From positions 1 through 64,000 of the forward strand of contig CANMWZ010000022.1 in NCBI GenBank assembly GCA_947501605.1: DNA of 64,000 nucleotides, read 5' to 3'. This document shows positions 1-64,000 of this stretch, piece after piece; the stretch's first letter is position 1, and the number at the start of each line of letters is the position of its first letter. The notes beneath the pieces are model-generated. The model worked only from the letters and a program-made list of their open reading frames with translations, searched no databases and was not told the origin of the DNA. This DNA is from Planctomycetota bacterium (GTDB lineage: Bacteria > Planctomycetota > UBA1135 > UBA2386). Made by a program: the position numbers and the translations under genes.

Positions 1-28
1 GCGGGTTCGATTCCCGCCGCCTCCACCA
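1..28 (+). ncRNA. ssrA: 3' end of tmRNA (window starts inside the gene)
   Basis: GCGGGTTCGATTCCCGCCGCCTCCACCA is a T-arm plus Ala-type acceptor strand ending CTCCACCA, typical of tmRNA; smpB lies 3 kb away. A tRNA-Ala 3' end cannot be fully excluded. Confidence 0.75.
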
Positions 29-31
29 GTT

Positions 32-72
32 CGCGCGCCTCGCTCGAGAGAGCGGGGCGCGCGGCACCTTTC
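32..72 (+). terminator. Probable intrinsic terminator after tmRNA
   Basis: 14-bp stem CGCGCGCCTCGCTC / GAGCGGGGCGCGCG with a GAGA (GNRA) loop, followed by a short T-rich tail. Confidence 0.65.
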
Positions 73-163
73 TGCGCCGCAGCTTCGACACCAGGTCTCG
101 CCCGCCCGGACGGCAACGGCATGCGCGCCAGAACGGGACACCGAAGGCGGCTACCATGCGTCG

Positions 164-2137
164 ATGTCGTCGAGTCCGTCGCACGTTTGTGCCGCTGCCT
201 TCTGGTGCTGCATGCAGCTGGCCTCAAGACTCGCGGGCCAAGGAGAAGCTGCCCCTGCGCCGTCCATTCTCGAACGCCACCGCGACTTCGTCGGCGGCGC
301 GCCGGCGATCGCGGCAGCCGGGGACTTCGTGCTCGAAGGCACGGTCGAAGCCGGTGGCGAACCGCTGGTGCTGCGCACGTTCGTACGCCGCACGCCCTTC
401 GCGCTGCGCCAGGAGATCCGCTCGCAGCAGCAAGCGCTCCCGCCCCTCGTTCGCATCACCGACGGCCGCTACGCGTGGCAACTCGACGCGGAGGGAAGAT
501 CCGAACCGCTGCCCCCTGTTGCTGCCCGCCTGCTGATGGAGGCGGCCTTCCTCGACGGCCTGCTCTACCTCGACCCCGCATCCTCCGCCCTGCCGATCAC
601 AGGCGGCCTCGTCACGCTCCTTGGAATGGGTCCCTTGCCGGGTGGCCTCGGCGCCGCGGGGCGACTCCGCGACGTGCAGTTCGCTCCCGCGGGTGCCGAC
701 GTGCACTTCCTGTTCGACGAAGCGAACGGAGCCCTCCGCGCGGTCATCGCCTCGACCACCGCGCCCGCACGCGAACTGCGCCTCGGCAACTGGCAAGAAC
801 ACGGCGGCCTGCGCTGGCCGATGCTGCGATGGGAGTTCACCGATGGCGTCGCGGCAACCGTCACCATCGACACCGTCCGCGTCGGCATGCAGCACGATCC
901 CGCACTGTTCGGCGGCAGCCCCGCCCCCGAGCTGCCGAAGCACCTTCGCGTCGGAGAACTGTGGATGCTGCCCGACTCGGTGCCCGAGGCGATGCAGTTC
1001 GCGGTGCCGCACGTCGGCATCGGCAACGGTCTCGAGGTCGTCGCCCTGTTCGACACCGGTGCGAACGACCTCTACTTGGCTGAAGCAGCTGCGGACCGGG
1101 CCGGTCTGCCGGCGCTCAAGAGAGGTCACGCGCTCGGCACGAACGGGCTCGCAGCATTCACGGAACGATGGCTCGACCTACTGCAGCTCGGCACCTTCGT
1201 CGATCGCCAACTGCGCGTGCACGCAACCGTGATGCCGTCGATCACGGCGCTGGCCGTGCAGCATCAGCCGGCCATGGTCCTCGGAACCGAGGTCGCCGTC
1301 GACCGGTCGCCGATCCTCGACCTCGGCAACGGCCACCTCTCGCTCCGCGGCACACCAGTGACGCCGCTCGGCGACGGCGAGAGGACTGGCCGGACGCCGC
1401 TGCGCGTGCCGTTCCGCCGCGACCCGCGGTCCTCGCTGCCGATGGTCGAAGTGAAGCTCGGCGACGCGACGATCGACGCCCTCTTCGACACGGGGCAGGC
1501 ACCGGTCTTGATGTTGACGACGAGCGGACTCGCGCGCGCCGGCTTGCCGGTCACGCGCGACGCTTGGATCCAGCGCGGCGCGATCGCCATGCCGATGCAA
1601 GGAGCCGGGGGACTCGTGGCCGAACAGCTCCTCGTGCGACTACCGTCGGTCCGGCTCGGCAGCGTGCAGTGGCAGGAGCCCTGGGTCCTCGTGTCGCTCG
1701 CCAGCGGAGTAGCGCCGTTCGAGGCCGCACTCGGCGGCGGTGCACTGTGGCACTTCGCTCGGGTCGGCATCGACGCTGAGCACAACCTGCTCGAATTGGA
1801 ACCACGCGACAGCGTGGCGCGAACGGGCGACCAGGTAGTCGTGCCGCGCAGCGCGTCGTTCGCGGGGATCGTGCCGGTCCCGGCCCAACTCGGTGCCGTG
1901 GGCAGGGACGCGATGCCGATCGTGCACGTAGTGTTCCCCGGCACGATCGCGGCGGCGGCAGGAGTTCGAGAGGGCGATCGCATCCACACGATCGACGGGC
2001 ATCGCTGCGCAGGCCTCGCGCCGAGGTCCTTCAACGAGCGCCTGTGGATCCGAGAGAAGGCCGTGCGACTCGAGGTCGTTCGCAAGGATGGCACGCCGAT
2101 GTTGCTTCAGCTGATGCCGACGGCCGCCGGGCGCTGA
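164..2137 (+). CDS. Exported aspartyl protease with two retropepsin-like domains and a C-terminal PDZ domain
   Basis: Two DTG catalytic motifs (VALFDTGA, DALFDTGQ); PDZ-like C-terminus (PGTIAAAAGVREGDRIHTIDG). Exact start uncertain. Confidence 0.75.
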   Translation: MSSSPSHVCAAAFWCCMQLASRLAGQGEAAPAPSILERHRDFVGGAPAIAAAGDFVLEGTVEAGGEPLVLRTFVRRTPFALRQEIRSQQQALPPLVRITDGRYAWQLDAEGRSEPLPPVAARLLMEAAFLDGLLYLDPASSALPITGGLVTLLGMGPLPGGLGAAGRLRDVQFAPAGADVHFLFDEANGALRAVIASTTAPARELRLGNWQEHGGLRWPMLRWEFTDGVAATVTIDTVRVGMQHDPALFGGSPAPELPKHLRVGELWMLPDSVPEAMQFAVPHVGIGNGLEVVALFDTGANDLYLAEAAADRAGLPALKRGHALGTNGLAAFTERWLDLLQLGTFVDRQLRVHATVMPSITALAVQHQPAMVLGTEVAVDRSPILDLGNGHLSLRGTPVTPLGDGERTGRTPLRVPFRRDPRSSLPMVEVKLGDATIDALFDTGQAPVLMLTTSGLARAGLPVTRDAWIQRGAIAMPMQGAGGLVAEQLLVRLPSVRLGSVQWQEPWVLVSLASGVAPFEAALGGGALWHFARVGIDAEHNLLELEPRDSVARTGDQVVVPRSASFAGIVPVPAQLGAVGRDAMPIVHVVFPGTIAAAAGVREGDRIHTIDGHRCAGLAPRSFNERLWIREKAVRLEVVRKDGTPMLLQLMPTAAGR

Positions 2138-2459
2138 ACGGCTCGGAGGCCGAGCGAGAGCACGGACGCGCGTTGTCGTACGGCGAGTCTCGCCCAGCGA
2201 ACCGGACGGACGAAGGCGCGTGCACTCCGACCTGCGATGGCGCCCCAGCGGGATCGATCTCGACGGGCTCCTCATGCACCACTGAGCACGCACTGGCCCG
2301 CCCACGCCAACTGGCTACGCTTCTCTTGCGCGCTGCGGCACCTTCTAGATCACCTGCGAGCTAAGCAGCGAACTTGCGCAGGACGACGCACGCGATCCTT
2401 GGCGGCACCGCCTCTCCAGCTGGGTTCGGACGAAGACCGACCGCCGAGAAGTCGATCCA

Positions 2460-3170
2460 ATGCTCGAAGGAAGCGCCGGGGAGCTCGAGGCAACCTTGCC
2501 GGATCCGTCGGTCACCGAGAAGCTCGACTTGGCGCTCGAGTTCCTTGCGCGGCGCACACCACATCCGGGCGCAAACATCCAGCTCGATCCTTCTGCGAGC
2601 GTTGCTCTCACGTGGTCCAAGAATGGAGAGGAGGTGCAGTTCCTGCTTCAGAGTTTGGCCCAACTCGGCTACCTGCACCTCTACGGGCACGCAGGCCTCG
2701 GATGCCTGACACTCGCGGCAAGTGGCTACCGACGATTGGAAGAACTTGGTGGCGACTCCACGCAGAACAGACGGATCTTCGTCGCCATGTGGTTCGATCC
2801 GGAAGTCGACGAGATCTACGACCACGGCTTCGCGCCCGCCATCACAGCGGCAGGCTTCGAACCAGTTCGCATCGACAGCAGACCCCACGGGGACCGCATC
2901 GACGCCAAGATCCTGCTCGAGATTCGGAAGTGCCGTGCCCTGGTCGCCGACGCCACCGGGCTGCGCCCGTCCGTCTTCTACGAAGCCGGGTTGGCAGAAG
3001 GATTAGGCAAGCCGGTCTTCTGGACGTGCCGCAAGGACCTACTGGACGGCAAAGCACTGCCCTTCGACACGCGCCAGTTTCCTCACACTGACTGGACAAA
3101 CGCCGACGACCTGAAGACCAAGCTCCAACCAATCCTGGAGTACAGGCTCTTAACAGGGCGGCGGCGCTAG
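2460..3170 (+). CDS. Winged-helix plus nucleoside 2-deoxyribosyltransferase (NDT)-like protein; N-terminus probably eroded (possible pseudogene)
   Basis: C-terminal motifs IFVAMWF, VRID, ALVADATG, VFYEAGLAEGLGKPV, PFD. The frame stays open upstream to an in-frame TAG at 2346. Confidence 0.65.
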   Translation: MLEGSAGELEATLPDPSVTEKLDLALEFLARRTPHPGANIQLDPSASVALTWSKNGEEVQFLLQSLAQLGYLHLYGHAGLGCLTLAASGYRRLEELGGDSTQNRRIFVAMWFDPEVDEIYDHGFAPAITAAGFEPVRIDSRPHGDRIDAKILLEIRKCRALVADATGLRPSVFYEAGLAEGLGKPVFWTCRKDLLDGKALPFDTRQFPHTDWTNADDLKTKLQPILEYRLLTGRRR

Positions 3171-3190
3171 TCGCGCTCGCCACCTCTGCG

Positions 3191-3700
3191 TCAACTGTTG
3201 CGCAACTCCCGCCGCGCCTCGCGTTCCTTGATGTGCACGCGCTTGTCGCGCGTCTTGCGGCCCTTGCAGATCGCCAGCGTCACCTTGGCAAAGCCGCGAT
3301 CGCCAAAGTAGACGCGCAGCGGCACCAGGGTCAGACCCTTGATGTCGACCTCCTGCTTCAGCTTGCGAATCTCACGCTTGTGCATGAGGCACTTGCGCCG
3401 GCGCTTGGGCTCGTGGTTCTGGATGTTGCCGTGCGTGTACTCGTCGATGTGGGCGCCGATGAGGAACACCTCGCCCTCGTGCACGCGCGCGTGCGCCTCG
3501 TCAAGACTCATGCGCCCCTGGCGCAGCACTTTGACTTCGGTGCCGCGCAGCACCAAGCCAGCCTCGAAAGTATCGAGGACCTCGTACTCGAAGCGCGCCT
3601 TCTTGTTGTCGCAGACGAGCGCGCCGACCGCTTCCTTCTTGGCATTGGCCTTCTGCTTGTTGCCCCCAGGTGCCGTGGGCTTGCTCGTCGACTTGGCCAT
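3191..3700 (-). CDS. smpB: SsrA-binding protein SmpB
   Basis: NKKARFEY, EAGLVLRGTEVK, TLVPLRVYF, GRKTRDKR; ATG at 3700 avoids overlap with tRNA-Leu. Confidence 0.97.
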   Translation of the reverse strand: MAKSTSKPTAPGGNKQKANAKKEAVGALVCDNKKARFEYEVLDTFEAGLVLRGTEVKVLRQGRMSLDEAHARVHEGEVFLIGAHIDEYTHGNIQNHEPKRRRKCLMHKREIRKLKQEVDIKGLTLVPLRVYFGDRGFAKVTLAICKGRKTRDKRVHIKEREARRELRNS

Positions 3701-3743
3701 TGGCAGCAGAGGGTAGGTCTGCCCCTGCAGCTTGGGAAGACAC

Positions 3744-3771
3744 TTGCAAAGGCAGCTTACGTCGCTAGCTT
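3744..3771 (+). promoter_or_regulatory. Putative sigma70-type promoter of tRNA-Leu
   Basis: TTGCAA-N16-TAGCTT about 18 nt upstream of the tRNA. Confidence 0.4.
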
Positions 3772-3789
3772 TTCGCCCCCCAAACCCGC

Positions 3790-3878
3790 GCCCAGGTGGC
3801 GGAATTGGCAGACGCACCAGGTTCAGGTCCTGGCCCGAGTAACATCGGATGGAGGTTCAAGTCCTCTCCTGGGCACCA
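3790..3878 (+). tRNA. tRNA-Leu(CAG)
   Basis: GCCCAGG/CCTGGGC acceptor stem, anticodon arm CCAGG-TTCAGGT-CCTGG, long variable arm, GGTTCAAGTCC T-arm, encoded CCA. Confidence 0.97.
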
Positions 3879-3883
3879 TTCTT

Positions 3884-3918
3884 CGGCCCCCGCGACCGCG
3901 CGGGGTGCCGATTCTCTT
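3884..3918 (+). terminator. Hairpin after tRNA-Leu (terminator or processing signal)
   Basis: GC-rich inverted repeat (CCCCGCG-ACCG-CGCGGGG core) followed by ATTCTCTTT. Confidence 0.45.
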
Positions 3919-3959
3919 TGCGGCCGGAACCCGTCGCCGCGTCCTGATCCGAACCCGCG

Positions 3960-5168
3960 ATGGACGGCCCAACCGACGACGACCTCGGCGAGGACGACGG
4001 CTGGCAGGCGCCGCCGCGCGTTGTCGCCAAGCCCGGCGAGTTCGCGCCGCTGCACATCGGCCCGCTGGTCGTCGATCCCCCGGTCGTGCTGGCGCCGATG
4101 GCGGGCATCACCAACGCGCCGTTCCGTCAGCTCTGCCGCAGCTTCTCCGCTGGCCGCTGCCTCTACGTCAGCGAGATGATCACGGCGCGCGCCTTCGTCG
4201 AGGGCAACGCCAAGACGCTCAAGCTCGCGTCGTTTGGCCCCGACGAAACCGGGCGCCGGAGCATCCAACTCTACGGCACCCACGAGGGCGCGCTCGGCGA
4301 AGCGGCTCGCATCCTGGTGCATGAGTGGGGTGTCGAGCACATCGACATGAACTTCGGTTGCCCGGTGCGCAAGGTCACGGCCGCCGGCGGCGGCTCGGCG
4401 ATCCCGCTGCGCCCCAAGCTGATGGCGCGCATCGTGAGGGCCGTCGTGAAGGGAGCCGCCCACGTCCCGGTGACCATCAAGTTCCGCAAGGGCATCGATG
4501 ACCAGCTGTTGACCTTCCTCGACGCCGGCCGCGTCGGCGAGCAGGAAGGCGCACGGTCGCTGGCCCTGCACGCACGAACGGCAGCCCAGCTCTATTCAGG
4601 TCGCGCCGACTGGAACGCCATCACCGAACTCAAGCAGGCCATCCACACGATCCCGGTGCTCGGCAATGGCGACATCTTCGAGCCATGGGATGCCCTGCAA
4701 ATGATGCGACAGACCGGTTGCGACGGCGTCGTCGTCGGGCGCGGTTGCCTCGGTCGTCCATGGCTGTTCGGCGACATCGTCGCCGCCTTCGACGGCAAGG
4801 AACCACCGCCCCAGCCCGACCTCGGCGCGGTCAAGGCGACGATGCGTGAGCACGCGCGACTCCTGTGTGCGTTCTTCGGCGAACACCACGGGATGACCCA
4901 GCTGCGCAAGTTCACGGGCTGGTACCTGAAGGGCTTTCCCGGTGCCAAACGCCAGCTGGGTGCGCTGCACATGGTGAAGACGATGGCCGAGTTCGAGGAG
5001 TTGCTGCTGCCGCTCTCGGACCACACCCCCTATCCCCTGGCCTCGCTGCGGGCGCGCCGCTGCAAGAGCGGCCGGGCTCAGGACCAGGTCGCCTTGCCGG
5101 AAGGGTTCCTCGACGCTCGCGACGACGACATCTGCCTCGCCGACCCGATGGAAATGGACGGCGGCTAG
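3960..5168 (+). CDS. dusB: tRNA-dihydrouridine synthase DusB
   Basis: LAPMAGITN, SEMI, IDMNFGCP, LHART, GNGDI, GRGCLGRPW motifs. Confidence 0.93.
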   Translation: MDGPTDDDLGEDDGWQAPPRVVAKPGEFAPLHIGPLVVDPPVVLAPMAGITNAPFRQLCRSFSAGRCLYVSEMITARAFVEGNAKTLKLASFGPDETGRRSIQLYGTHEGALGEAARILVHEWGVEHIDMNFGCPVRKVTAAGGGSAIPLRPKLMARIVRAVVKGAAHVPVTIKFRKGIDDQLLTFLDAGRVGEQEGARSLALHARTAAQLYSGRADWNAITELKQAIHTIPVLGNGDIFEPWDALQMMRQTGCDGVVVGRGCLGRPWLFGDIVAAFDGKEPPPQPDLGAVKATMREHARLLCAFFGEHHGMTQLRKFTGWYLKGFPGAKRQLGALHMVKTMAEFEELLLPLSDHTPYPLASLRARRCKSGRAQDQVALPEGFLDARDDDICLADPMEMDGG

Positions 5169-5186
5169 CAGGCGCCCTTGCGGGCC

Positions 5187-5657
5187 TCAGCCGAGTGCCG
5201 CGCGCACCGCGTCGAACCAGCGGTGGGTGCGCGAGTCCTCCTGATCGACCTCGCGCAAGATCCCCTCGGCCTGATCGAGACCATCGACGAACGCAGCGTG
5301 CAGCAGCGCGGCGTCGCACACCTGCCCAGCGACGAGCCAGCGCTGGTCGCTATGGATCGCACCGACCGCCTGTTCCGGCGTCCGCGGCGATGGGTGGACG
5401 AAGGGATCCCGGCCGGGCTCTCTGCCGTCACCGTCGGGCTCGCGGCCGCAGAGACGGCGCCACGTGGCGGCGAGCACCAGTTTCTGCAACAGCGCAAAGG
5501 CGACCTCGGCCCCGTGGTGCACGGCAACCGAATCGCCCGCCTCTGGCCCCGCCCCAGGTTCCTTGCGGGTCGAAGCGCCGCGATCCTGTGGTTGCGACGA
5601 TCGCCCGTAGCGTTCGCCAAGCGGACGTAGCCCGCCAACAGAAGGGTGATCCGGCAT
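5187..5657 (-). CDS. Hypothetical protein
   Basis: Most protein-like of three overlapping ORFs filling the dusB-Kelch gap; no recognisable motif; strand and start uncertain. Confidence 0.4.
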   Translation of the reverse strand: MPDHPSVGGLRPLGERYGRSSQPQDRGASTRKEPGAGPEAGDSVAVHHGAEVAFALLQKLVLAATWRRLCGREPDGDGREPGRDPFVHPSPRTPEQAVGAIHSDQRWLVAGQVCDAALLHAAFVDGLDQAEGILREVDQEDSRTHRWFDAVRAALG

Positions 5658-5834
5658 GGCTGCAACTACCTGGAGGCTGCGACTACCCACAGGCATGCCC
5701 TCCTGGTCTCATTCTCGGACGCGGCGCCCAGAGCTTGAGGCCGCTGCTGCCTGGATTCGGGACTCTGGTAGCGCAGCCGCACCTGCTCGCCCCGTCAGTA
5801 GCTCCTTCTCCTGATATCCTTCGCCCTTCGAACC

Positions 5835-7385
5835 ATGCACGCACTTCCACGCCTCGGCCTCCTCTTTGTGCTCACTGCGCCGGTCTTCGCGCAGAACGAC
5901 TTCGCGCTCGACAAGGTCACGACTGGGAGGCTCGGGACGGCGCTGCAACTGCGCGTCTTGGGAGCTCCGAGCAACGCGGCGATGTTCGTGATGCTGTCGC
6001 AGACTGGCGGCCCGACGCCAATCTCGCTGGTCGATGCCAACGACACGCGTTCGGTCGAGGTCGGTCTCGACCTCTTCCCCGATTGGTTCTTTACCTTCGC
6101 CGACGGGCTCGGTGCGGCCACACCGTCGATCTTCGTTCCCAACGACATCGCGTTTCAGGGGCTCACCCTGCACTGGCAGACGTTCACCTTCCCGGGTGCG
6201 CTGACGACGATCGGCCAGATCAGCAACGATGTCGTCACCCAGTTCGGCAGCAGCGGTTCGACGACCACAGCACCCTCAGCGCTGCTCGTGCCGCGAGCCT
6301 TCAGTACGGCCTTCGCGAACACGCAAAACAGCTCCGGCCACAAAGTAGTCATCGCCGGCGGCGGCGGTGGCACGCTGACTTCGTCGACCGGGCTCGCAAC
6401 CAGCGAGCTGTTCGATTTCCGCGAGCTGAGCGTGCAGCCGGGTCCAACGATGTCCAGCGCGCGCGCCCTGCACCAATCGGTGACGCTGACCGACGGCCGC
6501 GTCCTGATGATCGGTGGCGTCGATGCCCTTGGGGCGGTGCTGACGAGTTGCGAGATCTATGACCCGGTAGCCAACACGTTCACGCCGACTGGCAACCTGG
6601 GGACGGCCCGCGCCCTGCACGCCGCCGTGCGCCTCGCCGACGGCCGAGTGATGGCCGCCGGCGGCACCAGCAGCATGGTCGACGCGCTCACTCTGGTGAC
6701 CAACGTCCGCAACTCTACCGAGATCTACAACCCGGCAACGGGCACCTGGAGCGGCAGCGCCAACCTTGGCGGCTTCCGTCTGCTGCCGTCGCTCTCGCTG
6801 CTGCCCAACAACCGCGTACTCGTAGCGGGCGGTCTCGAGGTATCGTTCTTCTTTGGCATCCCGGTGAGTGCGGGCACGACCGCGAACTGCCAGACCTACA
6901 ACCCAGCGACCAATAGCTGGGCCGCCGCCGCGGCACTTCCAGGGGCCCGAACCGGACACCAGTACAACCAAGTCACACTCGCGAGCGGCCGCATTCTGAT
7001 CACCGGTGGCCTCGCGGTCGCTGTCAACATCGCGACCCAAGCGCTGACCACGACGCCGTTGAACAACGCCTGCTACTACGACCAGCCGACCAACACCTGG
7101 ACCTCGGTCGCGATGGCCAATGCGCGCTCGCTGCATTCTGCCACCTTGCTGCCGGATGGCCGCGTCGTCGTCTGCGGCGGCGCGCAAGGGACGATCGACC
7201 TGCCGATCCCGCTCGCCGATGTCGAGATCTTCAGTCCGACGACCAACTCGTGGTCGCCCTCGACGGCGTTGCCGACGCCGCGCACCGCGCACAACGCGCA
7301 GTTGCTACCGGACGGGTCGCTCGCTCTGTTCGGTGGTCAGGACGCTGTCGCGACCACGAATTCGATCTCGCTGCTGCGCTTCTGA
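5835..7385 (+). CDS. Secreted Kelch-repeat beta-propeller protein
   Basis: Signal peptide ending PVFA-Q; repeated R..H....L.DGRVL..GG / EIY.P..N.W units. Confidence 0.88.
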   Translation: MHALPRLGLLFVLTAPVFAQNDFALDKVTTGRLGTALQLRVLGAPSNAAMFVMLSQTGGPTPISLVDANDTRSVEVGLDLFPDWFFTFADGLGAATPSIFVPNDIAFQGLTLHWQTFTFPGALTTIGQISNDVVTQFGSSGSTTTAPSALLVPRAFSTAFANTQNSSGHKVVIAGGGGGTLTSSTGLATSELFDFRELSVQPGPTMSSARALHQSVTLTDGRVLMIGGVDALGAVLTSCEIYDPVANTFTPTGNLGTARALHAAVRLADGRVMAAGGTSSMVDALTLVTNVRNSTEIYNPATGTWSGSANLGGFRLLPSLSLLPNNRVLVAGGLEVSFFFGIPVSAGTTANCQTYNPATNSWAAAAALPGARTGHQYNQVTLASGRILITGGLAVAVNIATQALTTTPLNNACYYDQPTNTWTSVAMANARSLHSATLLPDGRVVVCGGAQGTIDLPIPLADVEIFSPTTNSWSPSTALPTPRTAHNAQLLPDGSLALFGGQDAVATTNSISLLRF

Positions 7386-7506
7386 GCAGTCGAGGCGCGC
7401 GGTGCAATCCGGCATCGCGCGGCCACTTGGCGGGTTTGCTGTGGCACGAGTTGGGGACGACCAGTAGAACGACCACCAACTTCGTCTTCCCCAAGCTGTA
7501 GCTCCT

Positions 7507-9876
7507 CTGACGATCGAGCCCACGATCCTTTCCCCGTCGAGCATCGACCTTCGCAAGCTCGATGAAGATGCCGTTCGGGCCACCCAACGCCTCAACCAAC
7601 GCGGGTTCGAGGCGTATATGGTCGGCGGCTGCGTACGCGACCTGCTGCTGGGTCTACGCCCCAAGGACTACGACATAGCGACGGCGGCGCGCCCTCAACA
7701 GGTCAAGCGCACGTTTCCACGAAACTGCCGCATCATTGGTCGGCGGTTCAAGCTGGCGCACCTGCACTTCCACGGCAACACGAAGATCCTCGAGGTCTCG
7801 ACGTTCCGGCAGATGCCGCTGGTCGACAGCTCGGACAACTTGCAACCGGATCTGCTGATCAAGCACGACAACGAGTTCGGCACCGCTGAGGAAGACGCAC
7901 TTCGCCGCGACTTCACCGTCAACGCCCTCTTCCTCGACGTGGGGCAGAACTGCATCCTCGACTACGCCAACGGCCTCGAGGATCTCTACAACCGCACGAT
8001 CCGCACCATCGGCGACCCGCGAGTGCGCTTCCGTGAGGATCCGGTGCGCATCTTGCGTGCGGTGAAGTTCGCCGGCCGACTCGGCTTTCGGGTCGAGGCC
8101 GAGACCCTTGCGGCGATGGCGGAGACGGCACCCGACCTGGTGCGATCCGCACCGCCTCGTCTCCTCGAAGAGATCCTGCGCCTGCTGCGCGGCGGGCACG
8201 CTCTTGACAGCTTCCAGTTGCTGCGCGATGTCGGGGCGCTCAAGAGTCTCATCCCGGTACTCGCCGACTTCTTGGCGACCGCGACGCAGCCGCAGCGCGT
8301 GCAGTTTTGGCGCATCCTCGAAGCGCTGGACCAACGCGTGCACGAAGGCCACGTGCCTCCCAACCCGGTCTTGCTCGGCGCCTTGCTGCTCTGCCCGGTG
8401 CTGGCCCGCTGTGCCCAGAATCCGAACCGCAGCCCGAGCACCGTCGCCGAAGAACTGCTCGGTCCCCTCAGCATCACCTTGCGCCTGCCGCGCCGCGACA
8501 GCGGCTGCTTGAAGCGCATCTGTGGTGTCGCCCACCGCTTCCTTCAACTCGACGATCCGCGCCGATTCAAGGTGGCTGGGTTCTCGACCGGCCCGTACTT
8601 CGAAGAAGCTCTCGAGCTCTTCCAGCTGCGCGCCGCGGCGACCGGCATCGACCCAAAGCTCGTCGCCGAATGGCAGACGATTGCAGCAGAGTCACGGTTG
8701 CAGCGTCGCCACTACGGCGACGAACCATTCGACGCCGACGATGGCGAGCTCGACGAAGTACCACCCCAACATGGTCGCCCGCGGCACGGAACCTCCGGCG
8801 AAACGGCGGCGGCAGAGACCGAGGAGTCGTCCCCGGAAGCCGTTGTCGACCATGCCGCCATCGAGGGCAGCGAGCCAGACCGCGGCGAGAGCGATGGCGC
8901 TGGTCGCCGTCGGCGGCGCCGTCGGCGGCGCGGGGGCAGGAATGACCTCGGGGGTAATGACCTCGGGGGTAACGAGCCAGTAGCTGGTGTTCCAGTTTCC
9001 GGGGAACGACACCACGCCGAGGATGGCTTGGACGCGTCGACACACGCGAGCTCGGAACACCTCGCTGGGGACTTCTCCCCCAAGGACCACCGCACCGAAG
9101 GCGAAGACGCCGAGGTCCGCAGCGAACTCGAAGGTCCACCGTCCGAGGTTGGCGGGTCACTGCCGAACCAGGAGGCGGGCGAGGATGGCGGGTCGCGGCG
9201 ACGCCGTCGCCGTCGCCGACGTCGCGGCGGCGACGGCGGATCCCACGACGACGGGCCCGAGGTGGTCGTCGACGGCACCGAGCCCCAGCATGCACCCAGG
9301 GCGCTCGCGGATGTGCGCGCCGAGGGCCCCCCGCGCACGCCGCGGCCACAGCAACAACAGCAGCGCAACCGACCACAGCCGGACCGGTCGCAACGCGACC
9401 GCCCCCAGCAGGACCGGCCACCCCAAGATCGGGGGCCGCGCACGCCGCGACCTAGCGACCGTCCTGATGGTGGCGGGCGTCCCGATGGTGGCGGGCGTCC
9501 CGATGGAGGCCGGCGGCGCGATCGCGATCGCAATCGGCAGGGACGCGGTGCCGGAGGCGGTGGCGGTGGCCGTGGCCGCCGCGACGGCGCCCCGCGCGAC
9601 GTGGACGTAGTGCCACGCGGCGCCGATCGCCGCGGCAGAGTCGATGTGATCGAGCCACCGCCGCTCGACCTCACCGCCTTCGATATCGAACTGGATCCCA
9701 AGAGGGTCCCGACCTTTGGCTCGATCGTCGAAGGCAAGGGTCGTCCTAAGCGCCGGCCGCCGCGTATGCCCGACGAAGGGCGCGACGACTACAAGCCGCC
9801 GCCCCCGCCAGGCCAGGGTGACGATCCCAGCAACGCCCCACCGCCGCCGGTCGACGACACGTTCGGCGACTGGTGA
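7507..9876 (+). CDS. pcnB: Poly(A) polymerase I with a long disordered C-terminal extension; probable non-canonical start (first ATG at 7618)
   Basis: GFEAYMVGGCVRD, KDYDIAT, PAP-specific IIGRRFKLAH, RRDFTVNAL, EDPVRILRA. Homologous sequence extends upstream of the ATG; CTG 7507 is the proposed start. Confidence 0.9.
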   Translation: MTIEPTILSPSSIDLRKLDEDAVRATQRLNQRGFEAYMVGGCVRDLLLGLRPKDYDIATAARPQQVKRTFPRNCRIIGRRFKLAHLHFHGNTKILEVSTFRQMPLVDSSDNLQPDLLIKHDNEFGTAEEDALRRDFTVNALFLDVGQNCILDYANGLEDLYNRTIRTIGDPRVRFREDPVRILRAVKFAGRLGFRVEAETLAAMAETAPDLVRSAPPRLLEEILRLLRGGHALDSFQLLRDVGALKSLIPVLADFLATATQPQRVQFWRILEALDQRVHEGHVPPNPVLLGALLLCPVLARCAQNPNRSPSTVAEELLGPLSITLRLPRRDSGCLKRICGVAHRFLQLDDPRRFKVAGFSTGPYFEEALELFQLRAAATGIDPKLVAEWQTIAAESRLQRRHYGDEPFDADDGELDEVPPQHGRPRHGTSGETAAAETEESSPEAVVDHAAIEGSEPDRGESDGAGRRRRRRRRRGGRNDLGGNDLGGNEPVAGVPVSGERHHAEDGLDASTHASSEHLAGDFSPKDHRTEGEDAEVRSELEGPPSEVGGSLPNQEAGEDGGSRRRRRRRRRRGGDGGSHDDGPEVVVDGTEPQHAPRALADVRAEGPPRTPRPQQQQQRNRPQPDRSQRDRPQQDRPPQDRGPRTPRPSDRPDGGGRPDGGGRPDGGRRRDRDRNRQGRGAGGGGGGRGRRDGAPRDVDVVPRGADRRGRVDVIEPPPLDLTAFDIELDPKRVPTFGSIVEGKGRPKRRPPRMPDEGRDDYKPPPPPGQGDDPSNAPPPPVDDTFGDW
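8941..8970 (+). repeat. Perfect 15-bp tandem duplication (NDLGG x2) in the pcnB tail
   Basis: AATGACCTCGGGGGT twice. Confidence 0.85.
9463..9513 (+). repeat. 18-bp tandem repeat (PDGGGR, about 3 copies) in the pcnB tail
   Basis: CCTGATGGTGGCGGGCGT CCCGATGGTGGCGGGCGT CCCGATGGAGGCCGG. Confidence 0.8.
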
Positions 9877-9889
9877 GTTGAGCCACGGC

Positions 9890-10693
<804 letters not shown>

Positions 10694-10697
10694 ACCC

Positions 10698-11153
10698 GTG
10701 AGCACTGCGCCCGTGCGACCAGCATCGCGCCTGCCCCTGCGCCTCCGAGTCCTCAACCTGCTGCCGACCGGAGTCGCCGTACTGTGGATCGCGGGCATCG
10801 CCCAGTTTCGCGAGTTGCCGATGACCTCGATCGACTACGCCGTGCTCTTGGCGTTCGCGCTGGCACTGCAGATCCTCATGCGGCGCTTGCGGCCGCGGTC
10901 GAATGCGATCGTGCTGCCAGCCTCCGCCAACCCCACCGTAGTGTCCCTGCTGGCAGCGTCGCTGACCGGCGCCGTGGCGCTCTTGGTAGGTGGCGTGCTC
11001 GAGAGCTTGGTGCCGGTGCAAGAGCAGGGACCAACGCCCCTCTGGCTCCGTACGGTTTGGCACGGGGCCTGCGCCTTCGCCGCTTCGTACTGCCGATTCC
11101 TCGCCCGCATCGTGCCGGCACCTCAACAGGGCAGCAGCGCGCCGAAACGCTGA
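10698..11153 (+). CDS. Small four-helix membrane protein
   Basis: GTG 4 nt after the panB stop; four hydrophobic segments. Confidence 0.65.
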   Translation: MSTAPVRPASRLPLRLRVLNLLPTGVAVLWIAGIAQFRELPMTSIDYAVLLAFALALQILMRRLRPRSNAIVLPASANPTVVSLLAASLTGAVALLVGGVLESLVPVQEQGPTPLWLRTVWHGACAFAASYCRFLARIVPAPQQGSSAPKR

Positions 11154-11166
11154 ATGCGGCGCTCGG

Positions 11167-13776
11167 TCAGTCGCCCGTCAACAGCTTCATGCGACCCTGG
11201 GCAACGCCGATCTGCGCGCGAGCCCCGGTGCGGGCCGACAACTGCGCCGCGTCGAGCTTGCCATCAAGGCGCAGCTGCCACGCTTGTAGAACGGCGGCGG
11301 TCTCGCTGCGGATCTCGCGCACGAACTCGACTCGCAGGCGCCGAACACCGCTCGCGAGGAGCCGCGGCAGTGCTTCCGCTGCCTGTTGCGGCTCATGATG
11401 GAAGATCGTGTTGCGGCAACCGACGTCGACGATGACGGGATGTTGCCGCTGCAGGTGGTCCTTCACCGCCAGCTGGTGACGTTCGCAGGGCCGGCCGCAC
11501 GAGTGGAAGTCGCGGCCGTTGCTGAGCAGGTGCGAGTAGATGCAGTGCTCGGTGTGGAACGTCGGGATGCGATGGTGCACGACAACCGCAACGCGACCCT
11601 GCGGCACAGCCGCGAGCATGGCCACCAACTGCACTTCGTCGAGGTCGAATGAGGCCGTGACGGTGTCGAGCCCGAGAGCCAGGAGATGCATCGCCGTCAG
11701 CGAGTTGGTGACGTTCAGGGAGAAGTCGCCGTGCATCGCCAAGACCTGCCCATCCGCGCGCGCACGACGGCAGCGCTCGAGTGCACCGAAGTGACGCACA
11801 AGCACGCCGTCTGGTGAGAGGCGCAGGATGCGTTCGTCGATCGGCTCCTCGCCGGGCTTGCCCACACGCGGAGTGGCGACGATGACACGCATGCCAGCCG
11901 CGCGGGCCCGGTCGACCGCTCGACCAAGGCCGGTGAACTCCATCCAGTCGAGTTCGACTTCCGCGAGCCCCAAATCGACGGCGGCGTCGAGCTGCGCGTC
12001 GCTTCGCAGCAACGGCACAAGCAGGGGCGCGGTCGCCGCCGAGGCTGCTGACAGGTCTTGAGCCAAGGCCGCTCGCAACCGCGGTTCGGCTGCCGCGGCA
12101 GCAACGGTGCGCACAGGGCCGCGTTCGACCTGCGGCAGTAGGTCCTGCACCAGTCGTCGCCGCAGATCCTTGAGTTCGCCGGGGGGCACATGGAGACCTG
12201 CGCCCAACCCGGTGCAATCGAGCGACTGCAGCCGGAAGGGCGTGCCGCCAAAGCCACCGAGCTTTTCGGCCAGCAGTTCGCGGTCAAGACCGCGACCGCG
12301 CGAGGTCTCGAGAAGCACCGTGCTCGCGGCCTCGGCCACGAAGGCACCGCTGCGCAGAAGCGCGACCAGAGGCTGTCCCACCGTGCCCTCGATGACGAGA
12401 TCGACCCCGATGCGACCCTCCGGTTCCGGGCGCTGCACCAGCTTCTCGGCCATTGCCGCGATCGCATTGTCGTTGGTCGCGAACACCCGGTCGCCGACCC
12501 GCACCGCAAGGAGGTCCGGACCGGGCTGCCCAAAGCGCAAGCGCAGCTCCGTGCCGAGGTCCTCCACCGCGAAGACCGGACCACCTGGTTCGTCGCGCTC
12601 AGGCCGCCCCTGGTCGAACACCACGCCCATGCCCGCGCGCAACTGCAGCGGCAAAGGCTCGACCTGGCTCGCGAGCGGCGAGCGAATCTCGCCTTGCGGC
12701 GCGGTCGGTCGCTGCGTGGCAGCCAGCGCACCGGTCCACGGCCGGCCGTTGTCGTCCGCCTTCACGAACACGGTGTCGCGGTCCTTGCGCACAACCGTGC
12801 CGACGTAGACCCCGCGGTGTTTGGGGAATCGCCCTTCGACCAGCGTCTGGTGGTCCGAGCCAGCGAGGAAGCCATCCGAGAAGCCGCGCGTGTAGCTCAG
12901 CGACATCGCCAGTAGATCCTGAGCAAGTTGTCGCTCGGCTTGTTTGCGATCCGAGCCGCTCGCGATCGCGTCCACCCATCGCCGATAGCCGCTGGTCGCA
13001 GTCGCGACGTACTGCGGCCCCTTCTGTCGGCCTTCGATCTTGAGCCCGTGGACGCCGACGCGCATGAGGTCCGGGATCGCACGCGCACCGGTCAGGTCCT
13101 TGGGCGACAGCAGGTAGCGCACGTCGCCGAGATCCTTTTCCACGCCGTCAACCACCAACGTGTAGGGCATGCGACAGCTTTGCGCGCACTGACCGCGGTT
13201 GGCCGAACGGCCACCCCAGGCTTCGCTAGTGAGACACTGGCCGCTCCACGATACGCAGAGGGCGCCGTGCACGAACACTTCGAGCTCCACCTTGGTGCCA
13301 GCGGCGAACAGCTCGATCTCTTGCACGGACAGCTCCCGCGGCACGACCACGCGCGTGACGCCCAGACGCTGCGCGAACCCGCAGGCCTCGGCGTTGGCGA
13401 TCGTCATCTGCGTGCTTGCGTGCAGTTCGAGTTCGGGGCAGACGAGCCGCGCGAGCAAGCACACCGCTGGGTCCTGCACGATCAGCGCATCGACCGCGCT
13501 CGCGGCCAACGCCCGCAGTACCCGTTCGCAGTGTTCGATCTCCGGCTCGAACACCAGCGTGTTCATAGTCACATACGCACGGGCTCCAGCCCGGTGGATC
13601 GAGGCCACGACAGCGGGCAAGTCCTTGACCGCAAAGTTGGTGGCGCGAGCCCGCGCGTTGAAACCATCCTGCAAGCCGAAGTACACGGCATCGGCGCCGC
13701 TCTGCAACGCGGCGGCGAGAGCTTCCGGCGAACCGGCCGGGGCGAGCACTTCAGGTTTGGGCAAAGGAGCGGCCAA
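11167..13776 (-). CDS. Peptidase U32-family Fe-S hydroxylase, long RlhA-like form
   Basis: PEVLAPAG, GADAVY, HASTQ, HGALCVSWSGQC...NRGQCAQSCR Fe-S cysteines, LKIEGR; 869 aa as in RlhA-type members. Confidence 0.85.
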   Translation of the reverse strand: MAAPLPKPEVLAPAGSPEALAAALQSGADAVYFGLQDGFNARARATNFAVKDLPAVVASIHRAGARAYVTMNTLVFEPEIEHCERVLRALAASAVDALIVQDPAVCLLARLVCPELELHASTQMTIANAEACGFAQRLGVTRVVVPRELSVQEIELFAAGTKVELEVFVHGALCVSWSGQCLTSEAWGGRSANRGQCAQSCRMPYTLVVDGVEKDLGDVRYLLSPKDLTGARAIPDLMRVGVHGLKIEGRQKGPQYVATATSGYRRWVDAIASGSDRKQAERQLAQDLLAMSLSYTRGFSDGFLAGSDHQTLVEGRFPKHRGVYVGTVVRKDRDTVFVKADDNGRPWTGALAATQRPTAPQGEIRSPLASQVEPLPLQLRAGMGVVFDQGRPERDEPGGPVFAVEDLGTELRLRFGQPGPDLLAVRVGDRVFATNDNAIAAMAEKLVQRPEPEGRIGVDLVIEGTVGQPLVALLRSGAFVAEAASTVLLETSRGRGLDRELLAEKLGGFGGTPFRLQSLDCTGLGAGLHVPPGELKDLRRRLVQDLLPQVERGPVRTVAAAAAEPRLRAALAQDLSAASAATAPLLVPLLRSDAQLDAAVDLGLAEVELDWMEFTGLGRAVDRARAAGMRVIVATPRVGKPGEEPIDERILRLSPDGVLVRHFGALERCRRARADGQVLAMHGDFSLNVTNSLTAMHLLALGLDTVTASFDLDEVQLVAMLAAVPQGRVAVVVHHRIPTFHTEHCIYSHLLSNGRDFHSCGRPCERHQLAVKDHLQRQHPVIVDVGCRNTIFHHEPQQAAEALPRLLASGVRRLRVEFVREIRSETAAVLQAWQLRLDGKLDAAQLSARTGARAQIGVAQGRMKLLTGD

Positions 13777-13815
13777 GGGGGCGCGCTAGTATTCCGCCCC
13801 TTTGCCCACCCCGCA

Positions 13816-14100
13816 ATGACTGTGGACCCCACCGCGGAACTGCACCGCTTGCGCGCCGCAATGGACGCGCTGAACCTGCAGTTGCGCAACACGCTGCAAC
13901 AGCGCGCCAGCCTGTGTCGGGAAATCGCCCGCCACAAGCGCGAGCACGGCCTGCCGCTGATTGATCCCGGGCGCGAAGCCGCGATGTTGCAACAGCTCGC
14001 GCGGGATCCGGGCGATGGCTACAGCGCCGTGTCGTTGGTCCGCATCTTTGCGGCCGTCTTGGCGGAATCGCGTGCGATCGTCACCGGATCGGACTCCTGA
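13816..14100 (+). CDS. Stand-alone AroQ (type II) chorismate mutase
   Basis: 94 aa: LHRLRAAMDALN...QQR...RHK...DPGREAAML...AES; divergent from the U32 gene. Confidence 0.8.
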   Translation: MTVDPTAELHRLRAAMDALNLQLRNTLQQRASLCREIARHKREHGLPLIDPGREAAMLQQLARDPGDGYSAVSLVRIFAAVLAESRAIVTGSDS

Positions 14101-14109
14101 AGCCGGTCG

Positions 14110-15093
14110 TCAGCGCGGCGCGACTGCAGGGGCAGAGCTTGCCCCTGCCTCTGCAACGGATCGGCTGCCGGTCATCGAGGCCCCCGCCATCGGCTCCGGT
14201 AGCACCTGGTGGCAGACGCGGCCCCGCCCGTTCTGCTTCTGCTCGTAGAGCAAGCGGTCGGCGCGCGCGACGAGTTCGTCGAGCGGCGGCGGCTCGCGCA
14301 GCACCGTCAGGCACCCAATGGTGACGCCGGTGTTGAACATCCGCGAGAAGTCTGCGATCTCCTGCTGCAAACGCTGCACGACGACCAGCGCACCAAAGCC
14401 GTCGGTGGCCGGCATCAGTACCACGAACTCGTCGCCACCAAGACGCGCGACCAGATCGACGCTGCGCACGCCTTGCCGAAGAGTGCGGGCCAGACTGCGC
14501 AACAAGTCGTCGCCCGCGCGGTGCCCGAGCTGGTCGTTGACCTGCTTGAAGCCATCGATGTCGAGGTAGGCGAGAGTGAACGGCTGCTGAAAGCGTCGGC
14601 AGCGTTCCATCTCGCGCAACAGCTCGCTTTCGAACGCGCGGCGGTTGGCAACGCCGGTGAGGGCGTCGGTGTTGGCGAGCCAGCGCTCCCGGTACAGGCG
14701 GTGGCGCAAGGTCGACAACAGCAGCCCGAACGACAAGAACACCAGCACTTCCATGCCGACGTTCACGGCGACGACCGCCGCAGCCAACTGGCCGTCCGTT
14801 TCGCACGAGTGAACCAGAGCCCACGCGACGGCACAGGAAATGGCAGTCAGCGAGACCCAGGGCTGCGGGAGCCGCCAGGCCGCCAGCGCGACGGGCAGCA
14901 AGTAGCCAAGAGTGAAGCCGACGTCCGCCGAGCTACACCAGTCGGCGGCGGCCATCGCGACGATCCCGAGGACCACCAGGGTCGCGGTGGTCCAAGGTGA
15001 AAGCGCCTCGACCCATCGCAGCACCAGACTACCCTCGTCGGCAGCGGCGCCGCGCCCTGCGGATCGATCGCCGGCGGTCACGGGTGCGGTCAT
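14110..15093 (-). CDS. Membrane-bound diguanylate cyclase
   Basis: Four N-terminal TM helices; DALTGVANRR, DIDGFKQVND, RSVD I-site and intact GGDEF. Confidence 0.93.
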   Translation of the reverse strand: MTAPVTAGDRSAGRGAAADEGSLVLRWVEALSPWTTATLVVLGIVAMAAADWCSSADVGFTLGYLLPVALAAWRLPQPWVSLTAISCAVAWALVHSCETDGQLAAAVVAVNVGMEVLVFLSFGLLLSTLRHRLYRERWLANTDALTGVANRRAFESELLREMERCRRFQQPFTLAYLDIDGFKQVNDQLGHRAGDDLLRSLARTLRQGVRSVDLVARLGGDEFVVLMPATDGFGALVVVQRLQQEIADFSRMFNTGVTIGCLTVLREPPPLDELVARADRLLYEQKQNGRGRVCHQVLPEPMAGASMTGSRSVAEAGASSAPAVAPR

Positions 15094-15118
15094 GTTCTGG
15101 TGCCGGAGGCGGCGCGCG

Positions 15119-15790
15119 TCAGTTGCCGGAGTAGTTCGGGGTTTCTGGCACCCCTGGCATGCCGTCGCGCCCCAAGTTCTTGGCGTCGAGCGCTTGTAGC
15201 ACTTTGACGACGACGGTTCGCAAGCACACGCCCGCCAGCACATGGCGGCTCACGGTACGGAAGGACGCCTCGCTGACCTTTCGATCGATGAACGTCTCAT
15301 CGAGCAGCGTGGCTCGTTTGCCAGCGGCGTCGGCTGGGCCGAACACCAGTAGCTGGATCCCGACGTCGGCAAGTGCCCGGCCGCCCGAGACTTCTTCGAT
15401 GCCGGCAGTCGTGAACGACGTCAGCTTGGGGACGACCACGATCTGGGCTTTGGCCGGAGCGGTCACCACCTCGGTGAACACATAGCTTGCCTCGATTTCG
15501 CGGCGCACAATCTCATCGACCATCTCGGCAACCGGACGCTGCCAGCGGTCGTCGTTGTCGTAGGCAATCGGGTAGCCGTTGTAGGCCGCGGCTTCGAGCA
15601 CTTTGACGGCCTCCGCCCGGACGTCGGCGAGGGGCGCCAGAAACACCGTCCGATCGCCCGGCAGCTTGGTTTCATAGCCGGTGTCCACGTAGAGCTCTTC
15701 ATTCAAGGCGAGGTCGGGAACGGGCGCCGAAGCGCACGCCGCGAACAGCGGCAGGAGGAGGAGCCAGGGGGAGGTGGCGTTCATGCCCAT
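15119..15790 (-). CDS. Hypothetical lipoprotein
   Basis: Lipobox-like LLLLPLFAAC; start at 15790 or 15784. Confidence 0.65.
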   Translation of the reverse strand: MGMNATSPWLLLLPLFAACASAPVPDLALNEELYVDTGYETKLPGDRTVFLAPLADVRAEAVKVLEAAAYNGYPIAYDNDDRWQRPVAEMVDEIVRREIEASYVFTEVVTAPAKAQIVVVPKLTSFTTAGIEEVSGGRALADVGIQLLVFGPADAAGKRATLLDETFIDRKVSEASFRTVSRHVLAGVCLRTVVVKVLQALDAKNLGRDGMPGVPETPNYSGN

Positions 15791-15873
15791 GCCATCGACA
15801 CATTCGGCCGCCTCCTTGAGCGGCGCACCGATCTTCCATGCACATCCCAATGGCGATAGAAACGCTGCACCAC

Positions 15874-19005
<3,132 letters not shown>

Positions 19006-19056
19006 CGGCCACCCGCGCGGGACTCGCCAGCCGGCGGACCCGCGCGGCCTGCGCGC

Positions 19057-20727
19057 TCAACGCAGCGTCAGCACGTCGTAGGCGACGCGCAGCGGATCCA
19101 ACGCGCCCTCGTAGATCACGAGCACCTCGTCGCCATCTTGGCCATCGAGGTTGGCCGCCAGCAACCGTTGCACGCGCCACGCGATCGGGTCGCGGAGCGC
19201 TGCCGTTCCCACCACAGCAGCATCCCCACGCAGGCGGCTGCGACGCTGATCCAGGATCCCCGAGAGCACGCCGAAGATGCGGTCGAGGTCGAACACCGGG
19301 TCTGGATCCTCGAACAACAGCGTGCGCATCATGCGTCGACCGCTGGCCGAGGCCAGTTCGCGCGGCGCACTTGCCATCGCGAATAGTTCGATCGACGCGC
19401 CATTCGCCGCCACCATCGCCAAGTCGTCCTGTCCGGCGCCGGTGAATGCGCCACGGACCAACGGCCGCGCCTTGTCGAGGATGTCGAGAAAGCGTTGGAC
19501 CAGTTCTTCTTGTCGGCTCAACAACGACAACAGCGACGGAATCCGCAGCGTCACAGTTCGGCGCCAAACCGGCAGCGCGGCAAAACCGTCTTTCTCGCTC
19601 CGATACCCGATGGCACGAACGTCGATGTCGATCGACTGCACCAAGCCGAGCAGCAGTGAGCCGATGCTCGGCAGTTGCACCTGAAAGGTCAACAGATCGG
19701 AGCGCGCGTCCTCGTCGAGGTCGACGACCAGCATGGCGCTCACGTCGTCGGCGACCGCCTGGGTGCGCGCCTTGTCGAACTGCGGCCCCTTCCTGCTCGA
19801 CACGAAGGTCCAGATCTTCCGCCGGTGCGCGATCACGAAGTCCGGGATGCCGTCGCCATCGACGTCGCCGCGCTCGAGCATCTGCTTGTCGCCGAGCACG
19901 ATGGTCGAGCCCGGAGCGACGGCGGCCTTCTCTGTGCTGTCCTCGAACTGCTCGAGATCGACTTCGATGGCGGGCAAGAAGTGACCGACGCCGCCCTGGA
20001 GTTGGAATGCATGCCGCTGACCCTGCCGCGTCACCAGATCGGGCTTGCCGTCGCCGTTCAGATCGAGGGTCTCGACCCGCGGCACAACCAGGGCGCCTTG
20101 ATGGTCGTCGGTGGCGCTATCGCCACCGCAGTCGGCGTCGACGCGCACCGGCAACAGCAGCGGGGACATCGCGGAAAACAGCGGTTCCTCGCCGTCAGGG
20201 CGCGATTGCAGCCACGGCTGGCAGCCTTGCAAGGATGGCACCAGCAGGTCGAGCAGGCCGTCGCCATCCAGGTCTTGCACGAACGGACTCCACTGCGGCG
20301 CGAACAACTGCAAGGCGCAGCGGGCGCGACGAGCAATCGCGCGCGGTGCAGGCGCTACACCGTCCGCGGCGGGCCACGCCAGCACGAATGTGCCGGTCGG
20401 CTCGGTCGCGATCAGCTCGACGCCCGATGGCGGCAGCAAGTCACCGCACGCGAGCAGCGTGTGGCTAGGGTCGCGCAGTTGCAGCACGCCTGTTAGCAGG
20501 AGCGAGCCTCCCGATCGCAGCGCGAAGCGTTGCACCTCACCGCTGCGCAACAGCACCAGAAGCTCGTAGGTGCCGTCGCCGTTGGTGTCGGTCAACATCT
20601 CCCCCGAGACCCGGGCGCTCGGCTCGTGGGACCCGAGCCTGTGCTCCGGAGCCGCGACCTCTTGGGCGCCCAACGGACCAGCGCTGAGTCCGATCGTCAG
20701 CACCACCATTGCCGTCATCCGTTGCAT
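19057..20727 (-). CDS. Secreted FG-GAP/VCBS-repeat protein
   Basis: Signal peptide; repeated DxxGDGxxDL Ca-binding motifs; ATG overlaps the upstream stop. Confidence 0.8.
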   Translation of the reverse strand: MQRMTAMVVLTIGLSAGPLGAQEVAAPEHRLGSHEPSARVSGEMLTDTNGDGTYELLVLLRSGEVQRFALRSGGSLLLTGVLQLRDPSHTLLACGDLLPPSGVELIATEPTGTFVLAWPAADGVAPAPRAIARRARCALQLFAPQWSPFVQDLDGDGLLDLLVPSLQGCQPWLQSRPDGEEPLFSAMSPLLLPVRVDADCGGDSATDDHQGALVVPRVETLDLNGDGKPDLVTRQGQRHAFQLQGGVGHFLPAIEVDLEQFEDSTEKAAVAPGSTIVLGDKQMLERGDVDGDGIPDFVIAHRRKIWTFVSSRKGPQFDKARTQAVADDVSAMLVVDLDEDARSDLLTFQVQLPSIGSLLLGLVQSIDIDVRAIGYRSEKDGFAALPVWRRTVTLRIPSLLSLLSRQEELVQRFLDILDKARPLVRGAFTGAGQDDLAMVAANGASIELFAMASAPRELASASGRRMMRTLLFEDPDPVFDLDRIFGVLSGILDQRRSRLRGDAAVVGTAALRDPIAWRVQRLLAANLDGQDGDEVLVIYEGALDPLRVAYDVLTLR

Positions 20728-22253
20728 CAGCGCCACCTCACGACGGTCGCGTCATGCCCGCCGCTGACCACCAGTTCCGGCGCCTGCCCGGTGGGCATGA
20801 CCGGCGACTCCTCGTCGCCGACCGGCACGCGCCACTCAGGGTCGCCGAGCTCGAGCCGCTTGCCATCGCGGACCAGCGGTCGCAACTGCAATGACGCGCC
20901 ATCGTGCACCAGCAACGACCCCGGCTTGCCGCTTCCGCCGGCGAGCGCGCGCACAAACGTACCGCCGCCGCGACGGCGCTCGCGCGGCTGCATCGACAGC
21001 TTCTGGGTCAACAGCGCCGGCACGACAAAGCGCCCGCTGTCGCCGCGGAAGACATTGCTCTGGACGTCGAACTCGGCAGCACCGCCTTGCAAGGCGCCGA
21101 GCAGATCGGTTCGCAAGGTGATGGCGACCAAGTCCAAGACGCCATCGCCATCGACATCGGCAAGCTGCGGTGGCGCTGCCAGTGTTTGCAGCCGCAGTCT
21201 GCTGTCGGCTCCGGCCCGCCAGGGGTTGCCTTCGGCCTGCTGGCGATACAAGTCGATGCGCACCTCGATTTCGCCGTCGCGTTGGGACGAGGTCGTGAGC
21301 ACGAGGTCGGCGCGCCCGTCGCGATCGGTGTCGTGCAACTGCACGTCAAAGGCAGGATCGAACACCGGCAAGCGATCCTCGGGCAGCGGCAACGGCCACC
21401 GCACAGCGGTCGCCGCGAAGTGGCCGGGGGACGTCTGGGGCCACCACCAGATCGCCTCGTTGCGCACGCACCAGCCATCCAGGCGGCGGTCACCATCGAG
21501 GTCGAGAAACTGAATCGTCGGCGTCCGCGCGCGCACCTCGACCAACGGGCCGCGGTCGCGCGAGTCCTCCTCGCCAACTTGGTCATCGCTGCGCAATCGC
21601 AGATTGATCGTTCCGGACGAACGCCCTGACCCGCCAGAGCGCCCAGCCAGCCGGTCGATCCTCGGCGGCAGTTGCCACTGCGCGGCCACCGCAAAGGCGC
21701 ACCCTCCCGTCGAGGCTTGCTGCAAGACCACCCGAGCACCGTCGGGCTCCGGCACGACGACATCCTCACGCCCATCGCCATCGAGGTCCGTGACCCACGA
21801 CTGCAGCGGCACACAGTCGGTCGGATCGGCAGCTGGCCACACGAGCTGATGCGCGAACAGTGCCGCGTAGGACGGCGCCCCGTCGCTGGTGGCTTGCACG
21901 GCGATCGCGCGCTCGGGCGTGAACAGCACGAGAGTTCGAGGCGCGAGCGCCGCCGATTGCACGAACGCAAAGGCGACCACGTCCTTGTCGAGAATCATGA
22001 TCGACGGTGCGCCGCCAAACTGTGGCTCGGTTGCTCGCCGCAAAAAGGTGCGCAACTCGCGCCGGTTCTGCCCGGCACAGACCGCGGTGAGGTCCGTACG
22101 GCCGTCACCGTCAACATCACAGAACAGGTAGCGGACGAACTCCATCGGCTTGTCGATCTGGAGCGGTTCGCGCGACGGCGCGGTCTGCGCGGCCATTCCA
22201 GCACAAGGCACGGAGCCGAGAGCGAGCGCCGCCAGCCAATGCGGGACGTTCAC
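20727..22253 (-). CDS. Secreted FG-GAP/VCBS-repeat protein
   Basis: DVDGDGRTDL, DLDGDGRED, DTDRDGRADL, DVDGDGVLDL; GTG overlaps the upstream TGA. Confidence 0.8.
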   Translation of the reverse strand: MNVPHWLAALALGSVPCAGMAAQTAPSREPLQIDKPMEFVRYLFCDVDGDGRTDLTAVCAGQNRRELRTFLRRATEPQFGGAPSIMILDKDVVAFAFVQSAALAPRTLVLFTPERAIAVQATSDGAPSYAALFAHQLVWPAADPTDCVPLQSWVTDLDGDGREDVVVPEPDGARVVLQQASTGGCAFAVAAQWQLPPRIDRLAGRSGGSGRSSGTINLRLRSDDQVGEEDSRDRGPLVEVRARTPTIQFLDLDGDRRLDGWCVRNEAIWWWPQTSPGHFAATAVRWPLPLPEDRLPVFDPAFDVQLHDTDRDGRADLVLTTSSQRDGEIEVRIDLYRQQAEGNPWRAGADSRLRLQTLAAPPQLADVDGDGVLDLVAITLRTDLLGALQGGAAEFDVQSNVFRGDSGRFVVPALLTQKLSMQPRERRRGGGTFVRALAGGSGKPGSLLVHDGASLQLRPLVRDGKRLELGDPEWRVPVGDEESPVMPTGQAPELVVSGGHDATVVRWR

Positions 22254-23224
22254 GAGCCGCTCTCCAGCAATCGGTCTTCGTCGCCTCTGCCAAAGCGGAT
22301 CAGCCACAACAGTCGAAAGCGCCACGCCGCGTTCGTACCGCGATAGTGGAACAGGCCGAGAACCGCCGACCACTCACTGGCGCCGCGGTCATTCTCGTAG
22401 CTGAACACCAACGGTACGGAGAACTCGCGTGTCGCGCGTGCACGCTGCGACAACGGCGCCTCGACCGTCGAGGTCACAGCGTCCCGAACCACCGACAACT
22501 GCACCGACTCGCGAAGTGGCTCGCGCAGCGCGTTCAGCAGGTCCTGCGGATGCAAAAGAGGTCGGCCGTCGATCGCCACGAGGACGTCGAGGAAGCGAAT
22601 GCCGCAGCCGCGCCAGGGGCTCGATCGCGACAACCCGATGACTACCGCACCACCTCCGGGTGCCAGTCCAGCGGCACGCGCCTCGACCTCGGTGGCGGTG
22701 CGAAACACCACGCCAACGCGATCCTCTTCGCGAAACGTCTCGGTCGCGATCCGCTGCGGCGCGCGCACCCGCGTAGCCAACACCATCGTGCCCTTGGCGT
22801 CGCGCCCAGCGCGATCGACGAGCAAGGTCACTTCCGTACCCGGTGCCGTCGTGAGTTCGAGCTGCCGCCACTCGCTGGTCCGCAGCAACGACTGTGGCGC
22901 GGCGTTGCCGATGGTCGCCTCGACGAGCACGTCGTCGACCTGGAACCCAGCCGCCATCGCCGGCGAGTTCTCGACCACCGCCGCCACTCGCAGCTGGCTT
23001 GGTTCGTCGAGCTTTGCCGCCAGCGTGTCGCGCGCGTCCTCGACCACGAGTCCCGAGAACGCTCCGGTTGGCAAGGTCGTGCGCTGCGCCTCGTCGTCAG
23101 GTTCGCGCCGCAATTCGAGCGGCTCCTCCATGTCCGCAAGCGGCGGTGGCGCGACTGGCAGTTCGCGGCTCCAACTGCACGCGCATAGCGGCACGACCAA
23201 CAGAAGAGCAAGAGCTTGGCGCAT
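22250..23224 (-). CDS. Tandem-PDZ lipoprotein
   Basis: Lipobox LCAC; two PDZ-like units (ENSPAMAAGFQVDDVL; RSSPWRGCGIRFLDVLVAIDG). Confidence 0.72.
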   Translation of the reverse strand: MRQALALLLVVPLCACSWSRELPVAPPPLADMEEPLELRREPDDEAQRTTLPTGAFSGLVVEDARDTLAAKLDEPSQLRVAAVVENSPAMAAGFQVDDVLVEATIGNAAPQSLLRTSEWRQLELTTAPGTEVTLLVDRAGRDAKGTMVLATRVRAPQRIATETFREEDRVGVVFRTATEVEARAAGLAPGGGAVVIGLSRSSPWRGCGIRFLDVLVAIDGRPLLHPQDLLNALREPLRESVQLSVVRDAVTSTVEAPLSQRARATREFSVPLVFSYENDRGASEWSAVLGLFHYRGTNAAWRFRLLWLIRFGRGDEDRLLESGS

Positions 23225-23232
23225 GGGACGAC

Positions 23233-25095
23233 TCACGGGACACGGAGGCGGTGGAACAAGAGCGCAGCGGCCGCCACGGCCAGGGCGGTCAACGACACGG
23301 GGGCCCACACGGACAACGACTCATAGGCCCAATCGGCATCCGCGGCCCCGCGAGCGATGGCGGCGGCGTAGCGCAGGGACGAATCGTCGCGCAGCGGCGT
23401 CGGCAAGTGGCTCGTCAGCAGCCAGCCCTCGTGCCCCTTCACGAACGGCTGCACGAACTCCGGCCCGAGAACGCAGACCAACGCCAGCAGCAGCGCTCGC
23501 GCCGAGCGCTTGGCGACGGCCGAAGCGAGCAGCGCCAATGCGGCCGCAGCAAGCAGCGGCAGCATCGAGTTCACGACCGCCGCCCAGAAGACCGGAGCCA
23601 CATCGTCGACGCGCGCCAGCACTTGCCGGTCGCCGTTGCGCGTCACTTCTTCCAAGTCAGCAAGCCCGAACAGGCTGTGGCCGAGCGCGATCGCCGTGGT
23701 CGCCAATGCGACCCAACCAACCGCCGCGAACACCGACACCGCCAGCAGCTTGCCGAGCAAGATGTCGAGGCGCGTGACCGAGCGCACCAGCGAGTTGCGC
23801 AGCGTGTCACGTTGCAAGTCCGCGGCGATCGTCTGGCTGCCAAGCCAAACCACGACCAGCAACAACACCGGTATCGCTGTCTGCAGCGCGTGCACGGCGA
23901 GCAGGTGCCCGCTGCCCGAATCCGCACTGAACCGCTCCTTGTTGGCGACCAGTGCCAGCGCCGCTTGCACCCGGCCCTGATAGGCAAAGGCACTGACGGT
24001 GGCGACCACCAGGGGAGCTACGACCAGCCACTTGGTCGACTTGCGCAGGCACAGAGCTCGCAGTTCGTGCGCGAGTGCGCGGCAGCGAGGTCGACCAGAG
24101 CTTAGAGGCGCCGCCGATGGCGAACGGCTCGCCGGGGCCGCCGCCACGGTTGTCGCAACCGCGGTCGCCGACACGGGAGCACCTCGCGTCGCGCGCAGAT
24201 AGATGGACTCCAAGGTCACGATCTCCGGCGCAAAGCTCGAGATCTCACCGACCGCGGCCAGCTCCCGTGCCACCTGACCAGCGCGCATCGTCCCGAGATC
24301 GAACAGCAGACGATCGCCGTCGCGTTCGGAGGGGAGCGAGAGCTGCGCCAGCCGTCCTGCGAAGAGACTCAGATCCGGTCCCTGCACCACCATCCGCCGC
24401 GGCACGCCCTGCTGCAGCTCTTCGAGGCTGCCCTCGAGCACGATCGCCCCTTCGCGCAACACGCCGATTCGTGTGCACAGGCCTTCGAGCTCCTGCAATT
24501 GGTGGCTCGACAACAGCACGCCGATGTGGTCCTCGCGTGCAAGCCGGCGCAACAACCCGCGCACGGCGGCGATGCCTTCGGGATCGAGCCCATTGATCGG
24601 TTCGTCGAGCAACAACAGGCGCGGCGCCCCGAGCAACGCCTGCGCGATGCCAAGACGCTGCCGCATTCCGAGCGAGAACGAAGCCACCGGCCGCAGCGCG
24701 TCATCGTGCAGCGACAACAGGTCGAGCACCCGCCAGGCGTCGACCCGGGCCCGCGCACGGTCCATTCCTTGGAGACGAGCGAGCAAGGCGAGGTTCTGCA
24801 GTGCCGTTGCGTGCGGATGGAACCCGGGTCGCTCGATCAGGGCACCCACCATCGACCGCGCGCCGCGCGGGTCCCGTTGCACATCGAAGCCGTGGATCGA
24901 GATCGTGCCACTCGACGGTTGCAGCAGCGACAGACACAGGCGCAGCACGGTGGTCTTGCCAGCGCCGTTGTGACCAAGGAACCCGTAGCAGTCACCCGCC
25001 TGCAAGGACATCGACACCGAACGCACCACCGCGCGCGGTCCATAGCCAAACGCAAGGTCGCGGACTTCGAGCGCTGCCGGCGGGTTGGTCATCAA
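23233..25095 (-). CDS. ABC-2-type exporter with ATPase and permease fused
   Basis: Walker A GHNGAGKTT, FSLGMRQR, LLLLDEP, SSH; followed by about six TM helices. Confidence 0.88.
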   Translation of the reverse strand: MMTNPPAALEVRDLAFGYGPRAVVRSVSMSLQAGDCYGFLGHNGAGKTTVLRLCLSLLQPSSGTISIHGFDVQRDPRGARSMVGALIERPGFHPHATALQNLALLARLQGMDRARARVDAWRVLDLLSLHDDALRPVASFSLGMRQRLGIAQALLGAPRLLLLDEPINGLDPEGIAAVRGLLRRLAREDHIGVLLSSHQLQELEGLCTRIGVLREGAIVLEGSLEELQQGVPRRMVVQGPDLSLFAGRLAQLSLPSERDGDRLLFDLGTMRAGQVARELAAVGEISSFAPEIVTLESIYLRATRGAPVSATAVATTVAAAPASRSPSAAPLSSGRPRCRALAHELRALCLRKSTKWLVVAPLVVATVSAFAYQGRVQAALALVANKERFSADSGSGHLLAVHALQTAIPVLLLVVVWLGSQTIAADLQRDTLRNSLVRSVTRLDILLGKLLAVSVFAAVGWVALATTAIALGHSLFGLADLEEVTRNGDRQVLARVDDVAPVFWAAVVNSMLPLLAAAALALLASAVAKRSARALLLALVCVLGPEFVQPFVKGHEGWLLTSHLPTPLRDDSSLRYAAAIARGAADADWAYESLSVWAPVSLTALAVAAAALLFHRLRVP

Positions 25096-25098
25096 CGA

Positions 25099-26397
25099 TC
25101 AGTGCTTGATCGAGTTCTGCACCGGCTCCCAGGCACGACCCGTGATCAACCGCGCACCGCGGGCGAAGGCGAAGTATTGCCACGCCCAACCCATCATGCA
25201 GACGAGGCGGTTGCGGAAGCCGATCAGGTAGGCGATGTGAACAAACCACCACATCCACCACGCCAAGAAGCCAGAGGCCTCCATTTGCCCGATGCGTCCG
25301 ACCGCGGCGGCGCGGCCGATCGTCGCCAGCGAACCCTTGTCGCGGTAGCGGAATGGCTTCGTGGCCTGACCAAGAACGAGGCGCTCGACGTTCTTGCCGG
25401 CCGCGCGCCCGGCTTGGATCGCCGCCGGCGCCACACCAGGAACCGGCTTGCCGTCCTGCTGCAAGCTCATCAAGTCGCCGGTCACGAACACGCGCGCATT
25501 GCCCTCGATGCTCAGATCCGGTTGCACCACGACACGACCTGCACGGTCCGTTGCCGAGCCAAGCGTCTTGCCGAGCGGCGACGCCGCCACACCAGCCGCC
25601 CACAGCACCACCCGCGCCGCGATGCGCTCGCTGCCGACGAGCACGCCGTCCTTGTCGATGCCTGTGACCTGCGCTCCCGTGCGCACCTCGACCCCCATCT
25701 TCTCGAGCGCGGCGTGCGCGATCTTCGACATGCGCGGCGAGAACGGTGGCAGCACGCGCTCGTTGCCCTCGATCAACACCACCCGCAGGCTGCGGGGATC
25801 GAACGAGCGGTAGTCCTTGGCCACCGTCTCGCGACCGATCTCCATCAGTGCGCCGGCAAGCTCGACGCCCGTTGGCCCAGCGCCCACCACGACGAAGGTA
25901 AGGAGGGTGCGCACGCGCTCGGGATCTGGCTCGCGCTCTGCGGCCTCGTAGGCCGACAGGACGCGGCGGCGGATCTCGAGAGCGTCCTCGATGGTCTTGA
26001 GTCCCGGAGCCCAGGGCTCCCAGTCATCGTGACCAAAGTAGCTGTGCGTCGCGCCCGTCGCGACGATCAGGTAGTCGAACGGGATCTCGTCGCCGTCCTT
26101 GAGGATGACGAGGCGGTCCTGCAAATCGATGCGATCGGCGCGGGCCAGAATCGTGCGCGCGTTGGCCTGATTGCGCAGGACGGAGCGAATCGGGTAGGCG
26201 ATGTCGCCTGGATTGAGCGCGGCCGTCGCGACCTGGTACAGCAGCGGCTGGAACAGGTGGTGATTGCGCCGATCGATCAGCGTCAGGTCGACCGGCGCCG
26301 ACCGCAGCGCGCGCGCGGCGGAGAGGCCCGCGAAGCCGCCGCCGAGGATCACGACCTTGGGCCGAGCAGGAGTCATGGAAGCGGAAGGTGCGTTCAT
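25099..26397 (-). CDS. ndh: Type II NADH:quinone oxidoreductase
   Basis: ILGGGFAGL, HLFQPLLYQVAT, VVGAGPTGVELAG, GD, DKGSLATIG. Confidence 0.92.
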   Translation of the reverse strand: MNAPSASMTPARPKVVILGGGFAGLSAARALRSAPVDLTLIDRRNHHLFQPLLYQVATAALNPGDIAYPIRSVLRNQANARTILARADRIDLQDRLVILKDGDEIPFDYLIVATGATHSYFGHDDWEPWAPGLKTIEDALEIRRRVLSAYEAAEREPDPERVRTLLTFVVVGAGPTGVELAGALMEIGRETVAKDYRSFDPRSLRVVLIEGNERVLPPFSPRMSKIAHAALEKMGVEVRTGAQVTGIDKDGVLVGSERIAARVVLWAAGVAASPLGKTLGSATDRAGRVVVQPDLSIEGNARVFVTGDLMSLQQDGKPVPGVAPAAIQAGRAAGKNVERLVLGQATKPFRYRDKGSLATIGRAAAVGRIGQMEASGFLAWWMWWFVHIAYLIGFRNRLVCMMGWAWQYFAFARGARLITGRAWEPVQNSIKH

Positions 26398-26404
26398 CGC
26401 AATC

Positions 26405-27469
26405 TCACGGTAGTAGCGCCTGCAGCGAGCGCAGACGTGGCGACGGTTGTTCGCTCCGGGCCAACGCGATGGCGCACCACACCCGCGCGGCGAGCTGGCC
26501 ACCGTCGGCGTAGGCGGCCAGACCGAGCTCGGTCGCGTCCAGAGCGGTGGGCGCTTCGGGTTCGAGCTGCCATGCCGGCAACGACGGAAAGGTGACCCCC
26601 TGCGGCGAGACCACGCGCAACGTGGCTCGTTGGCCGTTTTGAGCGAGCACTCGCACACGTGCCAGAGGCGCGGCGTCGCGCGACGGGCACCGCACGAGCC
26701 GCCCCTGCAGTTGCGGCGCTGGTGGCGGCTCGATGCTGGTCACGGGAGGAGGCACCGTGTCGCTGCTGACGTCGTGTAGCGACGGCCAGCCGCGGGCCTT
26801 TGTGCACTGCAACAGTGCGGCGGCGACGCAGGTCTCGTGGCGCGGCGCCCAGTGTTCGAGCAGGGCAACGGCGGCGTGAAAGGCACCGCTGCGCACGTGC
26901 CGGTCGAACTCGGTGAGGCCGCGTTCGAGTTGCTTTGAGAGGCTCCCTCGCAGTTCTTCGGCAACTGCCAGTTCGACGCCGTCGAGCAACTCCATCGCGG
27001 CACCAAGACGCCCGTCGACGGCGGCAGCGCGCGCCAGTGCGAGGCGCGCCCCCAAGCGGTCGCTCTCGACTCCAGCGGCGGCGGCGGTCTCGATCGCGGA
27101 CTCGGCAGCAGGCGCGGGCGCAACCGCCAGCACCGTCACCTCGGGGGCCGGCACGACCGCCGCAGCACTGGTTGGCGGCGGCTCGTCGGGGGTCCTTGGC
27201 GTCGGCGTCGGGATCGGCGCGAGTTGGGCTCCGGGGCTCGCCGCGAGCTCGCGGTCCGCGGGCACTGGGCTGTCGGGCACTGGGCTGTCGGGCGGCGTCG
27301 CTGCCCCCGAAGACCACAGTCCGAGACCACGGCCGCAGAGTGCCAGCAGGATGGCGACGAGCGCAACCAGCAGCACGCGCACCCGCAACAACCGGAACAA
27401 CACCATCGCGAGGATTGTGGCAAGAAGTGCGCGCAGGCGCGACGGTGCAACGATGAACCCTCGCGTCAT
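26405..27469 (-). CDS. Hypothetical membrane-anchored protein
   Basis: N-terminal hydrophobic segment and Pro/Ala-rich linker; ATG overlaps the NUDIX stop. Confidence 0.55.
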   Translation of the reverse strand: MTRGFIVAPSRLRALLATILAMVLFRLLRVRVLLVALVAILLALCGRGLGLWSSGAATPPDSPVPDSPVPADRELAASPGAQLAPIPTPTPRTPDEPPPTSAAAVVPAPEVTVLAVAPAPAAESAIETAAAAGVESDRLGARLALARAAAVDGRLGAAMELLDGVELAVAEELRGSLSKQLERGLTEFDRHVRSGAFHAAVALLEHWAPRHETCVAAALLQCTKARGWPSLHDVSSDTVPPPVTSIEPPPAPQLQGRLVRCPSRDAAPLARVRVLAQNGQRATLRVVSPQGVTFPSLPAWQLEPEAPTALDATELGLAAYADGGQLAARVWCAIALARSEQPSPRLRSLQALLP

Positions 27470-28065
27470 TGCGGCAGCGGACAGGCGGCGAGCGCGTCGG
27501 CACCGCGGCGTTGCTCCCACTCGGCGGCGTGACGTTCGAGCCGCACCACGCTCTCTTCGCTGACGCAGGTCAAGAGCTCTTGGCGCGGCAACCAACGCAG
27601 CGCCTTCGATTCCGCCGACAGCACCAGTTCTTGCAACGGTTCGGCGCGCAGCAGAAAGCGAACATCCCAGTGCAGATGCTCTGGCTCATCCTTGTGCGCG
27701 GGAATGGTGTGCACGTCGAGGTCGAGCGCTGCGAGGCGGCCGCCGGGCGAGAGCAACTGGAAGCGCTCCATTCCCGACTCCTCCTGCGCCTCACGCAGCG
27801 CGGCCAACTGCACCGACCCCTCGCCATCGACGTGACCACCAAGCTGCAGCCAGCGATCGAGCTTGCGATGGTGGGTCAGCAGACAGGTGCGATGATCCGG
27901 CGACCAGATCCACGCCGACGCCGTGATGTGACCCGGCACGCACTGGCGCAGCAGGCAGTCGTCGTGCGCACCGACGAAGTCGAGAAAGCGCGCCGCCACC
28001 GCCGCGTTTTGTTGCGGGCCGTGCGCGTAGCGTTCGAGCAGAGCGATCAGGCGGTGTCGGTGCAT
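27466..28065 (-). CDS. NUDIX hydrolase
   Basis: GHITASA, HRKL, GGHVDGEGSVQLAALREAQEESG Nudix box, H.D.RF. Confidence 0.9.
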   Translation of the reverse strand: MHRHRLIALLERYAHGPQQNAAVAARFLDFVGAHDDCLLRQCVPGHITASAWIWSPDHRTCLLTHHRKLDRWLQLGGHVDGEGSVQLAALREAQEESGMERFQLLSPGGRLAALDLDVHTIPAHKDEPEHLHWDVRFLLRAEPLQELVLSAESKALRWLPRQELLTCVSEESVVRLERHAAEWEQRRGADALAACPLPQ

Positions 28066-29636
28066 GGATCCTCGCGTTCCAGTTTCTTGACGTCGATCTT
28101 GCCATTCTGCGTATGCGGCAGTGCGTCGAGAACGCGCACGACGGCGGGCACCATGTAGGTCGGCAGCCGCGAACGACACTGGCGCAGGATCCGTTGCTTC
28201 AGCTCCGGATCGCGCGGATCCCCGGCGACAGCAACGACGATGCGATGGCCCTGTGCGCCCCCATCGCGACCCCACACCGCGACCTCGCCGACGCCAGCCC
28301 AGCCCTGCAGCGCCTGCGCAACTTCGTCGGGGGAGATGCGATGCCCTTGGACCTTCAACATGCGGTCGCGCCGAGCCACGAAGTACAACCTTCCGGCCTC
28401 GTCGCGACGCACCAGGTCGCCGCTGTAGACCACGGTCTCGCCGGTGCCGCGCGGGTCGGGCCGGAAGCGCTCCTTGGTCGCTTCCGGTCGATTCCAGTAG
28501 CCGCGCGCGACGAGGGCGCCGGCGTGCACCAACTCGCCGGTTGCGGGGCCTTGCAGCACGACGCCGGTGTCGGGATCGACGAGCAGGAGTTCGACGCTCG
28601 GCAGCGCCCGGCCAAAGCTCGTCGGATGCGCATCGATTTCCGCGGGGTCCAGGAAGGCGCTGCGAAAGGCCTCGGTGAGCCCGTACATCGCGAAAATGGC
28701 CAGCTGCGGCCAGGTCGCGCGGATCGTGCGCAGATCGTCGATCGCGAGATGGCCGCCGCTGTTGGTGATGTAGCGCAGACTCTGGCCGCCTCGGTCCAGC
28801 AGCGCACCGGACTGCAACCCACGCGCGACCTCGTGCCACAGCGACGGCACGCCGGCGAGTCCGGTCGGACGCACCGTCTGCAGCAACGCCGCGAGTTCGC
28901 CGAGCCCGAGAAAGTCCGCGGCGGTGACCCGGCAACCGGCGTGCAACGCCGACAGCAGTTGGTTGAGCCCGTAGTCAAAGCTGAACGGCAACACGGCGAG
29001 GATGTGATCGACCGAAGACAGCTGCAGGTAGTTGGCGACGATTGCCGCGCCACGCCGCAGATTCTGGTGGTCCTGGATCACGCCTTTGCTGAGACCTGTG
29101 CTGCCACTGGTGTAAAGCAGGATCGCTGGCTCAGTCGGGGCCAGCGGCGGCAAGTCCCCGGAGGATTGCTGCAAGTCCGCGAACCGCTCGCCCGGCGCCG
29201 CGGCGGCGTCGAGCGGCCCGCTGTCGGCAACGAACACCCGCCGCCCCGCCAGCACGCGCGTTCGATCGAGCAACAACGCACCCCGCGTCGCACTGGCAAC
29301 CACCGCCCACGGGGTGCAGTCGTCGAGTACGTGCAGGACCTGATCGTCCTTCAGCTTGCTGTGGATTGGGACCGCGATGCCGCCAGCCACCGCCGCCGCC
29401 AGCAGCGCCACGGTTTCGTCGCCACAGCGGTGGACGTGGATGGCGAGGCGGTCGCCGCGGCCAAAGCCGCGCGCTACGAGCCCGCGCGCCGTGGCGATCA
29501 CACGTCGGTTCAGCTCGGCGAACGTGAGAGTCTGCCCGCCGACCGCGAGGAACGGCGCCTCGCCACCCAGTGTCGCCGCGCGCGAAAGGAGTTCGCGCAG
29601 GTCCTCGCCGCCGTCCATCACCGCTGCTGCCTCCAC
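28047..29636 (-). CDS. AMP-forming acyl-CoA ligase (resembles the exosortase-A-associated type)
   Basis: LYTSGSTGLSKG, LPFSFDYGLNQ, MYGLTEAFRS, SGDLV, NGKID. Confidence 0.85.
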   Translation of the reverse strand: MEAAAVMDGGEDLRELLSRAATLGGEAPFLAVGGQTLTFAELNRRVIATARGLVARGFGRGDRLAIHVHRCGDETVALLAAAVAGGIAVPIHSKLKDDQVLHVLDDCTPWAVVASATRGALLLDRTRVLAGRRVFVADSGPLDAAAAPGERFADLQQSSGDLPPLAPTEPAILLYTSGSTGLSKGVIQDHQNLRRGAAIVANYLQLSSVDHILAVLPFSFDYGLNQLLSALHAGCRVTAADFLGLGELAALLQTVRPTGLAGVPSLWHEVARGLQSGALLDRGGQSLRYITNSGGHLAIDDLRTIRATWPQLAIFAMYGLTEAFRSAFLDPAEIDAHPTSFGRALPSVELLLVDPDTGVVLQGPATGELVHAGALVARGYWNRPEATKERFRPDPRGTGETVVYSGDLVRRDEAGRLYFVARRDRMLKVQGHRISPDEVAQALQGWAGVGEVAVWGRDGGAQGHRIVVAVAGDPRDPELKQRILRQCRSRLPTYMVPAVVRVLDALPHTQNGKIDVKKLEREDPCTDTA

Positions 29637-29706
29637 TACGGCTCGCTACGAAGCCCACGGCGCAGAAGGGGAATCCAGCTCGCCAAGAGGCCCCACTGCT
29701 CGCGCG

Positions 29707-29744
29707 AAAAAACTCGGGCCCGCCGGTTGTGCCGACGGGCCCGA
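29707..29744 (-). terminator. Intrinsic terminator after tRNA-Glu
   Basis: TCGGGCCCG / CGGGCCCGA stem followed on the minus strand by a T6 tract. Confidence 0.8.
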
Positions 29745-29745
29745 T

Positions 29746-29823
29746 TGGTATCCCGGACGGGATTTGAACCCGTGTTGCTGGAATGAAAATCCAGTGTCCT
29801 AGGCCGGACTAGACGACCGGGAC
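29746..29823 (-). tRNA. tRNA-Glu(TTC)
   Basis: Minus strand GTCCCGGTCGTCTAG...CTGGA-TTTTCAT-TCCAG...GGTTCAAATCC...ACCA. Confidence 0.97.
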
Positions 29824-29839
29824 GAGCATTGGGGTGCGG

Positions 29840-29867
29840 ATGATAGAGACGAGTTCGGCGCAGGCAA
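29840..29867 (-). promoter_or_regulatory. Putative sigma70-type promoter of tRNA-Glu
   Basis: TTGCCT-N16-TATCAT on the minus strand. Confidence 0.5.
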
Positions 29868-29892
29868 GAGTCCGCTGTGCTCGGGTGGCGGA

Positions 29893-31812
29893 TCAGGGCA
29901 GGTTGGCGTTGACGAAAGCGCCGATCGTCAGGTTGCGCCGCTCGACGAACCCGAGCAGGAGACGACCGCCCGCTTGCCGCACTTGGACCTCACCCTGATT
30001 GAGGCTGCCGTTGCCAAATCCGGCAGGCAACCGCCAAGTCTCGCCACGGTCGGTCGACAGCGTGACCGTTCCACGAACGGCGTCGAGCGCGGCATCTCCC
30101 TGGTGCCAAGTGACCGCAACATAGTCGCCGTCGCCGGCGAGCCGAGGGGCAGCAATCGGTTGGCCGCCCGCATCAAGGCGCGTGCGCGCAGGAAACGAAG
30201 TTCCAGCGTCGCCCGACCGCGCAACCCACAGGGCACTACCGTTCGTGGTGTAGGCCACGTAGACGCGATCGCCCGACGCGTGGACTTGGGGCTCGGCGGG
30301 TGTGCCGTCCTCGAGGCCGCGCACTGCCACCTCGGGAGTCCGCCAGTTGGCGCCGCGGTCCGTCGAACCGTTGTACGAGATGCCGTCGACAGTGCGCCAC
30401 ACGACATGCACAGAGACGCCGTCGAGCAGCAACTGCGTCTGCGACGCCGCGCGCCCAGGTGCACTGAGCCGACGATCGGCAGACCAGGTAGCACCCGCAT
30501 CGGTCGAGCGGGCGACGTAGAGACCGCGTGCCGCTGGCGAGGCGCGGTCGTCCAAGTACGCAGCCACGACCGCCGCGCCGTCGGCCACGATCGCAACTTC
30601 CCGCTGGTTGCTGCCGTTCGGACTGATGGCGCGCGACGCTGCGAAGGTCGCCCCACCATCGGCGGAGAAAGCAACCGTGGCGCGCGCCTGTCCGAGTGCC
30701 GGGTCGCCCGCGATCCAGGCCGCATAGACCAGACCGCCGCCGCTGGCGAGTCGCAGCCCGGCGACTGGCAACGAACCAGAGTCGAGTCGGACCGCAGGCT
30801 GGAAGCTGCTACCACCGTCGAGCGAGAGCCGGAGCCAGACCTGCTGGCCGTCACCGATCCACGCCACGTGAACCACGTCGCCGGCCGCGAGCGTGTGCGG
30901 TTCCGTTGCCACCTCGGCTGCCGATAGCACGAGCGGCGCGGCAAAGGTCTGCCCGGCGTCGTCCGAACGCGCGTACGAGATCGTCGACGATGCGATGTAG
31001 ACCGCGTGCGCACGCCGATCGTCGAGCCGGAGTTCGAGGCTCGAGACATTGCCGGCATGGCTGTCGATGCGGCGGTCCGTCGCCGCGAAACTCGGCGGAA
31101 AGGGCATCATCGCGAAACCATCGGGAGGCAACTGGTCGCTGCCAAAAGGCGTCGTCACGCCGACGCTGACCGGCCCCGTCTGAAAGACCGAGGGCGTGCG
31201 GCAGCGCAACGAATTCGGCGACTCGGCCACGACCGCGGTCGCGAGCGCGCCGCCAAACGACACTTCCGTCGCGATCGAGCCGCCTAGCGCGAGCGCCGAA
31301 CCGGTCACGCGAACGTCGAGCGGCTGGCCGCCGAAGGCCGACGTTGGCTGCACGGCAACGAGGTCCGGCAAGCCGGAGCGACGCACCGTCAAGGCCAGCG
31401 CGAGAGAAGCGCCGATGCGATCGCGCACGATCAGATTGACCGTCGCGACCGCGGGCGAGGCGACCGGATCGAGCTCGAGCAGCAAACTTGGACCCGTTCC
31501 CGGAGTCACAGGACGCAGGCCCAGAACCTGGGCCGCAGTGCCGGACACTCCCACTTCCCACTGCAGCGCATCGCCATCCGGGTCGGCAGCGACAAACGTG
31601 ATCTGCGCGCCACCGCTGGCGGGCACGGTCCAGGCCACGGCGGGCGCGGTGCCGGTGATCCCAGCAGGCAATGGCACGATCGGCGCGCCATTGGGGATCA
31701 CGACCGGGGTCGAGCCGCCACCACCGCCACCACTGCAGGCCGCGCCGACGAGGGCTGCGGTCGCGAGCAGTAGGGAAAGGAGCGAGAGACGGGGGTGGGA
31801 CGTGGGCATCAT
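29893..31812 (-). CDS. Lipoprotein with Ig-like/IPT-TIG domain and BNR (Asp-box) propeller
   Basis: Lipobox GAAC plus Gly run; IPT/TIG pattern; repeated SxDxGxT/S(F/W) Asp boxes. Confidence 0.78.
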   Translation of the reverse strand: MMPTSHPRLSLLSLLLATAALVGAACSGGGGGGSTPVVIPNGAPIVPLPAGITGTAPAVAWTVPASGGAQITFVAADPDGDALQWEVGVSGTAAQVLGLRPVTPGTGPSLLLELDPVASPAVATVNLIVRDRIGASLALALTVRRSGLPDLVAVQPTSAFGGQPLDVRVTGSALALGGSIATEVSFGGALATAVVAESPNSLRCRTPSVFQTGPVSVGVTTPFGSDQLPPDGFAMMPFPPSFAATDRRIDSHAGNVSSLELRLDDRRAHAVYIASSTISYARSDDAGQTFAAPLVLSAAEVATEPHTLAAGDVVHVAWIGDGQQVWLRLSLDGGSSFQPAVRLDSGSLPVAGLRLASGGGLVYAAWIAGDPALGQARATVAFSADGGATFAASRAISPNGSNQREVAIVADGAAVVAAYLDDRASPAARGLYVARSTDAGATWSADRRLSAPGRAASQTQLLLDGVSVHVVWRTVDGISYNGSTDRGANWRTPEVAVRGLEDGTPAEPQVHASGDRVYVAYTTNGSALWVARSGDAGTSFPARTRLDAGGQPIAAPRLAGDGDYVAVTWHQGDAALDAVRGTVTLSTDRGETWRLPAGFGNGSLNQGEVQVRQAGGRLLLGFVERRNLTIGAFVNANLP

Positions 31813-31888
31813 GCGGGATGCACCAGACTAGCCGCACCAAGGCCGTTCGTTGCAGCCCCTCCCCTCACTGCCCGGTGCCCGACGCCGC

Positions 31889-33001
31889 TCAGCCGAGCTG
31901 CTTCCACTCCTTGATACTGGGCAGTTCCTGCAGCGACGCGAGACCGAACCGCTCCAAGAACTGGTCGGTCGTGCCGTACTGCAACGGGCGTCCCGGGACA
32001 TCAGCGCGTCCGGTGACCCGGACGAGCTTGTGCTGCAGCAGCGTTCGAAGCATGGGACCGGCTTTGACACCGCGGATCGCTTCGATCTCGGCGCGCATGA
32101 CCGGTTGGCGGTAGGCGATGACGGCGAGGGTCTCCAGCGCTGCTGGCGACAGCTTCTCCATCTTCTTCACGCCGCGAAGACGCTGCAGGAAGGGGAAGGC
32201 GTCCGGGCGCGACAGGAACTTGAGCGAGTCGCCCGTGCGCACGATCTCGACCGGTAGCGCCAGCTGGTCGAGCCATTGCTGCAACGACGGCAGCGACTGC
32301 TCCACGAGCTTCTGCGTCGTATTGCAGGCCTGCGCGAGGCGAAACAGCGACAGACCTTCGCGCTGGGACAACAGCAGCACGAAAACGACCCGCGACACGG
32401 CATCGGCATCGGCAAGCTCGGGCACCGGCGGCAGGCCATCCTCGCCATCGCCGACCATCGACTCGTCGATCTCGAGGGTGTCTTCCGCCGCGTCGAGAGC
32501 GGCCGCGGCATCCGCGGCGCTGACCATCTCGACGACCGGCTCGCTGTCCGGCTCGCTGTCCGGCGCGCGCTCGCCTTGGATTGGATCCTCGACCTCGGGA
32601 GGCAGGCACGCCGCCATGGGAGCGGCCTCCGACAGCACCGGGGGAACGAGCTCTATCGGAGTCCATGCCGCGGGGGCCAACTCCTTTGCGATCGCCGCGG
32701 ACTCGTCCAGCGACCCCGCTCTCGTCGCCGCCTGGAGATCCTGTTCGGGTGCCGCAGCCTGAGGCTCGTTGTCCTCGCCCGCTCTGGGGTCGAGGGCGCT
32801 CATGTCCGCGATCCCGCGCGAACGCAGCAGCGCTTCAAGCTCACGACGTCCCAGGCTTGGGGAAGGCATCGGCTGACCGTCGCTACCGGCATCGTCGATC
32901 GATTCCGTACGGCGATGGTCCGCGTCCAACAATGCCCGCTGGCGCGCTGCGCCTGGCTGATCTCCAGCGTCCGCGGCGGAGTCCCGCATGATTTCGTCCA
33001 T
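31889..33001 (-). CDS. scpB: SMC-Scp complex subunit ScpB with a long acidic N-terminal extension
   Basis: LSPAALETLAVIAYRQPV.RAEIEAIRGV, GRP.QYGTT..FL..FGL.SL.ELP. Confidence 0.93.
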   Translation of the reverse strand: MDEIMRDSAADAGDQPGAARQRALLDADHRRTESIDDAGSDGQPMPSPSLGRRELEALLRSRGIADMSALDPRAGEDNEPQAAAPEQDLQAATRAGSLDESAAIAKELAPAAWTPIELVPPVLSEAAPMAACLPPEVEDPIQGERAPDSEPDSEPVVEMVSAADAAAALDAAEDTLEIDESMVGDGEDGLPPVPELADADAVSRVVFVLLLSQREGLSLFRLAQACNTTQKLVEQSLPSLQQWLDQLALPVEIVRTGDSLKFLSRPDAFPFLQRLRGVKKMEKLSPAALETLAVIAYRQPVMRAEIEAIRGVKAGPMLRTLLQHKLVRVTGRADVPGRPLQYGTTDQFLERFGLASLQELPSIKEWKQLG

Positions 33002-33013
33002 GGACGGAGCCTT

Positions 33014-34003
33014 CTATCGTGGCGACGGCAGCTTGTCATCGGTCTTCGCCTCCACCGCCCCGCGCCATCGCAGCGTGTAGGCATTGGTCTCGATGGGAGT
33101 CAGCGGCCGCTTTTCGAGTTCGTGGTCGATCTCTGGCTGTGCTTCCGCAAAGCGGACGTCGCGACCGGGCAACCGCTCGAGGCAATAGACCAGGTAGTAG
33201 CGGCGATCCCCGCCGATCGTCCGCTCGAACACCTGCGACAGCTCGCCCTTCTTGAGCGCCAGCGCGACGTCGGTGACCGGGTGCGGGAAGCTCACGCCAA
33301 ATGCCGGTAGCAGCCCGCCGTCGCGGCGCATCGCGTCCTCGGACAGGCGCAGCGCCAGCGTCGCAAAGTCAGCGCCGGCACGGACCTTCTCGGCCGCCTC
33401 CTTCAGCACCTGCTCGTCCTTGTTGACGATGTAGCGAACGATGACTCGATCTTCGCGCAGCACGAGGTAGCGGACGACATAGCCCTGATAGAGGCGCTGC
33501 GCGGTGCGCAGCTCGGCCGTCTTGCGCCAGTCATCGAGTCGCATGCCGAAGATGCGCCAGACGTAGTCCTCGAAGGTGACCTGCCCGGCAAGTTCTTGCT
33601 GCACCTGCTCACGCAACCGCTTCTCCTCCTCGTCGGCGAGTTGTCGAACACGCTCGTTCGGAACGCGGATGTCGAACTCACGCGCGTGTTCGGCGACGAG
33701 CACGTCGGACACCAGCAGGTCGACTGCCGACAGCGCCAGCTTGGGCTCGGCCGACAGCAGCCGCGCAAAAGCATGGCTCTGGCGCAGCACGGTGTCGCCG
33801 ATGCGGGCAACCTCGGCGTCGCCTTGGTTCGCATCCGGCAGCAGGACCTCGGGGCCGTAGTCCGACAGCTGCCTCGGCTCCTGGGGAGCCTGCACCACCA
33901 CCGGCGGCGGCGACACTGGCCGGCTGCGCACGACCACAGGTCGCGGCTTTGGCCCGCTGCAGGCGGCGGCAGCAGCCATGGCCACCAACAGCGCCCGGCG
34001 CAT
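33014..34003 (-). CDS. Parvulin (PpiC/PrsA/SurA-like) peptidyl-prolyl isomerase lipoprotein
   Basis: Lipobox AAAC; GADFATLALRLSED...DGGLL...LKKGELS. Confidence 0.8.
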   Translation of the reverse strand: MRRALLVAMAAAAACSGPKPRPVVVRSRPVSPPPVVVQAPQEPRQLSDYGPEVLLPDANQGDAEVARIGDTVLRQSHAFARLLSAEPKLALSAVDLLVSDVLVAEHAREFDIRVPNERVRQLADEEEKRLREQVQQELAGQVTFEDYVWRIFGMRLDDWRKTAELRTAQRLYQGYVVRYLVLREDRVIVRYIVNKDEQVLKEAAEKVRAGADFATLALRLSEDAMRRDGGLLPAFGVSFPHPVTDVALALKKGELSQVFERTIGGDRRYYLVYCLERLPGRDVRFAEAQPEIDHELEKRPLTPIETNAYTLRWRGAVEAKTDDKLPSPR

Positions 34004-35490
34004 CAGTAGGCCTTGAACGAGCGGACGTGCTTCGTGCCGTGGCAGAGGTAGCACTTCACCTTGACCACCTTGTTGGTGTTCGCTTCGAGTTCAGTCTGCG
34101 TCCCCAGTCCGGTGCACGCAAAGCACGGCTGCGTGTAGCCACCGGTGACGACAAGCTTGCCGCTGAACTCGGCGTAGTAGGCGCGCAACCAGTTGGTCTG
34201 CTGGCTGCGATCGGCGTCGGCCCACCATTCCTCGTCGCTCTGTTCGCGCGATTCGCCCGGCTGGCCAGCGGCAGCATTGCGGCGCTGCTCCATCATCTTG
34301 CGGATCGCGCGCGTGATGCGCTCGAGCTCGCGTGCCTCGGCCGGGTCTTTCTCGGACTTGGCATTCTCCTGACCCTGCTTGGTGCCCTTGAGGATCGCAA
34401 CCTCGCCGAGCACCCAAGAACCGATGCCGAAGCTGAAGTGCTCGGTGCGGCGCCCCAACGGGTACTTGTCGCGGATGGCGAACAGCGACTCGACTTCGGG
34501 AACCTCGAGCTCCAGTCGCTTCCCGACTGCCGCCGCGATGTCCTCTGACATCTTGCTCTCGGCATACTCACGTGCCGCACTCAGAGTGACCCCGGACTCC
34601 TGCATTTTTTTGTCGCCGACAACCTGGATCGTGCCGCGCCAGCGATCGGCCACCTGCTGGCTGAAGAAGCGCGTGCGCGACTCCTCGAAACGCTTCTTCT
34701 CCCGATCGAAGTCGGCCTTGAGGCGGCTCTGTGGGAACTCCTTGTCGAAGCGCGCAATCAACTCGCGCCCCTGCTTGAAGTCGCGCGGCGTCGCGCGCGT
34801 GCGCGCCACCTGGATCCCATCGAGCAGGTCGCGCTCCTTCTTGGCCGCGACGTAGAGCTTGGCGCGCTCGAGCTGCGGCCCGATGCGTTCTGGCGCGCGC
34901 GAGTTGCCGAGGTCTTTGGCCTTCTGCAGGTGATCGGCGGCGCGGACGTAGTCGCGCGTTCGGATCAGCTCGTCCGCGAGCTGCACATGCAAGTCCGCAT
35001 TGTCACCGGGTGCGATCGCGCCGAGCCGTTGCACGTAGAACTCGTCCGGCGTGTAGACCTGAGACACCGGCACATCGATCTTCCTGACGCTGGTGATCTC
35101 CTTGCTCGGGATGCGGTACTGCACACCCTTGCCTTGAACCACGAGCACGCCTTGCGCCTGCTCGTCGCCGACGCGGCCGAGCACGGTCTGCGGCGAGCCG
35201 TTGAGCATGTAGCGAACCTCGCGCACCGAAACCGTCAGTTCCCCCTCGTCGTCGCCGACCAGCGCGTAAGACTGCTGCACGCGACGCGCGCAATCGGGCG
35301 TGAGCTGGTCCCAACGCAACTCGAGAACGCCACCGTTGTCGAGGCGCTTGATGCGCAAGCCTTCGCCGTAGGCATCGTCGACCTGCGCCAAAAGCACCTG
35401 GCCATCGGCGAGTTGCAGGGTCTGCGCCGCGACGGGTGCGGCAGCCAGCAGAAAGGCCAACAGGAACGGGATCGTTGAGAGGGCTCGCAT
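34003..35490 (-). CDS. Exported hypothetical protein with a C-terminal DnaJ-like Zn finger
   Basis: Signal peptide (VAA-Q); C-terminal CFACTGLG...CYLCHGTK. Confidence 0.7.
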   Translation of the reverse strand: MRALSTIPFLLAFLLAAAPVAAQTLQLADGQVLLAQVDDAYGEGLRIKRLDNGGVLELRWDQLTPDCARRVQQSYALVGDDEGELTVSVREVRYMLNGSPQTVLGRVGDEQAQGVLVVQGKGVQYRIPSKEITSVRKIDVPVSQVYTPDEFYVQRLGAIAPGDNADLHVQLADELIRTRDYVRAADHLQKAKDLGNSRAPERIGPQLERAKLYVAAKKERDLLDGIQVARTRATPRDFKQGRELIARFDKEFPQSRLKADFDREKKRFEESRTRFFSQQVADRWRGTIQVVGDKKMQESGVTLSAAREYAESKMSEDIAAAVGKRLELEVPEVESLFAIRDKYPLGRRTEHFSFGIGSWVLGEVAILKGTKQGQENAKSEKDPAEARELERITRAIRKMMEQRRNAAAGQPGESREQSDEEWWADADRSQQTNWLRAYYAEFSGKLVVTGGYTQPCFACTGLGTQTELEANTNKVVKVKCYLCHGTKHVRSFKAY

Positions 35491-35494
35491 CAGG

Positions 35495-35962
35495 TCACCT
35501 CGACAGGTTGTGCTCATTGCGGAAGGTCTGGATGCGTTGCGACAGCGGCAGTTGCCGCGGCACGACACGCAAGAATTCTTCAGTCAGGGTTTCGCCGCGC
35601 TCGAGCCACGCCACCTGGATGCGCAGCAGCACCACGTCGGGGCGAGCCGCATCCAACTCCATCGTCGCCGACATCGTCATGCCCTTGGCGCCTTCGATCG
35701 GAGTCGTGGCCGGCAAATCGAGCTCGAGGTCGAACGGCGATTGCGCATCCGCACGAAGCCGCAAGCCGGTCAAAGCGATGCGGTGGACAAAGTCCTCGAC
35801 CGCCTCTTGCGCGACCAGTCGCGCGTCGCTGCCGCGGCGCAGCGACATGCTGTCGCCGAGCGCCAACAAGAGCGTGGTCACGCCGACCGTCAAGATCGAC
35901 AGCGCCACCAGCATCTCGATCAGCGTGAAGCCGGCCGAGGTTGGTTGTGAGCGCTCAGCCAT
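35495..35962 (-). CDS. Minor (pseudo)pilin, GspI/PilV-like
   Basis: Class III signal G|FTLIEMLVALSIL; small size. Confidence 0.85.
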   Translation of the reverse strand: MAERSQPTSAGFTLIEMLVALSILTVGVTTLLLALGDSMSLRRGSDARLVAQEAVEDFVHRIALTGLRLRADAQSPFDLELDLPATTPIEGAKGMTMSATMELDAARPDVVLLRIQVAWLERGETLTEEFLRVVPRQLPLSQRIQTFRNEHNLSR

Positions 35963-37151
35963 TCCAGTCGTCCTTGCCATGCGGCAGTGCGATCGTGAAC
36001 TCCACCGTGCGCCCGACCCGAACGATCGAAGATGCCGAATGCGGGACCGCGCGGGTGCCGCGCTGGCCTCGACGGCAACCGCGCAGCTCATCCCCCACAC
36101 GCTCGACGTAGCGAATCCACTCGCCTTCGATCTTGGCAAAGCCGCCATCGCTCGCGCCCGGAAAGCGATCGCCATTGATCAGTGCGATCACCGTCGTGTC
36201 CGCCTCGATCGGGTCGTCGAGCAAGCCCTCCTTGGGCCGGCTCTCGTCACTCGCCACCACCAGCGTCACGCGCAGAGCCCGAGGGTGAATGTCGTCCGAC
36301 GGATCGGCAAGACTCTGGCCGCCGCGGTCGAATCGCCAGACCGGACCGAGCGCTGGATCCTCGAGGAACCCGCCCCGGGCTGAGTCCCACACTTCCTCGG
36401 CACCGCTGGCACCCTGCGCCGTCCAGCTCGTCGTCGTCTGCGACCACATCTGCAGATCGGCGTAGAGCAGGTCCGATACCAGGACCTCGGTGTTGGCGTG
36501 GAGCACCAGCGACGGCAACTCGGCGCTGCCAGGCAGCAGAACGGAAAATGGATCGACGGATCGTTCGGCGTCGAACGGGATCAACTGGTCGATCAAGAAG
36601 CGACCGATGCGAAGTTCGAGCAGCGCCCCATCGCTCGAAAGCGGCCACTGCGCCAGCATGATGCGACCGCGACCGCGCAGGCCCGAGGAACTCTGCAGCT
36701 GCGCCGCGCGCGCTGCGATCGTCGCTGGCTCGGCATCGGCGCCGAGTTCGATCGCTGCGGCCACCAGCATCGCGTCGCCCTGCAGCTGTTCCTCGACGAT
36801 TGGCGGCAAGGTGACAGAAGCGCGCAGCACGAAGGCCCGCGGGTCGCTAGCCGCCACACGGGCAGGGAGACCAATCCCAAGACGCTGCACGAGGAATCGA
36901 TCGTCAGGCACTCCGGGATCGAGCTTGCGGGCGTCGGCGGTGACCGCTCGCAGTTCCCGTTCGACACGGATGCGTGCCGCCTCGGCGCGATCGGCCAAGG
37001 CCTGGCCGGCCTCGCCTTCGTCGAACAGTCGCACGCCCGAATCGACGAACTGCACCAGCATCGCCAGGAAGCCAGTGAGGATGCCGAGCACGACGAGCAA
37101 CTCGATCAGAGTGAAGCCCGAGGCGCCGCGACAGTGGTGCTGGCAACTCAT
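35955..37151 (-). CDS. Minor (pseudo)pilin, GspJ/PilW-like
   Basis: G|FTLIELLVVLGIL. Confidence 0.85.
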   Translation of the reverse strand: MSCQHHCRGASGFTLIELLVVLGILTGFLAMLVQFVDSGVRLFDEGEAGQALADRAEAARIRVERELRAVTADARKLDPGVPDDRFLVQRLGIGLPARVAASDPRAFVLRASVTLPPIVEEQLQGDAMLVAAAIELGADAEPATIAARAAQLQSSSGLRGRGRIMLAQWPLSSDGALLELRIGRFLIDQLIPFDAERSVDPFSVLLPGSAELPSLVLHANTEVLVSDLLYADLQMWSQTTTSWTAQGASGAEEVWDSARGGFLEDPALGPVWRFDRGGQSLADPSDDIHPRALRVTLVVASDESRPKEGLLDDPIEADTTVIALINGDRFPGASDGGFAKIEGEWIRYVERVGDELRGCRRGQRGTRAVPHSASSIVRVGRTVEFTIALPHGKDDWNG

Positions 37152-40100
37152 CGAGTCGTCCCCGCCTCGCGCACGATGCGACCCTCGCCTTCGTACTCAA
37201 CCACGATGTTGCGGACCTTCGGCGCGGTCTTCCAGCCATGCGACCGATGCGTCTGCAAGTCGAGGCAGCCTGGCTGATACACATGTACGAAGCGCAGTTC
37301 GAGCTGCGTCGCCTGCAGGTCGAGAACCTTGGGCGCCGTCTCTCCCGAGGATCGTTCGAGTTCGCGCAGGAACGGTGAGATCTTGGTGTCGCCGTTCCAA
37401 GGCATGCGGGCATCGGCTCGCACCAAGCACTTCACGTCGACGTTGGGGTCGGTCGTCTCCTCTTCCCAAGAAAGTGTGCGCAGGTAGACCGGCGCCTCGC
37501 GAAGCGTGAACTGGAAGTAGGCCTGTTCTGGATCCTCGTTGCGCGCGACGAATCGGTCCCAATAGCGAATCGGCATCAAGATGACCGGCTCGCCACTACC
37601 AGCACCGACCGGCGCCGTGCCGTAGCGGCCGCGGAACAGACCGCGCGCTGCCATACCATCGCCTTCTTCGCCGGGCGGGAACATGCGCGGCATCTCCAAG
37701 GAAACGGCGGTGCCGAGGCGCCGAGTCCAGGTGTAGTGCAGCAGTTCGTTGCGATTCAGCAACACGGTGCCGAACTGCGACGGCAGCGCACCTTGGGCCT
37801 GCAGTTGGATCTTCTCGTTGCGTGCCGACACGGAACCGGTCGTGATGCCGCACGGTCGATGGGTCAAGAAGTGCACGGCCTCGCCGCGGTCGTGGCCGCG
37901 CGGCTGCGTGCCAAGGAGGCCGCGCGCGTTGCGTGCCACGGTGAAGGTCCCGCCGGCGTGCGACTGGTAGGCCAGGATCTCGTCGCCGACTTGCACCAGC
38001 CCACCGCCGGCCGGGAAGTCAGGCGTGAGGTCGGCACCGGCGTAGACCAGTCCCTGCGCCGCGACATAGGCCGTCGGTCGCACCAAGAACTGTTGCGAGG
38101 AATCAGTGAACGGCTCGTCGATGACGAGGTCGTAGGCACAGTGGTCGGCGACATTGATCTCGTCGACCAAGCCGTTCACGATCTCGCCATTGCCGGCATT
38201 GCCGCCACAGACCACCGCGTCACACGCAGCCGCTGGCAACTCGCCGCTCGGGAACTTGACGATGCGGTCTTGCACGCGCATGTCGGTCACCTGTTGGCCG
38301 CGCTGCGGACCGCGAATGAGGCTCTGCACCGGGGCCTGAAACGCGACCAGCTGGAACGGATCGGGACCGGTCAGTTCAGGCGGTGGATTCTGCGATTGCA
38401 GGTCGCCAGTGAAGTCGCGGCACGACCAGTTGACCGTATGCCACTCGACCGAGGGACGGTTGGTCCCCGTCGAGGTGCTGCCCGCGATCATCGCGACTCG
38501 ATCGTTGCGGCCGGGCCGCCCGGTGATCGCCCCGAAGTTGCCCCACCACAGATCGAACCGATGGCACGGCAGCGCCTGGCTGTTGGTGTGTGCGTGCGAA
38601 CTGGTGCGCGTGAAGGGATCGCCACGGAACTGCAGTGCTTGTCGCGTCTGCAGGATTTGCGGGTAGTCGCTCTCGAGCTTGGGGATGTAGCCGATGTAGC
38701 CACTGGTCGTTGCCACCGCCGGCCACGGACCGCTGGTAACGACCGCATCGCCGCCACTCGGACCGAGCGGGCCGACGTTGACCTCGTTGAGTGCGAACTG
38801 GTTGGTCAGCACGAAACGGACGCCCTCCCAGGCGCCGCGGAACGTGCGAACGAGATGCGAGCGATCGACGATCGCGTCGTAGCGCACCCACTCGGTGTCG
38901 TTGGGCGCGCCACTCGAGAACAGTTGGACCCACTCCGTCGTACCGGTCGTCGCCGGATCCGGCATGTCGGCCGCGTTCTGCAGCGCTACCGAAATTGGCA
39001 CGACGTTGAGAAGGCGCAACGGATCGTCGTCGAACTTGGCCGGTGGCTGCGACCGCGGGTCGGCCAAATTGTCGTCCCAGTCGACGACGAAGTTGTGCGC
39101 CGTGCCGTCGAACCACTGCGCCTGGATCTGACTATTGTTGCCCGGCAGCGTCACCGCGCGCTGCACGCCGATCAGCCGATTGCCCTGCCGGCTCGTGTAG
39201 CGGATCACTTCAATACCGCCGACGAAGACGGGCGAGGCAACCACACCGATCGGCGGCGTGAAGCGGAAGCCCTTTTGCACCAGCAGCGCGTAGCCGCCGC
39301 GTTGCGGGAAGGCGTTGGCGATCGCTTCTTGCGCCGCGGGCGGGCGCTGCGTGCCAGTAGGCCTGGGGTCGGCAAGCTCCAGATCGCCAGTCCACGTGAT
39401 GTCGAGTCCCTGGCCGATGCGGATCGGCGGCAGGCCCTGACCACTGAGCACGATCGGTCGACTGTTCGTCAACCAACCGCGGGCGACGGCGAACCCACCG
39501 AGGGTGTCGACGGTCGAGTTGCCGAAGTACAGCAGGGTGTCGATCGACGGCAGCGCTGAGTAGCCGTAGAGCTCGACCTGCGAACCCACTGGGTGGTCCG
39601 GAAACTGGTCGAGATTCGCACCCGCTGCCAATGTGGTGATGTCGATGGTCGGCCGACCTTGGGCATCGACCGGCACCTCGGGCCGGTGTTCGCGCGCGAT
39701 CTGGCGCGCGCCGCGACCGCCGGTGGAGTCGAGGGCCTGACAGACGAGACTGTTGCCCTGGACCGCGACGTACTCGAAGAGTTCGAGACCAACGCGCACG
39801 ATGCCTTGCGCCGGGAAGCCCTCGGTGCTGTCCACCTGCAGGATCACAAAGCGCGGGTCGTTGGTCTCCTGCCCTGGCGGCCCGGGTGGACTCTGCTGCG
39901 GGTCGTAGCCCGGCAAGGCGGCCGTGAGATGCGTGCGAAAGCGAACTTTGCCGCGCGCGAACCCGTCGACGGCAACGGCGAGATCGCTGGGTCGGCCGCC
40001 GTAGGCAGTGGCGGCAACGTGAACGGCAGCGCGACCAGGCAGAGACAACTCGGCGAGCGGCAGCTCCCAGCGCAAGGACGAACGCGGCACGCCTGCGGGC

Positions 40101-42295
40101 GACTGCGCCCAATTGGGATCGAGCCCGGCCTCGTCCAGCACTTCGAACACCAACTTGTTCTCGCGCACCAGCAGCGACATGCGATTGCGCTGGGTCGACT
40201 GGCCGTCGCCGTAGTCGAGCAGCACGCCATTGCCGAGCGCCTGAGGCTCGAACCACGCCGAGGTGGCGAAGCGGCCGGCGCCACCCTTGGCCGCCGCGAC
40301 TGTGAATGGATGCGTCAGCTCGTGGGTGTTTGGTGGTGCAACTGCAGCGGTGGCATCGCGCGGCCCGGTGTTCCGTACGCGGAACGGACCCTGCTTCGAG
40401 ACGTCGTGGCCGCGCGGATCGACCGCGGTCGAGAACGCCTCGTGACCGTAGCGCGCACTCGCCGACAGCGGGCCGTTGCGCGGCCACTCGGCCGGTCGGA
40501 TCGACGCCGGGCCAGGGAGGATCGACGCATCGACCAAATCGCGCGAGGCGTAGCGGCTCTGGCCGAGCCCCGCGTTGGGGAACGCCATGCCGACGACGTG
40601 CGGCAGATAGCGCGACACCGGGTCGTTGCCGAGTTCGCCGCCGCCGGCGGCCCCTGTGTTGATCGGACCAGTCAGCCAGAACGGTGCTCGTTGGTCGAGC
40701 CGGAAAGCCTCTTCGATGCGCTCTTGCGTCTGCCAACTCGAGGTCAACAGCAACCCAGGTTGAGTCACTGCAATGCCGGTGCGTTCGTGGCGAGCGGCCA
40801 AAGCTGGTGCGACGACACTGCGCTGGATTGCAGCGGCAGCGCGGTAGCCGAGCAGCGGGCCCGAGCGGAACGTGATGGGTGCGGTGCCCATCTCGACCAC
40901 GCTGTCGCGGCCGGTCAACAGCATGCGATAGAGATAGAGCAGGCGCAGCTTCTGCTCCTGGCCTGCATCCTTGAGGCGCGACTGCCAGACCTTCTGGGCC
41001 AAGTCCTCAAAGCCCTGCAACGGCTGCTCGCCGCGCAGCTGGACGATCTGCTCGGCGATCTCCTTGGCTTCGCCGGGCGACAGCGGTAGCATCGGCGCCA
41101 CGCGGCGCGCGCCCGAGGCGTCGTGCACGCGAACATCGACCCCGCGGCGGCAGCCGGTGAACATCGCCGTCATCAACTCGACGGACGCGGTGTTGCAGTT
41201 GACGGGCGCCGGCACCAGGGGCTCCACCACGGTGTCGAGCGCGCGCCATTCTTGCGCCACAGGGTGGAGGAGATTGAGTTCGAAGATCGACGGCAGCTGC
41301 AGCTCTTGGGCACTCTGCGGCGTCAACGTGTTCATCACGAGGCCGTACTCGATGGCACCCGTCTCGAGGCTGCGAACGCGCACCGAACTGCCGGCGCCGA
41401 GGTGCAACGCCGACTTGACGACCAACCGCCGACTGCCCACCGGGACGTCGTAGAACACGCGCTCGGGACGCCCCCACACTGGGGCGGTGCCGACATCGGC
41501 GACCTCGCCGATCACCGCCTGCAGCCGGTCCAGTTCGCCGGGCTTGAAGCCGCCACAACCAGCGCGCTCGATTTCCGCGAGTTCGCTCGGGGTCGACAGC
41601 GCCATCCGGCGCGTGTGATCCCCCCCGGTGCGCCCGTCGTACGGCCAAGCTACGGCGAGCACGCAGCGCCAGTCGAGGACCAGGGCGGTCTCCGCCACTT
41701 GATGGTCCTGCGGCTTCAGGAAGCCTAGTTCGAGCAACGCGCCGCGGTCACATTCGGCCAGGGCGTTGCCTTGCTTGCTGCCATAACGCACCACCTCGTG
41801 GTCGATCCAGACGAACCCGCTATCGGGCAAACCAGTCGCGTCATCGAGCAGGATCTCGGTCGCGTCGGGCAGCAACTCCTTCTGCAGGCGCGCCGTCGAT
41901 CCGAGCAAGTTGGCCAGCAGCAGCGGCGTGATCGCGTCAAGCGCGACCATGCGCTGCAGGTCAAAGGTCTCCCCGCCAAAGCGCACCCGACCGTCGTCGC
42001 GCAGCGCCGGGAACGCGTCAGGAACGCCGCTCGGAAACTCGGCCAGTTCGTCGAAGTCCGGGGTTTCGTCGTAGGTCGCATGCCCAAGCGCGGCCTCGCC
42101 GAGCATCAGGTCGCGGGCGCTCGCCGAGAGCATCTCCGCTTGGCGCAGCTCGATCGATCGCGCCGCCACGTCCGCACCGCGGCTCATCGATACCGCAAAC
42201 GGCAAGGCCAGCAGCAGGAGCAGCGTGAGCGCCATCAGCACGGCCAACAAAGCGATCCCGCGCTCGGCGAGTCGACGAACGCCAATGGAGCTCAT
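37148..42295 (-). CDS. Giant (1715 aa) GspK/PilX-like minor pilin with LamG-like and repeated beta modules
   Basis: G|IALLAVL lacking Glu5, as in GspK/PilX; PVNCNTAS...AKEIAEQIVQLR...EDL GspK-like helical motif. Confidence 0.75.
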   Translation of the reverse strand: MSSIGVRRLAERGIALLAVLMALTLLLLLALPFAVSMSRGADVAARSIELRQAEMLSASARDLMLGEAALGHATYDETPDFDELAEFPSGVPDAFPALRDDGRVRFGGETFDLQRMVALDAITPLLLANLLGSTARLQKELLPDATEILLDDATGLPDSGFVWIDHEVVRYGSKQGNALAECDRGALLELGFLKPQDHQVAETALVLDWRCVLAVAWPYDGRTGGDHTRRMALSTPSELAEIERAGCGGFKPGELDRLQAVIGEVADVGTAPVWGRPERVFYDVPVGSRRLVVKSALHLGAGSSVRVRSLETGAIEYGLVMNTLTPQSAQELQLPSIFELNLLHPVAQEWRALDTVVEPLVPAPVNCNTASVELMTAMFTGCRRGVDVRVHDASGARRVAPMLPLSPGEAKEIAEQIVQLRGEQPLQGFEDLAQKVWQSRLKDAGQEQKLRLLYLYRMLLTGRDSVVEMGTAPITFRSGPLLGYRAAAAIQRSVVAPALAARHERTGIAVTQPGLLLTSSWQTQERIEEAFRLDQRAPFWLTGPINTGAAGGGELGNDPVSRYLPHVVGMAFPNAGLGQSRYASRDLVDASILPGPASIRPAEWPRNGPLSASARYGHEAFSTAVDPRGHDVSKQGPFRVRNTGPRDATAAVAPPNTHELTHPFTVAAAKGGAGRFATSAWFEPQALGNGVLLDYGDGQSTQRNRMSLLVRENKLVFEVLDEAGLDPNWAQSPAGVPRSSLRWELPLAELSLPGRAAVHVAATAYGGRPSDLAVAVDGFARGKVRFRTHLTAALPGYDPQQSPPGPPGQETNDPRFVILQVDSTEGFPAQGIVRVGLELFEYVAVQGNSLVCQALDSTGGRGARQIAREHRPEVPVDAQGRPTIDITTLAAGANLDQFPDHPVGSQVELYGYSALPSIDTLLYFGNSTVDTLGGFAVARGWLTNSRPIVLSGQGLPPIRIGQGLDITWTGDLELADPRPTGTQRPPAAQEAIANAFPQRGGYALLVQKGFRFTPPIGVVASPVFVGGIEVIRYTSRQGNRLIGVQRAVTLPGNNSQIQAQWFDGTAHNFVVDWDDNLADPRSQPPAKFDDDPLRLLNVVPISVALQNAADMPDPATTGTTEWVQLFSSGAPNDTEWVRYDAIVDRSHLVRTFRGAWEGVRFVLTNQFALNEVNVGPLGPSGGDAVVTSGPWPAVATTSGYIGYIPKLESDYPQILQTRQALQFRGDPFTRTSSHAHTNSQALPCHRFDLWWGNFGAITGRPGRNDRVAMIAGSTSTGTNRPSVEWHTVNWSCRDFTGDLQSQNPPPELTGPDPFQLVAFQAPVQSLIRGPQRGQQVTDMRVQDRIVKFPSGELPAAACDAVVCGGNAGNGEIVNGLVDEINVADHCAYDLVIDEPFTDSSQQFLVRPTAYVAAQGLVYAGADLTPDFPAGGGLVQVGDEILAYQSHAGGTFTVARNARGLLGTQPRGHDRGEAVHFLTHRPCGITTGSVSARNEKIQLQAQGALPSQFGTVLLNRNELLHYTWTRRLGTAVSLEMPRMFPPGEEGDGMAARGLFRGRYGTAPVGAGSGEPVILMPIRYWDRFVARNEDPEQAYFQFTLREAPVYLRTLSWEEETTDPNVDVKCLVRADARMPWNGDTKISPFLRELERSSGETAPKVLDLQATQLELRFVHVYQPGCLDLQTHRSHGWKTAPKVRNIVVEYEGEGRIVREAGTTR

Positions 42296-43287
42296 TGCAA
42301 AACCCCCTGAGGGCCGACGCGCAGCACCTCGACACGGTTGTCGGACACCATCTGGAACAGGATCTCTGGCGGTGCCATCGGTTCGCCTTGGGCGTCGAAG
42401 GCGACGCGCACGGCCTTCTTCAGCACGGCTCCTTCTGGCAGGTTCGAGGACTGCGTGATCGTGTAGGCAAACAACTGCAACTCATCGACCGCGGCGACCA
42501 CGCCGTCATTGCCTGGCAGCACCTCCAACACATCGTCCTTCTGCTGACGCAGGCGCTCGCGCTGGTCCTGTTCGGCGGCGATGCGTCCGTCGATCGCGAT
42601 CCACGCGCGGTTGCTGTCGGCCGCGAGTTCGAAGCTGCACCAGCGACCGACCGGCAGCGCCACTTGGCTCGCAAGCGTCGTCGTGACGCCGCCGCGACCC
42701 GCATCGTCCAACGTGGTGAGCCGCGCGCGCGGCCGGCCGTCGTCGTCGAGTTGCACCTGAATCGCGCTGCCAAGCCGCAGCAACTGCCCAGGACCGCGGC
42801 GCAGCAGCTTGACGTCGACGCGCAGGGCAAAGCCATCGCTGAAGTCGGCGTCCTGCTTGGACAACTGCAACCGCAGCGCGGCACTCGGATCACCAGCCCT
42901 GGTCGTGCGGGCGTGGCCGTAGCGCCCTTGCAGGTAGTCTTCGCCACCAAGCACCGGCGCAAGGTTGGCATCGAGGAAGCGTTGGCCCGGGTCAAAGGTC
43001 GACAGCAACACCGGATCGAGGCCACGAGCGCGCACCGTGCCGAGGCCACCGTCGACTCCCGGCGTCAGCAATACCTCGGTAGGGAGCCCGCGGGTGCGGG
43101 CGTCGAGCGCCGCCATGCGCAACATGCCGACGATGGCGGACCGGGCTTCAGGCAGACCATCCGAGCGGCGCAAGAACCCGACCCCGAGCCCCATCAGTAC
43201 GGACAGGATGCCGGCGACGACCAACAACTCGAGCAAGGTCATGCCCGAGTCGGATTGGCGTGTGGGGCGAAGTCTGGGGACAGGCAT
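42292..43287 (-). CDS. Minor (pseudo)pilin, GspH/FimT-like, with a LamG-like insert
   Basis: G|MTLLELLVVAGIL; LPVGRWCSFEL...IAIDG...VDELQL LamG pattern. Confidence 0.8.
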   Translation of the reverse strand: MPVPRLRPTRQSDSGMTLLELLVVAGILSVLMGLGVGFLRRSDGLPEARSAIVGMLRMAALDARTRGLPTEVLLTPGVDGGLGTVRARGLDPVLLSTFDPGQRFLDANLAPVLGGEDYLQGRYGHARTTRAGDPSAALRLQLSKQDADFSDGFALRVDVKLLRRGPGQLLRLGSAIQVQLDDDGRPRARLTTLDDAGRGGVTTTLASQVALPVGRWCSFELAADSNRAWIAIDGRIAAEQDQRERLRQQKDDVLEVLPGNDGVVAAVDELQLFAYTITQSSNLPEGAVLKKAVRVAFDAQGEPMAPPEILFQMVSDNRVEVLRVGPQGVLQ

Positions 43288-43355
43288 CAGGGCGGGATCG
43301 GGACGAAGCTATACGTGCAACAGGGCAACGGTCACGGCAGTTCGCGCGCGGCGAA

Positions 43356-44030
43356 TCACTGCCCTTTCTGCGGCCAGCTCAGGTCGTCCTCCGTGCCGAA
43401 CACTTGGTCGCGTCCAGCCGAGAGCAACTGGAACTTCCGGCCGCCGAGCGGCATGCCATCGGCGTTGCGCAGGGCCTTGGCGGTCAGTCGCAGGCCGTCG
43501 CCGCCCGCCAGAGCCACTTGTTGCGGCTTGTCGAAACCAAGGTTCTTGGTCGTCTTGCTGAAGTAGCAAAGCGGCGTGCCCCACTCGTCGGCAACTTCGA
43601 CGCGGTCCTTGCGCGACAACAAGGGCAGCAGGATCTCGTTGCTGTCGTTGTCCGTGTTGCTGAGGCGCTGCGCCATGTCGCTGAGGTCCTGGCCATCGGC
43701 GACGCTCTGGCTCAGGAACGCCACCAGCGACTCGATGCCGGTGTTGGCGCCGTTGTCGCTCTTCAGCTGCAGCTTGTTCTCGGGGTCGGCGAAGTCGTCC
43801 GGTGGATAAAAGCCGTGCTTGCGCTCGAAGCTCTCGCACCCCGACGCGAGGCGCTGCAGGTTTGCGAGTGTCGTCGCTTCGTTTGCGGTCTCCTTGGCGC
43901 CGAGCAAGTCGGGCAAGAACGCCGCCGCGAGCACGCCGAGGATGGCGATCACGATCAGCAACTCGATCAGGGTGAACCCGCGCACTGTCGCGATGGGCCG
44001 GGAAGATGGGTGGCCGTGGCTCATGGGCAT
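43356..44030 (-). CDS. Major (pseudo)pilin, GspG-like
   Basis: G|FTLIELLIVIAILGVL; DEWGTP..Y and SAGRDQVFGTEDDL as in the GspG Ca-binding tail. Confidence 0.88.
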   Translation of the reverse strand: MPMSHGHPSSRPIATVRGFTLIELLIVIAILGVLAAAFLPDLLGAKETANEATTLANLQRLASGCESFERKHGFYPPDDFADPENKLQLKSDNGANTGIESLVAFLSQSVADGQDLSDMAQRLSNTDNDSNEILLPLLSRKDRVEVADEWGTPLCYFSKTTKNLGFDKPQQVALAGGDGLRLTAKALRNADGMPLGGRKFQLLSAGRDQVFGTEDDLSWPQKGQ

Positions 44031-44031
44031 C

Positions 44032-46725
44032 TCAGTCCTTGCGACGCTCGAGGTGGAAGTCGTCGAACGCGACGTCAGCGGTGTTGCCGGCTCGTCCAGA
44101 CACGAGCAGGACGGTCTCCAGTTCTTTGCTGTCGGCCGCCCGCAGCATCGTCAGGTCCTTCTGCTGCAAGACCGCGCCGTCGATCAGCATCAGCAGGCGG
44201 AACAGGTTCTCGCCGCGGTCTTGCACGCGGAGTTCGAAGGTGTGTTCGCCGGCGACCGCGGCCTCGCCGCCTGGCCCCGATTGCATCGGGTCGGCCTTGC
44301 CTTCACGGACCATCCAGAACGGCTTGCCATCGCGCAGGCCGATCTGCGCCTGAAAGTCCGGCGCACTGCCGCTACCGCGCGACTGGATGCGCACGCCAGC
44401 AAAGGTGTCCTGTACCTGGTGGCCCGGCAACAGCGTCATGCGCGCCGACACCGCCAAGAACTTGCCGCCCTTCTGCACGGCACCGGCGCGCACCGCGGAG
44501 ACCTCGGTCGCGCGTGAGAACCGGCCGGAGAACAGCAGTCGATTCTGGTCGACGACGGCGCCGAGGCCACCATCGCGCTCGAGCAGCCAGACGTTGCCCA
44601 CCTCACTGCGCTCGAAGCGATCATCGAGCTGCTCCTTCTGGGCATGGTCTTCGATGCGCTGCAAGGTCTCGGTTGCCCACTGCCGCATCGGGTGCTCACG
44701 CGGCAGATCGCTTTGCATGCGCTCGAGCTGCGGGCGGGCTTCTTCGCCGTGGTCCATGGCGTAGTCGACGATTGCGAGCGCGGCCTGGGCAAACAGTCGA
44801 CCGGGGTCGTCGGTGGCGGCGTCGCGAGCCGCCGAGAAGGCGTCTTGGGCGCCGCGCAGATCGGCGGTCGCGAAATGCGCCAAGCCTTGGCGTTCCCGCA
44901 AGGTCACGCTCTGCACCGGTGACAACGTGACGGCTCGATCGGCGTAGCGCACCGCGGCCAGCGCGCTCTGCGCCTGCTCGCTGGCATCGCCGTCGCGCAG
45001 CATCTGCATCCGCTGCTCACTCACCTCAGCCAGCGCTGGTACAAAGTCGTCGCGCAGGCGAAGGACGGCGTTGAGCGCCTCGATCGAGTTGCCGGTTTGC
45101 CCAAGCCCGGCCAACGCCCGCGCCTTGAGATAGTGCGCGTAGACGTAGAGCGGATCGGCCTCGAGGGCGCGATCGGCCTGCGTGGCGGCGGCCTCGAACT
45201 GACCGAGGCGGATGTAGAGCAACGACAGGCCAGCGAGGGCTTGGTGCCGCAGCAACGGCGCGTCGACGACGACCGACTCGAAGGAGGACTTGGCGTCTTG
45301 CCATTCGCCCAGCCGGACCTGACAGGCCGCGACACCAAGCTGGGCCGCTGGCCCGAAGCCCGCAGCCGCGGCCGCGCGGAAGCCGTCTTTGGCCGCCGGG
45401 AGCAGGCCCGAGGCATAGTCGATCGCCGCCCGCAACTGGGCCAAGAGCGCCGCCTGCGGGGTCCCAGCAGGGTGGCTGCCAAACTTGGATAGCGCCTCGC
45501 GCGCCCCGTCCATGTCGCCCATGCCGAGCAGGCCGCCGATGGCGACTTGGATCACGCGCAAGCGCTCGAGCTGATCGCTGACCGAGCCCAGCGTTGCCAT
45601 CGCGCGCTGCGCCATCGCATGGGCTTGCTGCGGCTCGGCCCGTTGGCGCAGGAACTGCGAGAGAGCGGCGTGCGGGCGTGCGTCGGTGGGCGCGATCGCG
45701 ATGGCCTGCTGCAGGCTGTCGATAGCCGCCGAGTAGAGGCCGAGGCGACCCTGAAGGATCCCGAGCCCCTCGAACCGGAACGCGCCAGCGGGACCGTTCG
45801 ACGGCAACGACTCGTAGAGCGCAAGCTCACCGGCCAGGTCGCCCTTGTAGCGCAGCACGCGGGCCTTGGCGCGAACGGCGGTCAGACCCGCGTCGGTCCG
45901 CGCCAGAACTTCGGCCTGCTCGAGCGCCACTTCGTAGACCCACGCTTCGTTGCGCGCCCAGAGCAACAGCTCGTCGATGAGCTTCTCGCGATCGAGCGCA
46001 TGAGCGGCGTCAGCTGGCACCGCCCGAACCGCACGAGCCACGCGGTTCTTCAGCGTGTCGGCCAGCCGGATCTTGGTGACCCGAATGCGCTCGTCGTTGC
46101 CGAACGTCGCTTCGGGAGGCTTGACCTTCTCGTCGGTGATGGAGAACTCGAGCACGTTTACGACAACGCCCTCGAGACCGCCTTCGTCGCGCTGTTCAAG
46201 ATCGAACAGGTCCTGCCCAGGTACGCGCAGGATGCCGAAGTGCTCTTCACTCTGGCCGCTCAACCACACTTGGTCGTACTGGCGACGGTAGCGCTCCTTC
46301 TTCTGGTCGCGCGTCTCCACGACCGAGGTCGGAGCCGCCTCTTCAACAGCAACGGCAGCGGCAACCGCTTCGAGCGTCACGCCGGTCGTCACCGCGCCAG
46401 GGATCAACAACAAGTCGGCGCGGACAAAATCAGGGCCCGGTTCGAGTGGCAAAGCGACCACCTGCAGCGCCTCTTGAACCGGGAACGGCAACGGCCGCGG
46501 CGGCAACGGCTGGGTCTCGCTCGGTTCGCGAAACCACTGGCGCTGCGAAGCGGCATTGGCTGGCGTCGTCAGCAGCGGGGCAGTTGGTGGCGTCGCCGCT
46601 ACATAGGCCTTGACGGTGGTCGCGATACTCGGCGCTCGCCACTCCTCGTCCTTGCAGCGGGTGAGGACCAGAGCTCCGAGCGCAAGGCTCGAGAGCGCGA
46701 GCACTTGTTCCTTTCGCAATGCCAT
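44032..46725 (-). CDS. Membrane-anchored tetratricopeptide-repeat protein
   Basis: N-terminal hydrophobic segment, many Ala-rich TPR-like helical pairs, beta-rich C-terminus. Confidence 0.75.
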   Translation of the reverse strand: MALRKEQVLALSSLALGALVLTRCKDEEWRAPSIATTVKAYVAATPPTAPLLTTPANAASQRQWFREPSETQPLPPRPLPFPVQEALQVVALPLEPGPDFVRADLLLIPGAVTTGVTLEAVAAAVAVEEAAPTSVVETRDQKKERYRRQYDQVWLSGQSEEHFGILRVPGQDLFDLEQRDEGGLEGVVVNVLEFSITDEKVKPPEATFGNDERIRVTKIRLADTLKNRVARAVRAVPADAAHALDREKLIDELLLWARNEAWVYEVALEQAEVLARTDAGLTAVRAKARVLRYKGDLAGELALYESLPSNGPAGAFRFEGLGILQGRLGLYSAAIDSLQQAIAIAPTDARPHAALSQFLRQRAEPQQAHAMAQRAMATLGSVSDQLERLRVIQVAIGGLLGMGDMDGAREALSKFGSHPAGTPQAALLAQLRAAIDYASGLLPAAKDGFRAAAAAGFGPAAQLGVAACQVRLGEWQDAKSSFESVVVDAPLLRHQALAGLSLLYIRLGQFEAAATQADRALEADPLYVYAHYLKARALAGLGQTGNSIEALNAVLRLRDDFVPALAEVSEQRMQMLRDGDASEQAQSALAAVRYADRAVTLSPVQSVTLRERQGLAHFATADLRGAQDAFSAARDAATDDPGRLFAQAALAIVDYAMDHGEEARPQLERMQSDLPREHPMRQWATETLQRIEDHAQKEQLDDRFERSEVGNVWLLERDGGLGAVVDQNRLLFSGRFSRATEVSAVRAGAVQKGGKFLAVSARMTLLPGHQVQDTFAGVRIQSRGSGSAPDFQAQIGLRDGKPFWMVREGKADPMQSGPGGEAAVAGEHTFELRVQDRGENLFRLLMLIDGAVLQQKDLTMLRAADSKELETVLLVSGRAGNTADVAFDDFHLERRKD

Positions 46726-46726
46726 T

Positions 46727-47560
46727 TCAGTTCGACTCCTTGGTCGCTTCCTTGAACGCCACGCCGACCAGCGAACCGCTGGTCGTCACGGGATCGGCAC
46801 GCCGGCCGGTGTGCGCCATCTTCAAGCCGGCTTCGAGCGTCAACGTGCGTCCGGGCTGCCGCAGCGACTCGAGAAACGCAAGGGCGGTAGCTTCGTCGCT
46901 CTTGAACTCGAACAGCACGCGCTCCTGGTCGAAGAACTCGCGCACGTCGACCTGGTTCTGCTTGCCGGAACGAAGGGTCGGGCGTCGCGCGGTGCGGCGG
47001 GCCTCGACGCCAATGCGCATGCCGACGAGGCCCTGCGCTTGCGGGTCTGCCGTGCGCACGGCGTCATGCGCCGCGAACAGTCGCGTGCAGATCTGATCGA
47101 CCAACTCGATGCCAAACAACGCGGCGCGGATCTCGTCGAGCCCGTTCGGCGCCGGCGGCCAGGTCAGGTCGCGATTGGGATCCACCTGCACATCGCGCTC
47201 ACTCGCAGCTTTCAAGATCGCGAGCTTGCGCTCGCGCCCGATTTTGCCGAGGAACTCGTCGGCGCCGAAGCCCTTGCCCTCGAACGAGAACTCGGGGTTG
47301 CGGGTGTAGCCGATCTCCAGCGCCAGAACCTTGCGCGCCGCCGCCAGTCGATCCTGCTCTTCGATCGCAGCTGCGAGTGCCGCGCGGTCGTAGACCTCGA
47401 CAGACTGCGCTTGCTTCGCGACGCCGCGCGCGTCGCGCCGATTGGGCCCGGGGTCGTAAATCGCACCGACAATACTGCGGGCAATGAGGAACGCAGCGAG
47501 ACCGATGGCACAGCCGAGCAGCCAGCGCTTGTTCTCCTGCACGAAGGAACCGACATCCAT
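46727..47560 (-). CDS. PilO/GspM-like bitopic membrane protein
   Basis: N-terminal TM helix, coiled coil, ferredoxin-like C-terminus (ALAFLESL); follows pilMN. Confidence 0.55.
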   Translation of the reverse strand: MDVGSFVQENKRWLLGCAIGLAAFLIARSIVGAIYDPGPNRRDARGVAKQAQSVEVYDRAALAAAIEEQDRLAAARKVLALEIGYTRNPEFSFEGKGFGADEFLGKIGRERKLAILKAASERDVQVDPNRDLTWPPAPNGLDEIRAALFGIELVDQICTRLFAAHDAVRTADPQAQGLVGMRIGVEARRTARRPTLRSGKQNQVDVREFFDQERVLFEFKSDEATALAFLESLRQPGRTLTLEAGLKMAHTGRRADPVTTSGSLVGVAFKEATKESN

Positions 47561-49170
47561 CAGCTCTTCCCTCCGAACTCGATCGTGAACGTGAACTCGA
47601 CCGTGCTGTCACCACCCGCCGGCGTCGACAACTGCGGGACCGCCCCAGCCTCGAGCAACAGCGGATCCTTCTTCAGACGCTGCGAGAACTCGAGCAGCAC
47701 GTTGCTGATGTTGGCGCCATCGAGTTCCTTGCCGCGGCCCTTGACCTCTACCACCGGTCGCTTCTCCGCGTTGCCGGCGCCGCGCATCTCGACGGCGACT
47801 TTCGTGAGCCACAATTGTGGTGGCAAGTTGGCCGTCACTGCGCGCAGGACTCGCAGCGCGCCATGAAGCGGAACGGCTTGCTGCGCGAGGTGATCAACCA
47901 CCGCACGGCCTTGCAGGTTTTCTTCGACGATGGCTTGCGCCTGTTTGTCGACGTCCTGCTTTTGCGACCAGTCGCGAGTAACGAGATTGAGCGCCTTCGC
48001 CGCAGACTCCACTCCCGCCTTTCGGTCCTTGGCGTAGAGCACGAGCAGCACGATGGCAAAAGCGGCGGCGGCGATGTTGAACACCATCCGCTGCTGGAAT
48101 CGGCGGCGCTTCTCGACCGCGGCCGGCAGGATCTCGAGCGAGTACAGCGTCGCGTCGACGCTCGCCACCGCGAGCCCGAGCGCGATGACCGCCTCACTGC
48201 GCATCTGCTGCAACTGCTCAGCATCGCCGGCCGGCAGCGCCGACAAGTCGAGGTTCTCGAACGGATCGAACAGATCGACCGGGCACCGCAGCGCCTCGCG
48301 CAGCATGCCACGGAGGCCACGGAGGCGGGCGCTCCCGCCGCTGAGCAGCACTTTGTCGAGCTTGAGGTCGGCGATCTTCGTTTGCACTTTGCAGAAGGCC
48401 ACAGAACTCTGGATCGCAGCGACGATCGCGTTGGCAGCGCCACCCGCCGCCATCGTGACCTTCTCGGCTTGGCCCGAAGCGAAGTTGCCGCGGCTCTGAG
48501 GGTCGAGATCGAGCAGGTCGCGCTTCAGCGTCTCGGCCTTGCGCTCGGACACGTTGAATGCCGCCGCGATGGCATCGTCCAGCACCTTGCCGCCACCGCT
48601 CAGATTGCGAGCGAACAACAAGTCCTGCCCCCTGACCAGAGCCAGATCGATGGTCTCGTGGCCGATGTTGGCCAAGCAAACCACCACATCCTCCTCAACC
48701 GGGCCGCACTTCAGGTAGGCGTTGTAGAGCGCGATGCAGTTCGGCGTGAACGCGGCAACACTACCCGAAGCCTCGCTCACGATGCCCGCCATGCGTTCGA
48801 GCGACTCATCGCGGGCGAGCGCCAGCAGCACCGTATCGACGCCGGCCTCGGCATCGACGCTGGGCAGCAGGTTGTAGTCCGCGGACAGCGAGCCGCCCGA
48901 CTGCTGGGCAAGATCCTGGATCTCCAGATCCATGAGATTCTTCAACTGCCAATCCGGCGTCGGCGGCACCTGGCTGTAGCGGAGATTCATGTCGCGGCCC
49001 GACAAGCCACAGACTGCGTTCTTGGGCGGCTGCCCACCCGGCCGCAGGTTTGCCGCACCCTCGTCGACCGGCACGGCTGCGAAGCCAATGACCTTGATGC
49101 CGTGCTTGGTGGCCTTGACAGAAATGGACTTGATGCTGTGTCCACCGATATCGATCGCAACGCCTGCCAT
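47560..49170 (-). CDS. pilM: PilM (actin-like) fused to a PilN-like TM/periplasmic domain
   Basis: IDIGGHSIK, NIGHETIDL, VLLSGGSARLRGL, ALGLA; then EILP, TM helix, coiled coil, LPPQLWLTKV. Confidence 0.85.
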   Translation of the reverse strand: MAGVAIDIGGHSIKSISVKATKHGIKVIGFAAVPVDEGAANLRPGGQPPKNAVCGLSGRDMNLRYSQVPPTPDWQLKNLMDLEIQDLAQQSGGSLSADYNLLPSVDAEAGVDTVLLALARDESLERMAGIVSEASGSVAAFTPNCIALYNAYLKCGPVEEDVVVCLANIGHETIDLALVRGQDLLFARNLSGGGKVLDDAIAAAFNVSERKAETLKRDLLDLDPQSRGNFASGQAEKVTMAAGGAANAIVAAIQSSVAFCKVQTKIADLKLDKVLLSGGSARLRGLRGMLREALRCPVDLFDPFENLDLSALPAGDAEQLQQMRSEAVIALGLAVASVDATLYSLEILPAAVEKRRRFQQRMVFNIAAAAFAIVLLVLYAKDRKAGVESAAKALNLVTRDWSQKQDVDKQAQAIVEENLQGRAVVDHLAQQAVPLHGALRVLRAVTANLPPQLWLTKVAVEMRGAGNAEKRPVVEVKGRGKELDGANISNVLLEFSQRLKKDPLLLEAGAVPQLSTPAGGDSTVEFTFTIEFGGKS

Positions 49171-49172
49171 GG

Positions 49173-51125
49173 TTACTCCTGCTTGCCGAAGCGCTGCGTC
49201 ACGTAGTCGCGCACAAGGTTCGCCAACCCTGCTTGCTGGGCCGCGTCAAACGCGGCGGCCATCGCCTGAAGGCGCTTCTGCTGGTCGCTCTGACGCTGGG
49301 TGTCGAGTTGCAAAAGACGCGCTTCGGCGCGAGCGCGCAGCGCCGCAATGCCCTGTGGATCCTCGACGTTGTTGGCGCCGTAGGTTTCGAGCAACCGATC
49401 GACCCCTGCGACCACACGCTGGAAGCCGCCCCGAGTGTCAAAGAACTCTGCGTCTTCGAGTTCGATCGAGAGTTGCCGCAGACGCTCTTGTGCCGCCTGC
49501 TGCCACTCGCCGCGTCGGGCCACGACGGTCGCAGCCGTCTCGGCATCGTGAGGCACCGTGCGCAACAATTCGCGCAGCATGTCGAGGGCTCCTCCCGGGG
49601 CGCCGGAGTCGGCGCTGGCCTCTGCCGTGCGCAGCAGTTCGCGCGCCTGTTGCCGCTCCTGGCGGAACCCGAACTGCAGCCGGAAGGCAGCGGCCGGAAT
49701 CGTGATGCGATACACACCATTGCCGAGCTTGCCGGTCAGCGCGAGCGCCGCCGGGAGCTCGATGAGACAGCGGGTGGAACGATCGCCGAGCAGCACTCGG
49801 CGGCACGGCCCAAGCGAGTCGGCTTCTGCGCCGCCAAAACCAGCGCCGCCATCGACCAGGAGGCCGCCCGCGTTTTCCGCCGGAAAGTCGAGTTCGAGCG
49901 AGCTACAGCCAGTTGCCTCGAACCGCGCCCCGAACTCGTCCGCAGTAACGCCAATCGCAGCGCCGATGTCAGACAGCGCCAGTTGGTCGGCGGCTGCCAG
50001 CCCACGCAACTCCGCCGCCACATCCGCGGGCCGCAGGGACAGCAGCATGACCGGCGCCTCGGTGTCCATCGATCGCACCGCGAGGCTCTGACCGGCGCCG
50101 ACGACGGTTGCACTCTCGCCAATCTTTTGCTCGATGCCGACTGCTGCTCCTGCCTCCAGCAAGGCGACGTCATCACACTGGACTCGACTCGATTCCGAGG
50201 GCAGCACAGCGACGATCTCGATGCGGCATCGGTCGGCGCCGGGCGGGACCGCGGCGATGACTTCGCGACGCTGCCACTCGGGGCTAGCCGCGAGGTCGGT
50301 ACCGGTGCGGAAGCGGAACGGGGCCTGCTCGTTGCTGCTCCAGAACGTGAGCCGCACGGCCGCGCGAGCGTCCGCCGATGTCCGCAGGTGCGCAGCCGCG
50401 GTCAGCGACCGGCCGCCCAGCACCTTGATCTCGCTCGAAGTCGCGGCAACCGCGAAGTCGACGCCGTCGCCTCCACGCCCGGCCTCGAAGCCGCGGCGGC
50501 CGGTGTGACCCGTGCCACCGCCAGTGAACCCGGCACCGGCGACGCGTAGGTCCCAGCCAGCCTCTTGTTCGCAGCCCGCGGCTTCGCCATCGAGTCGATT
50601 GCTGGGAACCTGCAGCACCGCGCGCGGCCCGGCTGCGGTCTGGCTGCCATCGTCACCGCTGCCAGAACCCTGCAAGGTGAACCACAGGTAGCCACCGGCC
50701 GCCACCAGGAGCACGAGCACCAGCACCATGGTCGAGGCCGATCGACCGCGACCTTGCCCCTTCGCCGCCTCAAGGCGCGCGGCGTCGATGCGGCCGAGTG
50801 CGATCTCTTGCGTGCTGAGGTCCTTGGGTTCGCCCTCCGCTGAAAAGCGCAACCGAATGCGGCCGATCGTGAAGGTGTCACCGCGGCCGAGGACGACTTC
50901 CGTGACTTTGCGACCGTCCATCATCGTGCCGTTCGTCGACCCCAGGTCGCGAAGCACGTAGCGGCCGCCTTCGAACGCCACCTCGGCGTGCACGCCGGAG
51001 GCTTTCTCATCGGCGACGACGAGGTCGTTGCCAGGTTTGCGGCCGATGCGGAGCGTGCCCTCCGCGAGCGACAGGACTTCGCCAGCTCGATCCCCGTCGA
51101 GGATCTCGAGTACGAATTGGGCCAT
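49173..51125 (-). CDS. FHA-domain bitopic membrane protein
   Basis: FHA motifs IGR, SGVH, STNGT; TM helix; CBM-like beta domain; helical C-terminus. Confidence 0.85.
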   Translation of the reverse strand: MAQFVLEILDGDRAGEVLSLAEGTLRIGRKPGNDLVVADEKASGVHAEVAFEGGRYVLRDLGSTNGTMMDGRKVTEVVLGRGDTFTIGRIRLRFSAEGEPKDLSTQEIALGRIDAARLEAAKGQGRGRSASTMVLVLVLLVAAGGYLWFTLQGSGSGDDGSQTAAGPRAVLQVPSNRLDGEAAGCEQEAGWDLRVAGAGFTGGGTGHTGRRGFEAGRGGDGVDFAVAATSSEIKVLGGRSLTAAAHLRTSADARAAVRLTFWSSNEQAPFRFRTGTDLAASPEWQRREVIAAVPPGADRCRIEIVAVLPSESSRVQCDDVALLEAGAAVGIEQKIGESATVVGAGQSLAVRSMDTEAPVMLLSLRPADVAAELRGLAAADQLALSDIGAAIGVTADEFGARFEATGCSSLELDFPAENAGGLLVDGGAGFGGAEADSLGPCRRVLLGDRSTRCLIELPAALALTGKLGNGVYRITIPAAAFRLQFGFRQERQQARELLRTAEASADSGAPGGALDMLRELLRTVPHDAETAATVVARRGEWQQAAQERLRQLSIELEDAEFFDTRGGFQRVVAGVDRLLETYGANNVEDPQGIAALRARAEARLLQLDTQRQSDQQKRLQAMAAAFDAAQQAGLANLVRDYVTQRFGKQE

Positions 51126-51178
51126 GCTGCGATTGGGCAGCCGGTGCGAGCGGCCGCCATTCAGGGTTGGGTTGAAGG

Positions 51179-51288
51179 CTGCGTAGGCCGGCTGAGTTCA
51201 CCTGCAACCACCAGGAGACTAGGGCAGCAGGCCCTGGGGGTTACTCCGACGCTACGGCCGCGAGGCGCGACCGACCTAACCTACGCAG
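51179..51288 (-). ncRNA. Candidate structured RNA or leader upstream of the pilus operon
   Basis: Nested inverted repeats whose non-Watson-Crick positions are G-U pairs only on the minus strand; family not recognised. Confidence 0.4.
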
Positions 51289-52867
51289 GCCCAGGGTGGA
51301 ATCCAACACGCCGCTCATTCCATTCGTCCGCCGCCGCGATGGTCGCTCGGGCCGACAGTGCCGCCAGCAGCGCCTCGGCCTCGGCTTTGGCCAGGTCCGG
51401 GATCCGGGTCGGTGGTCCACCAGCGACGAAGATTCGCAGTTCGGACAGACCGAGCAGACGTTGCAGCGGTCCGCGCATCAGGGCCACGGCCTGAACTTTG
51501 GCCGTCGGCAGCAGGACCTGATAGCTGCCAAGCACGCCCCAGCGAAGATACACATGGTGCTGCCAGAGGCCGTAGGCCAGCCCCTGCCAGTAGAGCCGAC
51601 CCAGCAACCAAGCGAACGGGACCAGCAGCAGACCGAACCACGCTGCTTCGTGCGCAAACGGCAGCAGGACGGCAATCAGCACGGCAATGTCCATGCAACT
51701 GCGCAGGAACACGCGCCAGACCAGCATGCGCGAGGCGCGCGACACCTGCGTCGATGACTGCTCGAGTCCTGGCAACACTGCGGGCAGCAGGGCTTCGATG
51801 CCGGCAAGCTCCGCAAGCGGAATCACCACATCGAAACCGCCGGGCGCCTCCTCACCGGTGCCACGCCCAGAACCCGCGGAATCGGCGCGCGCGACCGCGA
51901 CCCCGAGCAACCGGCGCAGCCACGTCTGCTCGACCCGGACCCGCTGCACGCGCTGGCGCGGCAGCGTCTTCTGCCGCGTCGTCAGCAGGCCGAATCGGCA
52001 CAGCAACGAATCGGCGCGCAGCGACAGGTGAAAGCCGTGGAAGGCCATCAGATTGCCAACCGCAGCAAACGCGACCGAAAGTGCCAGCACGCCGAAGACC
52101 AGCCCGAGCAACATGCCGGCTGCCAGCATGATCGGAAAGCCGCGAAGCCAGTCGTAGAAGGTGGCCCCGACGCCACGGATCTGCGTGAGCACCCCCAGTC
52201 GGTCGGCGACTTCGTAGGCGCCGAAGGCAGCAACCAGCACGGCCCCGATGCGTAAATCGGTCAGGCCGCGCAGCAGCAACATGCCTGGCGAGGCCCGGTA
52301 GATGGTCCACTCGGGATCGGGCGCTGCGCTCGGCGGCGGCGGGAAGGAACCATCCGCGGGGCTCACACCCGCGTTCTCTACGCCGCGGGCAACCCGCACT
52401 CGAAGCCGCAGCAGCACTTCGCGCAGGTTCTCGGACTCGCCGCGGCCGAGCGAATCCAGCACGGCCTCGACGCCTTGACCCGATGCGGTCTCGACGCGCA
52501 CCACGGTCAAACCGAGGATGCGACGCAAGATCGTCGACTCGAAGCCCAAATCCTGGATGCGATCGATCGGGATGCGACGCTCCTGCCGGTGCAGCACGCC
52601 TTCCCGGGTGCGCAGTTCGTCCTCGGTCAACACGTAATGAAACGTCAGATACCGAACGAGCCCGGTGCCGACCTGGACCAAGAACAGGACGCCACCCAGG
52701 ATCAGGAACATCCGATCGGCGACGAGGCCCAGCAGGCAAGGGAAGGCGGCGCTGCGCAGTCCGCCGATCAGGGACAACAGCAGCACCGCCGGATGCAGGT
52801 GCCCGCGCAGCAGAACAGCGCCCTCGCTGGGCGACGCCGCGGCAACGGCTGGCAGTTCAGACGACAT
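51281..52867 (-). CDS. YdbT-like membrane protein with bacterial PH (bPH_2) domains
   Basis: Repeated G.L.....IP..RIQ.......L.R.LGL units between TM pairs. Confidence 0.85.
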   Translation of the reverse strand: MSSELPAVAAASPSEGAVLLRGHLHPAVLLLSLIGGLRSAAFPCLLGLVADRMFLILGGVLFLVQVGTGLVRYLTFHYVLTEDELRTREGVLHRQERRIPIDRIQDLGFESTILRRILGLTVVRVETASGQGVEAVLDSLGRGESENLREVLLRLRVRVARGVENAGVSPADGSFPPPPSAAPDPEWTIYRASPGMLLLRGLTDLRIGAVLVAAFGAYEVADRLGVLTQIRGVGATFYDWLRGFPIMLAAGMLLGLVFGVLALSVAFAAVGNLMAFHGFHLSLRADSLLCRFGLLTTRQKTLPRQRVQRVRVEQTWLRRLLGVAVARADSAGSGRGTGEEAPGGFDVVIPLAELAGIEALLPAVLPGLEQSSTQVSRASRMLVWRVFLRSCMDIAVLIAVLLPFAHEAAWFGLLLVPFAWLLGRLYWQGLAYGLWQHHVYLRWGVLGSYQVLLPTAKVQAVALMRGPLQRLLGLSELRIFVAGGPPTRIPDLAKAEAEALLAALSARATIAAADEWNERRVGFHPGPA

Positions 52868-53384
52868 CGCGGCCACGCGCGCGCAGGATGCGGTCACGCA
52901 GCGCTTCCGCGCGCACACGCGACAGGCCCGGCACGCGGAAAGCGGAGCCCTCGTTGCCGGCAGTAAACACGACGAGTGTGGCCAAGCCGAACAAGCGCTC
53001 GATGGGCCCGCGCATCAAGTCCACGTGTTGCATGCGCGGCACCGGCACGTGGCGGTTCTCCAAGAACAGGATGCCAAACCGCAGGGACAGCAGACGGTCA
53101 TCGACCGTGAATCGCCAGTTGGCGAACGCGAACGGCGGCACCACGAGGGCCACGAACACCAGCAGGCCACCCGCGATCCACGCCACCACGGGAGCCCATG
53201 TCGGCCCGTTGCCGCTTTGGCGCCAGAACTCGACGCCGATCACGAGGATGGCGGCAAGGACCAGCGACTTCAGCAGGTCCGTGGCGTACCAGTAGGCGAC
53301 GACGCGGCGCTCGAGACGTTCCTCGCCACCATCGACGAGCGGCGGCGCACCGTGCGGAGGTTGCGAGACGTCGTTCGGGTCCAT
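52857..53384 (-). CDS. YdbS-like membrane protein with one bPH_2 domain
   Basis: Two TM helices, then VPVPRMQHVDLMRGPIERLFGLATLVVFTAG. Confidence 0.87.
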   Translation of the reverse strand: MDPNDVSQPPHGAPPLVDGGEERLERRVVAYWYATDLLKSLVLAAILVIGVEFWRQSGNGPTWAPVVAWIAGGLLVFVALVVPPFAFANWRFTVDDRLLSLRFGILFLENRHVPVPRMQHVDLMRGPIERLFGLATLVVFTAGNEGSAFRVPGLSRVRAEALRDRILRARGRDVV

Positions 53385-53539
53385 GGATGCGAGCGTGCCG
53401 GACGATGCCCGCCAGCGCAACGATGCGCGTCCGCCTGTGGTCAGCGGACGCGCGCATCGCCATGGTCGTCGGCGCGCAGAACGCGCACCGAACCAAACCA
53501 CCGAGCTCTGGCTCGAACGAAGACGACCGAACGAAGAAG

Positions 53540-53617
53540 TGGGGTGACTGACGGGATTTGAACCCGCGACCCTCAGAACCACAATCTGATGCTCTAACCA
53601 ACTGAGCTACAGCCACC
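53540..53617 (-). tRNA. tRNA-His(GTG), including G-1
   Basis: Minus strand GGTGGCTGTAGCTCAG...TCAGA-TTGTGGT-TCTGA...CAGTCACCCCA. Confidence 0.97.
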
Positions 53618-53637
53618 GTGCTCGGGTCGGGGCGGGG

Positions 53638-53666
53638 ACTTTGCCGCGCCCTCGCCGCACCGTCAA
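53638..53666 (-). promoter_or_regulatory. Putative sigma70-type promoter of tRNA-His
   Basis: TTGACG-N17-CAAAGT on the minus strand. Confidence 0.5.
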
Positions 53667-53695
53667 GTTCGCAGCGGCAAACCGTACCCGAATGC

Positions 53696-53724
53696 TTGCA
53701 CGCATGTAGGACGGTGGCTATGGT
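53696..53724 (+). promoter_or_regulatory. Putative sigma70-type promoter of tRNA-Lys
   Basis: TTGCAC-N17-TATGGT. Confidence 0.55.
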
Positions 53725-53739
53725 CCCCGCCCCCAACTC

Positions 53740-53815
53740 GCCTCCATAGCTCAGTTGGTAGAGCAGCGGATTCTTAATCCGCGGGTCCTAGGTTCGATCC
53801 CTAGTGGAGGTACCA
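53740..53815 (+). tRNA. tRNA-Lys(CTT)
   Basis: GCCTCCATAGCTCAG...GCGGA-TTCTTAA-TCCGC...GGTTCGATCC...GGAGGTACCA, 76 nt. Confidence 0.97.
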
Positions 53816-53949
53816 ACTTCGCGCGCACAGCCCCCGGGTGCGGCCGCCATGGAGTTAGGCCGGTCGAAGTTTGCGTTTTGGGGCGTTCGCGCTCTGGGGC
53901 TGCGGGCACCGACGTTGGGCGCGCATCCGGCCAGAACCGCGCCCGCCGC

Positions 53950-55632
53950 TCAGAGATCCGCGCGCTCCGCGGTCTCGCTGACGGACGAGTGCTCGGCCAG
54001 GACCGGCTCCTTGGGGATGTGCAGCACGAACTCGGTGCCGGCACCCTCGGTGGATTCGAACGTCACCGAGCCGCCGTGGCCGGCAGTGATCTCCTTGACG
54101 ATGTGCAGTCCAAGGCCGTTGCCGCTGATGCCGCCGGTGTTGCTGCCGCGCTCAAAGCGGCGGAACAGACGGGCGCGATCGCTCTCGGGGATGCCGATGC
54201 CGTTGTCGCGAACGTGGAGCCCCCAGCTGTCGCCCTCGTCCTCGGCAAACACGCGAATGGTGGGTCGCCGATCCGGGCTCGCGTATTGCAGCGCGTTGCC
54301 GAGCAGATTGGTCAGGGCCTTGGTCAACGCCCACTGGTCGGCGGTGATCGTCGGCATCGGCTCGACCCGCAGCAGCACGTCGCGGTCCTCGATCTCGAAA
54401 CGCATGTGATTCGCGATCTGACCGAGCAGCAGCGTCAGATCCACAGGCTGGAAGTTGAGTTGGACACCGTCGTGGTCGAGCCGCGAACTGTCGAGCAGAT
54501 CGCGGATCAGCAACTCCATCTGATTGACTGCCAAGAGGCCGTTCTGAATCGCCTGCTGCTGCTGGCCCGAGAGTTCCCCGAGATAGCCCTTCTTGAGCGT
54601 CGACAGCATCAAGCGCACAGCGCTCAGCGGTCGGTTGAGGTCGTGCACCGTGTTCTGTGCGACCTCCACCATCTCTCGGACTTTGCGTTCGAGCAGGTTC
54701 TTGTGCTGGTCGAGATCGCCGAAGCGGCGCGCAAGTTCGAGCGAGGAGCGGACGCTGCTGGCGAGGAGAGCACCGTTCTCGCCGTCCGTGTCGTCGGACG
54801 CCATCGACGGCGCTTCGGGAGCCGGAGCGAGCTCGGCGTCAAGTTCGGCATCGGACAGCCGCTCATCGCCGCGCACCGGGCCCTCGACCTCACCGCTGCC
54901 GTCGGACTCGTCGACGCGAAAGCTCGTCTGCGGCAACTCTTCGATTGCCACCTCAGCACGCTCGCGACGCACCTCGTCACAGATCTCCCACAACTTCGTT
55001 CGCGCGCCTTCGGCAACGTCCTCGGCCGAGGCGCTGCCGCGGCCAAGCCCGTACTGCCGGACCTTCGACTCGATGAGGAGCCCCGCCGCATGCACAAAGG
55101 TCTCGAACACCCCATAGCCCTCGGTCGCGACCGACGGGAACGCATCGATGTCGGGCCGAAACCGAAAGTGCCGATCCAGCTCGGGCTCGCTCAGGATGTC
55201 CGGCAAGTCGCGTTTGTTGTATTGGATGATGATCGGGATGTCGGTGGCCGAGGCCGCGCGCAAGTTCTCGATCATGCTCTGCATGGACTCGAGGTTCTCC
55301 TGCAGTCGGCTGCGCTGACTGTCCACAACGAACACCACCGCATCGGCGCCGTTCAACACGTACTTGCGCATCTGCCGGTACTTGGGTTGCCCAGGCACGG
55401 TGAAGCCTTGGATCCGGATCTTGAACCCACCGACGCTGCCGAGGTTGATCGGCAGGAAGTCGAACAACAGGGTGCTGTCTTCCTCGGTGTTGATCGAGAC
55501 GAGCTGCACCTCGTTGCGCGGGCAGAGAATCCCGTGCACGCGCTGCAGGCTCGTGGTCTTGCCGCCGACGCCTACCCCGTAGTAGACGAGCTTGGCGTTG
55601 ATTGTTCGTTCGGCGACGTTGATGAAGCCCAT
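53950..55632 (-). CDS. MglA-type small GTPase fused to a histidine kinase (HisKA + HATPase_c)
   Basis: FIN...INAKLVYYG...GKTT, TLLFDFLP, TVPGQ, NKRD, SVA..G.GVFET; then H-box HDLNRPL, N-box NLLGNA, DNGIGI, GNGLGL. Confidence 0.9.
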   Translation of the reverse strand: MGFINVAERTINAKLVYYGVGVGGKTTSLQRVHGILCPRNEVQLVSINTEEDSTLLFDFLPINLGSVGGFKIRIQGFTVPGQPKYRQMRKYVLNGADAVVFVVDSQRSRLQENLESMQSMIENLRAASATDIPIIIQYNKRDLPDILSEPELDRHFRFRPDIDAFPSVATEGYGVFETFVHAAGLLIESKVRQYGLGRGSASAEDVAEGARTKLWEICDEVRRERAEVAIEELPQTSFRVDESDGSGEVEGPVRGDERLSDAELDAELAPAPEAPSMASDDTDGENGALLASSVRSSLELARRFGDLDQHKNLLERKVREMVEVAQNTVHDLNRPLSAVRLMLSTLKKGYLGELSGQQQQAIQNGLLAVNQMELLIRDLLDSSRLDHDGVQLNFQPVDLTLLLGQIANHMRFEIEDRDVLLRVEPMPTITADQWALTKALTNLLGNALQYASPDRRPTIRVFAEDEGDSWGLHVRDNGIGIPESDRARLFRRFERGSNTGGISGNGLGLHIVKEITAGHGGSVTFESTEGAGTEFVLHIPKEPVLAEHSSVSETAERADL

Positions 55633-55686
55633 GTGCGACGGCGTCGGGATTTCCGCACCGACATCGGCATCGAGGGCACTCCTTCT

Positions 55687-57024
55687 TCAGCCGCCGAGCG
55701 GAGGCTTCGTGTTCGGGATCAACCCGCCAAGCCACACCCCGGCGTCCAACAGGCTGAGCAGTGCCGCTGTCAGGCCCTTCCCATCGACCTCTGCGAGCGC
55801 GTGCACAGCAGCGTCGGCGATCCCGAAGTGGCCCAACAGACAAGCGGCCCGAGCGCGCGGTAGCAGACTCGCGGGCACCCGCGAAAGGGCTTGGCTCAGG
55901 GTGGTTGCGAACGGCGGCACTGCCAGCTCGGCGCGAACGACCGCAAGCGCGGCCGCGATCTCGCCAGCGGTTGGCGGCGTCGTCTCGTACGAGGCCAACA
56001 GGCTTTCGAGCTCGCGGCGTGGCACCTCTGGACCGCCCTCGGCAGGCGCGCGGCGGAACAACATCACCAGCGGGTCGCCCAGCAGAAAGTCTGCTTGCAC
56101 GAACGGGGCTCGCGCGAGCGACTCATTGCCGCGCCACGACTGGAACCGCGTCCGCGCCCGCAGTCGCAGGAGTTCGATCGCTGCAGCGGCAGACAGCGAA
56201 TCGTCGCTGGGCACGGGGAGCCGTAGCGCCGCAGCCACATAGGCAGCATCGATGCGGGGGTGCGGTTCCAGCGCGATCGGCAACGTGCCGTCGTGCCGCC
56301 AGTTCGCCGCTTCGATCGTTGCCGGTGTCGGACCAGCGGCAACGTTGGCAAGCACGAGCCAGAGGCGCGCCCCAACACTAGCCTCGCCGACCGTACAAAC
56401 GCGCAAGGGTGCCGAGAGCGGCAGCGCCGACGCCGTCACGAACGCGGCGGTTCCGCAGCGCTGAAGTGACGACGCATCGCCAAGGACGCCCGTCGCACGC
56501 GAGGTCGCGGCGAACACCGCACGACGAGCGAGCCCGTGCAGCACTTCACCAGGGTAGAGCCAGTCCGCGTCGTCGGCCGCGAGCGCCGCCAGCGCCAAGG
56601 TGCGGGCCAAGGTGTCGGTCGAGCAGTCGCCGAACGGCCGCAACAGCGCCTCGAGCCAGCTCGCGGCGGTCGTCGGCGAGGCGGACCTCAGCACCACTGA
56701 GAAGACCGTGAAGCCATCGCCGAGTTCGCGCTGCGTCGTCGCACCCGCTGGCAGCACGGCGTCGGCATTCACCGCACGCTGCATGGCGAGCGCATGCTCG
56801 AGCGCCCGCTGCGCGCCACCGTCCACGAGCGGACGCCATGGCCATACGACCGCAATGGCAACCGCATCCGTCTGCGGAACTTCAATCGCCCTGAGAGCAT
56901 GGCCGTTCGGCGTGCGTTGCCACGCTCCCGCAGTCGTCACCGCGGGTTCCTGGGCCGAGAGTGCGGCCCCGAGCAGGAAGCTCATCTGCAGACTCGACCA
57001 CATCGGCTTCGTCACTCTTGCCAT
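55687..57024 (-). CDS. Degenerate M16 peptidase-like exported protein
   Basis: Signal-like N-terminus, TPNG motif, RALEH in place of HxxEH; weak resemblance. Confidence 0.45.
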   Translation of the reverse strand: MARVTKPMWSSLQMSFLLGAALSAQEPAVTTAGAWQRTPNGHALRAIEVPQTDAVAIAVVWPWRPLVDGGAQRALEHALAMQRAVNADAVLPAGATTQRELGDGFTVFSVVLRSASPTTAASWLEALLRPFGDCSTDTLARTLALAALAADDADWLYPGEVLHGLARRAVFAATSRATGVLGDASSLQRCGTAAFVTASALPLSAPLRVCTVGEASVGARLWLVLANVAAGPTPATIEAANWRHDGTLPIALEPHPRIDAAYVAAALRLPVPSDDSLSAAAAIELLRLRARTRFQSWRGNESLARAPFVQADFLLGDPLVMLFRRAPAEGGPEVPRRELESLLASYETTPPTAGEIAAALAVVRAELAVPPFATTLSQALSRVPASLLPRARAACLLGHFGIADAAVHALAEVDGKGLTAALLSLLDAGVWLGGLIPNTKPPLGG

Positions 57025-58352
57025 AGCTGTCCTCTCGACAAATGCAACACGCGATGACTGCTCGCCGCGGCTAGCTCGGTGTCGTGCGTGACCAGAAGGA
57101 TGGAGGTCCCGGCACGCTCGCGCAACGCCGACAGCAGGTGGAGGAGCGCACGGCCAGCCGTGCGATCGAGCGACGCGGTAGGCTCGTCCAGAATCAACAC
57201 CGCCGGCCGCACCGCAACCGCCCGGAGCAGTGCTGCACGCTGCCGCTCACCACTGGACATCTGCGCTGCCGTGCGATCGAGCAGAGCGGCATCGAGGCCA
57301 AGCCACCGCGCGTTGGCGGCGATGTCAAAACCCGACGCGGTTGCCTCGGCGAGCAACGACGCGAGCGTGCGACCTGGCGTCAGCGACTGCGCCGCGTCCT
57401 GACTCATCAGCTGCACGGAGTGACATCCTTCTGGACGCTCCACGACGCCGGAAGTCAGAGCCATGCGTCCGGCCAGCGCCCGCGCCAACGTGGTCTTGCC
57501 GACGCCGGATTCGCCGAGCACCGCGACCACCTCGCCGCGACGCACGTTGAGATCGATGCCGTCGAGCACGACTCGACCGCCGAGGCGAACGCCGAGACCG
57601 CTCGCACGCAACACCACGGGCGCCGACCCGTCGAGATCGCGCGGGCAGGGAGCAAACGCCCCTACCTCCGCCTCGCCAGGCACAAAGGCACCTTCCTTGG
57701 CAACCAACACGCGCGGCGAGAGTGCCAACAGCAGTCGCGGATCGTGCGTCGCGACCAGCAAAGCGGCGCCACGTGCGCGGAGAGCGCTCAACTGCGCGCA
57801 CACGGCGGCGCAAGCGGCCCCGTCGAGGTTTGCCGTCGGCTCATCGGCGATGACCAGCGCGGAGTCGCGCAGGGCAGCGACGGCAAACACCACGCGCTGC
57901 GCCTGACCGCCCGAGATCTGATGAGGGTACCGCTCAGGCAGGTCGGCGGCGCGGTTGATACCCAGAGCCACGAGCGCATCGGCGCAGTCCGTGGGGCTGC
58001 GCTGCGACACTGCGCGCAGTTGGTCGCCGACTCGCTGCATGGGATCGAGTGCGTTGGCGGCGTCCTGCGCCAGTACGGCAACCTGCAACCGAAGGACCTC
58101 GCGCAGGCGCGCCGCGCCGACCGCGAACAGGTCCTCGCCGCGCCAACGGACGCTACCGCTCCTCCGGTCACTCGACGTGGCCCCCAGGCCGAACAGCGCC
58201 TTCAAGATCGTCGACTTGCCGCAGCCGGACGGACCAAACAGCGCCACCGCTTCGCGGGCTTCGAGGTGCAGGGTCGGCAGCGTGAACGTCCGGCCGTTGC
58301 CGCGCTGCAGCGAAAGACCCGCGACTTCGAGCAGCAGACTCACGTCCCTCAT
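57012..58352 (-). CDS. ABC ATPase with two nucleotide-binding domains (peptide/nickel OppDF-like)
   Basis: GPSGCGKST...YPHQISGGQ...IADEPT and GESGVGKTT...MSSGERQR...ILDEPT. Confidence 0.88.
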   Translation of the reverse strand: MRDVSLLLEVAGLSLQRGNGRTFTLPTLHLEAREAVALFGPSGCGKSTILKALFGLGATSSDRRSGSVRWRGEDLFAVGAARLREVLRLQVAVLAQDAANALDPMQRVGDQLRAVSQRSPTDCADALVALGINRAADLPERYPHQISGGQAQRVVFAVAALRDSALVIADEPTANLDGAACAAVCAQLSALRARGAALLVATHDPRLLLALSPRVLVAKEGAFVPGEAEVGAFAPCPRDLDGSAPVVLRASGLGVRLGGRVVLDGIDLNVRRGEVVAVLGESGVGKTTLARALAGRMALTSGVVERPEGCHSVQLMSQDAAQSLTPGRTLASLLAEATASGFDIAANARWLGLDAALLDRTAAQMSSGERQRAALLRAVAVRPAVLILDEPTASLDRTAGRALLHLLSALRERAGTSILLVTHDTELAAASSHRVLHLSRGQLWQE

Positions 58353-58694
58353 CGCACCGGATGACCGTGCCAGCAGCAAGCGCCGACCGGTGCATTCCTC
58401 GAAACCAGCGCGACCTTCACGGGGCCATGAGGTGTGCTGCTCGTCGCGCCACAGGACCTGCGGCACGCACCGGGCGTGGCCGACCCTCCACACTCTGAAG
58501 GTCCAGTTCTAGGGACGGGCCCTGCTCGAGCCCGCGCCACGGAGCAGGCGGCAACCGCTGCGGCCAATGCTCGGCTGCCGTGGGAACACACCGCCCCACC
58601 CCTTTGTCGCCACGGTTCTACGGCGTCGGTTGTGCGCGACCACGGCTGCCCGTTGCGCCCTGCGGGAGATGCGCTTGTGGCGTATGCTGCGACG

Positions 58695-59828
58695 ATGACT
58701 CGCGCTGCGATCGCTGTGCTGCTGCTGCCGTTTCTTGCCGCCCAAACTCCGCCGGACTCGCGCACGCTCGCACAATTGCAGCAGGCCTTCGCCGCACAGC
58801 GAGACAGTCAGTATGCGGGCGACAAGGCCCCCACTCGGGAGCAAGAACAGGAGCTGCTGAAGCGGCAGCTCGACGAACTGGCCTCGTTCGTCGAGCACGA
58901 GGCCAAGGGCGAGGATCGATGGGACGGCCGCATCGCCATCGCAGAGCGCGCCATTCTGCTGCGGCAAAAGGACCGCGCCGCAACGGCCCTGCAGCAACTC
59001 GACATCGCTGCCGTGCCGACGCTGACATCGATGCGGGGTGCGGAGTTCGCCGACGAACTCGGCGACTCCGCACTGCGGGACCGTCTCGTCGCACGCGCGC
59101 TCGAAGCCGCCGCAACCAACGTCGAACTCAGGCTGCAGATCGCGCGCATCCTGATGACCCGGCTGAGGGACGTTCCGCGCGGCGAGAAGCTCGTGGCCGA
59201 CGCCCTGGCCGCGGCGACCGACGATGAGCAGCGCGCCGTGGTCCGCTGGTTTGCGTGCGAGGCCATCCGCGAGCGCGAGGACCTCCCTGAAAACAGCTAC
59301 TACGAAGCGCTGGAGAAACTCGCCAAGGACTTGCCCGCAACGTACTGGGGCGCGGTGGCGCGAGATCGCAACGCCGCGTCGCAGTTCGCCATTGGCACGA
59401 CGATGTTCGATTTTGCTTCAACCGCGATCGACGGCACCAAGGTGGCCAGCACAAGCCTGCGCGGACGCGCTGTTGCCCTGGTGTTCTGCGCCCTCACCGA
59501 GAGCGGAAACGAGCCGCTGTTCACCGCCCTCGCGACGCTGAAGAAGCAGCATGCGGACGGGCTCGCCATCGTCGTGATCTCCGCCGATGCCGACGCCAGC
59601 GCCGCGGCTACGGCCGCGAGCAAGCTCGCACCCGGCGCCCCGGTCGTTTGCGACGGCCGTGGCCTGCGCGCCGATCTGTTGCTCCGTTTCCATGTGGAGG
59701 CCGTTCCGACCGTGGTCGCGATCGACCGGAGCGGCGCGATCGCCGGACTCAACCTGCATGTCGAGACCCGCGATGCCAGCCTAGAGTTCGACGAGGCGAT
59801 GACGCGGGCACTGCGCAAATCGCAGTGA
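58695..59828 (+). CDS. Exported helical protein with a C-terminal TlpA/thioredoxin-like domain lacking CxxC
   Basis: Signal peptide; DF...IDG...SLRGRAVALVF, IVVISAD, FHVEAVPTVVAIDRSG. Confidence 0.72.
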   Translation: MTRAAIAVLLLPFLAAQTPPDSRTLAQLQQAFAAQRDSQYAGDKAPTREQEQELLKRQLDELASFVEHEAKGEDRWDGRIAIAERAILLRQKDRAATALQQLDIAAVPTLTSMRGAEFADELGDSALRDRLVARALEAAATNVELRLQIARILMTRLRDVPRGEKLVADALAAATDDEQRAVVRWFACEAIREREDLPENSYYEALEKLAKDLPATYWGAVARDRNAASQFAIGTTMFDFASTAIDGTKVASTSLRGRAVALVFCALTESGNEPLFTALATLKKQHADGLAIVVISADADASAAATAASKLAPGAPVVCDGRGLRADLLLRFHVEAVPTVVAIDRSGAIAGLNLHVETRDASLEFDEAMTRALRKSQ

Positions 59829-59831
59829 CGG

Positions 59832-60917
59832 TCAGCGAGCCCGCCGCGCCAGCAACAAGAACGCGTAGATCGCACCATCGGCCAGCAGCAGTGCGAGCGG
59901 CATCGTTGCCGGCAAGGCATCTTCCAGAGGCGCCCGCAGCAAGCGCTGCAACAGCATCGCCGCGACGTAGATGAGCAGCAGCATGTCGGCCCCGAGGCGG
60001 CCGCGCCGACCAAGTCGCTGGCCGGTTCGCAACACAAGGCGCACGGCACCGAGCACCGCCAAGGCCGACATCGGCCACGACAGCCAAGGGGTCTGCGGCA
60101 GAAGCCGAACGATCGAAGCGCTCGGCAGGAGTGCCTCCGGTGCCTGTACCGAGCCCTCCATCACGAGGATGGTCGCGACGATCGACGCCACCGAGGACAA
60201 GACCCAAGGCCACATGCGCGCGGCCGCAGCGCGAGCTGGCCATACCGCGACACTGCGTTGTCGCAAGGTGCGCCCCATGCGCAGCGCGACCTGGCCGGAC
60301 GCCGCCATCGCCGCACCACCCGGAACCAGCAGGACAATCCCAGCACTCGGCGTCGTCGCGACGGCGCATGCCGTCGCTACGGAGGCAGTGAGACAGAGCG
60401 CCAGCATCGTGGCTGTTCCCGTTCGCGACGACGGACGCTCATTCGCTGCCAGGCACTGCAACAAGACCAGCGACAGCAGCGCAAATAGCACCGACGCGGT
60501 CTCGGGCCGCAGCACGTGCCCGGTCACGGCGATTGGCGGCAGCACTGCGAACCAGAGTGTGGCCAGCAGAGCGCGAGCACGGCCGCCGCTCTGCATGACC
60601 ACGAGGTAGCTGAGCATGGTGATGCCGAGCACGCCGAGGATCTGCGCCATCCGGGCCGTTCCCAGCACATCGTGCGCCGCCGGCGATGGCGATGATGGCA
60701 CCTCGGTGACCGCGGCGACGAACGACCGCGCGAACCCATCGGCCGCGAGACTACGTGGCGCTGCGGCATCGGGCGCAATCGCGGCGACGAGACGTTCCCA
60801 TTCGCCGGTGGCCGGTGGCGCGTCCAGCGCGAGTCCCGCCACCAACGCCGGCAACAGCAACACAAGGCCGATCGACGACTGGCTGCAAGCGCGCCTAGCC
60901 CACACCGCTGCTGTCAC
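59832..60917 (-). CDS. Polytopic membrane protein (possibly GT-C glycosyltransferase-like)
   Basis: About nine hydrophobic segments, RPE motif; GTG overlaps the ridA stop. Confidence 0.55.
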   Translation of the reverse strand: MTAAVWARRACSQSSIGLVLLLPALVAGLALDAPPATGEWERLVAAIAPDAAAPRSLAADGFARSFVAAVTEVPSSPSPAAHDVLGTARMAQILGVLGITMLSYLVVMQSGGRARALLATLWFAVLPPIAVTGHVLRPETASVLFALLSLVLLQCLAANERPSSRTGTATMLALCLTASVATACAVATTPSAGIVLLVPGGAAMAASGQVALRMGRTLRQRSVAVWPARAAAARMWPWVLSSVASIVATILVMEGSVQAPEALLPSASIVRLLPQTPWLSWPMSALAVLGAVRLVLRTGQRLGRRGRLGADMLLLIYVAAMLLQRLLRAPLEDALPATMPLALLLADGAIYAFLLLARRAR

Positions 60918-61297
60918 GAGGCGATGGCGATGCAGTCGATCTCGACCAGACCGCCTTTGGGCAGTTCCTTGACCGCAACGGTCGCGCGCGCCGGCTTGTG
61001 CCCAGGAAAGCGCTGACCGTAGACCTCGTTCACGCCAGCGAAGTCTGCCATCGATACGAGGTAGATCGTTGTCCGGACCACCTGGTCGAAGCTCGAGCCG
61101 GCGGCGCGCAGCACCGCCTCGAGGTTCTTCATCACGACGACAGCCTGTTCGGCGGCCGTGCTGCCGACGATCTGGCCGGTCGCCGGGTCGAGGGCGATCT
61201 GCCCGGAGCAGTAGACCATTCCTTGCGCCTTTACGGCCTGGCTGTAGGGACCGATGGCAGCGGGGGCCGAGGAGGTTGCGACGATTTCAGGTTTCAT
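60914..61297 (-). CDS. ridA: RidA (YjgF/YER057c/UK114) enamine deaminase
   Basis: APAAIGPYSQA, SGQI, PARATV, LP...LVEI. Confidence 0.95.
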   Translation of the reverse strand: MKPEIVATSSAPAAIGPYSQAVKAQGMVYCSGQIALDPATGQIVGSTAAEQAVVVMKNLEAVLRAAGSSFDQVVRTTIYLVSMADFAGVNEVYGQRFPGHKPARATVAVKELPKGGLVEIDCIAIAS

Positions 61298-61779
61298 GGC
61301 TGGTGGCGTAGACGGTCGCGCAGTTGCTGCTCGACCAGGGGAGGCAGGAAGTGACCGACGTCGCCGCCGTTCTTGACGATCTCCTTGATCAACGACGACG
61401 AGACGAAGGAGTACTCGACGCTCGGCATCACGAATACCGTCTCGATGTCCGCGCGCAGGTGGCGGTTGGTCAGTGCAAGCTGGTACTCGTACTCGAAGTC
61501 CGAGACGGTGCGGACGCCGCGAAGGATCGCGCTGATGCCTCGCTCGCGGCAGAACTCGACCACGAGTCCGTGGAACGTCGTGACCGAGAGCCGCGGGTCA
61601 TCAGGCAGCACCGACCGCAACATCTCGACGCGCTCTTCTGGCGTGAACGTCGCCAACTTCTGCCGGTTGATCGCCACGGCCACAGTCAGCTGGTCGAATA
61701 GCGGTAGGGCGCGCTGAACGAGATCGAGGTGACCACGGGTAACCGGGTCGAAGCTGCCGGGGTAGATGGCCTTGACCAT
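61294..61779 (-). CDS. coaD: Phosphopantetheine adenylyltransferase
   Basis: AIYPGSFDPVTRGH, RGVRTVSDFEYE, VSSSLIKE. Confidence 0.97.
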   Translation of the reverse strand: MVKAIYPGSFDPVTRGHLDLVQRALPLFDQLTVAVAINRQKLATFTPEERVEMLRSVLPDDPRLSVTTFHGLVVEFCRERGISAILRGVRTVSDFEYEYQLALTNRHLRADIETVFVMPSVEYSFVSSSLIKEIVKNGGDVGHFLPPLVEQQLRDRLRHQP

Positions 61780-61848
61780 GTCATGGGCTGCGCGAGGGAA
61801 TCGGGCGCGGAACTGTAACCATCGGGCGATTCCGCGCACGGAACACTC

Positions 61849-64000
61849 GTGGACTCTGATTCTCGTCGCGATCTGCTGCTCAGCGCCGCCGTGGCTCTGA
61901 GCACGGTCTTGCTGCTTCGTCTCGACCTCGGTGCGGCGGCGGGATTTGTCGCCTTGGCGACCCTCGCTGCGTCGTGCGGAGGGCCGTGCTCCCCCGGTCT
62001 TGCCGCGCTGCCCGTGCTGCTCGCCGCGATGCCGCAGCCCGAACCACTGGCACCGAGTCCTCGCCCCGGCCCGGTCCGTATCGAGGGGCGAGTCGAGTCG
62101 ATCCGCATCGATCTGCTCCACGACCAGAAAGACCTTGGCTTGCGCACTCGCGCCGGCCTTCTGACCCTCACGTGCCCGATCGACCTCGGCGTCGTCGCCG
62201 GAGACCGAGTCACGGCAGTCGCGCGGTGCAGTCACCCCGCGATCGTCCACCACCGTTCGTCGCTGCGGGCCGAGAGCGCGGCGTGCACCGTGCAAGAGGG
62301 GCCATGGAGCGTGCCACGCGCCTGCGCCGCCATGCGACGTTCGCTCGAACTCGCCCTGCTGCAGTTGGTGCCACCGGAGCACGGACCGCTGCTGTGCACC
62401 TTGGTGTTGGGACAAGGAACACGCCTCCAGGACGATCTCGCGGCCGCACACCGGGCGACCGGCCTGAGCCATCTGCTCGCAGTCAGCGGGGCTCACGCAG
62501 CCATGCTCGCCTGGCTGCTCGGACTCCAACCGTTCGGCGGCGGACGGCGACGGCCGGTTGGCCGCGTCCATCTGTGGATCGCAATGTCGTGCTTGCTGCT
62601 CTACGGCGCGATCACGGGCATGGAGCCGCCAGTGTTTCGCGCCCTTTGTGGCTACCTGCTGGTCGCGATCGGGCTGCGGCTCGGACGCCGTGTTGCCGCG
62701 ATCCAGGCGTTGTTGTGGCCTGCCGTGCTGAGTGCCATCGCGACCCCCGCAGGTGTTCTGGGACCGAGCTTCTGTCTCAGCTACGCCGCGGTGTTTGGTC
62801 TGTCCATCGCCGGACCTCCACACGGCGACTCGCGCACCGAGCGCTTTGTCTATGCGCCGGTTCGGGCGTCCTTCTGGGCAACTCTATTCACTGCACCGCT
62901 GACCCTGTGGTTCTTCGGGCAGCTGGCGCCGTGGACGATTCTGCTGACACCCCTGCTCGCCCCGTGCATCGGGGTGATGCTGTGCGCGTCGCTGGTCGCC
63001 GCCATGCTCATGCTGTTCGGCTTGCCGATTGCGGGTCTGGTTCACGCCCCGCTCACTGCGCTGGCAGATTTCTACGTCGCTGGCCTCGCGGCCGCGGATC
63101 AACTGCCGGGCACGCCGGTTCATGCCTTTGGCACGCCGAGTACCGCCCTGGCGGTCGCGGCTGCGGGCGCTGGCATCTGCGTCGCCGCCTGGATCGGCAG
63201 CCGGAAGGGAACGGCGCTCGCTCTGGCACTCGCGTGTTCGCCGCACTTCTTGCCGCCCTCAAGCGGGGAGCCAGCGGCACATCTGTTCGCGGTCGGCCAC
63301 GGCCAGACCTGCCTCTTGCAGCTCGACGACGGCAAGAACGTGCTCATCGACTGCGGCAGTCAGCAGCACCCATCGCTGCCCGCGCGCAAAGTCGAACGCA
63401 GCCTGCGCACTCGTTCGATCGACTTCCTGGTGGTGACACACGGCGACCACGATCACACCAGCGCGATCCGCGACTTGCTCCGCCGCGTCCCCGTACGTGC
63501 GGCCGTGCTGCCGTTGTCGCTGCAAGACAGTGTGGTCGGCACCGCGCTGCAAGCTCACGGCACCACGATGGTCTGGCTTCGGCCCGGGGAGCGCTGGTCC
63601 GTGCGAGCCGATCTCATCGTCATGGCGCCCAAGCCCGAGAGCGATTCCGAGAACGACCAGAGTCTCTGGGTTCGCGCTCGCATCTCCGACTGGACCCTCC
63701 TGGCGAGCGGCGATGCCGAAGAGGCCGGGGTGTCAGCAGCCCTGAGCCAGGGGATCGCGACGCGCGCCGATGTGCTGGTCCTGCCGCACCACGGTCGGCC
63801 TAACGAGGGTGCACTGGCACTGCTGCGCGCCGTCTCACCGCGACTCTGTCTGGCCTCGAACCAACATGGCGACGGCGTCTCCGCGCTCGGCCGCCTCGCA
63901 CTCGCGCAGGGCATTGAGACGTTGGCAACGGCCGTCGCAGGCGACCTCGTCGTGCAGGGTCGTGACCACCCCAACGCGACGGCGGTCGATACCACGCACC
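61849..64000 (+). CDS. comEC: ComEC/Rec2 DNA-uptake protein; runs off the window end and is absent from the ORF track
   Basis: Frame from GTG 61849 gives TGLSHLLAVSGAH, VGHG, LIDCGS, THGDHDH, GDAE, PHHG; no stop before 64000. Confidence 0.9.
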   Translation, partial: MDSDSRRDLLLSAAVALSTVLLLRLDLGAAAGFVALATLAASCGGPCSPGLAALPVLLAAMPQPEPLAPSPRPGPVRIEGRVESIRIDLLHDQKDLGLRTRAGLLTLTCPIDLGVVAGDRVTAVARCSHPAIVHHRSSLRAESAACTVQEGPWSVPRACAAMRRSLELALLQLVPPEHGPLLCTLVLGQGTRLQDDLAAAHRATGLSHLLAVSGAHAAMLAWLLGLQPFGGGRRRPVGRVHLWIAMSCLLLYGAITGMEPPVFRALCGYLLVAIGLRLGRRVAAIQALLWPAVLSAIATPAGVLGPSFCLSYAAVFGLSIAGPPHGDSRTERFVYAPVRASFWATLFTAPLTLWFFGQLAPWTILLTPLLAPCIGVMLCASLVAAMLMLFGLPIAGLVHAPLTALADFYVAGLAAADQLPGTPVHAFGTPSTALAVAAAGAGICVAAWIGSRKGTALALALACSPHFLPPSSGEPAAHLFAVGHGQTCLLQLDDGKNVLIDCGSQQHPSLPARKVERSLRTRSIDFLVVTHGDHDHTSAIRDLLRRVPVRAAVLPLSLQDSVVGTALQAHGTTMVWLRPGERWSVRADLIVMAPKPESDSENDQSLWVRARISDWTLLASGDAEEAGVSAALSQGIATRADVLVLPHHGRPNEGALALLRAVSPRLCLASNQHGDGVSALGRLALAQGIETLATAVAGDLVVQGRDHPNATAVDTTH

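Follow-up and report, generated by a model that had tools for sequence, protein, structure and literature searches.

Can the GTP state of a Ras-like G domain set the activity of a histidine kinase that belongs to the same polypeptide chain? Communication between small G proteins and two-component systems is known, through separate proteins (MglA/RomR/Frz, conservons). The question arises from one open reading frame in the window analysed here (a 64,000-nucleotide stretch of DNA from a planctomycete), in which an MglA-type G domain is followed by a complete histidine kinase. The product being one soluble 62-kDa protein, the question could be put to ordinary assays.

Domain layout of the fused gene

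The gene is a single open frame with an ATG start and a TGA stop (Table 1). Pfam matches above cut-off are Arf (residues 66-156, E 1.1e-10), HisKA (PF00512, 323-387, E 7.8e-12, 45.5 bits against a cut-off of 26.9) and HATPase_c (432-542, E 4.6e-27). Residues 1-188 match Myxococcus xanthus MglA (5ymx, E 2.6e-45) and residues 314-543 match HK853 (E 2.6e-27). No transmembrane segment was found by hydropathy, the highest 19-residue value being 1.14 (family maximum 1.61) versus 1.86-2.55 in seven tail-anchored canonical MglAs. These matches, together with an alignment of 136 sequences (see below), bear out what a sequence-only reading of the locus had described: an MglA pattern over residues ~1-190 with G1, TVPGQ and NKRD, an acidic linker, a coiled coil and intact H, N, G1, F and G2 boxes, with no membrane segment.

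Table 1. Coordinates of the fused gene, its parts and two neighbouring features
Feature	Position	Strand	Basis or remark
Whole gene: MglA-type G domain fused to soluble HisKA/HATPase_c histidine kinase	53950..55632	-	560 aa; ORF, Pfam, structure-sequence matches
MglA-type (Group 1-like) G domain, residues 1-190	55063..55632	-	best-kept part
G1/P-loop GVGVGGKTT (19-27)	55552..55578	-	G21, K25, T26, T27 invariant, 135/135
Ser53 at the site of the MglA intrinsic arginine finger; Thr54 retained	55474..55476	-	alignment including 5ymx
G3 TVPGQ (78-82), catalytic Gln82	55387..55401	-	136/136
G4 NKRD (139-142), guanine-specificity motif	55207..55218	-	N, K, D 136/136
Family-specific G-domain extension (191-240): extra helix 203-224, predicted strand 235-240	54913..55062	-	models
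Linker (241-284): acidic, of low confidence and variable length; short conserved motif near 258-264	54781..54912	-	alignment, models
Signalling helix/coiled coil (285-322), opens with family motif, unbroken into DHp helix 1	54667..54780	-	
HisKA/DHp (323-387); His330 54643-54645, Asp331, H+4 = Arg334 54631-54633	54472..54666	-	
HATPase_c (432-542) with N, G1, F and G2 boxes	54007..54339	-	Pfam, alignment
C-terminal tail with P-x4-H-S motif	53953..54006	-	motif conserved 133/136
Upstream co-oriented gene, M16-peptidase-like fold	55687..57024	-	lead only
tRNA-Lys, convergent with 3' end of fused gene	53740..53815	+	context only

The fusion is a genuine gene

Long open frames are expected in high-GC DNA, and one of 68 fused-type genome loci (L098) is split by an N-gap and frameshifts. 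Both facts could be read as signs of chance read-through, of an assembly chimera or, in the case of L098, of a decaying fusion. The homologues argue otherwise. A search that scored 8000 candidates gave 681 matches, and among the best 120, which were examined for domains, Arf, HisKA and HATPase_c occur together in 119, the remaining one being a partial sequence; the notion that homologues might always be two separate genes, which the sequence-only reading had raised against itself, is thereby set aside. All seven motifs are present in 133 of the 136 distinct sequences aligned (120 homologues plus 20 loci, less 4 duplicates) and the other three sequences are partial. At 62 of the 68 loci the G domain and the kinase lie in one frame, and five more run off contig ends; in loci sampled at class level, the G domain and the kinase boxes share one closed frame in 22 of 22. 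The junction itself, for which a check by mapping had been proposed, is bridged with one mismatch by a contig from an RNA library (54108-55216); such contigs cover the gene in part, come from a sample that is possibly the source of the DNA, and are no proof of strand, level, operon structure or transcription. Finally, every domain is under purifying selection: dN/dS in six pairs was 0.08-0.13 for the G domain, indicating that this domain is not decaying, and 0.24-0.42 for the ATPase domain. The fusion is real and not an assembly artefact, with practical certainty; chance read-through, chimera and decay are refuted by these data.

The G domain keeps its nucleotide-binding motifs and lacks the arginine finger

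Across the 136 sequences the mean frequency of the commonest residue is highest in the G domain (0.89), followed by DHp (0.82), the ATPase domain (0.74) and the linker (0.39). G21, K25, T26, T54, Q82 and N-K-x-D are invariant in the family alignment. Position 53, occupied by the intrinsic arginine finger in MglA, is different: in the 135 sequences with a residue there it is Ser (123), Ala (8) or Gln (4), and never Arg. Arg53 is found in 18 of 18 canonical MglAs and in all (100%) of 101 fused relatives, which were selected for Arg and have it by construction. The R53A change in Thermus thermophilus MglA lowers both intrinsic and GAP-stimulated hydrolysis (PMC3199381). The intact GTP/Mg-binding motifs make it very likely that the fused domain binds GTP, and the family-wide absence of Arg53 suggests, with good though lesser probability, that it hydrolyses GTP slowly. 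Of the Ras-like switch originally described here, the nucleotide-binding half stands and the finger that would drive hydrolysis is missing from 135 of 135 sequences.

The putative partner surface is partly kept and partly altered. L55, F57 and F59 are invariant in the fused family; in MglA these residues form the surface for MglB (PMC3199381). F56, invariant in canonical and in Arg-bearing fused domains, is replaced by Leu, and switch II carries V83P and T88M; these three changes imply that the partner surface of the fused G domain has been altered.

In a fold search with the model of residues 1-330 (pTM 0.72), which took in residues 5-200 only, the top match was 5ymx (Z 23.4, rmsd 4.0 over 196 residues) and the next scored Z 17.4. 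Residues 1-240, modelled with a deeper alignment, form one folded unit that includes the extra helix and strand (pLDDT 85). A feature-based atlas search with residues 1-330 gave no usable match.

A variable linker leads into an invariantly spaced helix and kinase core

The linker is net negative in 132 of 132 sequences, and its length varies by some 100 residues, the distance from G4 to the helix motif ranging from 156 to 260 aa; its short conserved motif is present in 111 of 136. The helix behind it opens with a family motif, LL-x2-[TA]V-x-[ST]N-[LI]E-x-A (here LLASSVRSSLELA), that lies at a constant 34 aa from the phosphorylatable His in 132 of 132 sequences and is common to the wider family, across phyla and kinase types. 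A linker so variable cannot be a rigid lever, which leaves docking or clustering (or localisation) to carry any nucleotide-driven change. Rigid-helix signalling is the route used by PAS or HAMP kinases.

In the full-length model (pLDDT 76, pTM 0.44) an unbroken helix runs from residue 285 to 348 into DHp, and residues 230-284 are of low confidence or disordered. Neither this model nor that of residues 1-330 defines where the helix lies relative to the G domain. A predicted complex of residues 1-228 (the G module, together with GTP and Mg) on a kinase dimer (254-560, two copies) scored 0.25 against a mark of 0.32, and a search for covariation of the signalling helix with the G module (209 sequences, effective number 38) gave top pairs that resemble tree noise.

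In the kinase, H330, D331 (135/135), N446 and the glycines of the G1 box (D476-x-G-x-G) are invariant, and the G2 box is also intact; the fused protein is very likely an active kinase. HisKA proteins need an acidic residue at H+1 for kinase activity and Thr or Asn at H+4 for phosphatase activity (PMC3510030). At H+4 the family has Arg (125) or Lys (10) and no Thr or Asn (n=135), from which we infer a kinase-only core, one acting mainly as a kinase rather than as a phosphatase. Among 277 proteins, Arg53 goes with Thr at H+4 in 98 and a non-Arg residue with Arg or Lys at H+4 in 171, with 8 exceptions; co-evolution of the two positions was considered and not accepted, because the distribution follows clades.

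Distribution and history

Within the class (151 genomes), fused-type matches were obtained in the source genome, in 18 of the 19 other genomes of its family (f1) and in 4 of 4 genomes of family f5; with the source gene as query there was none in f2 (85 genomes), f3 (32), f4 (4), f6, f7 or f8. Database records of homologues are Planctomycetota metagenome-assembled genomes or unassigned bacteria. The sequencing runs that contain the DNA came from freshwater sediment and from lakes (water samples).

Searching 1.84 billion representatives with a profile yielded further proteins with an N-terminal MglA-like domain. Scanning of 48 such proteins outside the subfamily detected HATPase_c in 39, and among these GAF in 19 and PAS in 2. 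Members of this wider family mostly retain Arg53, and those that are named belong to Planctomycetota and Acidobacteriota; fused-length frames are numerous among 251 Acidobacteriota genomes (a tally that includes the unpublished G548 and G671, on neither of which our claims depend). In the relatives the GAF or PAS domain follows the shared signalling helix and precedes the kinase, and since it is absent here the G module is left as the sole remaining sensor.

A quick tree built from 80 G domains places the source clade (support 100) within a group of planctomycete fused forms and truncated derivatives (95) and separates it from the canonical mglA of the same genome. On this tree the lineage of the fused domain is old and distinct, and the domain is not a recent copy of the canonical gene. 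Orthologues in other planctomycete families lie beside dnaA in 17 of 20 regions, with gyrB, a class-V aminotransferase gene and bsh-like genes as further neighbours. At this locus the gene is either whole or reduced to a G module of 218-229 aa; the kinase-less module, with Arg53, was found there in 11 genomes checked. In the source genome the genes that flank the dnaA-side locus abut each other and the fused gene is found elsewhere.

The kinase core has a history of its own. Its relatives in the tree are a PocR-domain kinase that is not fused and other HDL-type kinases, and the hypothesis that it forms one clade with the GAF-type kinases was rejected (AU p 0.006, with the close unfused relative P0198 placed inside), in a test for which the group was named after inspection of the tree and the outgroups were the top matches of the family's own profile. 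A first version of the test (p 3.7e-6) was discarded, being confounded by P0198. The core has thus probably been swapped relative to the GAF-type relatives. Taken together, the comparisons make it likely that GAF was lost, Arg53 was lost, the kinase was swapped and the gene was relocated (listed without regard to order). The family supplies natural controls: forms that have or lack Arg53, forms that have or lack GAF, and forms with no kinase.

The fused gene travels without a cognate regulator

No roadblock or receiver domain was matched on the same contig, in keeping with the original statement that neither MglB nor a response regulator is encoded in the window; both kinds of gene lie elsewhere in the genome, which has 43 receiver-domain matches. 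No conserved cognate regulator was found beside the gene across the fused loci, nor any candidate GAP gene travelling with it, and a promoter scan at the gene gave nothing beyond chance. Its neighbours are genes for an ABC ATPase, an M16-like protein, comEC, a thioredoxin-like protein, ridA and tRNAs. The M16-like gene upstream is syntenic in the family yet fast-evolving, and is probably outside the mechanism.

The genome has a canonical mglA gene (with Arg53 and a hydrophobic tail) on contig C7, in the order DUF4388-TPR / roadblock / mglA / mglB, so that it is flanked by two roadblock genes, mglB at C7:33830-34348 and the other at C7:32044-32493. Canonical mglA has mglB nearby at 9 of 12 loci, versus 0 of 68 fused loci; two further sets of fused loci gave 0 of 20 and 0 of 20. 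Likewise, SpoIIE, RsbW and STAS genes lie beside the fused subtype at 0 of 68 loci, where one weak receiver match was obtained.

A candidate receiver and a possible partner-switching output

Leads to the output came from relatives. In three of 20 acidobacterial regions (L196, L197 and L212) the fused gene adjoins a single-domain receiver, and all three receivers have the same best match in the source genome (G000), C24:27285-27659 (47-51% identity). This is an orphan receiver, last in a row RsbW-like / SpoIIE / receiver that holds no kinase. One acidobacterial clade keeps an operon, typified by L243, in which Pfam identifies a divergent ECF sigma factor gene followed by GAF-SpoIIE, receiver, MglA-GAF-kinase and STAS. 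Among 20 metagenome loci, SpoIIE is present in 9 and the receiver in 15 (L243-245 being near-copies). The SpoIIE, RsbW-like and STAS parts that relatives keep together with the fused gene in an operon are all present in the source genome, where they are unlinked to the fused gene.

Presence of the receiver was then compared with the state of the fused gene in planctomycete genomes chosen by that state before the search (cut-off E 1e-40 or better). Where the orthologue retains its kinase (status by frame length alone in 3 of 16), a C24-type receiver was found in 15 of 16 genomes, immediately after SpoIIE in every case; where the kinase has been lost (by frame length alone in 2 of 16), it was found in 0 of 16. 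The sixteenth kinase-keeping genome has a 62%-identical receiver fragment at a contig end. The kinase-less lineages are related, so that the count may stand for perhaps two to three independent losses. Within the class, the receiver is found in 18 of 19 f1, 4 of 4 f5 and 0 of 85 f2 genomes; ridA, used as control, was found in 70 of the 85 f2 genomes, and absence of the receiver from f2 is thus not merely a matter of distance.

The correspondence has exceptions. The receiver is present and the fusion not found in seven genomes (G066, G113, G170, G201, G322, G367 and G105), the receiver is kept in G292 where the fused gene ends before the ATPase domain, and G130 has the fusion with no clear receiver orthologue. 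A second kinase lies directly behind the receiver in families f93 and f59. At the same cut-off 3 of 13 acidobacterial genomes have a match, and in many of their fused genes no H-box is seen. Furthermore, a second receiver (C7:21562-21933), which lies behind a STAS gene and a PAS kinase gene some 10 kb from the mgl locus, shows the same f1 and f5 profile in the class; it is limited to kinase-bearing lineages and missing from f40 and f59. It had been chosen as a negative control and was dropped in favour of ridA on account of this shared profile, which means that the class profile cannot single out one partner. A phosphotransfer partner may also have changed, as the kinase core is probably unlike that of the GAF-type relatives. 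Weighing this, we see an even chance that the output runs through the C24 or the C7 receiver. The genomic leads as a whole point to a partner-switching output rather than to type IV pilus polarity.

Proposed mechanism and alternatives

The best explanation of the whole, held with a little less than even confidence, is a soluble homodimeric class I kinase with the MglA-type G domain as sole input, signalling to a receiver and from there to a partner switch. The G domain would bind GTP and hydrolyse it slowly, reporting GTP loading or a partner at its switch I/beta-2 face, and would not cycle fast as MglA does. To control the kinase it would either dock back onto the signalling helix or be clustered by a partner. 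His330 would autophosphorylate, in an enzyme that is chiefly a kinase and not a phosphatase, and the phosphate would pass to a single-domain receiver encoded elsewhere, most likely that on C24 and alternatively that on C7. The receiver would feed a partner-switching cascade gating a sigma factor or another STAS-regulated target. On the pivotal element, control of kinase activity by the G domain, we lean slightly towards yes.

A broader proposal, and a more tentative one, is that MglA-type G domains are a hitherto unrecognised class of histidine-kinase input module in Planctomycetota and Acidobacteriota, placing a GTP gate before receiver, SpoIIE, RsbW and STAS. Most members would retain a self-hydrolysing switch plus GAF or PAS. 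The source lineage would have a stripped, one-way kinase (no GAF, no arginine finger, no phosphatase residue, a swapped kinase core) reading GTP loading or partner binding, and might sense, for example, the cell's GTP/GDP or polarity state.

Other readings accept the fusion and differ in what the G domain does. It might be an address label, the GTP-loaded domain parking the kinase at MglB/MglC or another polar landmark while kinase activity is independent of nucleotide. The invariant MglB-docking residues, the flexible linker (suited to a tether), the two roadblock genes beside canonical mglA and 11 matches to T2SSE/PilB-PilT-type ATPases in the genome would all fit, as would the finding that R53A MglA binds MglB like wild type (PMC3199381). 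The reading sits poorly with the altered partner surface and with the absence of mglB from fused loci; nor would a pure tether require a helix motif kept across phyla and kinase types. We consider it unlikely. Somewhat less likely again is a working GTP/GDP switch that toggles the kinase, its arginine coming either from some GAP acting in trans or, in cis, from one of the conserved basic residues K84, R89, R211 and R222. K84 was ruled out as a stand-in finger, and R89 is not a compensation either, both being common in Arg53-bearing relatives, and no candidate GAP gene accompanies the locus.

Signal flow might also be reversed, the kinase state controlling a G domain that serves as effector-binding output. 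A precedent has been proposed for the actinobacterial conservons, with the GTPase CvnD acting after the kinase CvnA (PMC13343842 and PMC4316618), and the persistence of the orthologous G module by itself would suit it. It is hard to square with an orthodox HisKA kinase whose relatives adjoin receivers, with the disappearance of the receiver where the kinase is lost, and with the loss of a catalytic residue from the GTPase and not from the kinase; we rate it improbable. Least probable is the strong form of the polarity link suggested by the sequence-only reading, in which MglA-type pole switching of type IV pili would be coupled to a motility phosphorelay. The genome does have the canonical mgl locus, pilus-type ATPases and, within the window, pilM, and one receiver candidate lies near the mgl locus. 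Fused loci, in contrast, show no conservation of pilus or mgl genes, canonical mglA is found in 81 of 85 genomes of family f2 with a fused-type match in none, and the fused domain belongs to its own old lineage. The gene neighbourhood does not back a link to type IV pilus polarity.

Relation to known systems

That no characterised example was known still holds: no study of an MglA-kinase fusion turned up in the literature searched, which lay mostly outside subscription journals. A survey of kinase architectures has, by a term count, no mention of GTPase, Ras or Arf in its main text (PMC4558063). A 2014 survey focuses on proteins of 150-240 aa and counts 39 longer MglA-clade sequences; in three of its supplements HATPase_c appears in conservons only, and the fusion may be listed elsewhere in it. 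A 2026 preprint (10.64898/2026.10.19.760177) mentions MglA, in the sections available, only in other contexts. The architecture is strongly conserved, built from known parts and apparently unstudied. The named receiver candidate opens its output to testing, and the protein would offer a first way into signalling in uncultured planctomycetes that are abundant in fresh water.

With Roco proteins (Roc-COR-kinase, LRRK2) it shares the principle of a single chain that combines a kinase with a Ras-like G domain, the GTP state affecting kinase output in Roco proteins and possibly here. Roco proteins differ in having a Ser/Thr kinase, a COR dimerisation domain and a G domain of another subfamily, and in Pfam searches the fused protein gave a Roc match below cut-off (22 versus 27 bits) and no COR match.

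The G domain resembles MglA Group 1 (M. xanthus, T. thermophilus, the paralogue SofG) in its fold, N-terminal strand, G1, Thr54, TVPGQ, NKRD and L55/F57/F59. It departs from that group in the F56L, V83P and T88M changes, the extra helix and strand and the attached kinase. An arginine finger beside the G2 threonine is conserved in all Group 1 members (PMC4316618). The fused protein is not a Group 1 member: it has no Arg53, it is a chain of 560 aa rather than a single domain of 150-240 aa, and it is not coupled to mglB.

The kinase half is like HisKA sensor kinases (HK853, CrdS, EnvZ) in the H-D pair of its DHp, its N, G1, F and G2 boxes and the signalling helix leading into DHp; unlike them it has as input a G domain on a flexible tether instead of a PAS, GAF, HAMP or periplasmic sensor, Arg or Lys at H+4, and no adjacent regulator. 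Conservons (AGPS; CvnA kinase, CvnB roadblock, CvnC, CvnD GTPase) likewise place a histidine kinase and an MglA-family GTPase without arginine finger in one pathway. There the proteins are separate, the kinase is membrane-bound, the GTPase is of Group 2 (GTPGQ), MglB is in the operon, no response regulator takes part and the presumed output is the GTPase (PMC13343842), whereas the fused gene encodes one chain, with TVPGQ and no roadblock neighbour.

For the output, the comparison is with the RsbK-RsbY-RsbV-RsbW-sigmaB system of Bacillus cereus, in which a sensor kinase acts on a partner switch of PP2C phosphatase, anti-anti-sigma and anti-sigma factor (PMC4574943). RsbK is a membrane hybrid kinase with no G domain, and RsbY joins REC and PP2C in one chain, where here receiver and phosphatase are separate and their link is inferred. 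These differences apart, the proposed output has its nearest model in RsbK-RsbY; its SpoIIE, RsbW-like and STAS parts all occur in this genome, unlinked to the fused gene.

Genomic context of the fused gene

Of 68 loci, 32 encode a conserved receiver-like small protein close to the fused gene; an ECF-type sigma factor frequently accompanies it (16/68). The small protein of the f1 loci, the source genome's family, lacks a phospho-Asp at the normal position and has no Pfam match; in the source genome (G000) its gene lies on a different contig from the fusion.

The row of FHA-domain, PilM-like, PilO-like and TPR genes lies 3 kb downstream of the fused gene, past two tRNAs, and is syntenic with it in only 3 of 69 loci. 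The gene upstream of the fusion has no Pfam match and shares only 27% identity with a syntenic orthologue. In one lineage, an actin-like gene directly adjoins the fused gene upstream. In other planctomycete families (L144-L162), the orthologue of the fused gene adjoins dnaA-dnaN-gyrB, dnaA being found in 17 of 20 regions; this origin-proximal position may be relevant to gene dosage or may be mere ancestral synteny.

Coordinates of features at the compared loci
Feature	Location	Strand	Remarks
Receiver-like small protein	L045:2771-3154 and 31 other f1 loci; G000:C58:926-1237		conserved
FHA-domain, PilM-like, PilO-like, TPR gene row	window 44032-51125	-	PilO-like by position only
Gene upstream of fusion	window 55687-57024	-	M16-peptidase-like by Atlas features and fold
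Bacterial actin-like gene	L092:6839-7930		MreB_Mbl; weak Salactin match
Second fused paralogue, genome G393	L163:7994-10835		Lys at position 53; HEINNP kinase
Family f24 fusion locus	L156:6754-7830, L157:1-717		fusion GAF-less, Arg-less
Canonical mgl locus (L215)	G000:C7:27700-34348		DUF4388-TPR-beta-propeller gene, TPR gene, roadblock, mglA, mglB

Related MglA-like proteins

Unfused MglA-like proteins of 218-229 aa (L152-L154, L158-L162, L141) keep Arg53 and the extension helix, without a kinase. No mglB occurs near their genes, and they are an undescribed orphan MglA group.

Fused forms vary. The Holophagaceae type (~790 aa; L199, L201, L204, L207, L210; P0250) reads MglA-PAS-degenerate kinase-receiver, and most such proteins miss the canonical H-box. 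A canonical receiver gene overlaps the end of the second paralogue in G393. Directly 3' of the f24 fusion lies a gene in which a pseudo-receiver and a degenerate GGDEF domain are joined, and this may provide a link to c-di-GMP.

The canonical MglA of the source genome ends in a Pro/Ala-rich linker and a hydrophobic helix and is likely to be membrane-tethered; the same tail is present in the six f2 MglAs checked. In one acidobacterial clade (L200, L202, L203, L206), the next gene after the fusion encodes a TPR-DUF4388 protein, DUF4388 being a domain also present at canonical mgl loci.
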